Source: a virus. From it: a stretch of DNA of 63,293 nt. The notes below the pieces were generated by a model. The model worked only from the letters and a program-made list of their open reading frames with translations, did not search any database and was not told the origin of the DNA. A program made the position numbers and the translations under genes. The stretch lies in UHGV virus genome UHGV-0247968; one strand, given 5' to 3'. Below, piece after piece: positions 1-63,293 of the stretch; position 1 is the first letter of the stretch, and each line of letters opens with the position of its first letter.

Positions 1-9185: not shown

Positions 9186-9561
9186 GCTCACCGACATCAT
9201 GGAGCAGGAAAAGGAACTCGAACGCAGTATCCTTTTGGAACTCGCTGCTGCCGGGTCGTCGTCCATGAAGATAGATGGCGTGGGCCGTCTTGTGGTCAAG
9301 GAAAAGGTCCGTTACGAAATAGCGGACAAGGAAGCGCTGGCCTATGCCGTGCTGCGCGGCATGGTTGAAAATGCTGAACAGGGCTTTGCTTTGAGTGATG
9401 GTCTGCTGTTGCAGCAGCGCGTCGCTGCCCGCAACTTCGAAGAACGCGCCGAGCGTGCCGGTCTCGAAGGCGAAGCCTTTGATAACTACATCGTGTCATG
9501 CGGCCTTCGCCGTGTGGCAGAACCCTCCCTCAATTTCACCAAGGAGAAGAACCATGAGTGA
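9133..9561 (+). CDS. coiled-coil protein, Siphovirus Gp157-like (tentative)
   Basis: N-terminal coiled coil (EIRAKKKALQDKLTDIMEQEKELE) followed by KIDGVGRLVVKEKVRYEIADKEAL. Overlaps the 3' end of the previous gene by 53 nt in another frame. Confidence 0.4.
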   Translation: MASELSEIRAKKKALQDKLTDIMEQEKELERSILLELAAAGSSSMKIDGVGRLVVKEKVRYEIADKEALAYAVLRGMVENAEQGFALSDGLLLQQRVAARNFEERAERAGLEGEAFDNYIVSCGLRRVAEPSLNFTKEKNHE

Positions 9562-10741
9562 GACCAATCTTGTTCCTGTCGTCGTCAATAACCAGCCCCC
9601 CATGCTCGCCGACGGGCAGTTCTCTGGTGTCGTCGACACCCTGATGGACAACGCTTTCTCCGGCTTCGGCGCCGGGCTGCGTATCCTCAAGCCGGGGAAG
9701 ATGAGCTTCAAGCTCATCGAGAACCGTCAGGAAGTCGACATCCCCAACGGTCAGGTCTTTGGCGTCCTTCTGGGTGTGGCGCCTTGCAACTACGCTTCGT
9801 GGTATGCCAGACAGTATGCTCCCGGGCAGGAACCGTCTCGCCCTGACCTCGTGTGGATGATGCCTACGGCTGACACGTTCCCCGACGCGCTCCCTGCCGA
9901 ATACCACCAGAAGGTGAGCGTCAACGGGCAGGAGCGCTGGGGGTTCCGTATCGCCCGCCGTACCGTGTGGGCCCTGATGACCAACCAGAATGGGCAGTTC
10001 TACCTCGACCTTGAACGCCCCGTCGTCCTGGACATCACCAGCACCAGCCTCTACGGCAACTCCGACCCGCGCAGCAACAGCTACCGCTGGGGCGGCATCA
10101 AGGGCTTCTGTGACCGTCACAGCCAGCCCGGCGTCTTCCGCTGCAACCCGGCTATGTTCGTGACCCAGATTATCCTTGACCCGCAGAGCCCCGTCTCCGG
10201 CGTCATGCTGTTCCGCCCCAACCTTGACCAGAACGGTAATCCGGCTTACCTTGACAGCCAGACTTACACGTCTGTAATCCAGACGGCCAGCACTGAGCGC
10301 ATCACTGAAATGCTGCGCGTCAACGAAATCCTGACCTATACCCCCAATGGTGTCGGTGCTATCCAGCCCGTCCCTGCGGCGGTCAATATCGGCAACAGTG
10401 CGCAGGTTATGCAGCCTATGGCCCAGCCTGTGCAGCAGCCTGCGCCTCAGCCTGTGCAGCAGCCCATGGCCAAGGTCGCGCCTTCTGGTATGAATGACAT
10501 GCTGTCCCGAGCTGCGGCTGTGCTGGATGGTGCTCCGGCCCCCGCTGCCCAGCCTGCTCCGGCCCCGGCTCCCGCTGCCCAGCCTGCTCCGGCCCCGGCC
10601 CCGGCTCCCGCTGCCCAGCCTGCTCCGGCTCCGGCTCCGGCTCCGGCCCCCGCTGCCCAGCCTGCTCCGATTCAGGCCAATGTGAGCAAGGAAGCCTCTG
10701 ATGCCCTCACTGGCATTCTGGCTGATGTTGCCGGTTACTAG
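9554..10741 (+). CDS. hypothetical replication/recombination-module protein with a Pro/Ala-repeat linker and an acidic/aromatic C-terminus
   Basis: RBS AAGGAGAAG before the ATG at 9554. C-terminal (AAQPAPAPAP)n then ...SDALTGILADVAGY. Function unknown; could be an SSB or annealing protein. Confidence 0.5.
   Translation: MSETNLVPVVVNNQPPMLADGQFSGVVDTLMDNAFSGFGAGLRILKPGKMSFKLIENRQEVDIPNGQVFGVLLGVAPCNYASWYARQYAPGQEPSRPDLVWMMPTADTFPDALPAEYHQKVSVNGQERWGFRIARRTVWALMTNQNGQFYLDLERPVVLDITSTSLYGNSDPRSNSYRWGGIKGFCDRHSQPGVFRCNPAMFVTQIILDPQSPVSGVMLFRPNLDQNGNPAYLDSQTYTSVIQTASTERITEMLRVNEILTYTPNGVGAIQPVPAAVNIGNSAQVMQPMAQPVQQPAPQPVQQPMAKVAPSGMNDMLSRAAAVLDGAPAPAAQPAPAPAPAAQPAPAPAPAPAAQPAPAPAPAPAPAAQPAPIQANVSKEASDALTGILADVAGY
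10409..10669 (+). repeat. imperfect Q/P/A-rich tandem repeats (QPVQQPAPQPVQQP; AAQPAPAPAPAP xN)
   Basis: Variable-length hexamer (ccggc[ct]) expansions read directly from the sequence. Confidence 0.8.
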
Positions 10742-10770
10742 TTGACAGACAACTTGTAGACGGCTATATA
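10742..10770 (+). promoter_or_regulatory. near-consensus sigma70 promoter TTGACA-17-TATATA
   Basis: Begins immediately after the stop of the 9554 gene. Precedes the primase-helicase leader. Confidence 0.55.
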
Positions 10771-10949
10771 GGCTCCATGAGGTGGTCGACCAACCACTTC
10801 ATGGAGCCTCAACCTGAACAAGAAGGTTTTCACGGAGGCGGGAATCGAGGGAAGTCTGGATTTATGAGGGCTTGAAGCACCCTCGTGTCCGCCCAGACTG
10901 AATGGTGGTTCTACTGAGATTCCCTCCTCCCTGAAAACCTTCTTTTCAT
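10771..10949 (+). promoter_or_regulatory. highly structured 5' leader: 15-bp hairpin (10771-10808) plus a 24-bp imperfect long-range inverted repeat (10822-10845 / 10919-10942) enclosing a hairpin and followed by TTTTC
   Basis: ggctccatgaggtgg/ccacttcatggagcc. gaaggttttcacggaggcgggaat pairs with attccctcctccctgaaaaccttc with 2 mismatches. The T-rich tract after the 3' arm suggests an attenuator or terminator-like element. Confidence 0.45.
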
Positions 10950-10961
10950 AGGACACAGCGT

Positions 10962-13900
10962 ATGCTTCAGCAAACAAGACGTTTCCTTTCGAGTCTGCTC
11001 CCCCCGCTCCCTCCCCGTGAAGACTCTTTCAGCTTCCCCACATATTTTTCTCTGGGTATCAAAGACGGTTCCCGTCGGCAGAGCCCTTGCCCCAGTATCG
11101 ACGACATAATCTCCGAAGGATTTTCCCTGTCGTCACAGGGCTACAACGCCTACTTCGCCCTCGCCTCTTTCGCTGATGGTGCGGCAGGGCGCAAGCAGGT
11201 GAATGCGCGTACCCTCAAAGCCTTCTGGGTAGACCTTGATGTAGGTAAGCAAGGTATCTCCTACCCTACCATCCAGTTCGCAGCCTTTTGCCTGAACCGT
11301 TTCGTGCGCGAGACGGGTCTCAATCCGTCGTGGATTATCCATTCCGGTAAGGGCCTGCATGTATATTGGGCCCTGTCTGAGCCTGTGCCGGTCTCCTGGT
11401 GGCGCCGCGTCGCTTTCATGCTGGAAAAGGAATGCGCCGCTTTCGACCTCTGGGCAGACCCGGCTTGCACCAAAGACCCGGCGCGTGTGTTGCGTCTTCC
11501 GGGCACCATCCATCAAGGCACCGGCAACACCGTGTCCGTGGTGCGGGAGACCGGCTGGGTATGGGAGCCGCACAAGTTCGTGGAAGTCATGCTGACTTCC
11601 ATGGCGGAGAAACATCCTGATGCCATCATCAAGCTCAAGGCGGAGCTTAAGCCTGCTGTTCCTCAGAACATCGCGCAGACGCCGCAGCTTGCGGTATTGA
11701 CCGGCAATGCGCTGTTCTCCGACGACATGGGGTTCACATCTTCCGCTCCGGTGGCGAAGTCCGAACCCATAGTGCGTGGCTGCCGTCAGATGCTCTTCTC
11801 CGGTAAGGGGCAAGAGCCGCACTGGTATGCCGCCATGTCCGTGTTCAAGCGCTGTGTGGACGGCAGGGAGTGGGCCCATGCCGTGTCGGCTCTGGACAAG
11901 GAACGCTACAATCCTGCCGACTGTGACGCGAAGTTCGACCATGCCCCCGATGACGCTCCCGCCCGGTGCGAGCGCTTCGACAGCTTGAATCCCGGGGTAT
12001 GTCCTGCATGTCCGCACTGGGGCAAAATCACTTCCCCTGTGCAGTTGTGGCGGAAGTCGCAGAATGCCGGTGAAACGTTCGTGCAGCAGCCTGTGGCCCA
12101 GCCGGTGCAGCAGCCTGTGGCCCAGCCTGCGCCCCAGCCGGTGCAACGACTCATCATCCCGGAAGTCTTCGACCACCCGCGTATCGGGTTCCGCAGCAAG
12201 CGTTACAGCGTGGATGACAGAGGATGCATCTGGCACAAGTCGGAGAAACAGGACGACGGTTCCTGGGTGACGACAGACCATATCCTCACCACATCCCAAG
12301 TCTATTACATCAAGTCGGAATGGACATACACGAATGGTGTTTCTGAGCGTTCGCATTGGTTCGAGGTGCGCCACAAGCATGGGGCTGTCGAACTGATGCG
12401 CTTGCCTGCTTCCACGCTGGCAAGCAATCAGAGCCTTATGGCCGCGCTCAATTCTTCCAACATCCTTTCGTGTAACCTTGACATGTACACCCCTAAAATA
12501 TTTGCAAGTTTTATGAACAGCTACCTTCGCAGTGTTTTGGAAAACGGGTACAGTACAGAGATTCAGACGCGGGATGTGTTCGGGTGGACGGACATTACCG
12601 ACCCCGTGACGAACCAGCCCACGTTGGGTTTTGGCGTGGGCCATGGTGTCATCACAGATACCGGCATCCACGACATGGTGTATAAAGGCTCGGCTGAAAA
12701 GCTGGCGAAGAAGGAACTGTCCATCAAGGGCGACCTCGACAAATGGAAGTACGTCCCGCAGATGTACCGCATCCTCAACCAGCCTGCTGCCCAGCTCGCT
12801 ATCTGCCTGTCCTTCGCGGCTCCGCTCATGCACTATGGCCCGGGCGTCGTGCGTTCCGCTGCCTACTCTTTGTGGAGCACCACATCCGGCAAGGGTAAGT
12901 CGCAGGTGTTGTGCTCCGCCGCCTCCATCTGGGGGCATCCTGAAGAGCAGTTCGTGCAGCGCAATTCCTCTGCCGTCATGCGGATGAGGAAAATGGCCGT
13001 GCTGAACAATCTGCCCGTCTACATGGACGAACTTTCGGACATGAAAGACGAAGACCTCTATGCCCTCGCCTACAGCCTCATGGGCAATCAGGAGAAGCAG
13101 AAGCTCAAGAGCAACGGTGCTGAGATGGTCGACACCGGTTCATGGTCTACGGTCACGTTCATCACGTCGAACAAGTGCATCAAGGAAGCCGTTGCCCGCC
13201 ATGCCGGGGATTCGGAGGCCAGTATCGTGCGCGTGATGGAGTATGAGTGTGACTTCCCCTCGTATGCCGACAAGCCGGAAGTGCAGGAATATATCCACGC
13301 GTGCATGGATGCCTGCAAGACGAACTACGGCCTCGCCGGGCCCGAATTCATCTATCAGGTCTTGAAGCACAGAGACCGGCTGGCGACGCTCACGCAGCAG
13401 GTGGAGACGTGGTGTCGTAAATACGGCTTCGACAACTCGGAACGCTTCCTGAGCTATCCCTTGGCGATGGCGATGAAGGCCGGGCGCTGGGCTGTGGAGT
13501 ATGGTCTGTTGGACTATGACATGGACGCGCTGGAGAACTGGGTCATCAATGTCTTCGTGCCGCATAACCGTCGCAGCACCGAAGCGAATACGTCTGACCC
13601 CGTGCATATGCTGACGACGTACCTCATGGAGCGCCAGCTCAATATGCTGGTGGTCAGGGCCAACCATCGTGACAAGACCATGCCCGAGCAGCCGCATGGG
13701 GTACCGGACAAGTACATCGTGAGTCTGCCCAACAATAGGGACATTACCATGCGGGCCGTGCTGGCGACGCAGGAATTGTACATCTCGCGTTCCGACCTGC
13801 ACAAATGGCTCAAGGCCCAGAAGCATTCGCCTTCCAATCTCTGGAAGCGTCTCGAAGACAGAGGCATCACAGCCAAAGATACGACCAAGAATTTTGGTGA

Positions 13901-14030
13901 GAATATCGGCTGGATGCAGCTTCCCAATACACGCTGCTACAGGCTTGATGCCACGAGCGTGAAGCGGCTTGGCTTCAACATCAAGGATGCCCCGGCCCTT
14001 GAGGCCACGGCAAACGTGAAAGTCCTGTAA
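10962..14030 (+). CDS. primase-helicase: N-terminal AEP/prim-pol domain fused to a D5-like SF3 helicase
   Basis: AEP motifs VDLDVGK (DxD), GLHVYW (sxH), RVLRLPGTIH. Walker A SGKGKSQV, Walker B VYMDELSDM. 1022 aa. Confidence 0.8.
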   Translation: MLQQTRRFLSSLLPPLPPREDSFSFPTYFSLGIKDGSRRQSPCPSIDDIISEGFSLSSQGYNAYFALASFADGAAGRKQVNARTLKAFWVDLDVGKQGISYPTIQFAAFCLNRFVRETGLNPSWIIHSGKGLHVYWALSEPVPVSWWRRVAFMLEKECAAFDLWADPACTKDPARVLRLPGTIHQGTGNTVSVVRETGWVWEPHKFVEVMLTSMAEKHPDAIIKLKAELKPAVPQNIAQTPQLAVLTGNALFSDDMGFTSSAPVAKSEPIVRGCRQMLFSGKGQEPHWYAAMSVFKRCVDGREWAHAVSALDKERYNPADCDAKFDHAPDDAPARCERFDSLNPGVCPACPHWGKITSPVQLWRKSQNAGETFVQQPVAQPVQQPVAQPAPQPVQRLIIPEVFDHPRIGFRSKRYSVDDRGCIWHKSEKQDDGSWVTTDHILTTSQVYYIKSEWTYTNGVSERSHWFEVRHKHGAVELMRLPASTLASNQSLMAALNSSNILSCNLDMYTPKIFASFMNSYLRSVLENGYSTEIQTRDVFGWTDITDPVTNQPTLGFGVGHGVITDTGIHDMVYKGSAEKLAKKELSIKGDLDKWKYVPQMYRILNQPAAQLAICLSFAAPLMHYGPGVVRSAAYSLWSTTSGKGKSQVLCSAASIWGHPEEQFVQRNSSAVMRMRKMAVLNNLPVYMDELSDMKDEDLYALAYSLMGNQEKQKLKSNGAEMVDTGSWSTVTFITSNKCIKEAVARHAGDSEASIVRVMEYECDFPSYADKPEVQEYIHACMDACKTNYGLAGPEFIYQVLKHRDRLATLTQQVETWCRKYGFDNSERFLSYPLAMAMKAGRWAVEYGLLDYDMDALENWVINVFVPHNRRSTEANTSDPVHMLTTYLMERQLNMLVVRANHRDKTMPEQPHGVPDKYIVSLPNNRDITMRAVLATQELYISRSDLHKWLKAQKHSPSNLWKRLEDRGITAKDTTKNFGENIGWMQLPNTRCYRLDATSVKRLGFNIKDAPALEATANVKVL
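12078..12143 (+). repeat. QQPVAQPV tandem repeat inside the primase-helicase
   Basis: cagcagcctgtggcccagccggtg x2.5 read directly. Confidence 0.7.
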
Positions 14031-14065
14031 ATACAGAAGAAAACAGCGGGCATAGATAGAAACAA

Positions 14066-14122
14066 GAAGCCCCCTTATGTCGACCAATGCGGGCGGAGTG
14101 TCGACATAAGGGGGCTTTTTTT
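14066..14122. terminator. bidirectional intrinsic terminator between the convergent + and - blocks
   Basis: gaagcccccttatgtcgac ... gtcgacataagggggctt followed by TTTTTTT on the + strand. T-rich (cttcttgtttc) on the - strand. Confidence 0.75.
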
Positions 14123-14174
14123 GTATCCGGCATCCTGGAGGGAACGGGAGGTAAAACCAGGACGACGGAAATAT

Positions 14175-14777
14175 TTATTCGGCGATGTCGATGGTGATGG
14201 GGATACTGTTCACAGCCGTACCATTGCAGTTCGTGGCGCACACGCTCATGGAGAACTGTCCCGATACGTTCGGTGTGCCGGACAGCGTGACCGTGTTGGC
14301 TTTGGTCTCGACCTGCATCCAGTCAGGAGCACCGTTCACCCCCAGGGTCATAGGCATCGAACCATAGAACGCTACATGCCCCATCCACGGCTGACCCTTC
14401 GTACAATCAGGGAATCCATAACCACCGACTTCTACCGGTTCGCATTCACAGGGACCTTCGCAGCAGGTGTAATTGCACACAAGGTCTTTGATGGCGGCGA
14501 TGATAGTGGGAGAAACGGTGCGGACACAGGCGCCATACGCGAACGTCTGGGGTTTGGTGCCCCCGATACCGCGTTCCAGCAACAGTGTGCCGTGGTCGTT
14601 CCGCACCTTCACGGTCTCCATATCGGTGTCGCCGACGATGGACAGGTAGGTGTAGTCGTCTTCACCACTGAGCAGGTCAAGCAAGTCGGCCTGCGCCTTG
14701 CTGACGATAGGAAGGTCGAGGTCGCTGGCTTCGAGTTTGCGTATCAGGAATGTGGTGAAATACTTGTTTTTGAACAC
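14175..14777 (-). CDS. hypothetical Cys-rich protein (last gene of the - strand structural block)
   Basis: ORF. Contains CNYTCCEGPCECEP. Confidence 0.45.
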   Translation of the reverse strand: MFKNKYFTTFLIRKLEASDLDLPIVSKAQADLLDLLSGEDDYTYLSIVGDTDMETVKVRNDHGTLLLERGIGGTKPQTFAYGACVRTVSPTIIAAIKDLVCNYTCCEGPCECEPVEVGGYGFPDCTKGQPWMGHVAFYGSMPMTLGVNGAPDWMQVETKANTVTLSGTPNVSGQFSMSVCATNCNGTAVNSIPITIDIAE

Positions 14778-14792
14778 GACTGTGTCTCCTGT

Positions 14793-15347
14793 CTACTTGC
14801 TCGCAGCAAGTCTGTGTTCAAGTTCTACTACACGCTTTTCGAGTTTGGCAAGGGCTTCTTCAGAAGCGAATCCGATATGCCCGCTGTTGACGTAGTCGAG
14901 GTTGGACAATGCGCGGTGGTCACTCGTTCCGGGAGGGCCGGGAGGACCTTGCTTGCCCGGGGAGCCGGTTTTTCCGGTAGCTCCAGGGCGTCCTTCCGGG
15001 CCAGGGTCGCCCTTCGGGCCAGGGTCGCCTTTCGGGCCAGGTACCCCGCGCAGACCACGCTTCCCAGGGATACCTTGTCTGCCGGTTTCACCGGGAGGGC
15101 CGGGAGGGCCGGGAGGGCCGGTGAGACCCTGTTTGCCGGGGGAACCCGGTTCCCCTTTGGGCCCCGTCTTACCGGTGTTGCCGGTGTTACCCTTGTCGCC
15201 CTTTAGCGGTTCGCCCCACCGCAGGAGACAAGGCGAAGAACTGTCAAAGATGAGAGCTTGTCCATCCTTGCCACCGGGCGGGATACCGATGACGGGATTG
15301 ACAGGGTAGCCTTCATCGCAACCGTAAGGGATGTCGTGCCGTGCCAT
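14793..15347 (-). CDS. collagen-like (G-X-Y)n repeat protein, probable tail fiber component
   Basis: About 32 consecutive Gly-X-Y triplets ([25 protein letters not shown]...) at 14925-15215, followed by a coiled coil. Confidence 0.7.
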
Positions 15348-15938
15348 TTATACCTCTTCGTCACACGTCCCAAGCACGAATTGTACCTGGGCCATGTCGA
15401 TAATGTGTTCACTGCATCGAGGACCGTAGTCTATATCGAACCGCGCCAAAACGCAAAACAACGGCTTGGGGGGCAGGTGCACCGGAGAATGGATACTCAG
15501 GTCAGGAACACACGGAGAATCAACAGGATGCGGTGTATCACGGATGGTGCGGAGCATTCGGAAATCGAGTGGCTTGTTGAGTGCCGGGTGATACTGCAAC
15601 ACACCGGTGTAGCGTCCCCAAGGCAGTGTGCGGAACACGTCGGGGATACGGAACTCCACAGTGCCATCTTCTCCCCAGGAGAATGCTCTGCATACGATAG
15701 GGGCGAAGTCAGGCGGTGCAGGATTCGCCACATCGACATCGACGCGATGCCCGGGCCAGCAGCCGTGCAGATACCACGGACTTCCGCCGACGTGACACCC
15801 GCAGGCGCAATCATTGTCGACTTGCCCGGGCACGATGGTCAGTACGACGTTGCGCCAGTCCTGCAAGATACGATTGTTACGCCAGTCTTTGATACGGATA
15901 CCGATGCGGGTGACATCTTCGGTGAGCGACAGAATCAT
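15348..15938 (-). CDS. hypothetical protein
   Basis: ORF between the large virion proteins and the collagen-like protein. Confidence 0.4.
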   Translation of the reverse strand: MILSLTEDVTRIGIRIKDWRNNRILQDWRNVVLTIVPGQVDNDCACGCHVGGSPWYLHGCWPGHRVDVDVANPAPPDFAPIVCRAFSWGEDGTVEFRIPDVFRTLPWGRYTGVLQYHPALNKPLDFRMLRTIRDTPHPVDSPCVPDLSIHSPVHLPPKPLFCVLARFDIDYGPRCSEHIIDMAQVQFVLGTCDEEV

Positions 15939-15939
15939 C

Positions 15940-18900
15940 CTAACCCCTCGTCTGGTAATAGTTCAACGCGCTTACGGCTGCATCGTATAGGTTCCCGGAC
16001 GAAAGCTCAAGGTTGGCGAATGCGGTACGCAGTTCTTCCGAGTCTTCCATCGCGAGCCACCTGTCCTTGTATTCCTTGTTGAAGTCCGTGCCGTTCTTCC
16101 GAAGCGCTTTGTCGGTTTCCCAGATGAGCATGTAGTCGGAAATCTCTTCCGGGGTGAAACCGATTTTTTCGAGCTGGGCCTGACGATAGGCTCCGGCGTC
16201 GACGCTGCGGTCAGGTGACGTTATCTTCACACCGGAACGCCGGATGCGGGATTCATATTCCTCTTTGGCGTTGTAGTACAAAAGCTGGCTCGACTTCCCG
16301 GCATTCCCGAACCATGTGGACGTACCAAGTCCACGCAGCAGCGGGTGCATGTCACGAAATTCGGACATGCTCTGCGACCCTTTGTAGAGGGCTTCGTTCT
16401 CGACAGCACCCATGACCATGCGCAGAGGACCGGTGAGGATGCTCTTCGCCATGTAGCGCAGTTGTTCAGGAGCGAAGTCGATGCCGGTCTCGCTGTTGAG
16501 GCGTTTCGCCATGTTGTGCCAGATGACCGGGGTATTCGTTCGGCCCGTAGACGACAGCGCCGTCGTACCCTGGGACGACTCACGGGTTATCTCTTGCCCG
16601 AAATACGACCGGTTGATGGCGACATCGACAAAGGGGCGCAGGGGCGGCGGGCAGAGAAACGCTGCCAGATAATCGGCAGGATGTTCCGTGAAGCGATAGT
16701 CGGGCCAGTTGCCCGGCATGGTGTTCTTGACCGTGAGGAACAGCGTATCGAAGGCCAGGTCTTGCGGAGACATGAGACCGCTCGCCACACGTTCCTGACC
16801 GACGGACAGCATGGCCGCTATCTGCGGCAGACCAAAACCGACAGGGAAGCGGACGAAGTCTCCCTCAGACCCCATGCCGATGGGTATACCGCGCACCAGC
16901 TCGGACAGCGACATGGCATCCATACGATACTTGCCATTATCATCCCGGCCAAGGGATTCCCGGGCCAGCGGGTACAACATGGAATACGCCCCGTAGGCAG
17001 CCAGCAGCCCCATGTAGCCTCGCATCCCCTGTTTGATGATGTCACCTGGAGTACGCGCACCGAGACCCAAGGTGCGGGCCAGGGCCACACCAGATTCCAC
17101 AGTGGGTACGACATAGGGGAACAGGACGCGAAGGTACGGCGTCAGTTCACCACGATGGCTCAGGTTCATCATTTCCAGCACGCCACGGGCTGCACGGCTT
17201 GCCGGTACTCCGGCTTCGCGCAGGGTGACGAACTGGGAAAAAGCACCCGCATTCTGGAAGAAGTCGTTCCAGCCATCCAGTACACGCATGACTTGGTTCT
17301 TCGACGTGCCGAGACTTCGCAGCCAGCGCGCTACGCTGGGGCCCCCGTAGTTGACGATGGCCTTCTCCAGCCGGGAAGAAGCATCCGGCAGTCCAGAAAT
17401 GGTCCCGGATTCTTCGACCGGAGACCGCTGTCCCTGGATGTATTTCTGGAACAGACCGCCACGACGATATTCTTCCAGATATTGGTACATGGGATTCGAT
17501 TCGTCGAGCCTGCCCTGCATGATGTCCAGCAAGGCTTTGGATGCCCTCGGCGTGTTTGCCAGCACTTTCGCTGCCAGAGAGCTGCCTTTGATGCGAGTAC
17601 CGTCTTCAGCGTAGTAGTCACGATTCACCATGTTGGATGCACGTTCCATCACATCACGAGAACCGGACAACGGAGCGAACAGAGGCGAGAACCGCGTGTT
17701 GAGCTGGCTGACAAGACTGGTGAAACGCCCGGCAGCTTCGACCGGTAACCCGGCGCTGCCCAGCTTGTAATCGCTGGACATGGCATTGTTGAGCATTTCA
17801 CCGGTGAGACCGGATTCCACATGGGACCACTTGGGGTCGAAGCGAAGGTAACGCCTTTTGATGACAGTCTCACCGTCAGCAGTAGGCGTAGGTACATCTG
17901 CCACGATACCACCCCCGGTAAGGAGCTGGTCAGCGATGGCGCGCTGCTTGGGATTCGTGCTGTGAGACATCCGCATGAGGGAGGCGTAATCGTAGGTCTT
18001 GATACCAGAAGCGTCGATGGCGCCGGTCTCCAGCAGATGGTCAGCAACGGCGAACATGTTCACAGCAAATTCACGAGAACCGACTTCGGTCGCCGCCCTG
18101 TTGATGTAGAAGAACAACGTGTCATACGCGCTGTCAGGACGGGACGACCGCCCCTGGATGGCGTAGTACGACCCGGGATTGTATGCCGTGCTGTCGTTCG
18201 ATACACCGAGCAGGTTGCTTTCACGGGTTCTGATAGCGACGTAATGCTCGAACCCGGGGAAGCTGTCCAACACTTCTCGTGAGACGACACCGGCATTGAC
18301 GCGTTCTTCAAGCACCATGTCGAAAAGACCGGAGATACCATCAGCGATGGTGTCGGCTTCTTCTTTGGAAAGACCGGTCTCTCGCAGGATGCGTTCCATC
18401 TCGAACTGCGCTTCCCCGTTGGTGTAGCCTGCGGACACGAGGTCTTCGGGGAGGTCGGTAGTTTCGTCGATGAAGTCTTCGAGCTGTTCGATGTTGCGTT
18501 CCAGCTCCCGCAGACGCTTCTTGTCCCTGCCGTCCATATCAGGGCCCTTGCTCACAATGTCTTCAGCTTCATCCATCCAGCGCCCGAGCAGCAAATCGTT
18601 GGTCTCCGGGATGTGCCTGCACACAGCATAGTGGCCCATAACACGCGCAAGGTCTTCCAGGCTTCCCGTCCAGCCTATACGACGGGCAACAGGTTCGAGC
18701 GATTGTGTGAAGCTCGCGACACGGTCGCGCATGAGCAGATTCAGTGCGCGGACCTTCTGGGGTGTCTGGTCGAAGATGCGCCAGAGAGTGTTTTCGTTCG
18801 TCGGGCGGTCGGCCTGGTCGGCAAAGAGTCGGGCCCACTTGGCGAAGCCGCCGCGAACATTAACGAACTTCGTGTATATGCCGTTCTGGAAGTTCAACCA

Positions 18901-19263
18901 CCACGAGGCGGCACCGAGGCTGGTGTTCGTCGCCATGCGAACGGCTTCATCAAATTCTTCGTTACGCCTGGACACGGCTTCATCAGCCAGCTCTTTCATG
19001 CGCGCCATGCGGGCGGCTGCTTTGCGGGCAGCCGCCTGGTCGGAAGCGCTGGGTTCTTCCGCCGTGTATTGGGTACTGCGAGAAAGCTCATCGAAAGACG
19101 CATAGATGGTCTCACGTTCGCGCTGTTCCCGTGCCGTGCGGAGAGCTTCATCGCCAGCAGGGTTCCCTGCACTATCCATACGGGAAGCCTGCTGCGGGCC
19201 GAAACCCGTGGGGTTATCAAGTCCGGCCCGCAGGAACTCGGTATCGTTGGGACATTCAGCCAT
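15940..19263 (-). CDS. large virion-associated (internal/ejection-type) protein, ~1107 aa
   Basis: ATG at 19263 with GAGGA RBS, 11 nt after the stop of the upstream gene. Sits in the structural block. Confidence 0.45.
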   Translation of the reverse strand: MAECPNDTEFLRAGLDNPTGFGPQQASRMDSAGNPAGDEALRTAREQRERETIYASFDELSRSTQYTAEEPSASDQAAARKAAARMARMKELADEAVSRRNEEFDEAVRMATNTSLGAASWWLNFQNGIYTKFVNVRGGFAKWARLFADQADRPTNENTLWRIFDQTPQKVRALNLLMRDRVASFTQSLEPVARRIGWTGSLEDLARVMGHYAVCRHIPETNDLLLGRWMDEAEDIVSKGPDMDGRDKKRLRELERNIEQLEDFIDETTDLPEDLVSAGYTNGEAQFEMERILRETGLSKEEADTIADGISGLFDMVLEERVNAGVVSREVLDSFPGFEHYVAIRTRESNLLGVSNDSTAYNPGSYYAIQGRSSRPDSAYDTLFFYINRAATEVGSREFAVNMFAVADHLLETGAIDASGIKTYDYASLMRMSHSTNPKQRAIADQLLTGGGIVADVPTPTADGETVIKRRYLRFDPKWSHVESGLTGEMLNNAMSSDYKLGSAGLPVEAAGRFTSLVSQLNTRFSPLFAPLSGSRDVMERASNMVNRDYYAEDGTRIKGSSLAAKVLANTPRASKALLDIMQGRLDESNPMYQYLEEYRRGGLFQKYIQGQRSPVEESGTISGLPDASSRLEKAIVNYGGPSVARWLRSLGTSKNQVMRVLDGWNDFFQNAGAFSQFVTLREAGVPASRAARGVLEMMNLSHRGELTPYLRVLFPYVVPTVESGVALARTLGLGARTPGDIIKQGMRGYMGLLAAYGAYSMLYPLARESLGRDDNGKYRMDAMSLSELVRGIPIGMGSEGDFVRFPVGFGLPQIAAMLSVGQERVASGLMSPQDLAFDTLFLTVKNTMPGNWPDYRFTEHPADYLAAFLCPPPLRPFVDVAINRSYFGQEITRESSQGTTALSSTGRTNTPVIWHNMAKRLNSETGIDFAPEQLRYMAKSILTGPLRMVMGAVENEALYKGSQSMSEFRDMHPLLRGLGTSTWFGNAGKSSQLLYYNAKEEYESRIRRSGVKITSPDRSVDAGAYRQAQLEKIGFTPEEISDYMLIWETDKALRKNGTDFNKEYKDRWLAMEDSEELRTAFANLELSSGNLYDAAVSALNYYQTRG

Positions 19264-19274
19264 GTCGGTTATCC

Positions 19275-22200
19275 TCAGCACTTCCGTGCGCGTTTAGTGA
19301 CTTTCTTGACGGCTTCGGCAGTGGTCAAAGAACTGTCTGTCTTGTTGACACTGAAGCCAAGGTCATGTGCCATGGACTTCCAGTTGGACTGGATGTCGGC
19401 AAAATCCTGCGTGTCGATGGACGGCAAGTCCGTATTTTTGCGCAGGTAGTTGAGCGCCTGGACTTCTTTGTTTGTCAGCTTGAGCCTGGGATTCGCTTCC
19501 TTGGTCAACAGGCGCAGGACCTTGCCGTACCCCATGTTGATGTCGAGCTTGGGAGAGTTGAAGGCATCACGCATGACCTGCTCAGGGATTTCACGGATAA
19601 AATCAGTGATGTCTCCCAGAGATACGGGGTCAGCTTCCAACGCTTCCAGATTGGCAGCTTCCTTGGCGGCCACGGCCTGAGCTTTCTCGGCCCGCTGCAT
19701 GGCGTCCAGGATACCGGCTTGTGCCGCTTCCTTCGGGTACTGCTCGATAAGCGGCTGGAGAGCATCACGGGCTTCCTTCGTCGTCGGGGAGGTCAGAGCC
19801 TTCGATGCCTGCGTGAAGTAGTCAGGCACCGGCGGCGTCTCGATGGTCCCCAATACCGCATCCAAGTCCTCATTGATGTAAGGAGATTCGCCTCCGCGCT
19901 GTCTGGCGTACCATCCTAACGTGGAGGTCCCTGTAGAATGTCTGTCACCATGACGATGTATCGGAGCAGCTTTGGATATAGCAAAGAACTTTTCCGCGTC
20001 GTCCAGAGAATCCAACAGGGCTTTGCCCAACATCAGGTCGTCGAAGAGCGCGGCACTGGAGGTCGCGTTCAAATCTACCCAGGAGAAATCCTTTTTCCCG
20101 TAAGGACTTACTCTGCCCCTGCCAGGAGCCTCAGTCCTGGAGCGTTTGTTGCTGCCAGTGTTTGCTGCATCCCCACCATCGCTCTTCCCTGCGCTTCGCG
20201 CAGTCCGACGGCTTCCTGTGCTCTCACCTGTTGTTGCAGGCTGCGCGGCTGCATCGCCAGCACTTCGTTCTCCGTCGGCTGGCGCGGCTTTTCGAGCCCT
20301 CTTGCTGACAATAACTCCCGCATCCGGCGCAGTCGTTCCGGCAGTCTGTGCCGGGGCCCCAGCATCCCCTCGTTTTGCAACCGCCGAACCGCCATCAACA
20401 GCTTGTGCAAGAGCGGCAGCGGTAGCGGTTCCAGCATCGGGCGCGGTACCGGGTTCCCCTGCAACAACAGGAGCAGCACTTTCTGCAACAGGTCGGTTCG
20501 TTGCGTCTTGTCCATCATTTCCCACGACGGCAGCTTGTTTGCTTCGGCTGCCTCTTTTACCGGGTCGTGTCGGTTTTGCACCATTGGTGGTGTCCTCCTG
20601 GGAAAGTTCTGCGGCCAGGCTGGCAGCACTGTCTCGCAGCGTATTCGGCCCAAGCTGCTGCTCGAACCAGGGAGAAAGCTCCGCATAGTTGGCGGGGTTC
20701 AGCTCATCAATACGGGCCCAGACCTGCACGCGTTCAGGTTCCGTCAGACTGTTTCCGAACCGTCCGACATAATCCCGGATAGCCTCGATGTCGGCATTGG
20801 GGAGGAAATCCCCCACGGGCTGCTGCACAGGTTCGGCTTCGGTCTGACGTACCTTCGCGGGTGCGGGTTGCTCCGTTGCATTGGGGGGTTCGGCAGCGAC
20901 ATGTTCGGGCGTGATGAGACGGTCACTGAAAAGGTCGTTGAGGTACGTTTCATCATTGAGACGCTTCGCCAATTCCTGAACGATTTGACGTTCGCGCCGC
21001 GACTTGAAAATATTGTTGAAGCCCGGCATCGAGACACGGCTGTTGATTTCGGTCCTGAGCTGTTCGACGGACATGCCGGTGAATTTCAACAGACCGTTGA
21101 TGTAGTCCCCGATGTAGAGGTCGTTGCGGAATTTTGCATTGGCCTTTGTGTCAGCCTTGTCATTGGGATGTACCGTGGCGAAGTTGTCCGCAGCCGCGCT
21201 CTTGTCGGTGAACATGGCTCGAAGCATACTTGCAACATCATCACTGATGCCGATGTAACGCTTGTTACGCCCCGCGTAAGGTTTGAACGTGGACGAACCC
21301 GCCGTCTTCACTGCGGATGCGTCTGCTACTTCGGTGGCATTGGAGACACCCGCACCATCAGAACCCGACGGACCGATGGGTTCGACAGGAGGTACGGTAG
21401 TATCTGCGGCATCAGCAGGAGGTTGCTCTACGGTCGTCGTCCGTTCGGCAGGACGCCGTGATGTAGCAACCGGAGCGGCATTGAACGGAGCGAACGGCAC
21501 GCCGGTCACAGCGCCAGCGAGAGCAGCATCCATGACATACTCGGACAAGGGCGTAGCAAGACCCGTAGTCTGGTTGAAGACTATGTTCTCACCGAATTGC
21601 TGCCCGGCATTCATCATGGCGCCTTCAAGCATGGAAGCAGGAAGGGCACGCACCGAACGCGCCAAAAGCCCCTGCGATGCGGCATCCGTACCTGCGTTAG
21701 CCAGCCGTTGCATGGTGCCGCCGCCGATACCTCGTTGGGCCAAAGCAGCCGCACCACGAGAGATAGGCGCCAAGGCGCTGCGGGCAAAGACGCCACCAGG
21801 CAGCGCATTCGCAGCAAACCCGGTCAGACCGGCACTGGCAGAGCCCGCCTCGATAGCCTGCGTCTGCTGCTGGTCACTGAGGTTCGGGTCATTCACCACA
21901 CGGCGCGTGTAGCTCCCGACACCCGAAGGCACACCGGCGAGGCCGCCAAGAACAGCACCACCCACGGCCCCGCCAAGGGCCCCGGGAAGACCGAGTGCGG
22001 CGCCCAGAGCGCTACCAGTCTTGGCACCGACGACAGCACCAGCAAGACCGGCGCCAAGGTCGCCGATGGTATCGGCCATAGTATCGAGAGGATTGGTAAC
22101 GACATGCGTGAGCGTACCGAGACGGTCTTCAGCGCGCAGACGTTCCTGCTCCTGCCAGTAGGGGTTGGCAGCGATAGCTTGCTGCCTACGTTCTTCACCG

Positions 22201-22793
22201 CGTTTGGCGATGAGCTTCTTTTCTTCAGCAGAAGCCCCCAGCATATCGAGGTTGTCACCGAAGGTGGAGATACCTTCCTTGACACGGGAGAAGAGCGAAC
22301 CCCAATCGTTATCTTCGATAGCGCGCAACTGCTGCCTTCGTGCCGCTTCGTGTTCGGCCAGACCTTCGCGTATGAGTGCAGCAGCAGGGATTTTGAATGT
22401 CTTCTCAAGGCGGGGGATGTCCTCTTTGCGGATGGATTCGAGGACTTCTGCCTGTCCTTCAGTAGACAGCTCAGGAAGATTGGCAAGTTTCTTGGATACG
22501 ACAGGGTCGTTCGACAAAGCAAACTTCGCCCTGTCATTGGTCATGGCCTCGAAGTTTCGGGTAGCCAGTTTTTCTGTGCCACCATAGACAGGTTCATAGA
22601 TGGGGTTCCCCTGTTCATCGAGACCACGGTAAATGTGATACACCTTACCGGCGCCGCGTCCCCCTCCCGCACCGCCACCACGCTGTCCGCGAGCCATTGC
22701 GGCATACAGCATAGACAAGGACCTCAAGTCCTTCGTGTAGTCGGGGGCTTCGAAAGGACGTATGTTGACAGTGGGGAGGGAAAACTGCGGCAT
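19275..22793 (-). CDS. large virion-associated (internal/ejection-type) protein, 1172 aa, with Gly-rich and Ala/Pro-rich low-complexity segments
   Basis: ATG at 22793 after a GGAG RBS. Contains GGGAGGGRGAG and long GA-rich regions. Confidence 0.45.
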   Translation of the reverse strand: MPQFSLPTVNIRPFEAPDYTKDLRSLSMLYAAMARGQRGGGAGGGRGAGKVYHIYRGLDEQGNPIYEPVYGGTEKLATRNFEAMTNDRAKFALSNDPVVSKKLANLPELSTEGQAEVLESIRKEDIPRLEKTFKIPAAALIREGLAEHEAARRQQLRAIEDNDWGSLFSRVKEGISTFGDNLDMLGASAEEKKLIAKRGEERRQQAIAANPYWQEQERLRAEDRLGTLTHVVTNPLDTMADTIGDLGAGLAGAVVGAKTGSALGAALGLPGALGGAVGGAVLGGLAGVPSGVGSYTRRVVNDPNLSDQQQTQAIEAGSASAGLTGFAANALPGGVFARSALAPISRGAAALAQRGIGGGTMQRLANAGTDAASQGLLARSVRALPASMLEGAMMNAGQQFGENIVFNQTTGLATPLSEYVMDAALAGAVTGVPFAPFNAAPVATSRRPAERTTTVEQPPADAADTTVPPVEPIGPSGSDGAGVSNATEVADASAVKTAGSSTFKPYAGRNKRYIGISDDVASMLRAMFTDKSAAADNFATVHPNDKADTKANAKFRNDLYIGDYINGLLKFTGMSVEQLRTEINSRVSMPGFNNIFKSRRERQIVQELAKRLNDETYLNDLFSDRLITPEHVAAEPPNATEQPAPAKVRQTEAEPVQQPVGDFLPNADIEAIRDYVGRFGNSLTEPERVQVWARIDELNPANYAELSPWFEQQLGPNTLRDSAASLAAELSQEDTTNGAKPTRPGKRGSRSKQAAVVGNDGQDATNRPVAESAAPVVAGEPGTAPDAGTATAAALAQAVDGGSAVAKRGDAGAPAQTAGTTAPDAGVIVSKRARKAAPADGERSAGDAAAQPATTGESTGSRRTARSAGKSDGGDAANTGSNKRSRTEAPGRGRVSPYGKKDFSWVDLNATSSAALFDDLMLGKALLDSLDDAEKFFAISKAAPIHRHGDRHSTGTSTLGWYARQRGGESPYINEDLDAVLGTIETPPVPDYFTQASKALTSPTTKEARDALQPLIEQYPKEAAQAGILDAMQRAEKAQAVAAKEAANLEALEADPVSLGDITDFIREIPEQVMRDAFNSPKLDINMGYGKVLRLLTKEANPRLKLTNKEVQALNYLRKNTDLPSIDTQDFADIQSNWKSMAHDLGFSVNKTDSSLTTAEAVKKVTKRARKC

Positions 22794-22798
22794 GATGT

Positions 22799-23023
22799 TT
22801 ACTCCAGGGTAACGGCTTCGATGATGCGACGCAAATCAGCATCATAAGGAGAGACATCACCAGAGACGACACTTTTGGATGTGCTGTCTTGACCAAGCTC
22901 ACGCAAAGCCGATTCGAGCATGTACATATTCTGGTGGTACTGTTCGTCGTCCATGAACTGCGTCTTATCAACAATAGACGCACCGGATTCAGCACCTTTG
23001 ATGGTATCCAAAAGCATACTCAT
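22799..23023 (-). CDS. small hypothetical protein
   Basis: ORF; its stop overlaps the start of the next gene. Confidence 0.4.
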   Translation of the reverse strand: MSMLLDTIKGAESGASIVDKTQFMDDEQYHQNMYMLESALRELGQDSTSKSVVSGDVSPYDADLRRIIEAVTLE

Positions 23024-23033
23024 GGTCTAGTCC

Positions 23034-24005
23034 TTACTGTGCCACCGTGGGCGTAGCCTGCTGCGGCTGCCGGATGTAGTCCTTACCGGACAGGAGAGCG
23101 GCGAGCAGGGCAGGCAACTGCATGTAGGCCGGGAGCTGGTCGATGTCAGCCGCCACACGTCCCAGGGTGGCAGCAGAGGAATTGGGGTCATAGGTGGGCC
23201 CGAGCCGCTGGCCGAGTTCCTGCGCAGAGGGGAAGCCGCCAAGCACCTGCGCCGTGCGCGGGTCTCCGGCAAGGGCCATGGCCTGCGACATGATTTCACC
23301 TTCATCATAGGACATGTCGATAGGACGGTCAGGATACACCACCGTCTCGACAGGTGCGGGCTGTGCGGCAGCCGGAGCCGTGGCGCGCACTTCCTCTTTG
23401 AGCGGGAAGGGACCTTCCCCGGAGAGTTTGAGGCCGCGACGCTGGACGGGAGCGGCAGGTGCGGCAGGGGCGGCAGGCCGGGCGGGGGCAGCGGGCACGG
23501 CACGGCGTGCCGGAACAGTCGCCTGCTGGAGAGCAGGACCGACAGGCACCTGCATGAAAGGGGCCAGACCAGGCAGTTCACGCATCATGGGGTCCACGAC
23601 GGCCCCGTTCAGCACATGGGGATACTGCGACGGGAACCCGACCAACGGCTGGACGCCGACGTTGCCGTAGGGGTCCATGGTGGTACGGAATGCCGCCGTG
23701 GCATAGGGATTGCGCTGATATACCACGGGGGGCATCCCCGCCGCCTCATATCCCGCACGGGCACCAGGGGCGGAGTAGTGTGCGCCGGACGACTGCGTGG
23801 CGACCATGCCGGGCACAGGGGCGGCAACATACCCGCCGACAGGCTGCGCGGCCTGCGCGACGCTGTTGGCGAGCTGCATGGCGGGATGGTCGGCAGGAAG
23901 GTACCATTCCTGCGCTCCCAGGACGTTGTTGAGATGTTCTTCGGAGATAGCCTGTGCGCGGGCTTCCGCCAGGGCGCGAGCGACAGCAGGGTCAACAGTA
24001 GGCAT
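23034..24005 (-). CDS. hypothetical structural protein, Pro/Ala-rich
   Basis: ORF. Contains PAAPARPAAPAAPAAPV. Confidence 0.4.
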   Translation of the reverse strand: MPTVDPAVARALAEARAQAISEEHLNNVLGAQEWYLPADHPAMQLANSVAQAAQPVGGYVAAPVPGMVATQSSGAHYSAPGARAGYEAAGMPPVVYQRNPYATAAFRTTMDPYGNVGVQPLVGFPSQYPHVLNGAVVDPMMRELPGLAPFMQVPVGPALQQATVPARRAVPAAPARPAAPAAPAAPVQRRGLKLSGEGPFPLKEEVRATAPAAAQPAPVETVVYPDRPIDMSYDEGEIMSQAMALAGDPRTAQVLGGFPSAQELGQRLGPTYDPNSSAATLGRVAADIDQLPAYMQLPALLAALLSGKDYIRQPQQATPTVAQ

Positions 24006-24016
24006 AACAGGACTCC

Positions 24017-24493
24017 TTACATGGAAGAGGGATTAGTCTGCGAGGGGACCGCACCGCCGCCGAGACCGCCGCCGAGCAGAGCGCGATACAATGCGATGTC
24101 CATAGGATTCAACCCGCCACCGGCAGCCCCGGCCAACATGCCGGGCATCTGCCGGTACATCCCGGCGAGCATCTGCTGTTCGAGCTGCGCGTTTTGCGGG
24201 GCATACAGACTGGCGTAGTAGTTGCGGGCCATGAGGGCCGGATGCAGTATCCAGTTCTGCGCCGTGGTCATGCGATTGTTCAGTACGCCAAGCCCAGAAT
24301 TGCGTGCGGCGTCATAGACGATTTGCATTCGGGGATTGAACGTCTGTTCGGTGAAGGCGTTCTCCAGTTGACCTGCCTGCACCTTGTTGTACTGGTTCAG
24401 GTCGTTCCAGTTGTCTTGCACGGCCATCCGTTCCCCTTCGACGAAACCTGGAAGAGCGCGTCCGATGGCGGCGAAAAGATTACCAAAGTCCAT
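24017..24493 (-). CDS. hypothetical structural protein
   Basis: ORF. Confidence 0.4.
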   Translation of the reverse strand: MDFGNLFAAIGRALPGFVEGERMAVQDNWNDLNQYNKVQAGQLENAFTEQTFNPRMQIVYDAARNSGLGVLNNRMTTAQNWILHPALMARNYYASLYAPQNAQLEQQMLAGMYRQMPGMLAGAAGGGLNPMDIALYRALLGGGLGGGAVPSQTNPSSM

Positions 24494-24504
24494 GTGTCAT
24501 GCTC

Positions 24505-25419
24505 CTATATAGCGAGACCGCCACCCGGGGCGGCGGGGTTCGTGGCACCGGCAGCGAGTGAGACGATGCCTCCGTTACCGGCTTGTCCGTTAGTACCCAG
24601 ATAGGTCGTAGGGTATACGGTATCGAATCTGGCACCGTAATACCCCAACGCCATGCCGATACTTCCAAACGCCTTGTTGGCGATACCTGACACATCATTC
24701 ATCAGAGAACGTGCCACATCACCATATTTCATCGCCATGGAACCAAGGTTTCGACCCAGATTGAGTACATTACCTCTACGGTTCCAGCGCTGGTCGTTCT
24801 TGAAGTCCACGAACCATGTGTCGTCACGCAGGTTGTAGTTTTCCGTATCCACCAGCATCAGACTGCGACCAAAAGACATCCGCGCCATCATGGACGGGTC
24901 GATGCACAACCGTTCGGCCTTGGCCCTGCGGGAGAGAAATGTCCCGACAGTATCGTAGGCACTGTTGACGGCATCTTCCGCCCGAGCCCGGTCATCGAGA
25001 CAATCCATCTCCGCTATGGGTGCGGTGGAGACTTCTTGCAGCAGTTTCTCTTCAAGCGGACGATACCTTTTATCGAACCTGTCCCACTTGTATTTTGCCT
25101 GCTGATAGTAGCCTTCAGCGAGGTCCTGCTGCTTGTCTGCTATCTGCCCCTGGATGGTGGCGTTCAGGGTGGCAATGGCTATCTGCGCTGCCTTGAAGAA
25201 ATTGGACCAGGCGTTTTCGCCAACAGGACCGTATTCCGGTGCGGCCCAGTGACAAAACCTGAGCGTGTCGAGGACACCAGAAGAACCACCATGGCCTGCT
25301 CCATGTAATGTCCTGTCTATCTTGTCGCCTGCGCCGTCGATGCTTTTGGAGACCTTGCTCGACGCCTGATTGATGGCATTGGCTACGGCTTGGGGATTGG
25401 CACAAGTGCATTCAGCCAT
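24505..25419 (-). CDS. hypothetical virion protein (paralog of 25426..26157)
   Basis: Shares the C-terminal motif ...VYPTTYLGTNGQ with the neighbouring gene (...YYPTTYLAGNVVTQQ). Confidence 0.4.
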   Translation of the reverse strand: MAECTCANPQAVANAINQASSKVSKSIDGAGDKIDRTLHGAGHGGSSGVLDTLRFCHWAAPEYGPVGENAWSNFFKAAQIAIATLNATIQGQIADKQQDLAEGYYQQAKYKWDRFDKRYRPLEEKLLQEVSTAPIAEMDCLDDRARAEDAVNSAYDTVGTFLSRRAKAERLCIDPSMMARMSFGRSLMLVDTENYNLRDDTWFVDFKNDQRWNRRGNVLNLGRNLGSMAMKYGDVARSLMNDVSGIANKAFGSIGMALGYYGARFDTVYPTTYLGTNGQAGNGGIVSLAAGATNPAAPGGGLAI

Positions 25420-25425
25420 AGGTTA

Positions 25426-26157
25426 CTACCCTCCTTTGGGCGCTTCGCGAGCAGGCTGCTGCGTAACGACATTACCAGCAAGATACGTCGTGGGATAGTA
25501 TGTCGGGTTGCGATTGAGCTCATAACCAAGATACTTGCCAGCGCCTACAAGGCCCTGCCATGTCTGGTCAAGGAGGTCTCCATAGATGCCCGCTGATGCG
25601 GCACCGAGAGACACCACGTCTGTGATGATGTCACGCCCACGCTTCGCCGTATTCAGCATCTTCTCGAACCGCACGTCGTTGCGCGTCTCGACATAGGCGC
25701 GCTCGTTACGATACCCCAGACCATCCGCCATAGCCACAGCATCCGCCTGAGCCATCATCACCTGTGTGAGTATGTCTCCACGCAGACCGGTGCAGTACCG
25801 GCTCAGGCAGCGCATGGGTTTACGCAGCTTGCCCTGGAACTCTATCCATGCGCTCGTTCTGGCCCTCCCCCGTGCTATATCATACAAGGGTTCCGCCACT
25901 TCCAGATGCATGGCTTCGTTTATCTCCTGGTCTTCGACAGGGGCGTAGGCATTCTGGTAGTAGTCCATCCAGTTCTGGGCTATCCGCCAGTATTTCTTTG
26001 CCATCTCCCATTCTTGGACGGCGATGTCGTATGCCTTGTAGGCACTTATGGTCGCGGCAGCCAGAGCGGCAGCGGACAAGATTTCCCCAAAAAGGCTACG
26101 CTCAGAATCGTTTACGCCTCGTTTGGGGTTACATTCGGTATCGTTTGCCATGACCAT
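25426..26157 (-). CDS. hypothetical virion protein (paralog of 24505..25419)
   Basis: See the 24505..25419 entry. Confidence 0.4.
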   Translation of the reverse strand: MVMANDTECNPKRGVNDSERSLFGEILSAAALAAATISAYKAYDIAVQEWEMAKKYWRIAQNWMDYYQNAYAPVEDQEINEAMHLEVAEPLYDIARGRARTSAWIEFQGKLRKPMRCLSRYCTGLRGDILTQVMMAQADAVAMADGLGYRNERAYVETRNDVRFEKMLNTAKRGRDIITDVVSLGAASAGIYGDLLDQTWQGLVGAGKYLGYELNRNPTYYPTTYLAGNVVTQQPAREAPKGG

Positions 26158-26172
26158 AAGTCAAACCTTCTT

Positions 26173-26643
26173 CTAGCTGTTGGTGTAGCGAATCTGCGTG
26201 GTGCGCGAAGCCTCGCGCCAACGGATGCTCAGATTGGGGGCATGTTCGTGTTCGCCCAGAGAAATCCAGACCTCATCGCAACCCATGAAACGCACGGCAT
26301 TTTCCATATAGCGGAACAGTTCCGCTTCACACAGCTTGTCTCCGCCAGCGTACCAGTCTTCGATTTGGAACACCTGCGAGTTGTACGCCAGCGGGCGGAA
26401 CGGGATACCGATGAGGTACCCGACGGGCTTGTCGTTCTCATCCCAGGCCATGAAAATCTTCAGCGCCTTGGTGAACCAGAGCTGTGCAAACGTCTGCACG
26501 TTCATGTCGAACGGCTTGCCGTAGACGTGCTGCTTTTCGTTGACCCAGGACGCCGTGTAAAGCGGAGCGAACTCTCGCGTCAAATCGTCCAGGGCGATGT
26601 TGATGTCCTTGTTGGGTTCCAGAATGTCGATACGATAGTCCAT
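26173..26643 (-). CDS. hypothetical protein
   Basis: ORF. Weak GNAT-like hydrophobic pattern but no Q/RxxGxG/A motif. Confidence 0.35.
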   Translation of the reverse strand: MDYRIDILEPNKDINIALDDLTREFAPLYTASWVNEKQHVYGKPFDMNVQTFAQLWFTKALKIFMAWDENDKPVGYLIGIPFRPLAYNSQVFQIEDWYAGGDKLCEAELFRYMENAVRFMGCDEVWISLGEHEHAPNLSIRWREASRTTQIRYTNS

Positions 26644-26658
26644 GGTGTCGTTCTCCTG

Positions 26659-28338
26659 TTAGCGCCCGTCGTTGACGGTGAAATGTGCTGTGCCGATGTC
26701 GATGAAGTCCACGGGCTCGACTCCAGACAGCGTCACGGTATACCAGAGATGCCGTCCCATACGTTGGATACGCACAGGTTTTTCTTCCCTGACCATCCTG
26801 TCCAGCATGACAGTATCATGCGGATTTTTGATGCGCACGTCTACAGGCCCGCCCCCGACTTTGCAAGATACCGGTGCCCATGCTGCACCTCGCGCCGGCC
26901 CCGCGTTGTCGAGGGAGTTCTGCCCGACGGCATCTCCGCCCGCTGTGAGCGGCCTGCTGCGCCAGATATAAGGTCGGTATTGTGCCGCGCTGTCCCAGCC
27001 CCAGACCTTGTCATTTTCCAGCAGCAGGAGCTTGCCTGTGTTCGATGTGAGACATGCGACCGGTCTGTCGGACAATGTGACAAGCTCGGCACCTTTCATA
27101 TCGCCGAAGGGGTCGCTGTCAATATCCAGCATGAACGTCACCATATCCGTAGCGAAAAAGAGGAAACCTTCCCAGTACGCCATGCGGATGGTATCTGGTT
27201 TGATGCGTTGCCAGTCTCGTTCACCAAACCATTTCTTCGTGATGACATGCCAGGCGCCGGTACCGGTGAGCAGGACAAGACCCATCGTGGATGCATAGAT
27301 GAATCCGTGACGGGTCATCACAGCAGCATTGGCATAGCGACAGCCGATGTCAGGCAACGGCGTGTCGATGCTGATGACCGGGGTGCATTTGGTATCATCA
27401 CAGCTCGATATGTCGATGATGTACGGGGAACCATCGGTGGTGATATAGAGCTTGAAATCCTGCTCCCCCATGTGGATGATGTTATGGTCCAGAGTAAGGT
27501 CGTACTTCGCGGGCCAATTGTGCGGCTGAAAAACTTCCGACAGGAAGACCTTGTTGTTTCTCCACCCGGCAAGCCGGATGCTGTCCCGGACAGAGACCAC
27601 ACCTTGCATCCTGTCAGGCGGCATACGGTCTTCCTGGGTCTCCAGTGCGGCGCCGAGATAGGCTGTCTCAGTCGTATCAATGAAGGAAGACATCCCGACA
27701 GGCAGGGCAGCGACGAACAAGAACGCTGTCAACTTCTTCTGCACCTTACCGTCTGCCGGTCTGAAACCGGTGGCGGCTCTGTAGAGGTACACCCACTTGA
27801 TGCCGTAACCTTCGGGCGGGTTGACTATCCCCGAAACCGTCACACCACTACCATCTTCGACCCGCACGATATTGCTGGCCGGGGACGGAGCGCTCTCTTC
27901 CATCCGGGCATTGACGTAGGTGTAGACATAGGACCGGGCGTCGGCTTCACGACTGCACTGCTCCGGTGCAGAGGCCACAGGCGGATACATCGGTGCCGGT
28001 ACGCCAGCATAGTAGTACACAGGCTGGCAGGAACGGTAGTTGGAGAGTTCCACGACTTCGAGCCCATGTCCTTCGCGTCCTGTGATATAGAACGACAGGT
28101 GGTCAGGATTGAGGTCGGCGGCCATGACTTTATCTGCCCATGACACCATGCAGCAGCCGTGCATATGGAACGACCGCGCATTCTCGACAGTATCATACAG
28201 GGGGAGCTTTTCACGCCACGCTTCCAGGCGACCATTACGCAGCAGTGCGTCGTGGGCCATGGTCGCCTGGGTCGGCGCCAGCGAATGGTCAGACAATCGC
28301 GGGATGATACCGCCGAAACTGGAGAGGGTGATATTCAT
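26659..28338 (-). CDS. tail structural protein
   Basis: 559-aa ORF in the tail module upstream of the internal proteins. Confidence 0.4.
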   Translation of the reverse strand: MNITLSSFGGIIPRLSDHSLAPTQATMAHDALLRNGRLEAWREKLPLYDTVENARSFHMHGCCMVSWADKVMAADLNPDHLSFYITGREGHGLEVVELSNYRSCQPVYYYAGVPAPMYPPVASAPEQCSREADARSYVYTYVNARMEESAPSPASNIVRVEDGSGVTVSGIVNPPEGYGIKWVYLYRAATGFRPADGKVQKKLTAFLFVAALPVGMSSFIDTTETAYLGAALETQEDRMPPDRMQGVVSVRDSIRLAGWRNNKVFLSEVFQPHNWPAKYDLTLDHNIIHMGEQDFKLYITTDGSPYIIDISSCDDTKCTPVISIDTPLPDIGCRYANAAVMTRHGFIYASTMGLVLLTGTGAWHVITKKWFGERDWQRIKPDTIRMAYWEGFLFFATDMVTFMLDIDSDPFGDMKGAELVTLSDRPVACLTSNTGKLLLLENDKVWGWDSAAQYRPYIWRSRPLTAGGDAVGQNSLDNAGPARGAAWAPVSCKVGGGPVDVRIKNPHDTVMLDRMVREEKPVRIQRMGRHLWYTVTLSGVEPVDFIDIGTAHFTVNDGR

Positions 28339-28341
28339 GGG

Positions 28342-29685
28342 TCAGTCCCAGAGTTCTTCAGCTTTGTACTTGTTGACAGAGTCTACGCCGCCAGCAGGGC
28401 GTATATGGAGACTCACCGGATACCCGGAAGGGAACCCGGAATCCGAATGCAGGATGAGTTCATGCTCCCCTGCCATCCACACACCGGCGGGCTGCACACG
28501 CGCAAGGACGGTGGACGAAAAGTCGAGCGTGGTCTTGGCTGTATGCGGGTCATCGGTCCCACTCACAATAGTCTCAGCCGTGGCCGTGGTGCTGCACCGC
28601 AGGATGTTGGACTGAGGCGTACCATCGAGCCGGACCTGGAGCTGCGAAATCCATTCTCTGGTCGCGACGGTCAAGATGTCGATGACGATGGGCACGGCAG
28701 TGCGCAAGGTGAAACCGATGACCTGCCGCACGATGTCTCCAGCAGGGGCAGGGAGCAGAGTATGGATGGCATCAGGGCGTTGCGTATCTTCGATAGCCAC
28801 CACAGAGCCAAGTGCGTTCAGCTCCACGTTGAAAGGTCCAAAAGCATATGTCTGCGCTTGGACGTTGATACTCCGCGTCAGGTTGAAAATACGGTTCTTG
28901 AGGTCGAGCTGGATGTCATAACCACCGAGCTGGTAGATACCTTCCAGCGCATTCGCCGGTTTGCTCAGAGAGACCGTAGCGATTCCGGTCTTGTTGTCAG
29001 TGGATACGTCTATGCCGTCACCAGGAACGAGGGCATTCACCGTGTCAGACGTAGTCGGTTCCGTGTATTCCACCAAATGACCGTATTGGTCGAAGCGCAT
29101 ACCATTCACGGTGGTGTTGAGACCACCGGTCTTGTGCGCAATGACCAGAGCATCGTCGGCAGTCCCGGCGCCGGTGACGGTCACACCGCTGTTCCCCGCC
29201 ACGACGCGCAAAGTCTCGGCAGAGATATTGGCCCTGATGCGGTAGGGGTCGGAAGTGGTGCCGCTGCCACTGACGGCGATGCCATCCTCGCCTTTGATGG
29301 TGCACCGCACCAGAGGACGCCCGGAAGCATCGCAGGTATAGAGATTACCGGCCAGCGTAGAAGCGTCACATATGGAAACATCTTCACCGGACGATGCACA
29401 ATCGACAGGAACTTCCGTACAGGACGGAGGCACATACAGCGCCACGTCAGCTTTCTCCAGACCAACGATACATCCGTCGGCTATGATGATGCGGTCGTAG
29501 ATACCATCAGGCGGCGGCGTTCCGGGCTGCATCTTCAGGCAACCGTTCTCTTGCCACAAACGTCCTCCCCAGGGGAGACACAACGAAAAATCAGGGCAAC
29601 GAGACGGAGCCTTCGATTCCTGGAGGATATTTCCATCGCAATCGAATGACATACGGGGGGAACATTTATCTTTCATCAGTGTCAC
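28342..29685 (-). CDS. tail structural protein
   Basis: 447-aa ORF. Confidence 0.4.
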   Translation of the reverse strand: MTLMKDKCSPRMSFDCDGNILQESKAPSRCPDFSLCLPWGGRLWQENGCLKMQPGTPPPDGIYDRIIIADGCIVGLEKADVALYVPPSCTEVPVDCASSGEDVSICDASTLAGNLYTCDASGRPLVRCTIKGEDGIAVSGSGTTSDPYRIRANISAETLRVVAGNSGVTVTGAGTADDALVIAHKTGGLNTTVNGMRFDQYGHLVEYTEPTTSDTVNALVPGDGIDVSTDNKTGIATVSLSKPANALEGIYQLGGYDIQLDLKNRIFNLTRSINVQAQTYAFGPFNVELNALGSVVAIEDTQRPDAIHTLLPAPAGDIVRQVIGFTLRTAVPIVIDILTVATREWISQLQVRLDGTPQSNILRCSTTATAETIVSGTDDPHTAKTTLDFSSTVLARVQPAGVWMAGEHELILHSDSGFPSGYPVSLHIRPAGGVDSVNKYKAEELWD

Positions 29686-29731
29686 CTCTGTTGAAAGTGA
29701 TACCGCATCCGTACTTAAAAGAAAAGAGCGC

Positions 29732-29760
29732 TTGACTTTACGGAGGCGCTGCGGTTAAAT
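29732..29760 (+). promoter_or_regulatory. sigma70-like promoter TTGACT-17-TTAAAT on the strand opposite to the flanking genes
   Basis: Coordinates anchored to ORF 29759. The -10 element overlaps the ATG of the 71-aa ORF 29759..29974, so that ORF would not be translated from this transcript. Confidence 0.4.
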
Positions 29761-29766
29761 GGGCTT

Positions 29767-29940
29767 CGACGACAGAGATGCCGGACGGGCTGATGAACAT
29801 GGTGCTGTTCTCCGCCGACGTGGTGAGACTCCGGTCTCACCACGTCACACATCTCTTGGTACGCTCGGCCATGTGCGCGTTATGAGCTTGCGGAAAGGCC
29901 CCCGTTTCCTGATGGGAACGGGGGCCTTCGTGTTTTTGTC
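29767..29940 (+). ncRNA. candidate small RNA (~170 nt) in the intergenic gap between two - strand tail genes
   Basis: The promoter above is followed by a perfect 13-bp hairpin gacgtggtgagac-tccg-gtctcaccacgtc (29817-29846). An intrinsic terminator ggcccccgtt...aacgggggcc + ttcgtgttttt (29897-29940) is oriented for the + strand. Confidence 0.4.
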
Positions 29941-29945
29941 TGGGG

Positions 29946-30602
29946 TTAAAGGGCTCTGCCGAACCCCATCTTGATGATTCCGCGTTGTCCTTGCAAGGCA
30001 GCGTCCTGGGCCAGTTTGCCCAGCATACGCCGGAACTCGGCATACAATTCGCTGCCGACTTTGAGATTGGTCCACGGACGACCTGTGATGAGCATGATGG
30101 AAGCACGCGTCCCCATGATGAGGGCAGGAAAAAGTTCATGCTCGAACTGGCTCGGAAGAGCGCAGCTATTGCGCCCAGGGACCACACCCATGGACACGCG
30201 AAGTTCTCCGCCACAGTCGCACATGCACGCATGGAGAACTTGTTCGTCAGGGTCATACCAGACCTTGTCCCCATGCAAACGGGGCCACTCTTCTGTGGCT
30301 ACGAGAGTTCTGCGTACATCATGGAGGCAACTGTCGCCGCTTGTCGGATGATGCGAAACGCCTGTCAGGGCCGTCATTTCCATCCCATCAGGCGATTTCA
30401 CTGCATACCGAGTGACCCCAGGCTGCAATTTGATTCGCACCGTCCGCGTCACAAGGGGCGCCTTGCGGCACATCTCGATGGCAGTACGGAGCAAGTAATA
30501 GTCGAACAGCTCCGCCGGAAGGTCTTTCCATTCGAACCGCAGTTCGGCATGGAACTCACTTAGCGGCGTTGTTGGAAACGGCTCGTACACGACCATCAGC
30601 AT
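29946..30602 (-). CDS. hypothetical structural protein
   Basis: ATG at 30602 after GGAGGAAA. Overlaps the 3' end of the upstream gene. Confidence 0.4.
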   Translation of the reverse strand: MLMVVYEPFPTTPLSEFHAELRFEWKDLPAELFDYYLLRTAIEMCRKAPLVTRTVRIKLQPGVTRYAVKSPDGMEMTALTGVSHHPTSGDSCLHDVRRTLVATEEWPRLHGDKVWYDPDEQVLHACMCDCGGELRVSMGVVPGRNSCALPSQFEHELFPALIMGTRASIMLITGRPWTNLKVGSELYAEFRRMLGKLAQDAALQGQRGIIKMGFGRAL

Positions 30603-31245
30603 TTTCCTCCAGCAGTCTGCGGGCTGTCTCAGCTTCGACCAGCTTGAAATAGGTATCTCTGTGAGATGCCGCAAGCTGCGTGATGGTGGGGTTGTTCTCA
30701 CTGTCCATGCTCAGGGCCCTGTACAGCATCCACTGCTTGACCATAGGCACGAGTGCGGCAGGGACATCGGTGTCGTCATCATACCCATCAGGGATGACAT
30801 AGCACTCCACGAGGACATAGTGGTCGACGCGGTCAGACCGCGATACTCCGGGATATACCCGAAACATATTGTCCACCGTGGCACTGATGGAATACCCGGT
30901 AAGGGCCCCGCCGCTGTGACACTTCGAAGCAGGGCCGCTCCAGGTGTTGTCTTCATCATCGGTCACACGGGACAGCTTGCGGAGAATCTGCTGCCCGTCC
31001 CGTGTGACTTCACCCAGGATACGTTCGATACGCTCGCAATCGCAGGTCTTCTGCCATACTTCTCCAGGAACCAGCTTCACGATTTTGTGTTGCATGAATC
31101 TGTCGCTGAAGCGTTCGCTCACCATGAGCAGGGCTTCGGCCAGATAAGACTGCAACTGGGGATACACCCAATGCGTGAAGGCATACCCGGGTTCCTGGTC
31201 ATTGAGGTCCCGGGATACTTCCAGGATGATGGTAGATACCTTCAT
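30556..31245 (-). CDS. hypothetical structural protein
   Basis: ORF. Confidence 0.4.
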   Translation of the reverse strand: MKVSTIILEVSRDLNDQEPGYAFTHWVYPQLQSYLAEALLMVSERFSDRFMQHKIVKLVPGEVWQKTCDCERIERILGEVTRDGQQILRKLSRVTDDEDNTWSGPASKCHSGGALTGYSISATVDNMFRVYPGVSRSDRVDHYVLVECYVIPDGYDDDTDVPAALVPMVKQWMLYRALSMDSENNPTITQLAASHRDTYFKLVEAETARRLLEENADGRVRAVSNNAAK

Positions 31246-31251
31246 GGAAGA

Positions 31252-31755
31252 TTACTCCGCAGACTGGAGCAGGGCCGCGATGTCGGCCTCGATACCGTGG
31301 TAGTAGTTGTCGAGAGGCTGGGCCGCGTAGGGCATACGGGTAGCTTCTTCGACGCTTTTCGAGGTCGTGATTTCTTCCATCGTGGGCTTATGCTCACCAG
31401 AAAACGTCTGGGCCTGTTTGATGACCGTGGCATGCGCTTCGGCCAGCAGAGCGTCACGTTCGGCAGGCGTGTATTCCGCCGGATTGACGGTGGTAAGCCA
31501 CGCCTTGGGGTCCGTGTTGCCGTTGCTATCGCAGCATTCCATGATGTCACGCTGCTCGGCCAGTGTCGCATCCCAAGGGAAGACGATACCGTTCTTCTTG
31601 CTGCGCAGGTGCGAAGAACGCGGCAACGGAGGAACCGCGTTCTTCGCACCTGCGGTGTAAAGGGCTTGCTGCCGTGCAGTGGTGTCACGGATATCGAGGA
31701 TGTTATGCAAGTCCTGGGGCGGGACAGGGGTGGCATCGGCAAGAGGCTGATACAT
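31252..31755 (-). CDS. hypothetical structural protein
   Basis: ORF. Confidence 0.4.
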   Translation of the reverse strand: MYQPLADATPVPPQDLHNILDIRDTTARQQALYTAGAKNAVPPLPRSSHLRSKKNGIVFPWDATLAEQRDIMECCDSNGNTDPKAWLTTVNPAEYTPAERDALLAEAHATVIKQAQTFSGEHKPTMEEITTSKSVEEATRMPYAAQPLDNYYHGIEADIAALLQSAE

Positions 31756-31793
31756 AGTGCTGTTCTCCTTTGTATGGGTGGAGGGTATGGAAC

Positions 31794-32015
31794 CTACGCA
31801 GACGGCTTCTTCAGGAAAGCCGAGCCGGGGTCGTTACCGAAGCCGGTACTGGCGACCCGCAGCCCCATGATGGTGCGCCTGGCATCTTCAGAACTGTTGG
31901 ACAGCTCCTTGATGGGGCCAGTCTGCGCCTTGAAACGAGGGGTAAAGGTACTGCCTCCGGAAACCGTATCCTTGGACGCGGGCCCGGTGGCCTTGGTGTT
32001 GGCGACGTTAGCCAT
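31794..32015 (-). CDS. small structural protein
   Basis: ORF. Confidence 0.35.
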   Translation of the reverse strand: MANVANTKATGPASKDTVSGGSTFTPRFKAQTGPIKELSNSSEDARRTIMGLRVASTGFGNDPGSAFLKKPSA

Positions 32016-32027
32016 GGCAATTCCTCC

Positions 32028-32849
32028 TTAGCCGACCTGCGTGGAGCCTTCGAAGGCGAACAGCTTGGCCGACATGTACACGGCGATGTTGGACTTCCAC
32101 ACGGCCTTGAGGCGTTCAGCATCACCGGCCACGAACTTGTAGCCCAGCAGCACCGCGCCGTAGTATTCGTCAAGACCTTCGGTGGCATTGCCCTGTTCGT
32201 CGTATTTCACCATGTTATGCCCGAAGGTGCAAGGCACAGAACCCAGCGCCTTGGATTCGGTGGTGGTCTCCACACCGGTCACATTGTTGGCTTCGCCCTG
32301 CACGGTAGATGTGGACGTGGAAGACACTTCAGGCATACCCAGGCGGGCAAGACCCCACAGCTTGTCGCCTTCTTCGGGGGTGCCCAGCGGGAACTGCGTG
32401 ATGCCGCTGTTGGTCAGGGCCGTGTCGAAGTCAGCGATTTCTTCGTACTTCCAGTCTTCGGTGGAGAAGTCCCACGAGACACGCATGGCGCACGGTTTGA
32501 TGTACACACCATCCAGATTTTTGTCCGTAGCAGACACTTCGTAATGGATGGCTTCGACCCAGGCCCGCAGCGGGACCCAGTTGAGCATGATGGTATCACC
32601 GACAGCGGCAACTTTCTTCAGTGCAGTGCGCATCCAGTTGTGGCCGTAGGTATCCGCCAGATTGGGCACCAGAGGGAAATGGAGGTTGAGATAACCCTGC
32701 CCATAAGCAGCATCGGCATGGGAGTCATACGGGGGAGTGAAGGCCGCATGAGGGGCGCTGAAAGGCGGCTTGAACTCGGGCCAGTCGCCCCGGCAGAACC
32801 AACCCTTGAAATCGGGCGTACCGCCTCGGAACATATTGATGTTAGCCAT
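32028..32849 (-). CDS. capsid-associated structural protein
   Basis: 273-aa ORF immediately downstream of the putative major capsid gene. Confidence 0.35.
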   Translation of the reverse strand: MANINMFRGGTPDFKGWFCRGDWPEFKPPFSAPHAAFTPPYDSHADAAYGQGYLNLHFPLVPNLADTYGHNWMRTALKKVAAVGDTIMLNWVPLRAWVEAIHYEVSATDKNLDGVYIKPCAMRVSWDFSTEDWKYEEIADFDTALTNSGITQFPLGTPEEGDKLWGLARLGMPEVSSTSTSTVQGEANNVTGVETTTESKALGSVPCTFGHNMVKYDEQGNATEGLDEYYGAVLLGYKFVAGDAERLKAVWKSNIAVYMSAKLFAFEGSTQVG

Positions 32850-32861
32850 TGTCTGGTTCTC

Positions 32862-33815
32862 CTAGTTGATAGGGTCGAAAGTCCAGTAGCCCATCGCAAG
32901 GGCATCGGGGTAGATGACTTCGGCGCCCCAGGCCACGAGGTACTGGTACCGCACACCGAAGCTGTTGGGGTCGCTGGTGTTGAGTCGGGCCTCGATGATG
33001 TTGGAAGCATACGCGGTGGCTTCCTTATGCCCCGCGAGGATGAAGAAACAGAGGCTACCGGACTGGTCGCGCACCACAGGCACATGGATGGATTCGATGA
33101 CCGTGAAGCCCATGAGCGGATGGTCCCACATACCGGACACGATGCCGCCACAGTTACAACTGTACAGGCTGTTGCTGTAGTTGGACATGGCGAGATAGGT
33201 ACGGAGCTGCGGCGGCACGATGATGAACATTTCATTGTCGACCCAGCGCTTGGACTCGATGAGGACGCGCTGGAGGTCGGCCAGAACCTTGGGGAGATTC
33301 TGCGGCGTCACATGCACAGGTTGGCCGGGCTTGCCCAGATTCACGTCCTGGTTCATACCAGCGAGGTCGAGACTCGTGCGCGGAGAAACTTCGGCCATCA
33401 TGCGGCCCAGGACGAAAGTGCGCATGGTGCCCACATACGACTGGTACATGGATTCCAGAAGTTTTTCTTCGTAGCTGGGCCAGCGCTCGCAGGCCATCTT
33501 GATGTCGGTGGAGTCGAACTTGATGTCCTGATAGCCCATGTAGCAAATGCTCAGACAACGCGCCTGCGTGCTGACAGTGTTGGGCACGAGCTGCTGGTTC
33601 TTCTGGTACGAACGCAGCGGGCCCACTTCAGGGGCATACATGAGCTGGATGGTCTGGTTGCATCTGGTCACAGGTTCCAGAAGTTCAGACGCCGTGATAC
33701 GCGGCAGCCAGTCTTTTTCGTACACGCGGGACAGAATGTAGTCGCTGTAGTCGACACGGGCGAGAGGTGTGGCCTCAATGCCGGTGTACCCGCTTGCGCT
33801 GGGGAAAATAGGCAT
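32862..33815 (-). CDS. major capsid protein (candidate)
   Basis: 317-aa ORF directly downstream of the scaffolding-like gene. Confidence 0.45.
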   Translation of the reverse strand: MPIFPSASGYTGIEATPLARVDYSDYILSRVYEKDWLPRITASELLEPVTRCNQTIQLMYAPEVGPLRSYQKNQQLVPNTVSTQARCLSICYMGYQDIKFDSTDIKMACERWPSYEEKLLESMYQSYVGTMRTFVLGRMMAEVSPRTSLDLAGMNQDVNLGKPGQPVHVTPQNLPKVLADLQRVLIESKRWVDNEMFIIVPPQLRTYLAMSNYSNSLYSCNCGGIVSGMWDHPLMGFTVIESIHVPVVRDQSGSLCFFILAGHKEATAYASNIIEARLNTSDPNSFGVRYQYLVAWGAEVIYPDALAMGYWTFDPIN

Positions 33816-33833
33816 GGAAAAGCTCCTTGAAGG

Positions 33834-34820
33834 TTATCCGGCGGCTCGCAGCTCTTTCAGCCGCGTGCGGTATTCATCCGGGGAAATCCGCCGCATTTGG
33901 TACAGGCTGTTGAGTTCAGCCAAGGTAAGAGTGGGTTTGTCGGCAGAAGAAGTCGCCGGAGTAGCGGCCCCACCCGCAACCTGCACAGGCGGCACAGTAG
34001 TGACCTTGCCATTGTCAGGACGGTTCTGTTTGAACTTGTCCACGATGTCGATGACATAGCGCGTGTTACCGGCGTAGAACTCCTGCGTAGCCGCCTGGTC
34101 ACGACTCCGGCTGCTCAGACCGTCAGGTTCCTGGAGATATTGCAGGAAAGCCGGGTCATTGAACAGGCTGTAGAAATCAGGATGCACTTGCAGGATTTCA
34201 CCAGCGTAACGCGCTATCTGCGCCTGCTGCGTAGCGTTGAGCGCTTCGACACGATTGCGTTCGATGGCCTCACGCTGGGCCTTGACTTCAGCCGCGACGC
34301 CGTCAATGGGCTGCTTCAGCATACGCGCCGTCATGGCAGCAATACGACGGGCGTCGGCAGGGTCAACCGTCTCCAGAGCGTTCAACTCATCCGCACCGTC
34401 AAGACTGGCAAGCATGGCCTGCTGCTGTTGGGCGGCTTCGAACTCAGCATTGCGCTTCTGCATCTCGGCCAACTGATTGGCGAGAATATCACGTTCGTGC
34501 GCAAGCTGCTGCATCTGTTGCGTCTGCTGCGTCATAAGCGCAGCCTGGCGCTGCTGCTGGGCCATGAGCGTATAAGGGTCGAGAGGCGGCTGCTGGACCG
34601 GCTGCTGGACCGGCTGCTGGACCGGCTGCTGGACCGGCTGCTGGACCGGCTGCTGGACCGGCTGCTGGACCGGCTGCTGGACCGGCGGCTGCGACTCGGA
34701 CTGGGCCGCTTCCGCTCTGGCGTATTGGTCACGAAAAACCTGTGCCATACCGGGAGTACGCGTAAAGGCAGAAGAGACGGAAGTATTGCCGCCACCAGGT
34801 GCCGCAGGGTTGTTGGACAT
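33834..34820 (-). CDS. scaffolding protein (candidate), coiled-coil, with a (QQPV)x8 repeat
   Basis: ATG at 34820 after AGGAGA. Gln-rich coiled coil. Sits between the portal/unknown genes and the capsid gene. Confidence 0.5.
   Translation of the reverse strand: MSNNPAAPGGGNTSVSSAFTRTPGMAQVFRDQYARAEAAQSESQPPVQQPVQQPVQQPVQQPVQQPVQQPVQQPVQQPPLDPYTLMAQQQRQAALMTQQTQQMQQLAHERDILANQLAEMQKRNAEFEAAQQQQAMLASLDGADELNALETVDPADARRIAAMTARMLKQPIDGVAAEVKAQREAIERNRVEALNATQQAQIARYAGEILQVHPDFYSLFNDPAFLQYLQEPDGLSSRSRDQAATQEFYAGNTRYVIDIVDKFKQNRPDNGKVTTVPPVQVAGGAATPATSSADKPTLTLAELNSLYQMRRISPDEYRTRLKELRAAG
34584..34691 (-). repeat. 12-bp tandem repeat x8 (cagcagccggtc on the coding strand) encoding QQPV
   Basis: ctgctggaccgg x8 on the + strand. 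Confidence 0.9.
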
Positions 34821-34831
34821 AGTGCTTTCTC

Positions 34832-35089
34832 CTACTTGATATATTGTTTCAGGGTGGCGACAATATCCTGAAGCATCAGAACACGCCCCAGAGCCATACA
34901 CCCCGAACCTTTTTTCTGCTCATCGAGCAGAGCCGCATGTGCAAGGGCGTTGCACTCCTTGGATTCTTTTTCCAGCGCGGTTTCGAACAACCCCACCAGA
35001 GAAAGAAGCGCACCCTGATTCGCAGCGAGCGTAGCCAAAAGGTTATCGCCTGCGGATTTGTCGCCCTTAATTGCCAGAAGACGGGACAT
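34832..35089 (-). CDS. small hypothetical protein
   Basis: ORF starts on GTG at 35113; internal ATG at 35089. No clear RBS. Confidence 0.3.
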   Translation of the reverse strand: MSRLLAIKGDKSAGDNLLATLAANQGALLSLVGLFETALEKESKECNALAHAALLDEQKKGSGCMALGRVLMLQDIVATLKQYIK

Positions 35090-35252
35090 AACGCAGTCCG
35101 TTGATAGTGTCACGAACAGACTTGTTGTCGTCAGACGGTCGACGCTGAGGATTCATAACCGTGCCCGGACGACCGGCATTGATACCGACATTGGACGGGG
35201 GAACAGCAGGCTTGCGCGGGGAGTTACCACCGCAACGAGAACATCCCATCAT
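35067..35252 (-). CDS. small basic protein
   Basis: ATGATG preceded by GGAGGTAA. Overlaps the stop of the upstream gene. Confidence 0.45.
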   Translation of the reverse strand: MMGCSRCGGNSPRKPAVPPSNVGINAGRPGTVMNPQRRPSDDNKSVRDTINGLRYVPSSGN

Positions 35253-35497
35253 TTACCTCCATAACGCATGTTATCCATGATACCAGCATACACATGCCCA
35301 TTGTAAGGGCATTCACGCATATGCTGGTCATCACGCAAACGTTGCATGTTGCGCCGCACATACGGCGGCATGTCAGCAGAAGATTCAGCCAAAAACGGAT
35401 TATCCTTAACCAACATGGCAGGATTTTGGGCTTTCTTCTGTGCCTTATCCCATACGCTTTCAGAAGGTAATGCTGCGCAAGAAAACACAGTCGCCAT
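35249..35497 (-). CDS. small hypothetical protein
   Basis: ORF. Confidence 0.4.
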   Translation of the reverse strand: MATVFSCAALPSESVWDKAQKKAQNPAMLVKDNPFLAESSADMPPYVRRNMQRLRDDQHMRECPYNGHVYAGIMDNMRYGGK

Positions 35498-35509
35498 AAC
35501 GTACCCCCT

Positions 35510-35887
35510 TTAGGCGTCGTAGGCAGGAAGCGATTTGCCCCCGAGCTTCACCCAGGAAGACGGTTTACCCAGCAGAGTAGCGCGGTCGCCGATGACCACA
35601 GTGCCAAGGGTGGCACCATCCTGTTCAGTAGGCGCATTGGCAGCTTCGATGGAAGCAGCACGATTCAGCGCATCGGCCAGAGGACGCAGCTCATCAGCAG
35701 ACAGTTTGGTCATAGCGTTGATGATGGTACGCAGACTGGCTTCGTCAATAGACACCAGATTGGTCAGCGTACACCCGCTGAGAACAGAACCGGAGATAGT
35801 GCTGTTCTGGATGTTGGAGGATGTGATAGTGGCATCAATGATGGTGCCACCCTGCATAAGTTCGATAGGACCACAACCAGGAGCCAT
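35510..35887 (-). CDS. hypothetical protein with a beta-helix-like repeat segment
   Basis: IIDATITSSNIQNSTISGSVLSGCTLTNL. Confidence 0.4.
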   Translation of the reverse strand: MAPGCGPIELMQGGTIIDATITSSNIQNSTISGSVLSGCTLTNLVSIDEASLRTIINAMTKLSADELRPLADALNRAASIEAANAPTEQDGATLGTVVIGDRATLLGKPSSWVKLGGKSLPAYDA

Positions 35888-35888
35888 A

Positions 35889-36350
35889 TTAGCCTCCTAT
35901 GAAAATTTCCGGTGCATACACCTGTCCGATGTCGTACAGGTCAGCATAGACATTGGCCTTTCCGACCATGGTGGCATCGTTGAGTTCGAGCTGGTAGGAA
36001 CCAGGAATACCGACAGCCATGACACTGTTACAGAGAGACAGGCTCCACATGCAATTCAGCGTGCTGACAGTAATGTCAGCCACGAGTTCGCTCGAAATGT
36101 TGGCGACATCGACTACCCATCCACTGCAACTCTGCGTCTTGTCCTTGACAGCAGGCAACTTGGAACCCGCAAAATCGTGGATGAGGCGGTGCAGGCAGGC
36201 TTGCATGGGCGTAGCCGCTTCATTCTCGACGCGGAATTTGTACGCATTGAATCCAGATGCCCACAAGACGACCACTTTACCCGGGTGGACAGTAAAGACC
36301 GAGGACAAGACGGTCGTATTTTCAGGTGTCCAAAGAGGTACGACAGCCAT
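35889..36350 (-). CDS. hypothetical structural protein
   Basis: Internal ATG (MAVVPLW) gives a 1-nt TGATG overlap with the upstream gene. The table ORF starts further upstream. Confidence 0.4.
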   Translation of the reverse strand: MAVVPLWTPENTTVLSSVFTVHPGKVVVLWASGFNAYKFRVENEAATPMQACLHRLIHDFAGSKLPAVKDKTQSCSGWVVDVANISSELVADITVSTLNCMWSLSLCNSVMAVGIPGSYQLELNDATMVGKANVYADLYDIGQVYAPEIFIGG

Positions 36351-36604
36351 CAGAAACTCCCCATCATGTAACCGAGGATAGCCCCGTATATGAGCCCGCG
36401 AACAGTATTGCAGCAGATGCAGTCGTTCTGTTTGAACGGGAACAACCACATCCTATAGATAGCGTTGTAAATCTTATTGTCCGGTTTTTCAATATCCGTG
36501 TCGTACAGATACCCGTGACAAAAATTCACGTTGTTACAAAACCAGGCCACAAACTTGTACGCCCAGGTCCCTTTCTTGGGGGAGGGCGTATTCAGCAATT
36601 CCAT
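36350..36604 (-). CDS. small AT-rich moron-like gene: Cys-rich protein with a C-terminal transmembrane helix
   Basis: Local GC well below the flanks. Contains CNNVNFCH...CICCN and GLIYGAILGYMMG. Confidence 0.4.
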   Translation of the reverse strand: MELLNTPSPKKGTWAYKFVAWFCNNVNFCHGYLYDTDIEKPDNKIYNAIYRMWLFPFKQNDCICCNTVRGLIYGAILGYMMGSF

Positions 36605-38580
36605 CAGGCTTCACCTCCTGTGATGTCAGCCGTAACACCGGCACCGGTGGGCGAAGGCGGCGCCGGATTGGGAGCAGACCCAGCTCCCGGCATGACCCCC
36701 ATCGGTGACATCTGCTCCATCTGGCCCAGAACATTGTCGGGAACACCCATAGTACCAAGCAGTGTCTTGAGGCTCCAGGAGATTACAGGGGCCAGATTGA
36801 CCGCCTGACCGAGCGCACCGGCTGCGGCACCGACAGTCTGAAGAATCTCCATGGCCGACTGCTTTTCCATCTCCTTCTTGAGCAGCCCTTCAGCTCCCTT
36901 CGTGATGATATGGCTGTCGCCTTTGACCTCCATGTCTTTGGCAAACAACATGTTGGTATTATACAGCAATTCCCCCAGAGGCTTGAAGACGCCGTAGGCG
37001 ATGTTGTCTGCTGCCGCATGGAGGGCCTTAGTGGCATTGCCTTGCAGCATGGACATGCCACGGAACGTGCGCATGGCCCCGGAACCAACAGCCTCACCAT
37101 GGAGTGCCGCAGGGATATTGGTGACACGGTCAGCAAGCTGCATGAACATTTCCATGAGCTGTGCATACGCCGGGATATTGGAAGGGATATTCGTAAAGCG
37201 GAACGCGGGCATGTTGTTGTTGCCCAGGTCAGAGTCGGACAGGTAAAGACTCCCGGGCACTATCTGCCCGAGCTCACCCTTGCCGATATACGACGCGATG
37301 CGCCTGTAGTCTGCTTCACAGATAGGCGCCGAAGCATTGGCCGCATTGCGCATGAGGTACATAAGACTCGCCATGTAAGCACGTTCGATGTCGCGCAAAC
37401 GCTGGGCGATACCATCACCGGCAATACGGTCTCCGCCAGTACGATAAAAACTCGCGGTATAGACCGGGCGCGTCTGTATCTTGGGGTCGGAGAAGACCCT
37501 CACCTCGATGACGCGCCCCTGTACCAACGAAATCTGGCAGTTATAGAAGTCGCCATCATCAAGGCCCTGGATGTCATATTTTTGCAGTTCCCGGCCAGAC
37601 ATGAGCCCGTAGTGTGTCAGGACCTCGATAGGGCTCACGTTAGAAGACCACAACGCCATATTGCGCTGTCCTTCATCCGGGGCCCGAGACAACCAGCTCA
37701 GGTTGAAGTCTACATTGGGGTCGTCAGCCTGCTTCAAAATGTCCTTGATGTTGGCCGCGATGTAACCGTCGAGCTTGGACGCATTCAACAGCTCGCGCCG
37801 TGTCCAACGGGTACGAGTAAAAATACATGTCCCACGCTGCGTATCAGGACTGTCAGGACTGTAGGCAAAGTCGAAGGGACTTATGGCGCGGAATGTCGGA
37901 AAGACTTCAGTGTCGATACGCGGCTTGTTCTTTCCCCACACGAGACGCGGGGCCCGCGTGATATAGGGGCCAGCGAAAACCGCAAAAGGATAGATGGGGA
38001 ACCATTGCAGGAAGTCGGTGAGAGCTCGATTGAAGCCGCCTTCAGCACACTGGTCGGCCAGCAGCAACATCATGGCGTCGGCAGATTTCTTTGCCTTTTC
38101 CGTTTCTTTGAAATGCATCTCACGCTTCTGCTGCCGGATAGCCTCGATGAGCTGAGAAGCATCTTCGAAACTACCACTCTGGAGTTGCGCTTTTATCTCG
38201 TTGAAAATCTCATCCTGGGCTACAGGAGAAATATCGGGACGCGGCGTGGGCACCACAGTCCAGGGAAGCGAGGCATCCCCGGAACTTGTCATGGCGTCAT
38301 TGAGGTACGAGTTGGCGATGTCGGCTTTCAGAGCAGTCAGGTTGATGTAGGCATCGACACCCAGAGCTTTGGCGCGTTCCTGCGTATCACACGACATGAT
38401 GCCGTTCTGCTGATTCCAGCAGTTCTCAAGCACAGTGCGAAGAGGCTTGCCATTCACAAGCTCAGTAGACTGCCACGACACAGCGCCATTGAACCTGTCC
38501 ATGACGGCATCAGCAAGCGGGTCGTGGGATTTCTCCTTCACGTCCTCGATTTCCAGCATCCAGTTGATAGCGTCGCTCAT
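36604..38580 (-). CDS. portal protein (candidate)
   Basis: 658-aa ORF immediately downstream of the terminase large subunit. Confidence 0.5.
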   Translation of the reverse strand: MSDAINWMLEIEDVKEKSHDPLADAVMDRFNGAVSWQSTELVNGKPLRTVLENCWNQQNGIMSCDTQERAKALGVDAYINLTALKADIANSYLNDAMTSSGDASLPWTVVPTPRPDISPVAQDEIFNEIKAQLQSGSFEDASQLIEAIRQQKREMHFKETEKAKKSADAMMLLLADQCAEGGFNRALTDFLQWFPIYPFAVFAGPYITRAPRLVWGKNKPRIDTEVFPTFRAISPFDFAYSPDSPDTQRGTCIFTRTRWTRRELLNASKLDGYIAANIKDILKQADDPNVDFNLSWLSRAPDEGQRNMALWSSNVSPIEVLTHYGLMSGRELQKYDIQGLDDGDFYNCQISLVQGRVIEVRVFSDPKIQTRPVYTASFYRTGGDRIAGDGIAQRLRDIERAYMASLMYLMRNAANASAPICEADYRRIASYIGKGELGQIVPGSLYLSDSDLGNNNMPAFRFTNIPSNIPAYAQLMEMFMQLADRVTNIPAALHGEAVGSGAMRTFRGMSMLQGNATKALHAAADNIAYGVFKPLGELLYNTNMLFAKDMEVKGDSHIITKGAEGLLKKEMEKQSAMEILQTVGAAAGALGQAVNLAPVISWSLKTLLGTMGVPDNVLGQMEQMSPMGVMPGAGSAPNPAPPSPTGAGVTADITGGEA

Positions 38581-38619
38581 AACTTTCTCCCTATCAAATC
38601 ACACACCTGGGCGTCAATC

Positions 38620-40128
38620 TTACACGACGCTAGACAAAGAACTGCGCCTGCGTATGAGTTCGTCCCTGACGTTCTGCATCGTCGTGTCTTTGTCCATGTT
38701 GTCACCGCGCTGGATGAGAAGTGCTGCGTACTGGAGCGCATCATGCACATGACTCGCATCGTTCTTTTCCGGGCTCGGCGTGTATACGGAGCCCATCGTC
38801 CCGGAAGCCCGCAACTTGCGATAACGGTATTCATGCGAGAACCCGCGAATGAGCATCCGACAGGCAGGGTCAATGAGCAACCCGCCAGCGCGCTGGTTGA
38901 GCATATGCTCAACAGTCTGGATGCGTACCTTGGGATTGTTCGTCAACTCCGTCACAGCCTTGATACCGGCATCAGCAAAACGCTGTTTGGGAGTGACAGC
39001 CTGCCATGAATCCCGTGTGTTGCTCGGGTCGATGGCAGCGACCAGCGGATTCGTGCTGTATCTTCCACGCAACAGCGGTATCAGCATACCATGCAGGAAA
39101 TTCTCGAACCCCTCGTTATCAGCATACAATTCGTCCAGCACACACCATGTCCCGTTGATGTTTTGCAGGATGACCGCAGCAGGATGGATACCAGACTGGT
39201 CGACACCGATGATGATGGGCTGGAAAGGACGCGGTTCTATCGCTTCAGTCGCCACATGGATGTTGATGTTGAAATTCGAGTAGACCGGCTTGCCGTCAAC
39301 GATAGGCACGTCCATCATGCAATACTGGTTGTCGATGATGTCCGTGCGCCCGGTCTTGAGCAAGGCATCTATCTGGTTACGGTAGTACCGCATACCCTGC
39401 TGTTCGGGCGTGAAATCGTCCGGGTCCCCTTCTTCTCTGGCACCCAGATTACGCAGATTTTCCGCGTTCGGGTTCACCTCGTAGGTCACAGCACCCGTGA
39501 CTTCATCGACGTGCTTGAAGGCAGCAGGAGGTTGTCTGAATACCGCCCAGTTAGGCTGCGGGTTACGGATGTACTCATCGAGCCAGGAACCGGGTTCCGG
39601 CTGGTTGAAATCCATGATGGTGCCGCCCCATGAAATACCGCCAAGGTCCTGGGACGGGTAACGTCCGATACGTCCCGTGACAGCGTTATACACCTCCGGC
39701 GAGCAACCCGTGGCTTCATTGAGCCAGGCAAACGTCCAGTTGGCAGACCTCAGCTTGGGGGCATCATCAGCCGTCTTGAGTGCCCACAACTCCAGTTCGA
39801 GAGAGACCTTGGTGCCGTCAGGCAGAGGGATGAAGTAGAACCCGCGCACAGGGGAACCGGAACTGGCGATGGTACCGTATTCGGCGGGCAGCAGTTCAAG
39901 CAGAGATTTGCGCGTGGTGGCGATGAGTTCGGGATACGACGAACGCACGACCCCGACACGGACATACCGTACACCGTCCGGGGCGGGATTCTGGGCACAT
40001 GCACACGTCAGCACATCCGCGACACAGGCACAAGATTTTCCCGACCCGTAAGGACCAATAATCATCTTGAGGTACTTGTCGCAGTTATGCAGGAGCATAC
40101 CGGTAGGCGAAGGAACATAGTTGAACAT
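38620..40128 (-). CDS. terL: terminase large subunit
   Basis: Walker A IIGPYGSGKSCA, Walker B WLNEA. RNase H-like nuclease domain with IIIGVDQSG and SHVHDALQYA. Confidence 0.85.
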   Translation of the reverse strand: MFNYVPSPTGMLLHNCDKYLKMIIGPYGSGKSCACVADVLTCACAQNPAPDGVRYVRVGVVRSSYPELIATTRKSLLELLPAEYGTIASSGSPVRGFYFIPLPDGTKVSLELELWALKTADDAPKLRSANWTFAWLNEATGCSPEVYNAVTGRIGRYPSQDLGGISWGGTIMDFNQPEPGSWLDEYIRNPQPNWAVFRQPPAAFKHVDEVTGAVTYEVNPNAENLRNLGAREEGDPDDFTPEQQGMRYYRNQIDALLKTGRTDIIDNQYCMMDVPIVDGKPVYSNFNINIHVATEAIEPRPFQPIIIGVDQSGIHPAAVILQNINGTWCVLDELYADNEGFENFLHGMLIPLLRGRYSTNPLVAAIDPSNTRDSWQAVTPKQRFADAGIKAVTELTNNPKVRIQTVEHMLNQRAGGLLIDPACRMLIRGFSHEYRYRKLRASGTMGSVYTPSPEKNDASHVHDALQYAALLIQRGDNMDKDTTMQNVRDELIRRRSSLSSVV

Positions 40129-40131
40129 GGT

Positions 40132-40584
40132 CTACTCCACAGGCAGCGCATGGGCTACTTTGGCTACACCCTTCGGCAACGGAAGGGGTACAGCGACATT
40201 GACCTGGGTATTCACCTGTGTGGTCTCCTTCGCATCCGCGAGACCCGCCACCTTGACCAGCATGTCGAGCAGTTTCAGCGCATCACGGGAGTCCATATCT
40301 CCGCTGTAAGCATCCCGGAACAACTTTTCCCAAAGCGCTTGAGAAAGCGTCAGGGCCCTGTATCTTGCCCCAGCTTTGCTGCCCTGGTTTTTGACCTCTT
40401 CCAGACTCCCCTGAAAAAGCCGCTGGAAATAGGGATTATGCAGGATGTCCATAAGTTCCTGCTTCGTGAGACCATATTCAGACATGATGGACTTGATGTC
40501 CGTAGGACTGTCAGGAACCTGCAAAATAGCGAGGTCGCGAGCCAGCGACGGCCAACGTACCTGATTCTTCAAAGGTTCATTCAT
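40132..40584 (-). CDS. terminase small subunit (candidate)
   Basis: 150-aa ORF directly upstream of terL with an HTH-like N-terminus. Confidence 0.4.
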   Translation of the reverse strand: MNEPLKNQVRWPSLARDLAILQVPDSPTDIKSIMSEYGLTKQELMDILHNPYFQRLFQGSLEEVKNQGSKAGARYRALTLSQALWEKLFRDAYSGDMDSRDALKLLDMLVKVAGLADAKETTQVNTQVNVAVPLPLPKGVAKVAHALPVE

Positions 40585-40670
40585 GGTGCTGAGTCTCCAA
40601 GATAAAAAGGGGAGGCATACGCCTCCCCTTTCGGTATTCGATTGTTATATCGAGAACAGCGCATCTGCGC

Positions 40671-40913
40671 CTATTTAACGTCGGCAGCCGGGGGGCTGTC
40701 AACCTGGCTCGCAGCCACAATGGCAATGAGCTGAGTAGCAAGCCGTTCCAACTGCGCAAGGCTAGGGAGCCTCTTCTGCATAGCCAAAGCCATGGCCCAA
40801 GGCATAGCCTCTTTCATAGCGTCTTCCAGCAGCCGTGCCGCCGTAGGGTATGTTTCCATAAGCTGGTCAGCATTCAGCCGAATCCGCTCGTAGACCTTGT
40901 CGGCAGAGGCCAT
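40671..40913 (-). CDS. small hypothetical protein
   Basis: ORF. Confidence 0.4.
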   Translation of the reverse strand: MASADKVYERIRLNADQLMETYPTAARLLEDAMKEAMPWAMALAMQKRLPSLAQLERLATQLIAIVAASQVDSPPAADVK

Positions 40914-40916
40914 ATG

Positions 40917-41483
40917 TTACGCCTTCGTATCCGAACCGGGCTGGCCCGCAGGCTGCGGGGTCGGCGTCGGCTTCTTCTGCTGGGCCTCAGTCGCATCCTG
41001 CGGCTCAGAAGCGCGTGTCAGAGGTTCGAGCAAAGTACGACTCCACTCCCTGTCAGTCGCCTGCTGACGTTCCGCATCGGCGATGATACCGCCCAGCGCA
41101 CAGTTCAGGAAGTCCTGCGCAGACTGCTGATTGGAGACGACAGCAGGTTCCTTGAGGTAGTAAGCCATTTCCTGGAGGCGCAGGGAATGGATATTGGTCG
41201 GGTCCGGCGGCATATAGTCGTACAGACGGAAGCCTTTGAGCATACGCTCCGGGCGAACCTCGTTGCCATACATGGTTGCAGGAAATTCCACATCCACGAC
41301 AGCCAGATAGAAGTGCTTGTCCTCACTCTGCCCCGGGAGCTTCACCTCGGAGCAGCCCACGTTAAGAATACGCGCACCAGTGAGGTCCGGCATCACGCTC
41401 ATATTATCCGCCGGGTCATACTGCAAATACCATCTGGAACCATTCCATTCGATGACTTGCGCAAACAGGGATTTGCTCGCCAT
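40917..41483 (-). CDS. hypothetical protein
   Basis: ORF. Confidence 0.4.
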   Translation of the reverse strand: MASKSLFAQVIEWNGSRWYLQYDPADNMSVMPDLTGARILNVGCSEVKLPGQSEDKHFYLAVVDVEFPATMYGNEVRPERMLKGFRLYDYMPPDPTNIHSLRLQEMAYYLKEPAVVSNQQSAQDFLNCALGGIIADAERQQATDREWSRTLLEPLTRASEPQDATEAQQKKPTPTPQPAGQPGSDTKA

Positions 41484-41510
41484 GGATACATCTCTCCTTA
41501 AAGGTTGTTG

Positions 41511-42065
41511 CTACAGGCTTGCCCGAAGCATGGCAGCCAACGTGTGGACCATCTCACGATGGATGTCCGCAGCAGGCGCATGTTTTTTGAGCACGCCCAC
41601 GAGTTCCTTGGATTCCATCTCGACAAGACCCACCATGTCTTTCCCTTCCAGATAAGGCTTCCAGGTATCCGGCGGATTCATGCTCACGGAGATGGCGGAT
41701 TCCATCATCCCTTCCAGCTTCTCTTCGAGCTTTCGGCTCGGGCGCATCCGATTGGGGGCTGCGTACCCCATATGCTGCTGCGCCTCCATACGCTCCAACT
41801 CGGCGAGCTCCTGAGAAAGCATGACCTTCCGCATATGGATGTCCTGGGGGTTGAACAGAGGCATACGCATCCCCCCGTACCCGCCGTTATATGTCCGGTA
41901 GGCCGGGAACTCAAGGGGAGGCCAATCCCGGCTTTCCGGCATAGGGTAGTGTTCCTCGTGAGTTCCGTCAGTACCACCACCGACGAAACCAATCATACGC
42001 CCCATAGGCTCAGTGTCACTCTCGGGGGGCGGCGTGGGTACACCACGGAATCGAATAGTACCCAT
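41511..42065 (-). CDS. hypothetical protein
   Basis: ATG at 42065 after AAGGAG. Confidence 0.4.
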   Translation of the reverse strand: MGTIRFRGVPTPPPESDTEPMGRMIGFVGGGTDGTHEEHYPMPESRDWPPLEFPAYRTYNGGYGGMRMPLFNPQDIHMRKVMLSQELAELERMEAQQHMGYAAPNRMRPSRKLEEKLEGMMESAISVSMNPPDTWKPYLEGKDMVGLVEMESKELVGVLKKHAPAADIHREMVHTLAAMLRASL

Positions 42066-42136
42066 ATCACTTCTCCTTCGCATTTGAAAGGGCGGTGCGC
42101 TCGGAAAACGCACCGCCTCACCCATTTTGTTTCAGC

Positions 42137-42946
42137 TTAACGAGAAGCGGTACCACCCGAACTGGTGGTCGGGAGATGGGCCAGGATGGTATTCAGCATG
42201 GACTGCATGTCGTTGCGGTTCTGCTGGGCCGTGCTGTTAGCCAGGTTGGTGTTGAAGTTCTGGGCTTCGAGCTGGGCGATACGGGCATCCTTGGCGCCCA
42301 TTTCACGCAGCAGGCGTTCGCGGTCAATCTGGGCGATGAGGGCACGGGTGGCTTCGCCTTCCGCATGGATGGCGTTACGGGTCTCGCAGCCCTGGCGTTC
42401 GATGTTACGGTTGGTTTCGCAGCAGCAGTCGGAGATGAGCTGCTTGGTGGTGCAGCAACAGTCCTTCTGGGAGGACACGATGTCGAACGTGTTGCGCATA
42501 CCCTGCACTTCGTTGGCATGGGTAGCCGTGAGCTGGGCGATGGTGTTGTCTTTCTGCTGGAGCTGACCCTGGAGACCGGTGGTCAGAACGGCAGCTTCGG
42601 TACGGCTCTGGCCCTGGGCGAGCTGGGCGGCCACATTCTGGACAGACGCGATGGTACGACCGAAACCTTCGCAGAGCTGACCGCCCAGATTGGCGACCTG
42701 CATGAGCTGGTCACGACCGATGGAATCCACGTCGGAACGCATGGTGGTCAGGGACTCCATCACATACTGGTTGCCATTGGTGCCGCAGCAACCACCACCG
42801 CAGCAGTTGCCATTGTTCCAATTGCCACCACGACCCCAGGCGGAACCCACGGCACCACCGATGGCGCCACCGATGAGGGCACCGCCCCAGTTGCCCATGC
42901 CGTTGTTATTACCGCCGATGTCGATAGTAGGCTGGAGACCTTCCAT
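42137..42946 (-). CDS. Gly-rich / Cys-cluster protein (CC, CCC motifs) with a central coiled coil
   Basis: N-terminal GGNNNGMGNWGG...NCCGGGCCGTNGN; DCCCTTKQLISDCCCETN. Confidence 0.4.
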   Translation of the reverse strand: MEGLQPTIDIGGNNNGMGNWGGALIGGAIGGAVGSAWGRGGNWNNGNCCGGGCCGTNGNQYVMESLTTMRSDVDSIGRDQLMQVANLGGQLCEGFGRTIASVQNVAAQLAQGQSRTEAAVLTTGLQGQLQQKDNTIAQLTATHANEVQGMRNTFDIVSSQKDCCCTTKQLISDCCCETNRNIERQGCETRNAIHAEGEATRALIAQIDRERLLREMGAKDARIAQLEAQNFNTNLANSTAQQNRNDMQSMLNTILAHLPTTSSGGTASR

Positions 42947-43028
42947 GAGAAAACTCCTTGTAAAATGTGACGATAACCCGGGAACAATGCTCGGGCAGGT
43001 TTATATAGTCAGCGGGAAATCCGCTGAT

Positions 43029-43682
43029 TTACGCAGTAAAACGAACGAGGGCCGACACATAGGACTGATTCGTCATACCAGCGACAGCCAATTTCACAGC
43101 TTTGCCTTTGAGTGCTCCAAGTGCCTGCGAAGAGTCATTCAGCGTGATGGTATCACTACCAGATTCAGAACTCAGCGTAACCGTAATGCCTCCGGTCCCA
43201 GAACCGTCAGCCTCGATGTAGCTGAGAGTGACGTTGTTCCATTCACTTGCGAGGACAGTGTGAATGGCCTCATCCATACCAATGAAATACAGCGGGAGGT
43301 CGGCAAAATTCGTAGGAATTTTTCCGCCCAACCACTCCTGGTCGACCTGAATCACACCCTCTTCGGTAATGGTAATACCTTCCCCAGCAGTCAGCGACCC
43401 GCCGAGGGCTTCTTCAAGAGCCGTAAGGTCGATTTCCACCGCAATGGACTCACCCTGCAAAGGGGCCTCTACTCCGGTATTGAACGTGAGAATACCCCCC
43501 GCGCTCTTGAGCAGAAACTTATCGGGGACCAGGGGGTGTCCGCCAGCAGTCGAACCGTCATGAACGACCACGACATGCTTGTCGGTGTCGACGGTGAGCT
43601 CACCGGGGAGGCCCTTGTATGTTTTGTGCTGGGCAGTCGTCCCCCTGAACTGCTGGATAGGACTGGAGTTGTTTCTCGCCAT
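43029..43682 (-). CDS. short tail fiber protein with an Mtd-type N-terminal domain
   Basis: IQQFRGTTAQHKTYKGLPGELTVDTDKHVVVVHDGSTAGGHPLV matches the conserved N-terminus of major-tropism-determinant-type fibers. Confidence 0.6.
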   Translation of the reverse strand: MARNNSSPIQQFRGTTAQHKTYKGLPGELTVDTDKHVVVVHDGSTAGGHPLVPDKFLLKSAGGILTFNTGVEAPLQGESIAVEIDLTALEEALGGSLTAGEGITITEEGVIQVDQEWLGGKIPTNFADLPLYFIGMDEAIHTVLASEWNNVTLSYIEADGSGTGGITVTLSSESGSDTITLNDSSQALGALKGKAVKLAVAGMTNQSYVSALVRFTA

Positions 43683-43798
43683 ATGTGTATACCTACCTCT
43701 TTACATACTGCGTTAGGAGGGGACGTATAGAAAACTACCCTCTCGAACAAGAGGGTGCAGCCGGGGAACTTTCCTCGGCTGCACCCATGGCGAAACGC

Positions 43799-45157
43799 TT
43801 AGGCGTCCATGGTGCCGTAGTCGGAATAGACCATCAGCTTGCCATTGTCGCACTGAATCTGGTTGCCGGCAGTTTCGGAAATCATGGAACAGCCCAGAGA
43901 GCCTTCCGGGTTGTCGACCATGCCGTTGACGATGTTCGTCACCGAGTTCGTGATGTCGGCTTCCGTGAGCAGGGCGCCCTTGTCAGTACCGGGCTTGATG
44001 AGGTTGCCGCCATCGGCGGACACGACCTTCACAGACAGTTTGCCGTCGGCACCGGCCTTGATAGCGTTGTCGGCGTCGGAAGAAATCGTGTTGGTGAAGT
44101 CCACCACGATGTTGCCGCTTTCATCGAACTTGATACCGGTTCCCAGCTTGGCGGAGATGGTATGGCCGTCGATGGTGATACCCTGACCGGCGGTGTACAC
44201 ATCCACGAGGTCGGTCACATCCACATAGGTGTCAGCCACGGAACCGTCGGACAGTGCCCAGATGAAGTGCAGGTACACACCGGATTTCAGGCCCACCCCG
44301 GGCGTGAAGCTGACAGTGCCGCTGACCGTGGTACCGCTGACCGCGAACGGGACAGAGGCGGACGACGTGTCATCAAACGTCACCGTGGCCGGGCTGGAGC
44401 CACCTTCCACAGTCTTGTCGTCGCCGTTGAACACAGCACGCACAGCAGCGACCGAGGTACCACCTTCGGCCAGCTCGGTGGAGTATTCGGCGGTACCGGC
44501 GGAACCCTTGGTGGTCGTCACCTGGACACCCACGGCATCAGACCAGGCGCCGTTCTGGTCGCGGAAAATCAGGGTCAGGTGGTAGTCGCCTTCGACAGTT
44601 TCACCACCGGCATCGGGCTTACCATCCGTCAGTTCCACACCCTTGAGCACGGAAGTGCTGGACGGGATGGTCACGTTGGCGACTTCGGTGGAACCGTCAT
44701 GGCCGACGAGTTTCAGTTTACCGGAGGGCTGGTCGTAGGTCATGCTGAGGTCAGCGGCGACCTTGCCGTCGGCATCATGCAAAATCTTGTCACCGGCACG
44801 GATGATGAGATTGGCGTCAGGGGCCTTGGCATACAGCTTACTGTCGGAACCGACGGACAGACCGTTGTTCGCGTCGCCGGACACCAGGTCGGTAGCCAGG
44901 GAAGTCATGTCCACAGTGAGCGTCACATCGCCAGCGAGCGTGCCCTCAGTGGAGCCGTTCACTTTCAGGTGGGTGTCGCCAGTGACCTTGCGGTCTTCGC
45001 GGGCCATAGGAATACCACCGGCAGTGGAACCGTCGTGGACGACCACGACCTTCTTATCGGTATCGACAGTCAGTTCGCCGACTTTGCCGGTGTACGAGGC
45101 ATGCTGCGCAGTCGTACCACGATATTGCTGGATAGCGTCGGGAGTTTTACGAGCCAT
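43799..45157 (-). CDS. tail fiber protein with an Mtd-type N-terminal domain
   Basis: IQQYRGTTAQHASYTGKVGELTVDTDKKVVVVHDGSTAGGIPMA, followed by a repetitive beta-rich shaft. Confidence 0.65.
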   Translation of the reverse strand: MARKTPDAIQQYRGTTAQHASYTGKVGELTVDTDKKVVVVHDGSTAGGIPMAREDRKVTGDTHLKVNGSTEGTLAGDVTLTVDMTSLATDLVSGDANNGLSVGSDSKLYAKAPDANLIIRAGDKILHDADGKVAADLSMTYDQPSGKLKLVGHDGSTEVANVTIPSSTSVLKGVELTDGKPDAGGETVEGDYHLTLIFRDQNGAWSDAVGVQVTTTKGSAGTAEYSTELAEGGTSVAAVRAVFNGDDKTVEGGSSPATVTFDDTSSASVPFAVSGTTVSGTVSFTPGVGLKSGVYLHFIWALSDGSVADTYVDVTDLVDVYTAGQGITIDGHTISAKLGTGIKFDESGNIVVDFTNTISSDADNAIKAGADGKLSVKVVSADGGNLIKPGTDKGALLTEADITNSVTNIVNGMVDNPEGSLGCSMISETAGNQIQCDNGKLMVYSDYGTMDA

Positions 45158-45225
45158 AAATCACTCCATAGTTTGAAGCCCGGGCCCTATGCCCAGGCCG
45201 TATCAATGTTACTCAGGTGGCCGCA

Positions 45226-46767
45226 CTACCGAGTAGTCGGCATATCCCCACGGTCCATGGGCGTGTATGCACCATTGTCCGAGCCAGACACCAGAAGGTT
45301 GTCCTTATCCGCAGACACGACAACGACCTTGAGCTTCTTGTCCGAGCCAAGACGAAGCACGTTATCACTGTCAGTGGAAAGCAGCTTGGAACAGTCAATC
45401 CCGATGGAACCGTCGGGGTTAATCACGACAGGGCTGTCTTCGCCCGTACCCAGGTCAAGAACAAGGTTGTTGTCCTTGAGAGTCAGACCAGAACCAGGAG
45501 AGACCCCAAGACCACTCACCGGGTCGCATTTGATAGCCCCCTCGGGATGGAGCTTCACAGACACTTCCCGGCTGGCGCTGATGTCAATACCACACCCGGC
45601 CCTGTAGATGTCGACAAGAGCCGACACATCTACATAGACATCCTGCACAGTACCGACAGCCAGCGCATACACGAAGACCAGATAGGTTCCCGGAATGAGC
45701 CCGACGCCAGGCTCGAAAATGACTTCGAGCCGCGTGGCCTCCGGCGTCACGACAATACGGGTGCCGTCAGCAAACTGGAGGGCTGCGGTGCCGTCGATGA
45801 AAAACTGCTCCGCCGTCTGCCCGTTGAAAATACCGCGAACCCGGACAGCACCCATGCCCGCAACAGATTCGATACTGGTCGACACGGCTGCGCTTTTATG
45901 CGTCCGCACCGTGGCCGGGACAGGGTCGCCCCAGACGCCATCGGCCTGGGCGAACATGAGCGAAAAATGGTAGTCGCCCTCGATGTCCTCACCGCTCTCA
46001 CTGGGCATACCATCCACGAGGTAAACACCCTTGAGCGAAGAACTTGCTCCGGGGACGCGCACCGTGGAAATCACAGTCTGACCATCATGGCCCAGGATGT
46101 CGAGCTTGCCGGTGTCAGGCGAATACGCCAGCGAGAGCCCGGAGGAAATGCGACCGTCCTTGTCTTCGTACAGGATAGCGTCGCCCCGATTCAGGATGTC
46201 ATCCATGGACAGGTACACGCCCTTGTCGGAGCCGGGATGCACCAGATTCCCTTCGTCCTGCGAAATGACGGGGAGATTGTCCTGGATGTTTTTCTGGGTC
46301 AGAATGATTTTTCTGTCGACAGGGTCGATGGTCAACAGATTGGTGTGTCCATTGGACAACATGTCGTTAGGCGTGAGCTTCACCCCGCCATCACTTCCGA
46401 CCGTGACCAGGTTATCAGCATCCACAGAGACAACGGTCTGGGAAACAAACAGCCCGTTGTCGCTACCGAGCTTCAGCTTGTTTCCGTCATCTTTGGAAAT
46501 GAGCCCGTCAGCCGTAGCGGACATATCGGGGACATACATCTTGCCCCCACGCACTTCCAAAGCATTCCCCTTTTCAGAGGAAATACAATCACTGGCATAA
46601 ACAGCCAGTCCATCAGGGGCGTGTTTCAGCAGATTGGGGGCCCCGGAAGAATCCGCACCATCCAAAGGGATGGCCGATACGTCGACGAACTGCCCATCAG
46701 GAAGTTCTGTGAATTGCTTATTCGCCGCGTCGCGAACAATGGGGCGCTTCATAGGTTTCGTCGCCAT
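45226..46767 (-). CDS. tail fiber/spike-like protein
   Basis: Its shaft repeats are similar to those of the 43799 gene (GHDGQTV...LKGVYL...GEDIEGDYH) but the N-terminus differs. Confidence 0.5.
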   Translation of the reverse strand: MATKPMKRPIVRDAANKQFTELPDGQFVDVSAIPLDGADSSGAPNLLKHAPDGLAVYASDCISSEKGNALEVRGGKMYVPDMSATADGLISKDDGNKLKLGSDNGLFVSQTVVSVDADNLVTVGSDGGVKLTPNDMLSNGHTNLLTIDPVDRKIILTQKNIQDNLPVISQDEGNLVHPGSDKGVYLSMDDILNRGDAILYEDKDGRISSGLSLAYSPDTGKLDILGHDGQTVISTVRVPGASSSLKGVYLVDGMPSESGEDIEGDYHFSLMFAQADGVWGDPVPATVRTHKSAAVSTSIESVAGMGAVRVRGIFNGQTAEQFFIDGTAALQFADGTRIVVTPEATRLEVIFEPGVGLIPGTYLVFVYALAVGTVQDVYVDVSALVDIYRAGCGIDISASREVSVKLHPEGAIKCDPVSGLGVSPGSGLTLKDNNLVLDLGTGEDSPVVINPDGSIGIDCSKLLSTDSDNVLRLGSDKKLKVVVVSADKDNLLVSGSDNGAYTPMDRGDMPTTR

Positions 46768-47317
46768 TGGTGTCTCCTTTACACCCGCAACAAGTCATCA
46801 TGCATCGGGCACAGTCAGACTGGAAAGGGCATTGCTGTTTATGCTGCTCACGCTGCGCGGGCGTCATCTTTTTACGCAACTCGTTAATATCCGCTCCATC
46901 CATCATGTCGATGAATTTATACCCAGACTTCCAGCGAATGAACGCATCTACAGCTTTCATGCCGCCAGCGGAAAGAAAAATCGTCAAACCGAGGTCTGTC
47001 TCGGGCGTCCGTGTCACACCAAAAAACGGGAGGCATAATACTACGCCTACGGCCACGATAGCCATAAACGCACTGGATAAGAGGATATTGAAAAAAATAC
47101 TGCAAAAATCTCGATGCAGATAACTACGCTTCACGCCATGCCACCCCTGATACATAGCAATGACAAAAGCACCTGCGATGAGCGGCCACAACTCGACAAG
47201 CAGATTCAAATAGGTACTACTACGCCCTGTAATGGTGTCAGGAGAAACAGGAGGAATACTCATAAGTTGCGGACCGGACATAGTTTGTTTACCACGACAT
47301 GGCCATGACTTCGTCAT
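46718..47317 (-). CDS. holin-like membrane protein (3 TM helices) with a Cys-rich C-terminal tail
   Basis: Three hydrophobic helices. Immediately downstream of the endolysin. Alternative start at 47281. Confidence 0.35.
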   Translation of the reverse strand: MTKSWPCRGKQTMSGPQLMSIPPVSPDTITGRSSTYLNLLVELWPLIAGAFVIAMYQGWHGVKRSYLHRDFCSIFFNILLSSAFMAIVAVGVVLCLPFFGVTRTPETDLGLTIFLSAGGMKAVDAFIRWKSGYKFIDMMDGADINELRKKMTPAQREQHKQQCPFQSDCARCMMTCCGCKGDTNGDETYEAPHCSRRGE

Positions 47318-47786
47318 AGCTGGAACGACGGACCAGACCGCCTACACGCTTAAACTTCACAGCCCGTTCGTGTTCTCTCCCTCGAACGATGGCTACATGT
47401 ACCCACCCGGTAGGCAGGTTTTCTGCTATGAGTTCAGTGAAAGGCAGATTTTCCGCGATAAAAGCGAAGATGTCCCGCAGCGATACATCCGCCGACACCG
47501 GCTCGATGTCAGCAGCAGCCCCGGAGCGATGATGCGAAGTCTTCGAGGAACCGGGAATCGCTTTATTCAATGCGGAACTGCGATACCCGGAAGTTACCCG
47601 TATAGGACCAAACTTATCCCGAACAGGCTGCAAGATAGTCTGTGCCAAATACTCCATATTGTCCCAAACATCCGGGTCATCGGGAATATTCTGGATACCC
47701 TCGCGCACCGCAGTATCCGAGTGCAGGAGCTCTTCATAGGTGAAATTCGGGGCCCCGGGAATAGGTCCATGTCGCATAACGGGCAA
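47289..47786 (-). CDS. endolysin, peptidase M15 family (L-alanyl-D-glutamate / D-Ala-D-Ala peptidase-like)
   Basis: YEELLHS, SGYRS, HHRSGAAADI: the zinc-binding HxxxxxxD...H arrangement of M15 peptidases. Confidence 0.7.
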   Translation of the reverse strand: MPVMRHGPIPGAPNFTYEELLHSDTAVREGIQNIPDDPDVWDNMEYLAQTILQPVRDKFGPIRVTSGYRSSALNKAIPGSSKTSHHRSGAAADIEPVSADVSLRDIFAFIAENLPFTELIAENLPTGWVHVAIVRGREHERAVKFKRVGGLVRRSSYDEVMAMSW

Positions 47787-47886
47787 CCTCCTAGAAAAAA
47801 GCGGACGGCGCGCTTTCCAGGGGTATCCTACCGGAAAGACGCACTCGCCCGCTCTTTTGTCTTACTACAACCGGGTGTCCCCGGTG

Positions 47887-48054
47887 TCAATATTCGTCAG
47901 GATGCTTCAGCAGCGCTTTGAGCTGTTCGACATCTTCGATGGTCACGGAATCCTTTTTCCAGGTTTCGATGATGGCTTGCACCGCAGGGAGCCCGTAGAC
48001 GGAAACCAGCTCAAGAATTTGCAGCACCAGTTTGATGTCGATGGAGTTACTCAT
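47887..48054 (-). CDS. small hypothetical protein (55 aa)
   Basis: Not in the ORF table. GGAGGTCAGCC ATG. Overlaps the stop of the lipoprotein gene by 8 nt. Confidence 0.35.
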   Translation of the reverse strand: MSNSIDIKLVLQILELVSVYGLPAVQAIIETWKKDSVTIEDVEQLKALLKHPDEY

Positions 48055-48448
48055 GGCTGACCTCCTTCACATCGACACCGAGGTCGATGGCGGCCTTGAG
48101 AAGTTCTTGCAGGTCCTTGGTCATCTTATCGACAAGAGCCTTGAGATTGTCGCGTTCCATGGCACCCGGGGACGAAAGCCCCTCAGAAGCCCGCATATAG
48201 GTCAGAAGACCATTGACCGTCACCTGGTAAGCATCGTAATACACCAGGGCGGCATCCTTGAGTTTCTCCCAGTCATCATCCTGAAGTTTGCCCTGCGAAT
48301 GCATGTCACTGGCAGCAGTCATCACCGTATCATAGGTGATGGCACTGGTCTCCAGCGTTTTGTACGCCGTGAGCGTGATTTCGTCCTGGGCCGCGCAGCC
48401 CACCAAACTGGCCGTGAGGGCCACGACAATTAAGAAATAACGGAACAT
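48047..48448 (-). CDS. lipoprotein (o-spanin or superinfection-exclusion lipoprotein candidate)
   Basis: Signal peptide with lipobox: MFRYFLIVVALTASLVGC. Coiled-coil mature part. Next to the lysis genes. Confidence 0.55.
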   Translation of the reverse strand: MFRYFLIVVALTASLVGCAAQDEITLTAYKTLETSAITYDTVMTAASDMHSQGKLQDDDWEKLKDAALVYYDAYQVTVNGLLTYMRASEGLSSPGAMERDNLKALVDKMTKDLQELLKAAIDLGVDVKEVSHE

Positions 48449-48462
48449 ATACGAACCTCCTT

Positions 48463-48873
48463 TTACACGTTACCGCGTGTGATGACCAGCGGGCGGCCCT
48501 TAATCCACCCCTTGGCACTGAAAGCCGTGAGATGCACCTTCGTTCCGTCGTCAGTAACCAGGTCATACTGGTACGGCGCATTACCAGGGCTGGAAGCATA
48601 ATACGCCGTGTACTGCTTTCCCTTGTATGTCACACGCATACCGTGATGACAGTCTTCTTCCCTGGAACTGGCATGAAAATCGTAATCATTCTGCCGCCAT
48701 TCCTGCCCAGCAGCAAGAACAGGCGTAGTCACAGTACCCAAATCGACGAAATATTTGGGAGTGCTGCCGTTGCAATCATTTTTGGCGAGTTCGATATGCA
48801 TGGAAAGAGCCGCCGGTTCCGGCGTCATATCCCCGTAATCACTCGCGACATAAGCAAAATTTTTCATATCCAC
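48463..48873 (-). CDS. hypothetical protein
   Basis: ORF. Confidence 0.4.
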   Translation of the reverse strand: MDMKNFAYVASDYGDMTPEPAALSMHIELAKNDCNGSTPKYFVDLGTVTTPVLAAGQEWRQNDYDFHASSREEDCHHGMRVTYKGKQYTAYYASSPGNAPYQYDLVTDDGTKVHLTAFSAKGWIKGRPLVITRGNV

Positions 48874-48876
48874 CTC

Positions 48877-49383
48877 TTATTTATCGGGAATTTTCACTGT
48901 CGTAGATTCATACAGCCACCAATTATAATTTACTACTGGTCTTCCGGCAAAAATATTATATACCGTAAACTGAACACCATCGCTCGCGGCTTTGGTTTGA
49001 GGTATATATATAGACTGGTCTTGTGCATTAACATGCTCATAAGCATAACACTCTAAACCCTCAATCGGGTCAGTATAGCGAATTTTTGGGGCAGGAAATT
49101 CTATAACCTCCCCATTATATTCGACTTCACATTTATCTATATCAACCATTAAATAGGAAATAATTTTGCCTGTATTATAAGACACGATCTGTCCAGGAGA
49201 CAGATTAGAAAAAGTTTTTGTATAGGAAGAAATCACTTCCAAAGGCCAAGCACCATCATACGGAGGACATGTTGCATTATTCGGGTCCGGCTGTTTCGGA
49301 GAAAAATATTTTACCGTGAACGTCACTTCCGACGGCGGCTTCGGTTTTTGGTATGCAGAATATCCACGAATCAAAGTGTCCAT
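48877..49383 (-). CDS. AT-rich moron-like hypothetical protein
   Basis: Low local GC. Own RBS AAGGGGG. Preceded by an intrinsic terminator and a weak promoter-like sequence. Confidence 0.45.
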   Translation of the reverse strand: MDTLIRGYSAYQKPKPPSEVTFTVKYFSPKQPDPNNATCPPYDGAWPLEVISSYTKTFSNLSPGQIVSYNTGKIISYLMVDIDKCEVEYNGEVIEFPAPKIRYTDPIEGLECYAYEHVNAQDQSIYIPQTKAASDGVQFTVYNIFAGRPVVNYNWWLYESTTVKIPDK

Positions 49384-49430
49384 ATGGACCCCCTTTTTTC
49401 ATAGAGTAATTGAAAAACCCTCAGAACTCA

Positions 49431-49462
49431 AACACGAAAAGCCCCCGCTCGTGCGGGGGCTT
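49431..49462 (-). terminator. intrinsic terminator (agcccccgc-acga-gcgggggct + TTTCGTGTTT on the - strand)
   Basis: Lies downstream of the 49491 gene. Confidence 0.65.
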
Positions 49463-49490
49463 CGCTTACATCATTACTGAACAGCAGCGC

Positions 49491-49676
49491 TTAGGCGTCC
49501 ATCTCGAAGTGGTCGCAGACAGAGAATGCCTTAGTACGGAAACCGAACTTGCCGCAGGTGAGTTTTTCTCCATATTCTCCTAAGCGACGGTAGTGCTTGC
49601 ATGTCGTGCAGGCTTCAATCCTGGCATGCTTCTTCCACCCGGCAGCTTTCTTGGTCATCTTCTTTTCTTCAGGCAT
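49491..49676 (-). CDS. small zinc-ribbon protein
   Basis: CTTCKHYRRLGEYGEKLTCGKF...C. Confidence 0.45.
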   Translation of the reverse strand: MPEEKKMTKKAAGWKKHARIEACTTCKHYRRLGEYGEKLTCGKFGFRTKAFSVCDHFEMDA

Positions 49677-49731
49677 AGTCGTCTCCTTTGTTCACAGCAT
49701 GGCGCCTGTGAGGCGTTATGGCACATAACAA

Positions 49732-49947
49732 TCAATCGCTGCCGGAGCCCCAGCCGGAACCGAAGCCGTCACCGGCACCGGCACCGTTACCGGAGCCCCA
49801 GCCGGAACCGAAGCCGTCACCGGCACCGTCACCGGAGCCAGCACCGGCGCCGTTACCGAAGCCATCGCTCCAGCCGGAGCCGTCGCCGGAATCGTCAAAA
49901 TTATTCAGCAGCGGCAACTTCAGCCCCCTTGATGCTTTCCATCGCAT
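49732..49947 (-). CDS. small Gly/Asp/Trp-rich tandem-repeat protein, overlapping the 3' end of the upstream gene in another frame
   Basis: AAGGGGG RBS 5 nt before the ATG. (GDGFGSGWGSGNGAGA)x2-like repeats encoded by ~48-bp DNA tandem repeats at 49740-49900. Confidence 0.35.
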   Translation of the reverse strand: MRWKASRGLKLPLLNNFDDSGDGSGWSDGFGNGAGAGSGDGAGDGFGSGWGSGNGAGAGDGFGSGWGSGSD

Positions 49948-50302
49948 CCCCCTTGATGGGGATAATCTCGATGGCCTCCAGCCACACCCGGTCTACAGCG
50001 GCAGCGATTTTGCTTCTTCTCCGGTCAATACCGTATGCCACGACGCCGGACAGCGAGATGCTCTTCTCGCATTGCCAGGACCACATGCGGCGAGCTTCAG
50101 TGAGGATGACCTCCTTCCCCGCCTTCCTGTACAGCTTGCCGAACCAGACCCCTGCGGAATAGGTGCGGATGATGACGTACTCACCGATGGCGAAATCGTC
50201 CAGGTCGGCTATGGAAATAGCCGGAGCTGCGGCGAGGTGGCCGCCAAAAAGTTTGGAAAGTTCGTCAGCCTTACCCTCGATGCTGATTTTTTCGTCGCTC
50301 AT
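49901..50302 (-). CDS. hypothetical protein
   Basis: Internal ATG at 50302 after AAAAAGGAGAG. Confidence 0.4.
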   Translation of the reverse strand: MSDEKISIEGKADELSKLFGGHLAAAPAISIADLDDFAIGEYVIIRTYSAGVWFGKLYRKAGKEVILTEARRMWSWQCEKSISLSGVVAYGIDRRRSKIAAAVDRVWLEAIEIIPIKGDAMESIKGAEVAAAE

Positions 50303-50679
50303 TTGCTCTCCTTTTTTGAGTTTGTCCGCAGACAACCCCTTCCTGCTGCCCAGGGCCTATGCACTAGTTCCCATACATGCCTGAACGCTATTCCCCCGCA
50401 AACCGGGCATTTTCCTATAGGCCCTTCGAAGCCACAGTCAGGACACTTTCCAAGTACATCCTGCCCGCTGGCATCCTGCTTAACCTCTTGGCGAACGTCG
50501 TATACTGCGCCCGTCTTCAAATCGAGAATGCCGCCTTTCCAGTCGCCGCAGTATTCATACTCACGACAAAAACAGAGTCGGTGCCAGAACGGATGGAAGT
50601 TCCCGCACGGTTGTTTCCTGTACAGTCCGGGGATACGGACAAGGATACGCTGGAACCAGGAACCTGCTGCACTACTCAT
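50299..50679 (-). CDS. zinc-ribbon protein
   Basis: ATG at 50679 after GGGAGAGG. Contains CGNFHPFWHRLCFC...C and KCPDCGFEGPIGKCPVCG. Confidence 0.45.
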   Translation of the reverse strand: MSSAAGSWFQRILVRIPGLYRKQPCGNFHPFWHRLCFCREYEYCGDWKGGILDLKTGAVYDVRQEVKQDASGQDVLGKCPDCGFEGPIGKCPVCGGIAFRHVWELVHRPWAAGRGCLRTNSKKESK

Positions 50680-50699
50680 TTGAACCTCTCCCACATACC

Positions 50700-51287
50700 C
50701 TATTCCTCACTCGGGGAGGCCGAAGGGCCGTAAGCCTCGGCTCTCCAGGCTTCATAAATCGTGCGCTGCTCAGTCGTAAGGTCAGCCACGTCGAGTTTTT
50801 TGACGTACCGGTAAGCCGCCGGAGAGAAATCGACGATGGTCCCCGAACCGATAAAGTCTCTCCTGGCCCCGCATTCGTAGATGATATGGAACGGGTATAT
50901 GGCGTCACTATGGGAGAAATACTGCGCAATACCAAATCTCCCGCCATTCCAACCTGTCTCACCAGGAAGGAAGTCAGAGCAGAGCACCGGAGTCCCGACA
51001 ACGAACCACGGTTCGCGACTGCGAGTCCACCCCTCAACATCGGCAGCCGAGAACGTCGGCGCGAGGGCGACGGTGCCAACGAGCTCGGCAGTAAGGGACG
51101 TGTACGGGACGATTTCCTTGAACACCTCCCTGCTCCCGACCAGCAAGTAACCCACAGAGCCGTCAGGCTGCGTCACAGTCCTGGAGTAGAACCCGGGCTC
51201 CCAAAATTCCAAATTACCGTTACGAGCCAGAACACGGTCAAACGTCGTGTACTTCCAGTTCGCGTAGATGCTCACCTTCTTATCCAT
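50700..51287 (-). CDS. hypothetical protein
   Basis: ATG at 51287 after AGGGGG. Confidence 0.4.
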   Translation of the reverse strand: MDKKVSIYANWKYTTFDRVLARNGNLEFWEPGFYSRTVTQPDGSVGYLLVGSREVFKEIVPYTSLTAELVGTVALAPTFSAADVEGWTRSREPWFVVGTPVLCSDFLPGETGWNGGRFGIAQYFSHSDAIYPFHIIYECGARRDFIGSGTIVDFSPAAYRYVKKLDVADLTTEQRTIYEAWRAEAYGPSASPSEE

Positions 51288-51306
51288 TTTTCTACCCCCT
51301 ATCCAC

Positions 51307-51675
51307 TTACGCTCGCTTGTCCTTGTACCCAAGCAAAGTATCGAGCGACTCATGTACCACGATACCGTAGCCACGCAGCAAGTCCCGCATCGGAGGCCAC
51401 CAAACAGGCGTTGCGTCCGTATCAGACCGATGTATGAGAAAGACCTCATCGGCATCCGTTATACGGTTGAGCATGTCGGCCAGAAGCTCCAACTGCTTTT
51501 TGCGATTCTCGGTGCAAAGTTTTGTCGTATCTGCATTGATGAACAGTCTGTCCACCTTATGCCCGAGACTACCAAGAATAGTGGACAACAGACCGACCTT
51601 CTTTTCAAACTGCTGCCCGACAGTAGACAGCGTATAAAATTTGAAATCAAGCGGGACGATGATGAAGATTCTCAT
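51307..51675 (-). CDS. Rossmann-like protein resembling nucleoside 2-deoxyribosyltransferase / DUF4406 (paralog of 52309..52659)
   Basis: MRIFIIVPLD... LGHKV ... DADEVFLI ... YGIVVHE has the same topology as the 52309 gene product. Confidence 0.35.
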   Translation of the reverse strand: MRIFIIVPLDFKFYTLSTVGQQFEKKVGLLSTILGSLGHKVDRLFINADTTKLCTENRKKQLELLADMLNRITDADEVFLIHRSDTDATPVWWPPMRDLLRGYGIVVHESLDTLLGYKDKRA

Positions 51676-51836
51676 ATTTCTTCTACCTCGAAGTCGAAGT
51701 CCATACTGGAAGCTCTGTACTGCAAATATTTTTCGGCAGCGAAATCTTTAGCCATGTCTTCACTTTCGGCTTCAATTTCATACTCTTCTTCGTTGAGAAT
51801 AGAGTTCGGAGAAATGAGAACTTTGTACTTAGGCAT
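51672..51836 (-). CDS. small acidic protein (54 aa), paralog of 52662..52865
   Basis: Not in the ORF table. Overlaps the upstream membrane-protein gene by 8 nt (ATGCCTAA) and the downstream gene via ATGA. YEIEAESEDMAKDFAAEKY aligns with YIIEAENYEEAFAKARDM. Confidence 0.45.
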   Translation of the reverse strand: MPKYKVLISPNSILNEEEYEIEAESEDMAKDFAAEKYLQYRASSMDFDFEVEEI

Positions 51837-52308
51837 CAGTCTTTCGACTCCATCTTAAAAGATTCCCATATTTTACCGTCTCAGACACGACCATAGCGAC
51901 AACGAAAAGCGTTCCGGTCATAAGCACTGATATTACAGCAGACAAGAAAGTCTTGACGGAAAAACCAGGGTAGACGAAGAAATCATAACTGAAAGAAATA
52001 GCGAACCAAAAATTCCAAAGCATCAGCACGATGCTGAAGAAAAGCAGTCCGGTGAATGCGTCATATTCATCCACCCTGTCGAATGTCCAAGACATGACAT
52101 CATCCACCTTGTCATCAAACCTGTCACACAGGTCGAACATGACCTCAGCAATCTTGCGAAGACTGTCCGCCAAGAATTTAAGGTAAATGACGAAAATCAT
52201 GCCCAGTACACAGCACCACATCAACAGACTATGCACTACGCTGTTATTGCGTCCACAAGCAGCGAACACAGTAGAAAGCATATTTCTGATTGTAGCAGTA
52301 AATGTCAT
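51829..52308 (-). CDS. polytopic membrane protein (4-5 TM helices)
   Basis: Hydrophobic helices. GGGAGA RBS. AT-rich local composition. Confidence 0.5.
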   Translation of the reverse strand: MTFTATIRNMLSTVFAACGRNNSVVHSLLMWCCVLGMIFVIYLKFLADSLRKIAEVMFDLCDRFDDKVDDVMSWTFDRVDEYDAFTGLLFFSIVLMLWNFWFAISFSYDFFVYPGFSVKTFLSAVISVLMTGTLFVVAMVVSETVKYGNLLRWSRKTDA

Positions 52309-52659
52309 CTACATATTCTCCCGCAAACCCAGATAACAGAGACGACGCAAACCCTCTTCCCCATACAACACAGGGATACCGTAAGAACCGGCGCAATGGA
52401 TTTCCGCCTCACATCCCCTGGGCAGTTTCGTGTTCCGGTCACGCTCTCCGATATAGAGCAGTGCGTCGCAACGGGAGAGGATTTTAAGCGATTCCCCCAG
52501 GCACCACAGTGCCTCATTCACACTCTCGGGTGGAACGTCGATGTAACTGTCCTCGACCACATGCCCGACCTTTTCCAACAGCCTACAAGCAAGGGCCCGG
52601 TCCGCGTAGATTTCTTCCTTCGTCTTGCCCTTCATGGGCTGGCTGATGAACACACGCAT
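52309..52659 (-). CDS. DUF4406 / nucleoside 2-deoxyribosyltransferase-like (Rcl/DNPH1-type fold) protein
   Basis: MRVFISQPMKGK... GHVVE ... CDALLYIGERD ... RGCEAEIHCAGSYGIPVLYG fits the MKIYIAGPM...W..S.G...E...A...G.PV pattern. Confidence 0.45.
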   Translation of the reverse strand: MRVFISQPMKGKTKEEIYADRALACRLLEKVGHVVEDSYIDVPPESVNEALWCLGESLKILSRCDALLYIGERDRNTKLPRGCEAEIHCAGSYGIPVLYGEEGLRRLCYLGLRENM

Positions 52660-52661
52660 GG

Positions 52662-52865
52662 CTAGTACCTCTCCTGATATTCTCCATCGACAAAGTCAGC
52701 TTCACTGACACTACGCGCTTCCATGTCGATGTCATCGTCATCAAGACGCTTCCATTCGTCAGGCAGCATATCACGAGCCTTGGCGAATGCTTCCTCATAA
52801 TTTTCGGCCTCGATGATATATGTCTTCGGGCCTGCCATAACCTTGACTGCGAATTTCCAACTCAT
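52662..52865 (-). CDS. small acidic protein (67 aa)
   Basis: ATGA overlap with the upstream 2-TM protein gene. Paralogous to the 51672..51836 product. Confidence 0.45.
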   Translation of the reverse strand: MSWKFAVKVMAGPKTYIIEAENYEEAFAKARDMLPDEWKRLDDDDIDMEARSVSEADFVDGEYQERY

Positions 52866-53083
52866 CGTAACATACTCCTTACTAGCAGCAGCAACCTGTT
52901 CTCCAGGAGGTCGGAGATTATGACCACGAGCCATATCAGCATCAGGATGATGCGAACAGCGGCCCCAGCCTGGACCCACCCCGGTGCAGTGGACAGCGTA
53001 TACATCAGACCGAACACATCGGTCACGACACCGAAAACAACGAGAGCGACGGCAAAGGCCACTATCCAGTACACACGAGACAT
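52862..53083 (-). CDS. small membrane protein (2 TM helices)
   Basis: Two strongly hydrophobic segments. Confidence 0.5.
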   Translation of the reverse strand: MSRVYWIVAFAVALVVFGVVTDVFGLMYTLSTAPGWVQAGAAVRIILMLIWLVVIISDLLENRLLLLVRSMLR

Positions 53084-53086
53084 GGA

Positions 53087-53725
53087 TTAACTCTTCCCGG
53101 AAAGTGTTTCATCAGAAGAGGATTCCACCGTAGTGTCGACCCTGTTGAAAGGATACCGCCAGGGCAGCAGTTCGGGGTGGCCCAGAGCAGGGAAAATGGC
53201 GTCAAGGAAAAATTTCCACTCAGGGAGCTTGTGGTTATCGCGCTGCAAGATGATGTTCTTCAGGACAGCATAGTTCCCCGTCCAGATGCGACGCTGCAAC
53301 CAGCTCTGCGGGAGACAGGCGTTGAGCCTGCTGAAATCCCCGTCCTGCCGCAAATCTTCCAGAAAGTTGACATAGTAATCAGGAACATGCCTGGATTCGA
53401 AGCAATACTTCGTAACAGGCTTCTTCATCAGCGTGTGCATCGTGGACTCGGACTGGGCCACGGTGGACACCTTGTAGGTGTCCATCTGCTTCCACCAGTA
53501 CAGCGGCGCCGTGATGTCGAGGATGACACCAATCTGCCGCAGAAACTTGTCGTGTCCACCGGCGCCGTACAGCGCGAGCTGCGGCGCCAGTTCGCACAGC
53601 CTGGCCCATTCATCGTGCTGCTTGGCCTCTTCGGGCGTCGCATACCCGGACACCTTCCCATACGACAACCCGATACCGAACAGGGCCTCTTCGTACCCAA
53701 ACTCTTTCATCAGCCGAACACGCAT
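53087..53725 (-). CDS. ThyX-family (flavin-dependent thymidylate synthase-like) protein with non-canonical active-site motif
   Basis: GHDKFLRQIGVILDITAPLYWWKQM aligns with the ThyX [25 protein letters not shown] region. RIWTGNYAVLKNIILQRDNHKLPEW aligns with the ThyX C-terminal ...TGNYR.W..FI..R...HA..EI motif. Canonical RHR(x7)S is replaced by TYK(x7)E. Confidence 0.45.
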   Translation of the reverse strand: MRVRLMKEFGYEEALFGIGLSYGKVSGYATPEEAKQHDEWARLCELAPQLALYGAGGHDKFLRQIGVILDITAPLYWWKQMDTYKVSTVAQSESTMHTLMKKPVTKYCFESRHVPDYYVNFLEDLRQDGDFSRLNACLPQSWLQRRIWTGNYAVLKNIILQRDNHKLPEWKFFLDAIFPALGHPELLPWRYPFNRVDTTVESSSDETLSGKS

Positions 53726-53726
53726 A

Positions 53727-54023
53727 TCACATATCCTTCTTGAGCCACGCCGCCAGCGCAGCTTCTCCATCTGGTGTCAAAAGATAATATCCCCGCACAT
53801 TGCCGCGATGCCTCGGCAGCCCGATACGCATGAGGAACCCCTTGCCGCACAGCTTGTTGGCTATCCCGCAGGCACGCATGGCAATACCCTGACGATACCG
53901 CGCGGAAGGTTTCCTGGGCGGTAACGACGCGAATGCCCTGAGACCAAGCACATAGCCGAACGCATGACCCCTCGGCAGGTCGGCCACCGCCTTCAGGATG
54001 CGGTATTCCGCAAGTGTCAGCAT
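53727..54023 (-). CDS. winged-helix DNA-binding protein (MarR/PadR-like)
   Basis: YRILKAV...GYVLGL...RGYYLLTPDGEAAL. GGGAGG RBS. 1-nt TGATG coupling with the dUTPase gene. Confidence 0.45.
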   Translation of the reverse strand: MLTLAEYRILKAVADLPRGHAFGYVLGLRAFASLPPRKPSARYRQGIAMRACGIANKLCGKGFLMRIGLPRHRGNVRGYYLLTPDGEAALAAWLKKDM

Positions 54024-54538
54024 CAGTCACCTCCCGTGGACCCGAAGCCCTTCGTTTCCCTGTAGGTGTGCGACAATTCCTCGACCACGGCGAACTCGAC
54101 GTCGATGCTGAGACCCTTGTTGATGTCCGCGACCACGAGCGCCGGGGCCATGATGGTCGGCACGATGATGAGCTGCGCCACCCTCTGGCCCTCATAGTAG
54201 GCCACAGTGGGCTTGCGCAGGAGCGACGCGGCGCCTCTGGCCTGCACACTGTCCGCTTTGCGGAACAGCACCTTCACCGTGCCCCGGTAGTCAGGGTCGA
54301 TGACCTGGACACCGCTGCCCATCATCTCCAGACCTGAACACACGACAGAGCTGCGGGCCACGAGCAGACCGGCGAACCCTGCGGGCAACTCCATCTCCAC
54401 ACCGGTGTCGAAACAATAAACCCCGTTCCGCCGCGTGAGCTTCGCCCCCCAAAGGTCGAACCCCACGGCACCGCCGCTCATGCGACACGGCACCTTCGCC
54501 CCGGCGAGCGTGAGCTTACACGGGATGATGACAGCCAT
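54023..54538 (-). CDS. dut: dUTP diphosphatase (dUTPase)
   Basis: Motifs GAVGFDL, RSS, GVQVIDPDYRG and RGxxGFGSTG. ATG at 54538 after AAGGAGG. Confidence 0.85.
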   Translation of the reverse strand: MAVIIPCKLTLAGAKVPCRMSGGAVGFDLWGAKLTRRNGVYCFDTGVEMELPAGFAGLLVARSSVVCSGLEMMGSGVQVIDPDYRGTVKVLFRKADSVQARGAASLLRKPTVAYYEGQRVAQLIIVPTIMAPALVVADINKGLSIDVEFAVVEELSHTYRETKGFGSTGGD

Positions 54539-54590
54539 ATCTTCCTCCTTGTTATGATGTATAGTAAAGCATAGTAAGTCGCAAAGGTCA

Positions 54591-54626
54591 ATAAAAAACC
54601 CTCCCGCGTGTCGGAGAACGGGAGGG
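54591..54626 (-). terminator. intrinsic terminator on the - strand (ccctcccg-ttctccgacac-gcgggaggg + TTTTTTATT), at or near the IS right end
   Basis: Read directly. Separates the TnpB region from the dut promoter-like sequence TTGACC-17-TTTACT. Confidence 0.6.
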
Positions 54627-54639
54627 TTCTGAGAGGTGT

Positions 54640-54830
54640 GGCTCACCAGGAACGCATGACTGATGCTCCACAGGAATGTATCCGGTCCCTGCAACACCCC
54701 GGGCGTATCACCCTAGTTTCACCCGGGACATCGTTCAGGCAGTTTTGGTTGTACCCCAGGAGCGCGCCATAGTCAACATTGACATCCTCCCCCGCCTAAA
54801 GTCGGGGGATTCCTATCGGTAGCGGCTCTA
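54640..54830 (-). ncRNA. putative TnpB-associated omegaRNA / right-end RNA
   Basis: By analogy with IS605-family elements the guide RNA overlaps the tnpB 3' end and extends to the right end. Strong secondary structure is visible (ggaggatgtc..., cccgggtgaaactagggtga...). Not verified. Confidence 0.3.
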
Positions 54831-56030
54831 ACGAGCCGCGCCACAGGCGGGTTCCTGCTTCGACGCGGGCGCTTGAGCCCTTCCCGCTCCACAGGCTGTC
54901 ACGGCCTGCCCGGCCGCCAGAATGTTCAACGCCGCATTATGGTCAGCGTTGCATTCAAATCCGCAGGCCGTACAGCTGAATTTCGCCTGCGTTGGTCTGT
55001 TTGCCCTGTCTACGCATCCGCAATGGCTGCATGTCTGACTGGTATACTGCGGTGGAATGACAATCAGCACACCTCCCAGCCATTTCAACTTGTACTCAAG
55101 CTGTCTGCGGAACTCATACCAGCCCTGATCCAGTATGGACTTGTTTAATCCTGCCTTTGCCCGCACATTTTTCCCCGGTGCTTCAAGCGTACCGGAAGCC
55201 GAACGCGACATATTCCGCACTTTCAAATCTTCAATCACGACAAGAGCGTGGTTTTTGCTGATTATCGTGGTTGTCTTGTGCAGAAAATCGTTGCGTACAT
55301 TGGCTATTGTACGGTGCAGGCGCTGGATTTTGGCTTTGAGCTTCTGCCAGTTGGCGGAAAACTTCACTCGTTTTGCCAACTTCCGCTGCAGCTTTGCCAG
55401 CTTCTTTTCATGCTTGCGGAAACTGTGCAGTGGTCTGATAGAAGAGCCATCGGAAAACGTCGCAAAACGGGCAATGCCCATATCTATGCCGACGACACTT
55501 TGCGAAGGATGCACAGGTTCTGGAACTTCCCGTTCCGTCTGAATGGAGACGTACCACTTTCCAGCGGAAAGAGAGACTGTCACCTGTTTCGGCGTTCCCT
55601 CTATTTTGCGGCTGTTGCGGTAGCGTATCCACCCGATTTTGGGAAGGAATATGCGGTCGTTCCTCTCGTCCAGCTTGAAACCCTGCGGATAGCGGAAGGC
55701 GTCATGAACCCCCTTTCTCTTGAAACGCGGGAAATTCGCACGCTTCGCAAAAAAGTTTTTGTAGGCCCTATCGAGATCTTTCAACGCTTGTTGCAGAATT
55801 TGAGAATGGGCTTCAGCAAGAAAAGATGTGTCGTTTTCCTTCTTCCAGTCCCGAAGGGCTTCGCAGAGCAAGGAAAACCCCAGACGCTTCCCTTCCTTTT
55901 CATAGGTCTCTTTTTCCAATGCAAGCGCCTTGTTCCAAAGGAAACGACAACAGCCGGCAAAGCGCCGCATGAGGCTTTCCTGCCCGGTTTTGGGGCGGAG
56001 CTGAAACTTATAGGCTTGCAATCTTTCCAT
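54828..56030 (-). CDS. tnpB: TnpB (IS605 OrfB-type RNA-guided nuclease)
   Basis: MERLQAYKFQLRPK start. RuvC-like motifs GIDMG, VVIEDLK, NADHNAALNI. Zinc finger CSHCGC...CTACGFEC. Confidence 0.85.
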   Translation of the reverse strand: MERLQAYKFQLRPKTGQESLMRRFAGCCRFLWNKALALEKETYEKEGKRLGFSLLCEALRDWKKENDTSFLAEAHSQILQQALKDLDRAYKNFFAKRANFPRFKRKGVHDAFRYPQGFKLDERNDRIFLPKIGWIRYRNSRKIEGTPKQVTVSLSAGKWYVSIQTEREVPEPVHPSQSVVGIDMGIARFATFSDGSSIRPLHSFRKHEKKLAKLQRKLAKRVKFSANWQKLKAKIQRLHRTIANVRNDFLHKTTTIISKNHALVVIEDLKVRNMSRSASGTLEAPGKNVRAKAGLNKSILDQGWYEFRRQLEYKLKWLGGVLIVIPPQYTSQTCSHCGCVDRANRPTQAKFSCTACGFECNADHNAALNILAAGQAVTACGAGRAQAPASKQEPACGAAR

Positions 56031-56303
56031 AGGTTCCAGTCTATCGCAGCACAAACGAAAAGGCAAAAATTCCAGTTAAGGTGCGCCTTATATCCCCGCC
56101 CTGAAGGGCGAGGCTTTACGGCGCGCTGGGTAAAATCTGGTGCCCCGCCCCATCAGCTCAACCGCAGGCGGTATGGGGCGGGGACTTTCAAGTTTGGCGT
56201 TCCAGGGTTGGCGTCCGGTCGCGTACCCCAGAAACACATCGGGTGTGCAGTCACCCGACAGCAAACTGTACAAAACGTCACGTCGTCTTGCTGTTGGCTG
56301 AAC

Positions 56304-56975
56304 CTACTTGGAAGACGCTCCGGTGTCAAGAGCTTTCGGGGCCAGGGCCAAAATCTTGTGCATGGCCTGCCGCAAATACTCAGCTTCCCACTCAGCATCG
56401 TGCAGGGCGTGGTGCGCGACACCGGTATCGGGGACCTCGACGGTGATACCGAGGGACTTCGCCATGAGCTCCACGGTTCTGAGCGACTGGTTGTTCCGGT
56501 AGGTCCACACCTTCGACAAGAAATCGGAATCATCATAGCACGCAATCGCGTCACGCCAGATGACATTATCGAACTCCGGTCCCTTCCCCCAGAACTGCAC
56601 ATCGGTACCGGACCGAACAGCAGAGTACGACATGACCCAGCGCACAAAATGCCGCGCGGCAAAATACAGGGAGACGGCATCGTTGTCGTCGAACACGGCT
56701 TCCCGTGCAGCAGGACTGGTCTTCATGGCCCACCACCGCACCGTATCATAATCCATGATACGGCCCGGCTGGTTGTCACCACGAACAGTACAATAGAACC
56801 TGCCGATGACTTCATAGTGTTCGTCGAGGGCCACGGCACCGATGGCTACGATGACAGGTCTGAGACCAAGCCCGAGCGTTTCGAGGTCGATGACCACATG
56901 CAACAGGGTGCGGTCCCGCCCCTGGATGTTTTCCTGCACACGATACATTTCGGTGCCACATTCTTCTTTATCCAT
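56304..56975 (-). CDS. DEDDh-family 3'-5' exonuclease (DnaQ-like)
   Basis: Exo I VIDLETLGL; Exo III HHALHDAEWEAEYL. ATG at 56975 after GGGAGG. The table ORF extends upstream without an RBS. Confidence 0.75.
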   Translation of the reverse strand: MDKEECGTEMYRVQENIQGRDRTLLHVVIDLETLGLGLRPVIVAIGAVALDEHYEVIGRFYCTVRGDNQPGRIMDYDTVRWWAMKTSPAAREAVFDDNDAVSLYFAARHFVRWVMSYSAVRSGTDVQFWGKGPEFDNVIWRDAIACYDDSDFLSKVWTYRNNQSLRTVELMAKSLGITVEVPDTGVAHHALHDAEWEAEYLRQAMHKILALAPKALDTGASSK

Positions 56976-57002
56976 ATATACCTCCCGTATGTATAGAGCT
57001 GT

Positions 57003-57031
57003 GTATAACAACACGCACAGAAAATAGCAAC
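57003..57031 (-). promoter_or_regulatory. possible promoter for the - strand operon (TTGCTA-17-TATACA on the - strand) in an AT-rich stretch
   Basis: Divergent intergenic region 56976-57587. Confidence 0.3.
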
Positions 57032-57302
57032 ACGAAAAGTAAAATACAAAATTTTTCAGGTAAGTGAAAAGATATTCGAGTGTGGGGCCTGTCCAGATGG
57101 GGTGGGGTAGTGATGCATAGTGGGAGAATTTCGAAGGTGGAGAAGGTTGTGAGCGCAGCACAGAATGTACGTTTTCTCTACGGGTCGACGGAACCGCCGT
57201 CCAAACCCACCTGGCCCTCGCCGAACGCGCTGCCGCCCTCGCGCCCAGGTCCCCGCCTAAGTATCTGAAATCATTGAACTTTTCGATATACAAAATACGT
57301 TA

Positions 57303-57361
57303 TTGACAGCCCCCCTTACATGTGACACTATTACCTTAACAGGTTGAGATAATACCTTAAC
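57303..57361 (+). promoter_or_regulatory. TTGACA-17-CACTAT promoter-like element followed by two direct TACCTTAAC repeats spaced 21 bp apart (operator-like)
   Basis: TTGACA at 57303-57308. Repeats at 57332-57340 and 57353-57361. Upstream of the + strand 57588 gene. Confidence 0.35.
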
Positions 57362-57587
57362 GGTATTGCTTCCCCTGCCTGCTCTTTGACAATGCGGACA
57401 GCCCGCCCATCCGCTCGCGCCTCATGGCGCACAAGCGCCATCCCCGCCCCTCGCGTCTGCCATCGTGCCACGTTGAGACGGCGCGGCGCATGCCATGAGA
57501 CAACGCGAGGGACACGGATGCACCGGCACAGTGCTGGCCTGATATAGAGACATCACACGGATGGGGGAGACGGAAAGGGGATGCACC

Positions 57588-58256
57588 ATGAGCAACACCA
57601 ATACCGCCACCACCAACAACACCACCACCACCAAGCCCGCCGCCGTGCCTACGGCGAAGGTCTTCGCCGGATACGTCGATGAGCTGATGGCAGCTGGTGC
57701 CGCCGTCGAAAAGGTAGCGGCCAAGATCGCACTGGCCGCCACCAGACAGGCCGCCCATCGGTCAAGCCTGTCCTACCTCAACGCAGCCTATGCCGCGTTC
57801 AAGCGGTGCCACCTCACATGCCTGCCGCAGCTCACTCGCTACGCGCTGGGCGCGCTGGGCGGCATGGCCGCCGATGACAAAGGCAATCCTGTGATTTCCC
57901 GGTCAAAGTCTCTCCTGCGCGTCACAGACGCGCGGGAGAGGAAGCAGAACGGTGGAGATGCTTTCGACTGGGCAGTCGAACCGAAGGACGCACGAGCCAA
58001 GGAAGAGCTGGCAAGAGCCCGCAGGGCTCTTGCTCACAGTGACTTCGCCGACTTCCTGACCGCGCCCACGGCTTCGGCCAAGCCCCTGAAGGAAGACGGC
58101 ATGACGCAATCTGAACGCGAATTGCGGGCGTTACTCAACTGGGCACGTCGGAATAACAAGGCCGCCACCAGCAAGCGTGCTGGTGAGCGCGGCTACACGG
58201 AACTTCAAGACGCGCTCCGCGCCGTCAAGGCACTGTTCAAGGAATTTGACGATTAA
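57588..58256 (+). CDS. hypothetical Ala-rich protein (first gene of the + strand block)
   Basis: GGAAAGGGGA RBS before the ATG at 57588. N-terminal T/N-rich tract. Confidence 0.5.
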   Translation: MSNTNTATTNNTTTTKPAAVPTAKVFAGYVDELMAAGAAVEKVAAKIALAATRQAAHRSSLSYLNAAYAAFKRCHLTCLPQLTRYALGALGGMAADDKGNPVISRSKSLLRVTDARERKQNGGDAFDWAVEPKDARAKEELARARRALAHSDFADFLTAPTASAKPLKEDGMTQSERELRALLNWARRNNKAATSKRAGERGYTELQDALRAVKALFKEFDD

Positions 58257-58259
58257 CAA

Positions 58260-59205
58260 CAAAACAACCTCTCCCCCTTCCATGTGGTGCCTCTATGTCT
58301 GGGATACCCGCCTGAGTGATAGGTTAACGACGGAACCGCACATGGTGGTGCGCTCCAGTAATCTGGTGCGTCCAGTGTGAACATGTGCGGATAGTGTCGT
58401 GTGGTGTGAAGGCACGACACAAAGGGCCGATGTATGATTAGCACACTGCGTGTGCGAGTTATACAGAGCGGCCCATGTATGACTGGCACGCGACGTGAAA
58501 CTATTACGCTGCGTGCCAGTCATACAATGAAGCTGTTTCACCAGCGAAAGTAAAAACAACTTACGTCAAATGTGATAATGTTTCTCAAAAGTCTTTGAAG
58601 GCTTTTTCGAGTGTTGTTTTTACTGAATTTTACATGATTTTAACACTCGCGAAAGTTTAGCACTCGCGAAAGATGAAGTGTGAAACTTTTGCGCGTAGGC
58701 AAAACTTATGCGAGTGTGTAGCAAGAAAATGCAACAATACAGGAAAAAAGTTGCGAGAAAACGACGAACACTCGCGAAAGTTCTGCCTACGCGCAAAAGT
58801 TTCACAGTTTGACTTATGCGAGAGAGTAAACTTTCATTTTGCTGTGAAGATTCCTGCAAAAGCTGCATGGCACCAAACAGCAAGGGAGAAGAAAAGAAAA
58901 AATACAATAATAATAATATATTATATATTATATATATTATATATATATTCTTCCTTCTCACAGAAGAAATTTCTTTTTCATTTTTCTGCCGATTTTTACC
59001 CCTTGCTGGAGATTTTTCGCGGGTTGAGAATGTTGCGTGTTTTTTGCGCTGTTCTCCCCCTTCTCCACATTCTTGGCTGTTCTTTCCAAATCGGCAAAAA
59101 ACTTTCAATCTTTTATGAGTAGCCTTCCTCACCTTCTCTACCTTCTTACTCACACAAGGCTACTCACTTTGTTTTTCAACCCCAAAAAGTGTCGAGGGAG
59201 GACAC
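58260..59205. repeat. ~950-bp AT-rich non-coding region with iterons and inverted repeats (candidate replication origin / regulatory hub)
   Basis: CACTCGCGAAAG x3 (58644, 58661, 58769). 22-bp inverted repeat gtgaaacttttgcgcgtaggca (58680-58701) / tgcctacgcgcaaaagtttcac (58784-58805). Direct repeats ACTTATGCGAG (58703, 58811). TGTATGA(C/T)T iterons direct at 58431 and 58476, inverted at 58511-58526 (16-bp perfect IR with 19-nt spacer). (TA)n/ATATT microsatellite 58900-58950. Confidence 0.6.
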
Positions 59206-59210
59206 GCAAA

Positions 59211-59498
59211 ATGGCAGTGAAATTGTATCGTATCATCAACGCCAGCAAGACCTGCAAAGGTCGTGCGGCATGGCGGCTTGACGAGGTTCTGTATCCGGCG
59301 AGCCTCCCCTGCAATCCGGTAACGCCGGATGAATTGCAGGCGGCCATCTGGAAACAGCTCGACGAAGAATCTTGGTTCCCGCCCATCGTGGCGTTCGAAT
59401 GGCACGACGGCAACCTTTACCTCGTGCAGCATCCGCGCCTCAATGTGGTCGTGCGGCATGTGCTGACGGCATGGCGCAAGACGCATGCTGCCGAATAA
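59211..59498 (+). CDS. hypothetical protein
   Basis: GAGGGAGG RBS. 95 aa. Confidence 0.5.
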   Translation: MAVKLYRIINASKTCKGRAAWRLDEVLYPASLPCNPVTPDELQAAIWKQLDEESWFPPIVAFEWHDGNLYLVQHPRLNVVVRHVLTAWRKTHAAE

Positions 59499-59545
59499 CC
59501 TTTACCCCGGCCCGTCTTCGGGCCGGGCTTTCAGGAAAAAGCACT

Positions 59546-59965
59546 ATGAAGAAGCCTGAACTGCAATTGTCTAATATCCGTGCGCTGATGGAAAAAACTT
59601 ACCGGGGCATTGCCAAGGTAACGGGGCATGAAGACGTCGACCTCGTGAAAGAACAACACCATTCCCGTGTCGTCCCCACGCCGAAGCGTGAAGTCACCAA
59701 CGAAGAAGTGTTGGTGTGCTGGGGAGCTGTCTCGGCTGCTTCCAGTGCGGACGTTATGACGCAGGACGACTTCGACGCTGGCCTGCTGCTGACGGGACAT
59801 GCCGAGCCTGAAGTCACTGGCGCCATCATTCTGGCTATGTGTGACAGGCTGCTCAAGGTCGGCGTCGAGGCCGGGGCCTTCCCCAATGTCCGCGTGCCGC
59901 TGGCTATGCTGGCGTCGAGCATCATCCCGGACATGTCCGATGATGACAGGTGCGGCCATGCCTAG
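59546..59965 (+). CDS. hypothetical protein
   Basis: ORF with AGGAAAAAG upstream. Confidence 0.45.
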   Translation: MKKPELQLSNIRALMEKTYRGIAKVTGHEDVDLVKEQHHSRVVPTPKREVTNEEVLVCWGAVSAASSADVMTQDDFDAGLLLTGHAEPEVTGAIILAMCDRLLKVGVEAGAFPNVRVPLAMLASSIIPDMSDDDRCGHA

Positions 59966-60140
59966 CGGTACTCCCCGCTTGTATATCGACCTCAACAGCG
60001 GCGAGGTCTTCCTCGGCCTCGCCGCTGTGCGTCTGGCGCGGCCCGGAGCGTTCATCGTCCCCGTTTCGTGGGACGACCCTGACCTCAACCCTGCTGACCC
60101 TGCCACTTGGGCAGGCTATATGGAGAAGCACCATGTGTAG
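59958..60140 (+). CDS. small hypothetical protein
   Basis: Overlaps the previous stop. Confidence 0.35.
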   Translation: MPSGTPRLYIDLNSGEVFLGLAAVRLARPGAFIVPVSWDDPDLNPADPATWAGYMEKHHV

Positions 60141-60462
60141 ATACAACAACAAGATTTCCAAGGCCGCCGCGCAGGCGTTCATCGAGCGCCGTCCCTTCCG
60201 CCGGGACAACACGGAAGTCGTCGTCACTTCCCCCTCCTGCGCCGTGTTGAAGTTGCACGGCAACATCATCGGCGAGAACTCTGCGTCCCGTGGGATGCAT
60301 CTGACGATGGCTGGGTGGGGCACCATGACCACGGCGGCCCGGCTCAACGCCGTCATGCTGGCCCTGGGGCTGGGCGTCAGATGGTTCCGCAAGAACTGGG
60401 AATGGCACTACGGCGACAGGGTGCTGGAGAGCACGAACGAAGTGGTGGAAGTGGAGGTGTAA
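60133..60462 (+). CDS. hypothetical protein
   Basis: 8-nt overlap with the previous gene. Confidence 0.4.
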   Translation: MCRYNNKISKAAAQAFIERRPFRRDNTEVVVTSPSCAVLKLHGNIIGENSASRGMHLTMAGWGTMTTAARLNAVMLALGLGVRWFRKNWEWHYGDRVLESTNEVVEVEV

Positions 60463-60463
60463 C

Positions 60464-61423
60464 ATGGAATATTGTCTCTACGACTTCGGTGAGATTTTCA
60501 CCGGCAAGAAGTCGGGCAAGCTGGTTCCCGGTTTCACCGGTGACCCTGTGCATCCGCTGGCTCCGGCCTGCGTGGCCGACTATGAGTACCCTGCGTGGAG
60601 CCGTGACGTGTTCCTGTGGTGGTGCGGCGAGAAGCCCGAGCCGCTGTATATCGGCGGCCCGACCGGCTGCGGCAAGTCAAGCCTTATCCGTCAGCTCGCT
60701 TCCAGACTGCTCTACCCTGTCTATGAGGTGACTGGCCATTCCCGGCTGGAGACGCCGGAGCTTATCGGTCACCACGCCCTGAAGGACGGCGCCACTGTCT
60801 GGGTGGACGGCCCGCTGACTTCGGCTATGCGGCACGGAGGCATATTCTTAATTGACGAAGTGGACTTGCTCGACCCGGGCACGGCCACTGGTCTGAACAC
60901 TGTCCTCGATGGCGCTCCCCTGTGCATCCCTGACACGGGCGAGACTGTCATGCCCCATCCCGGGTTCCGGTTCGTCGCCACTGCCAACACCTTCGGCGAC
61001 GGCGACATGTCGGGCAGGTATCAGGGCACGCTGCGGCTGAACGCCGCCTTCATGGACAGGTTCGTGGTGCTTGAGGCCACGTTCCTGCCCGAAGTCGCGG
61101 AGCTGCGCCTGCTCGCCCGTCGCGCCCCGTCGCTGCCGGAAGAACTGCGCAAGGGCATGGTGCGGCTGGCGGGCATGGTGCGCGACCAGTCGAAGCTGCC
61201 CAGCGATGTGCCCCGGGCCCAGGCCCTCGAAGGCATGACCTTCTCGACCCGCACGCTGCTCAGGTGGGCGACGTGGACGGAGGCGTGCAGGCCGCAGGCC
61301 ATGCGTGCCGGTGAACCCCCCGTCGCCTATGCGCTCACGAGAGCGCTGGGCAACAGGTGCGGAGAAGGTGGAAGACGTGTGCTGGATGAGCTTGTCCAGC
61401 GTGTGTTCGACATCAGCAAGTAG
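60464..61423 (+). CDS. AAA+ ATPase of the MoxR/CobS (AAA_5) type
   Basis: Walker A GGPTGCGKSS, Walker B IFLIDEVDLL, sensor-1 VATANT. Typical partner of VWA proteins. Confidence 0.75.
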   Translation: MEYCLYDFGEIFTGKKSGKLVPGFTGDPVHPLAPACVADYEYPAWSRDVFLWWCGEKPEPLYIGGPTGCGKSSLIRQLASRLLYPVYEVTGHSRLETPELIGHHALKDGATVWVDGPLTSAMRHGGIFLIDEVDLLDPGTATGLNTVLDGAPLCIPDTGETVMPHPGFRFVATANTFGDGDMSGRYQGTLRLNAAFMDRFVVLEATFLPEVAELRLLARRAPSLPEELRKGMVRLAGMVRDQSKLPSDVPRAQALEGMTFSTRTLLRWATWTEACRPQAMRAGEPPVAYALTRALGNRCGEGGRRVLDELVQRVFDISK

Positions 61424-61435
61424 GAGGATTGACCT

Positions 61436-61969
61436 ATGGGTATCTACAGTGATGTTGCCCTGGTGCTGAACAGCAAGGGTATGGAATGTCTCAACGCGCA
61501 GCTTGAAAAGCTGGACAGGGACATGCGTGATGACGTGCTGGAGTTCCTCGGCTGGGCCGACGAAGAGGCCGAGAGCGCGAGCGAATGGTTGCTGTGCTGG
61601 CGTGACATCAAGTGGTATGGAGACGACACTATCGACGTGCTCGTGAGTATCCTGGATGCGATGCCCGAGGCGTACTACAGGTTCCGGCGCGTCGAAGAGA
61701 CGGGCGATTCCGAATACTATGGGGAGCTGTGTGGCGAGTTCAACGTCATCGCCGTGCACAGGCTGCAGTGGAGGGACACGACGGTCGTGCCCGCGCCGAC
61801 GCTGTACTCTCTGCGACCGCCCGTCATCACGGCTGAGGATGTGGCCGATATGCTGGGCATGACCGTGGCCCAGGCCGAAGATTTCCTGCTCGATAACAGC
61901 ACCCGCATCATCCAGCGCATGATGGCCTCGGCCTGGTCGGCCATCGCAGACATCAAGCGCAGCATGTGA
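61436..61969 (+). CDS. hypothetical protein
   Basis: ORF with AGGAGGATTGACCT upstream. Confidence 0.45.
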   Translation: MGIYSDVALVLNSKGMECLNAQLEKLDRDMRDDVLEFLGWADEEAESASEWLLCWRDIKWYGDDTIDVLVSILDAMPEAYYRFRRVEETGDSEYYGELCGEFNVIAVHRLQWRDTTVVPAPTLYSLRPPVITAEDVADMLGMTVAQAEDFLLDNSTRIIQRMMASAWSAIADIKRSM

Positions 61970-61979
61970 GGATACGACG

Positions 61980-62300
61980 ATGACGCGCAAAGAATACCTC
62001 GACCTTTCCCGTCTCGGCAATGGCATCGAAGCCTTCCACCAGTATTACAGCCAGTTCGTGACGCCGTATGTGACGGAAGTCGTGCGGACGTACATCGGTG
62101 AAGACATCATCCGGGCGTCGAAAGACGTTCACTTCAACGACATCCCCATCAAGCTGTGGGACAAACTCATTCCGCTTGTCCGTCACGGCATCGCCAGCAA
62201 GAACGAAAAGCTCAACGGTACGCGGGCCGTGTCCGAGTGCGAGTGCGTGTGCACGCTGAAGACTGCGGCCCATATCATCAGGGACAGTTTCAACAACTAG
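61980..62300 (+). CDS. hypothetical protein
   Basis: ORF. Confidence 0.45.
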   Translation: MTRKEYLDLSRLGNGIEAFHQYYSQFVTPYVTEVVRTYIGEDIIRASKDVHFNDIPIKLWDKLIPLVRHGIASKNEKLNGTRAVSECECVCTLKTAAHIIRDSFNN

Positions 62301-62312
62301 GAGGAAAGCACC

Positions 62313-63278
62313 ATGTCCGAAAACAACGTGAGCTACATGAACAACTGCGTGTATCTGAAGCTGGACATCTCCATCTGGACGGGCAAGGCCCGCCTCACCC
62401 CCGAAGACATCCCCGATGCCGTGGTCGACATGCCGCCCGAGGCGCTGGCTACGCTCGGTTCCAAGCGCATCTTCGACCCCCAGGCGTTGCGCCCCTTCAA
62501 CGCCGCGAAGACCAAGGCGTTCCGCACCTGCGACCAGTACGGTGTGCGCTGCATGGGCGGCTGGCTGGTGGATAACGGCGTCCTCAACATTCTGACTGCC
62601 GAGCTCGACAAGCTGCGCGGAGAGTTCGACCGCAGCGTCGGTACGTTCATCTCCACCTATGAGGACGGGGCGTCGAACTGGCTCCAGCAGTTTCCCGAAT
62701 GGGAGGGCATCATCCGTGCCGCCTTGCCCGACAGCACGGACATCGGGAAGAAGTTCGCGTTCAGGTACTACGTCCTCAAGGTGCAGACCGAGAACCACGA
62801 CGCCCAGGATGCGACTTCCGAGGCCCCGTCAACGGCTGCTGCTACCATCGCCGCTGAGATTGCCCGCATCAGGGAGCAGGTGTTCAACGACGACCGCACG
62901 TCGCCCGTGACCAGCAAGACCTTCTGCTGCCTCGACACCCTCGCCGACCGGTGTGACAACATGTCCTTCGTGCATCCCGGCTTTGCCCATCTGGCCCATC
63001 TGCTCCGCAGTATCGTGGTCAACAGCACCGACGTGAATGTCGTGCGCGCCTTCCTGACCGGGCTCTCCACGCCCGAGGCCGTGGCCGCCGTGACACAGGA
63101 GACTCGCATCTATGACTTCGAGAAGGACAGCCTCGATATGCCCGAGCCTGCTGCGCCCGTGGATATGCCTGAGCCTGCTGCTCCCGTGGAGATGCCCGAG
63201 CCTGTGGCCCCCGTCGTCACCAGCCAGCCCACCACTGCCGACGACAGCCTCGCTGCCCTTCTCTCTGACTTCATCTAA
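62313..63278 (+). CDS. hypothetical protein (possibly the DUF3150-type protein that accompanies phage CobS/CobT-like pairs) with a C-terminal (DMPEPAAPV)x3 repeat
   Basis: AGGAGGAAAGCACC ATG. Assignment to DUF3150 is from memory of gene neighbourhoods only. Confidence 0.45.
   Translation: MSENNVSYMNNCVYLKLDISIWTGKARLTPEDIPDAVVDMPPEALATLGSKRIFDPQALRPFNAAKTKAFRTCDQYGVRCMGGWLVDNGVLNILTAELDKLRGEFDRSVGTFISTYEDGASNWLQQFPEWEGIIRAALPDSTDIGKKFAFRYYVLKVQTENHDAQDATSEAPSTAAATIAAEIARIREQVFNDDRTSPVTSKTFCCLDTLADRCDNMSFVHPGFAHLAHLLRSIVVNSTDVNVVRAFLTGLSTPEAVAAVTQETRIYDFEKDSLDMPEPAAPVDMPEPAAPVEMPEPVAPVVTSQPTTADDSLAALLSDFI
63135..63212 (+). repeat. 27-bp tandem repeat x3 encoding (D/E)MPEP(A/V)APV
   Basis: gatatgcccgagcctgctgcgcccgtg x3 read directly. 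Confidence 0.85.
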
Positions 63279-63293
63279 AATCCTTTTCCGCGC

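Follow-up and report, generated by a model that had tools for sequence, protein, structure and literature searches.

In lambdoid phages, the types of ori and of the O protein co-vary. The primary origin of T7 contains promoters and one AT-rich region, the oriF and oriG origins of T4 are activated or primed by transcription, and the ori of lactococcal phage c2 includes an essential untranslated early transcript. HSV-1 oriS has an AT-rich centre, on the flanks of which are inverted sites for an SF2-helicase origin-binding protein. SPP1 oriL and oriR consist of direct repeats along with an AT-rich unwinding element, which are served by one cognate origin-binding protein (PMC6316719). The RepA/iteron non-coding region of PLE also combines direct repeats, as well as an AT-rich element, with a cognate protein, and it contains semi-palindromic repeats that converge on A-runs (PMC7145576).

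Here, we analysed one 63,293-nt stretch of viral DNA (UHGV-0247968), which is referred to as the window at its full length. It is the genome of an uncultured, virulent-type human-gut phage of ∼63 kb, circular or circularly assembled. The original prediction placed a candidate origin of replication at positions 58260–59205, within the longest non-coding stretch of the genome. The gap is indeed the longest, with 954 nt between plausible genes; the next longest, at 56976–57587, is ∼612 nt. All the predicted repeats are present at their positions. The ORFs of the region, 58673–59122 (+) and 58620–59153 (−), had rightly been taken as artefacts; they are not kept as frames, and a coding-region reading was rejected because the indels between relatives are not multiples of three. 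The description as AT-rich holds for 58530–59200 (GC 17–48%), but not for the first ∼270 nt (GC 51–56%). The region is a composite of folded RNA, a mirror-symmetric repeat array, a pure A/T tract and a T-rich leader. Judged from its sequence, we tentatively read it as an early control region, most likely with a replication origin. Its central elements and the genes of the candidate binding protein and of an adjacent helicase are as follows.

58539–58824, both orientations: array of eight sites of one motif family (CACTCGCGAAAGTT, TACGCGCAAAAGTT, CACTCGCATAAGTT)
58539, 58644, 58661, 58769 and 58788, + strand: array sites
58684, 58703 and 58811, − strand: array sites
58552–58565, + strand: invariant 14-mer AAAAACAACTTACG, unchanged in 19 relatives
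58663–58822: large inverted repeat, with 55-nt arms (58663–58717 and 58768–58822, 84% complementary) and a 50-nt A-rich centre
58828–58846, + strand: first copy of AAACTTTCA(T/A)T.TT.T(A/G)TG; the second copy is at 59099–59117
58886–58905 and 58905–58949: A-run and ∼44-nt pure A/T tract (AATAATAATAATATATTATATATT...), candidate DNA-unwinding element
6582–7184, + strand: gene of the 4xHTH protein (200 aa, four tandem three-helix repeats), in the replication gene cluster
7192–8841: SNF2 gene

Like lambda ori with O and SPP1 oriL/oriR with gp38, the locus has short repeats beside an AT-rich tract and a candidate binder encoded in the replication module; like in SPP1, repeat and protein specificity types co-vary (PMC6316719). 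Different from lambda and SPP1, the repeats are non-coding and lie ∼11 kb away from the gene of the candidate binder, not inside it. The sites form one 160-bp dyad rather than a direct array, no relation of the 4xHTH protein to O, gp38 or DnaD-type organisers was detected, and the replisome is phage-encoded, with a family-A polymerase and a DUF927 primase-helicase. Being a large non-coding region with several repeat types, the locus also resembles PLE RepA/iterons, SaPI Rep, where iterons stand on the flanks of an AT-rich stretch, and SCCmec with its Cch helicases, and the phage primase-helicase weakly matches the model of the cassette-chromosome helicase Cch1. However, no initiator of the RepA_N or SaPI-Rep type was detected, the sequences are unrelated, and the locus belongs to a 63-kb phage with its own polymerase. 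With HSV-1 oriS, it shares a pure A/T tract between inverted repeats and an SF2/SNF2-family helicase gene that is linked to the candidate binder; but the main site array is located on one side of the A/T tract instead of straddling it, and the helicase has few type-specific replacements. We regard this last resemblance as an analogy only.

The repeats of the array are closely related. CACTCGCGAAAG occurs three times (58644, 58661 and 58769), ACTTATGCGAG is found at 58704 and 58812, and one 22-nt inverted pair, GTGAAACTTTTGCGCGTAGGCA (58680–58701) and TGCCTACGCGCAAAAGTTTCAC (58784–58805), is 82 nt apart. ACTTATGCGAG is the reverse complement of a CACTCGCGAAAGTT variant, and GCGCAAAAGTT is the second variant. 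The three iteron families of the original prediction collapse to one motif family; its TGTATGAYT repeats are stems of two paralogous hairpins, not iterons. Three site pairs are symmetric about 58742/58743. They are enclosed by the large inverted repeat, the core of which is the 22-nt inverted pair. With up to three mismatches, seven of the nine genome-wide matches to CACTCGCGAAAGTT fell in 58539–58801 (263 bp), compared to ∼5 expected in the whole 63 kb. The clustering of the motif is far above chance, and the CACTCGCGAAAGTT-type cluster is confined to this one place in the genome.

Other repeats surround the sites. In one distant relative (L065), the 14-mer AAAAACAACTTACG is inverted and stands beyond the TA tract. 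Just upstream of AAAAACAACTTACG, relatives carry from none to at least seven copies of a 45-bp tandem repeat, which is absent in the window; even among near-identical genomes, the copy number ranges from 0 to more than 7. Since the number varies from zero, the 45-bp repeats are not essential origin parts. By eye, the 45-nt unit contains two GGA-in-loop mini-hairpins. The pattern AAACTTTCA(T/A)T.TT.T(A/G)TG matches the genome only at its two listed positions (0.24 matches expected) and is conserved in relatives; both copies are type-specific and contain the AACTTTC half-site.

Iteron-type origins combine a cluster of at least three repeat copies at one locus with an adjacent AT-rich candidate unwinding element. 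Here, eight sites stand at one locus, with the 44-nt tract next to them. In layout, the locus corresponds to an iteron-type origin: one motif is clustered with dyad symmetry, and the cluster stands beside a pure A/T tract and its phased T-runs. The A/T tract has a GC content of 17–23% and marks the 100 nt with the highest AT content in the genome (85%), which are 80–390 bp away from the array sites. Its length is 41–47 nt in nearly all relatives. In L065, the proteins of which are only ∼40–70% identical, the tract retains 89–97% identity over ∼45 nt. The cumulative AT skew has its maximum at 58916 and flips from A-rich to T-rich at the tract. We consider 58905–58949 as a candidate DNA-unwinding element. 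Two other readings were rejected, a protelomerase target (telRL), because the tract flanks are 70–71% complementary and perfect symmetry covers only ∼15 nt of the TA repeat, and a CRISPR array, because there are no spacers.

Cumulative GC skew had been suggested as a check on the origin, and it does not point to the region. On the linear genome the minimum is at 58–60 kb; it was dropped as support, because rotation of the circular genome places the minimum at ∼13.1 kb. The steep negative skew of 45–57 kb ends at 57–58.5 kb and is followed by one flat basin of ∼20 kb, so that the region is located at the inflection; the skew of the + strand genes is close to zero. DnaA boxes (TTATCCACA) form no cluster: the region contains one match with one mismatch (59061), and the genome-wide count is at chance. 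The case for an origin is carried by the iteron-type architecture, the single-locus cluster, the recurring layout and the link between repeat type and 4xHTH allele described below; GC skew and DnaA boxes speak against it, and the left third of the region is of RNA type rather than made of iterons.

The module 58601–59200 exists as two sequence types, A and B, between which all repeat copies change together. The marker sequences of the repeat types are ACTCGCGAAAGTT versus CTCACGCGAAAGTT, and the HTH alleles are P0135-like versus P0136-like. Across relatives (about 4–5 independent type-A and about 7 type-B genomes), the association between repeat type and 4xHTH allele is perfect; the two loci are ∼11 kb apart, and the intervening 10.7 kb is mosaic. 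The association is absent in the 222-aa and 95-aa neighbours and in eleven other nearby proteins. One ORF that had seemed to track the types, p274 (15258–16082, +), was rejected; like p361, p274 is an antisense artefact of a minus-strand gene. Only the 4xHTH protein, which the original prediction had nominated as an EMSA partner, has alleles that follow the repeat type from genome to genome.

We also compared four type-A with up to seven type-B genomes in sliding segments of 200 bp over 53.0–63.3 kb and 0–10.2 kb; the gap at ∼54.8–56.2 kb is a TnpB insertion specific to the window. Besides the module, only 6601 to ∼9200 splits the types, plus one marginal segment, 6201–6400. The peak (6601–6800) corresponds to the first two HTH repeats, and the block also takes in the SNF2 gene. 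The N-terminal half of the 4xHTH protein has 100% identity in type-A genomes and 84% in type-B genomes, and 14 of the 15 fixed A/B differences are located in residues 13–92. The differing codons of this half are 15 nonsynonymous and 23 synonymous, compared to 18–23 and 126–138 in SNF2; the corresponding ratio is 0.65, versus ∼0.15 for the adjacent SNF2 gene. In the large database, the 4xHTH protein falls into two allele clusters, with 113 and 208 members.

Sequence searches gave weak matches of the 4xHTH protein to HTH families. Its AlphaFold (AF2) model has a pLDDT of 61, at which only the secondary structure is usable, and contains four three-helix modules. Foldseek against the PDB returned nothing significant, PDB sequence searches were empty, and no characterised homologue was found. 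The gene is flanked by those of DNA_pol_A, a PDDEXK nuclease, the SNF2 helicase and the DUF927/Cch-like primase-helicase. From the co-variation we infer that the 4xHTH protein is the cognate binder of the 58539–58824 array; it could equally be a transcription factor.

The region is preceded by one gene, its promoter and a series of paired elements.

57303–57331, + strand: sigma70-type promoter (TTGACA, 17-nt spacer ending in TGn, CACTAT)
57540–57574: left arm of one ∼35-bp long-range inverted repeat, overlapping the Shine-Dalgarno region of the 222-aa gene
57588–58256, + strand: 222-aa gene, first gene of the + strand block
58267–58303: right arm of the long-range inverted repeat, directly after the stop codon of the 222-aa gene
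58318–58330, + strand: conserved 13-mer GATAGGTTAACGA, linker between the long-range arm and the hairpins
58336–58390, 58394–58420, 58424–58474 and 58476–58526, + strand: structured RNA domain of four hairpins, with covariation and G·U pairs

The region had been placed at the head of the + strand early block. It is close to the head, but the block starts one gene earlier, with the 222-aa gene, and the region is located between its first and second genes. The promoter motif TTGACA-N17-CAnTAT is retained in 12 of the 12 relatives inspected. From this motif, the 57303 promoter should carry + strand transcription via the 222-aa gene into the region. It was missed by the consensus scan. In the region itself, the scan gave the SD hairpin alone, as read on the minus strand, and found no promoter; between the upstream gene and the region, it returned no terminator.

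The long-range inverted repeat brackets the 222-aa gene in all relatives, with duplex energies of −47 to −93 kcal/mol. Nine of its 37 pairs show compensatory double changes; in L065, it forms one perfect 36-bp duplex of different sequence. The mismatch types have no + strand bias. We rejected the idea of an invertible segment, because the gene points the same way in L065 and throughout the ∼25 relatives; no recombinase was found among the proteins scanned, which cover part of the genome. The AlphaFold model of the 222-aa protein (pLDDT 41) is unusable. One hairpin of the first fold (58278–58335) was dropped: it shows no covariation and overlaps the long-range arm. The 13-mer GATAGGTTAACGA is identical in L065, and the related GATAGGCTAGC has two copies in the leader of a third family (L070).

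The four hairpins (58336–58527) are GC-normal in composition. TGTATGAYT is found at 58432 and 58476, and the perfect 16-nt inverted copy pairs 58476–58491 with 58511–58526. The RNAalifold consensus of 18 sequences has an energy of −110 kcal/mol, and the fold z-score is −6.6. In the alignment, 99.3% of the cells pair, and 13 pairs show double changes, compared to 2.4 in shuffled alignments (none of 500 shuffles reached this number). The G·U cells outnumber the A·C cells 125 to 6; six pairs are fixed or nearly fixed as G·U, and none as A·C. GAUAGGUUAACGA is the conserved linker of the domain. These observations suggest an RNA-type structure that is specific for the + strand and is probably co-transcribed with the upstream gene.

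Searches of the window, the upstream non-coding sequence and the third-family leader against Rfam 15, with both gathering and E-value thresholds, gave chance matches only. No match in the window reached a gathering score, and the sub-threshold ones were to models of eukaryotic miRNA, snoRNA and cis-regulatory elements and one streptococcal sRNA. No tRNA or tmRNA was found in the window, and in phage and plasmid collections neither megablast nor blastn detected a match to the region. Reading the region as ωRNA of the nearby TnpB was rejected: it is on the wrong strand and 2 kb off, and the insertion is lineage-specific. Like the T7, T4 and c2 origins, the locus has a predicted promoter-driven, untranslated and structured transcript, which heads for an AT-rich tract located where the early genes begin. 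Different from these origins, RNA priming or activation is hypothetical here, and the hairpin domain is related to described RNA neither in sequence nor via Rfam. A bolder version, which we hold to be distinctly unlikely, is that one previously undescribed RNA domain (the hairpins, the GAUAGGUUAACGA linker and the ∼35-bp helix round the upstream ORF) acts in replication initiation or gating at the adjacent iteron/A-T origin, together with a two-type HTH/iteron specificity system that segregates across a very abundant family of uncultured human-gut phages. The RNA domain would then work as primer, as processing product or as insulator against read-through.

On the other side of the A/T tract, the right arm leads into the early genes.

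58950–59205, + strand: T/C-rich right arm, leader of the early operon; type-specific, separating types A and B
within 58950–59205: phased GATTTTT runs
59003–59008 and 59026–59031, + strand: putative weak promoter (TTGCTG, 17-nt spacer, GAGAAT), missed by the consensus scan
59116–59126 and 59156–59166: hairpin, followed by a U-run
59189–59205: SD-in-loop hairpin

All relatives retain the GAGAAT box and the SD hairpin. Directly downstream of the region begins the ∼18-kb + strand operon that encodes the 4xHTH protein; this early/replication operon starts at 59211.

The layout recurs in distant phages. At the corresponding place of its genome, L065 (∼42% DUF3150 identity) has the same element order: a gene, then hairpins, the large inverted repeat, A-run/TA tract/T-runs, an inverted repeat and the operon. 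At this boundary, the third related family shows tandem repeats that are AT-rich; these repeats and three phased A6GT runs immediately precede TTGACA-type promoters, which are followed by a structured leader of ∼450 nt. For the flanking protein, the search gave 545 relatives, and 1033 member sequences make up one DUF3150 cluster; the phage family is large, uncultured and from the human gut. The DNA polymerase of the nearest cultured phage is only ∼28% identical. The sole match in the host search was one 2.9-kb contig, which had been binned in a Bacteroidales MAG; this is too weak a basis for assigning a host.

The same elements can be read in purely transcriptional terms, which we hold to be somewhat unlikely. 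The array would then be an operator or enhancer for the 4xHTH protein as an early/middle regulator, accompanied by a UP element or bend and by a promoter with its leader; the hairpins would be 3′ UTR or intercistronic structures, and the origin would be elsewhere, as is the GC-skew minimum. Regulation is a typical role of HTH proteins, an operator/repressor pair should show the co-variation of protein and sites just as well, and the position directly upstream of the operon that encodes the 4xHTH protein itself would allow autoregulation. The third-family repeats and phased A6GT runs, directly before canonical TTGACA promoters, fit a UP-element/enhancer role, and the GAGAAT box, the hairpin with its U-run and the SD-in-loop hairpin are conserved upstream of 59211. 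However, the right arm has no convincing sigma70 promoter, and its candidate −35 is weak. Eight sites over 290 bp, centred ∼185 bp from the 44-nt tract, are more origin-like than operator-like, the HTH gene is embedded among replication genes, and the near-identity of the TA tract in L065 is beyond the need of a UP element.

Two other readings concern the RNA and the virion. The span from 58267 to ∼58900 might be one long structured ncRNA, in which the repeats are stems: the hairpins, optional 45-nt modules and one giant hairpin with 55-bp arms would serve as a replication primer, processing substrate, antitermination element or protein sponge. The strand-specific G·U pairs of the four hairpins, the GGA-in-loop mini-hairpins of the 45-nt unit and the lack of any terminator found after the upstream gene fit this idea. 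The arms of the large inverted repeat change jointly between types A and B and stay complementary via 12 pairs with double changes, and G·U cells (87) exceed A·C-type cells (∼33). But this wobble asymmetry is moderate, A·C mismatches are fixed at three positions, the A-to-B change is essentially one evolutionary event, there is no Rfam match, and the repeat type tracks a DNA-binding HTH protein, which points to function at the DNA level; we consider the idea quite improbable. Highly improbable is a virion-DNA feature (termini, a packaging site or an injection-stop-type cis site, comparable to the untranslated, repeat-rich part of the T5 terminal repeat), with the repeats as recognition sites. 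It would explain why at least seven contigs from relatives have an end within or beside the TA tract, two of them genome-length (one of 61.9 kb with both ends there and one of 63.7 kb that starts there), and genome-length third-family contigs start in the analogous repeats. As a parallel, T5 is reported to have one large untranslated region that contains the injection stop signal (bioRxiv 10.1101/866236). However, the break points scatter by up to ∼110 nt and are always in low-complexity or tandem-repeat sequence, as short-read assemblers give, and the tract is read through in at least eight contigs, among them the window and its ENA twin. The candidate portal and terminase genes, assigned by ORF size only, are ∼19 kb off on the other strand, and the flanks, being only 71% complementary, provide no telomere-resolution palindrome.

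On the preferred reading of an early control region with an origin, the elements may act in order. The conserved promoter at 57303 is presumably active and would drive + strand transcription through the 222-aa gene. The transcript would fold into the four stable hairpins, as suggested by the covariation and the strand-specific G·U pairs; these may serve in RNA processing or stabilisation, insulate the origin from read-through, or mark primer or activator transcription. The 4xHTH protein, whose gene has the DNA polymerase/nuclease genes on one side and those of the SNF2 helicase and the primase-helicase on the other, would bind the eight CACTCGCGAAAGTT-type sites with their three symmetric pairs, as the co-variation of types and alleles suggests. 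By analogy to lambda, SPP1 and plasmid iterons, binding and bending could melt the 58905–58949 tract, which is flanked by the A-run and phased T-runs, and the DUF927 primase-helicase and family-A polymerase would be loaded next. The right arm would act as leader, and possibly promoter, of the operon from 59211, so that origin firing and early transcription are probably coupled.

Taken together, the region would be an ordinary kind of element, here with a partner protein that can be identified; by computation alone, both a probable origin/control region and the protein that would read it are indicated. The A/T tract and the tandem repeats account for the breaking of assemblies of this phage family at this locus. 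The hairpin domain is a candidate new cis-acting RNA, outside the described RNA families. The HTH and repeat types make one testable protein/DNA pair, which is a possible start for minimal replicons or phage engineering. Origin specificity types may segregate in natural gut phage populations, as is known in lambdoid phages.

The window carries the same genes as a 63,762-nt ENA human-gut scaffold, which is continuous over the junction of the window's end and start; the window (63,293 nt) is a complete phage genome. Its DNA polymerase shares ~28% identity with those of the nearest cultured phages, the Pseudomonas phages KPP25 and phiR18. The phage family is abundant, as indicated by 545 relatives found by search for the 222-aa protein flanking the region and by one DUF3150 cluster with 1033 members. 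Contigs of related phages (L0xx) came from IMG/VR, ENA human-gut metagenome records (two so titled) and Logan assemblies. We aligned ~25 same-family relatives, then a second family (L065, L067 and L043; DUF3150 ~42-44% identical) and a third family (L046-48 and L070-77). The + strand genes run from 57588 past the window end to ~14.1 kb, and the - strand genes from ~14.1 to 57 kb.

Genes of the + block
AAA_5/MoxR, DUF3150 and VWA/CobT-like genes
family-A DNA polymerase; PD-(D/E)XK nuclease
6582-7184 (+), 200-aa protein with four tandem HTH repeats (4xHTH protein)
7192-8841, SNF2 helicase
DUF927/Cch-like primase-helicase

The + ORFs at 14121-16082 (361 and 274 aa) were rejected as antisense artefacts of R/H/G/C-rich composition, with the - strand ORFs at 14175-15938 probably representing the real genes. 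The two blocks therefore converge at ~14.1 kb, not far from the 13.1-kb minimum of circular GC skew. The TnpB gene (IS605 OrfB/Cas12f-like; 54828-56066, -) is confined to the window's lineage and looks like a recent IS200/IS605-type insertion into the phage genome; beside the Rv2179c-like exonuclease gene, relatives have a dUTPase gene or other small genes and no TnpB.

The region under study is the longest non-coding stretch: 954 nt that separate the 222-aa gene (57588-58256) from the 95-aa gene (59211-59498). The reading frames of ORFs inside it are not kept among relatives, and no nucleotide match to the region was found in phage and plasmid collections. All repeats listed in the original prediction were located at the coordinates it gave; they are real, but its three iteron families come down to a single motif family, present in both orientations, together with two hairpin stems. 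Its description as AT-rich holds except for the first ~270 nt, which are of normal GC content (51-56%). Comparison with relatives resolves the region into four parts, A-D.

Features of the region and its flank
57540-57574 and 58267-58303, long-range inverted repeat, ~35 bp, enclosing the whole 222-aa gene
58267-58527, part A, with four hairpins at 58336-58527
58539-58824, part B, array of eight sites of one motif, CACTCGCGAAAGTT; variants TACGCGCAAAAGTT and CACTCGCATAAGTT
58886-58949, part C, A-run followed by a 44-nt pure A/T tract
58950-59205, part D, T/C-rich with phased GATTTTT runs; weak but conserved promoter candidate TTGCTG-N17-GAGAAT; hairpin followed by a U-run; hairpin whose loop displays the 95-aa gene's SD
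type A of parts B-D, ACTCGCGAAAGTT and CCTACGCGC
type B of parts B-D, CTCACGCGAAAGTT and GCACTAACGC

Part B has 58742/3 as the exact symmetry centre of three site pairs, which constitute an inverted repeat with 55-nt arms; a search of the rest of the genome found nothing resembling the array. The 14-mer AAAAACAACTTACG is invariant. Directly upstream of it, at a point equivalent to window ~58528-58545, relatives have a 45-bp unit (GCCTACGCAGGAATGCTCACGGAAGTTGTACGACATGCCGTGTGC) in tandem, its copy number running from 0 to >7; in the window it is 0. The repeat was observed in L003, L005-L007, L028, L029, L032, L035, L051-L053, L058, L059, L063 and L064, and its copy number differs among otherwise near-identical genomes, irrespective of type. 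Mini-motifs, M-like or containing GGA, occur twice per unit; the last hairpin has lost its 3' arm to the repeat in L006 and L059.

The most informative result is the association between the type of parts B-D and the allele of the 4xHTH protein. Between types A and B, every motif copy and both arms are altered in concert. The window was compared, 200 bp at a time, with four type-A and up to seven type-B genomes across 53.0-63.3 kb and 0-10.2 kb, minus ~54.8-56.2 kb, which holds the TnpB insertion specific to the window. The types are told apart at just two islands, 58601-59200 and 6601-~9200 (plus a marginal step at 6201-6400); the intervening 10.7 kb is mosaic, and so is the 5 kb on the left side. 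The second island peaks at 6601-6800, within the N-terminal half of the 4xHTH protein; identity over this half is 100% in type-A and 84% in type-B genomes. Fourteen of the 15 fixed A/B differences in the protein fall in residues 13-92, that is, HTH repeats 1 and 2. Nonsynonymous and synonymous differing codons number 15:23 in this half, versus ~20:135 in the adjacent SNF2 gene, and in a large protein database the protein falls into exactly two allele clusters (113 and 208 members). Co-adaptation between a DNA-binding protein and its sites would be expected to leave such a pattern; because the sample is small and the associated block also carries the SNF2 gene, co-adaptation is what we infer from it.

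Part A is the most conserved sequence of the locus. Among 18 distinct sequences, 99.3% of cells in the four hairpins are paired, and two-sided changes occur in 13 pairs versus 2.4 in shuffles (none of 500 this high); the signal is lost when pairing partners are slid. The structure is strand-specific: G·U cells number 125 versus 6 for A·C, and six pairs are (near-)fixed as G·U and none as A·C, symmetric internal mismatches included. This strand specificity suggests a + strand RNA made in one transcript with the 222-aa gene upstream. A sigma70-type promoter motif, TTGACA-N17(TGn)-CAnTAT (57303-57331), is kept in all relatives, with no terminator intervening before the hairpins, and the domain matches no Rfam family. 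The second-longest non-coding stretch (56976-57587, ~612 nt), flanked by the 222-aa gene and the divergent exonuclease gene, contains this promoter, a second TTGACA (57387) and a GC-rich ~250-nt 5' UTR; two near-DnaA-box matches are at 56968 and 57000. The motif GATAGG(T/C)TA(A/G)C recurs in leaders of three phage families (window 58318-58330, L065 5442-5454, L070 ~2460-2545), its palindromic inner hexamer co-varying (GTTAAC versus GCTAGC).

The left arm of the long-range repeat and the 222-aa gene's Shine-Dalgarno region overlap, and the right arm begins directly past the stop codon of that gene. Compensatory double changes occur in 9 of 37 pairs, and L065 has, with different sequence, a counterpart that pairs perfectly over 36 bp. 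The repeat may be an RNA helix controlling translation or processing, or a DNA-level repeat; both readings are kept since mismatches have no + strand bias and gene orientation is constant in all relatives.

The A/T tract of part C is 41-47 nt in nearly all relatives and 89-97% identical in L065, despite unrelated flanking repeats; it coincides with the peak of cumulative AT skew in the linear window. At least seven relatives' contigs, some genome-length, terminate at the TA tract, next to it, or within tandem repeats. Breaks of this kind recur systematically in assemblies of the phage group (L001/L013, L003, L004, L008, L054, L067; L072-L077). Break points are spread across low-complexity sequence and many contigs read through, which disfavours physical termini; we read the breaks as assembly failure. 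This tendency is worth bearing in mind in assessing how complete such contigs are and where their 'termini' lie.

The proposal of a replication origin draws on the iteron-plus-unwinding-tract anatomy, the confinement of the array to one place in the genome, the fact that the HTH gene is surrounded by replication genes and the recurrence of the layout in other families. SPP1 oriL/oriR with gp38 (PMC6316719) and PLE RepA with its iterons (PMC7145576) are published paradigms favouring it. GC skew and DnaA boxes do not support it: the circular cumulative minimum is at 13.1 kb, so the region, only the end of a steep 45-57 kb descent, is not singled out; the skew of + strand genes is ~0, and no DnaA-box cluster was found in the region. 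At the same genomic boundary, the third family has equivalent repeats and phased A-runs directly upstream of TTGACA promoters, followed by a long structured leader.

Third-family elements, at L070 1850-2180 and the starts of L072, L074 and L076
AT-rich tandem repeats, ~36 nt
GC-rich 12-mer tandem repeats, e.g. GCCGAGCCACCC
three phased A6GT runs directly upstream of a TTGACA/TTGACC promoter

Owing to the skew, DnaA-box and third-family observations, an operator/UP-element/leader is a viable reading, and origin and operator functions may coincide. The interpretation in the original prediction is partly supported: the likeliest reading, in our view slightly short of an even chance, is a composite early control region containing the replication origin. 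The 4xHTH protein would be the putative reader of the site array, and the structured RNA domain preceding the array is novel. Direct tests are feasible for the protein/DNA pair as well as for the RNA, both from an abundant family of uncultured gut phages.
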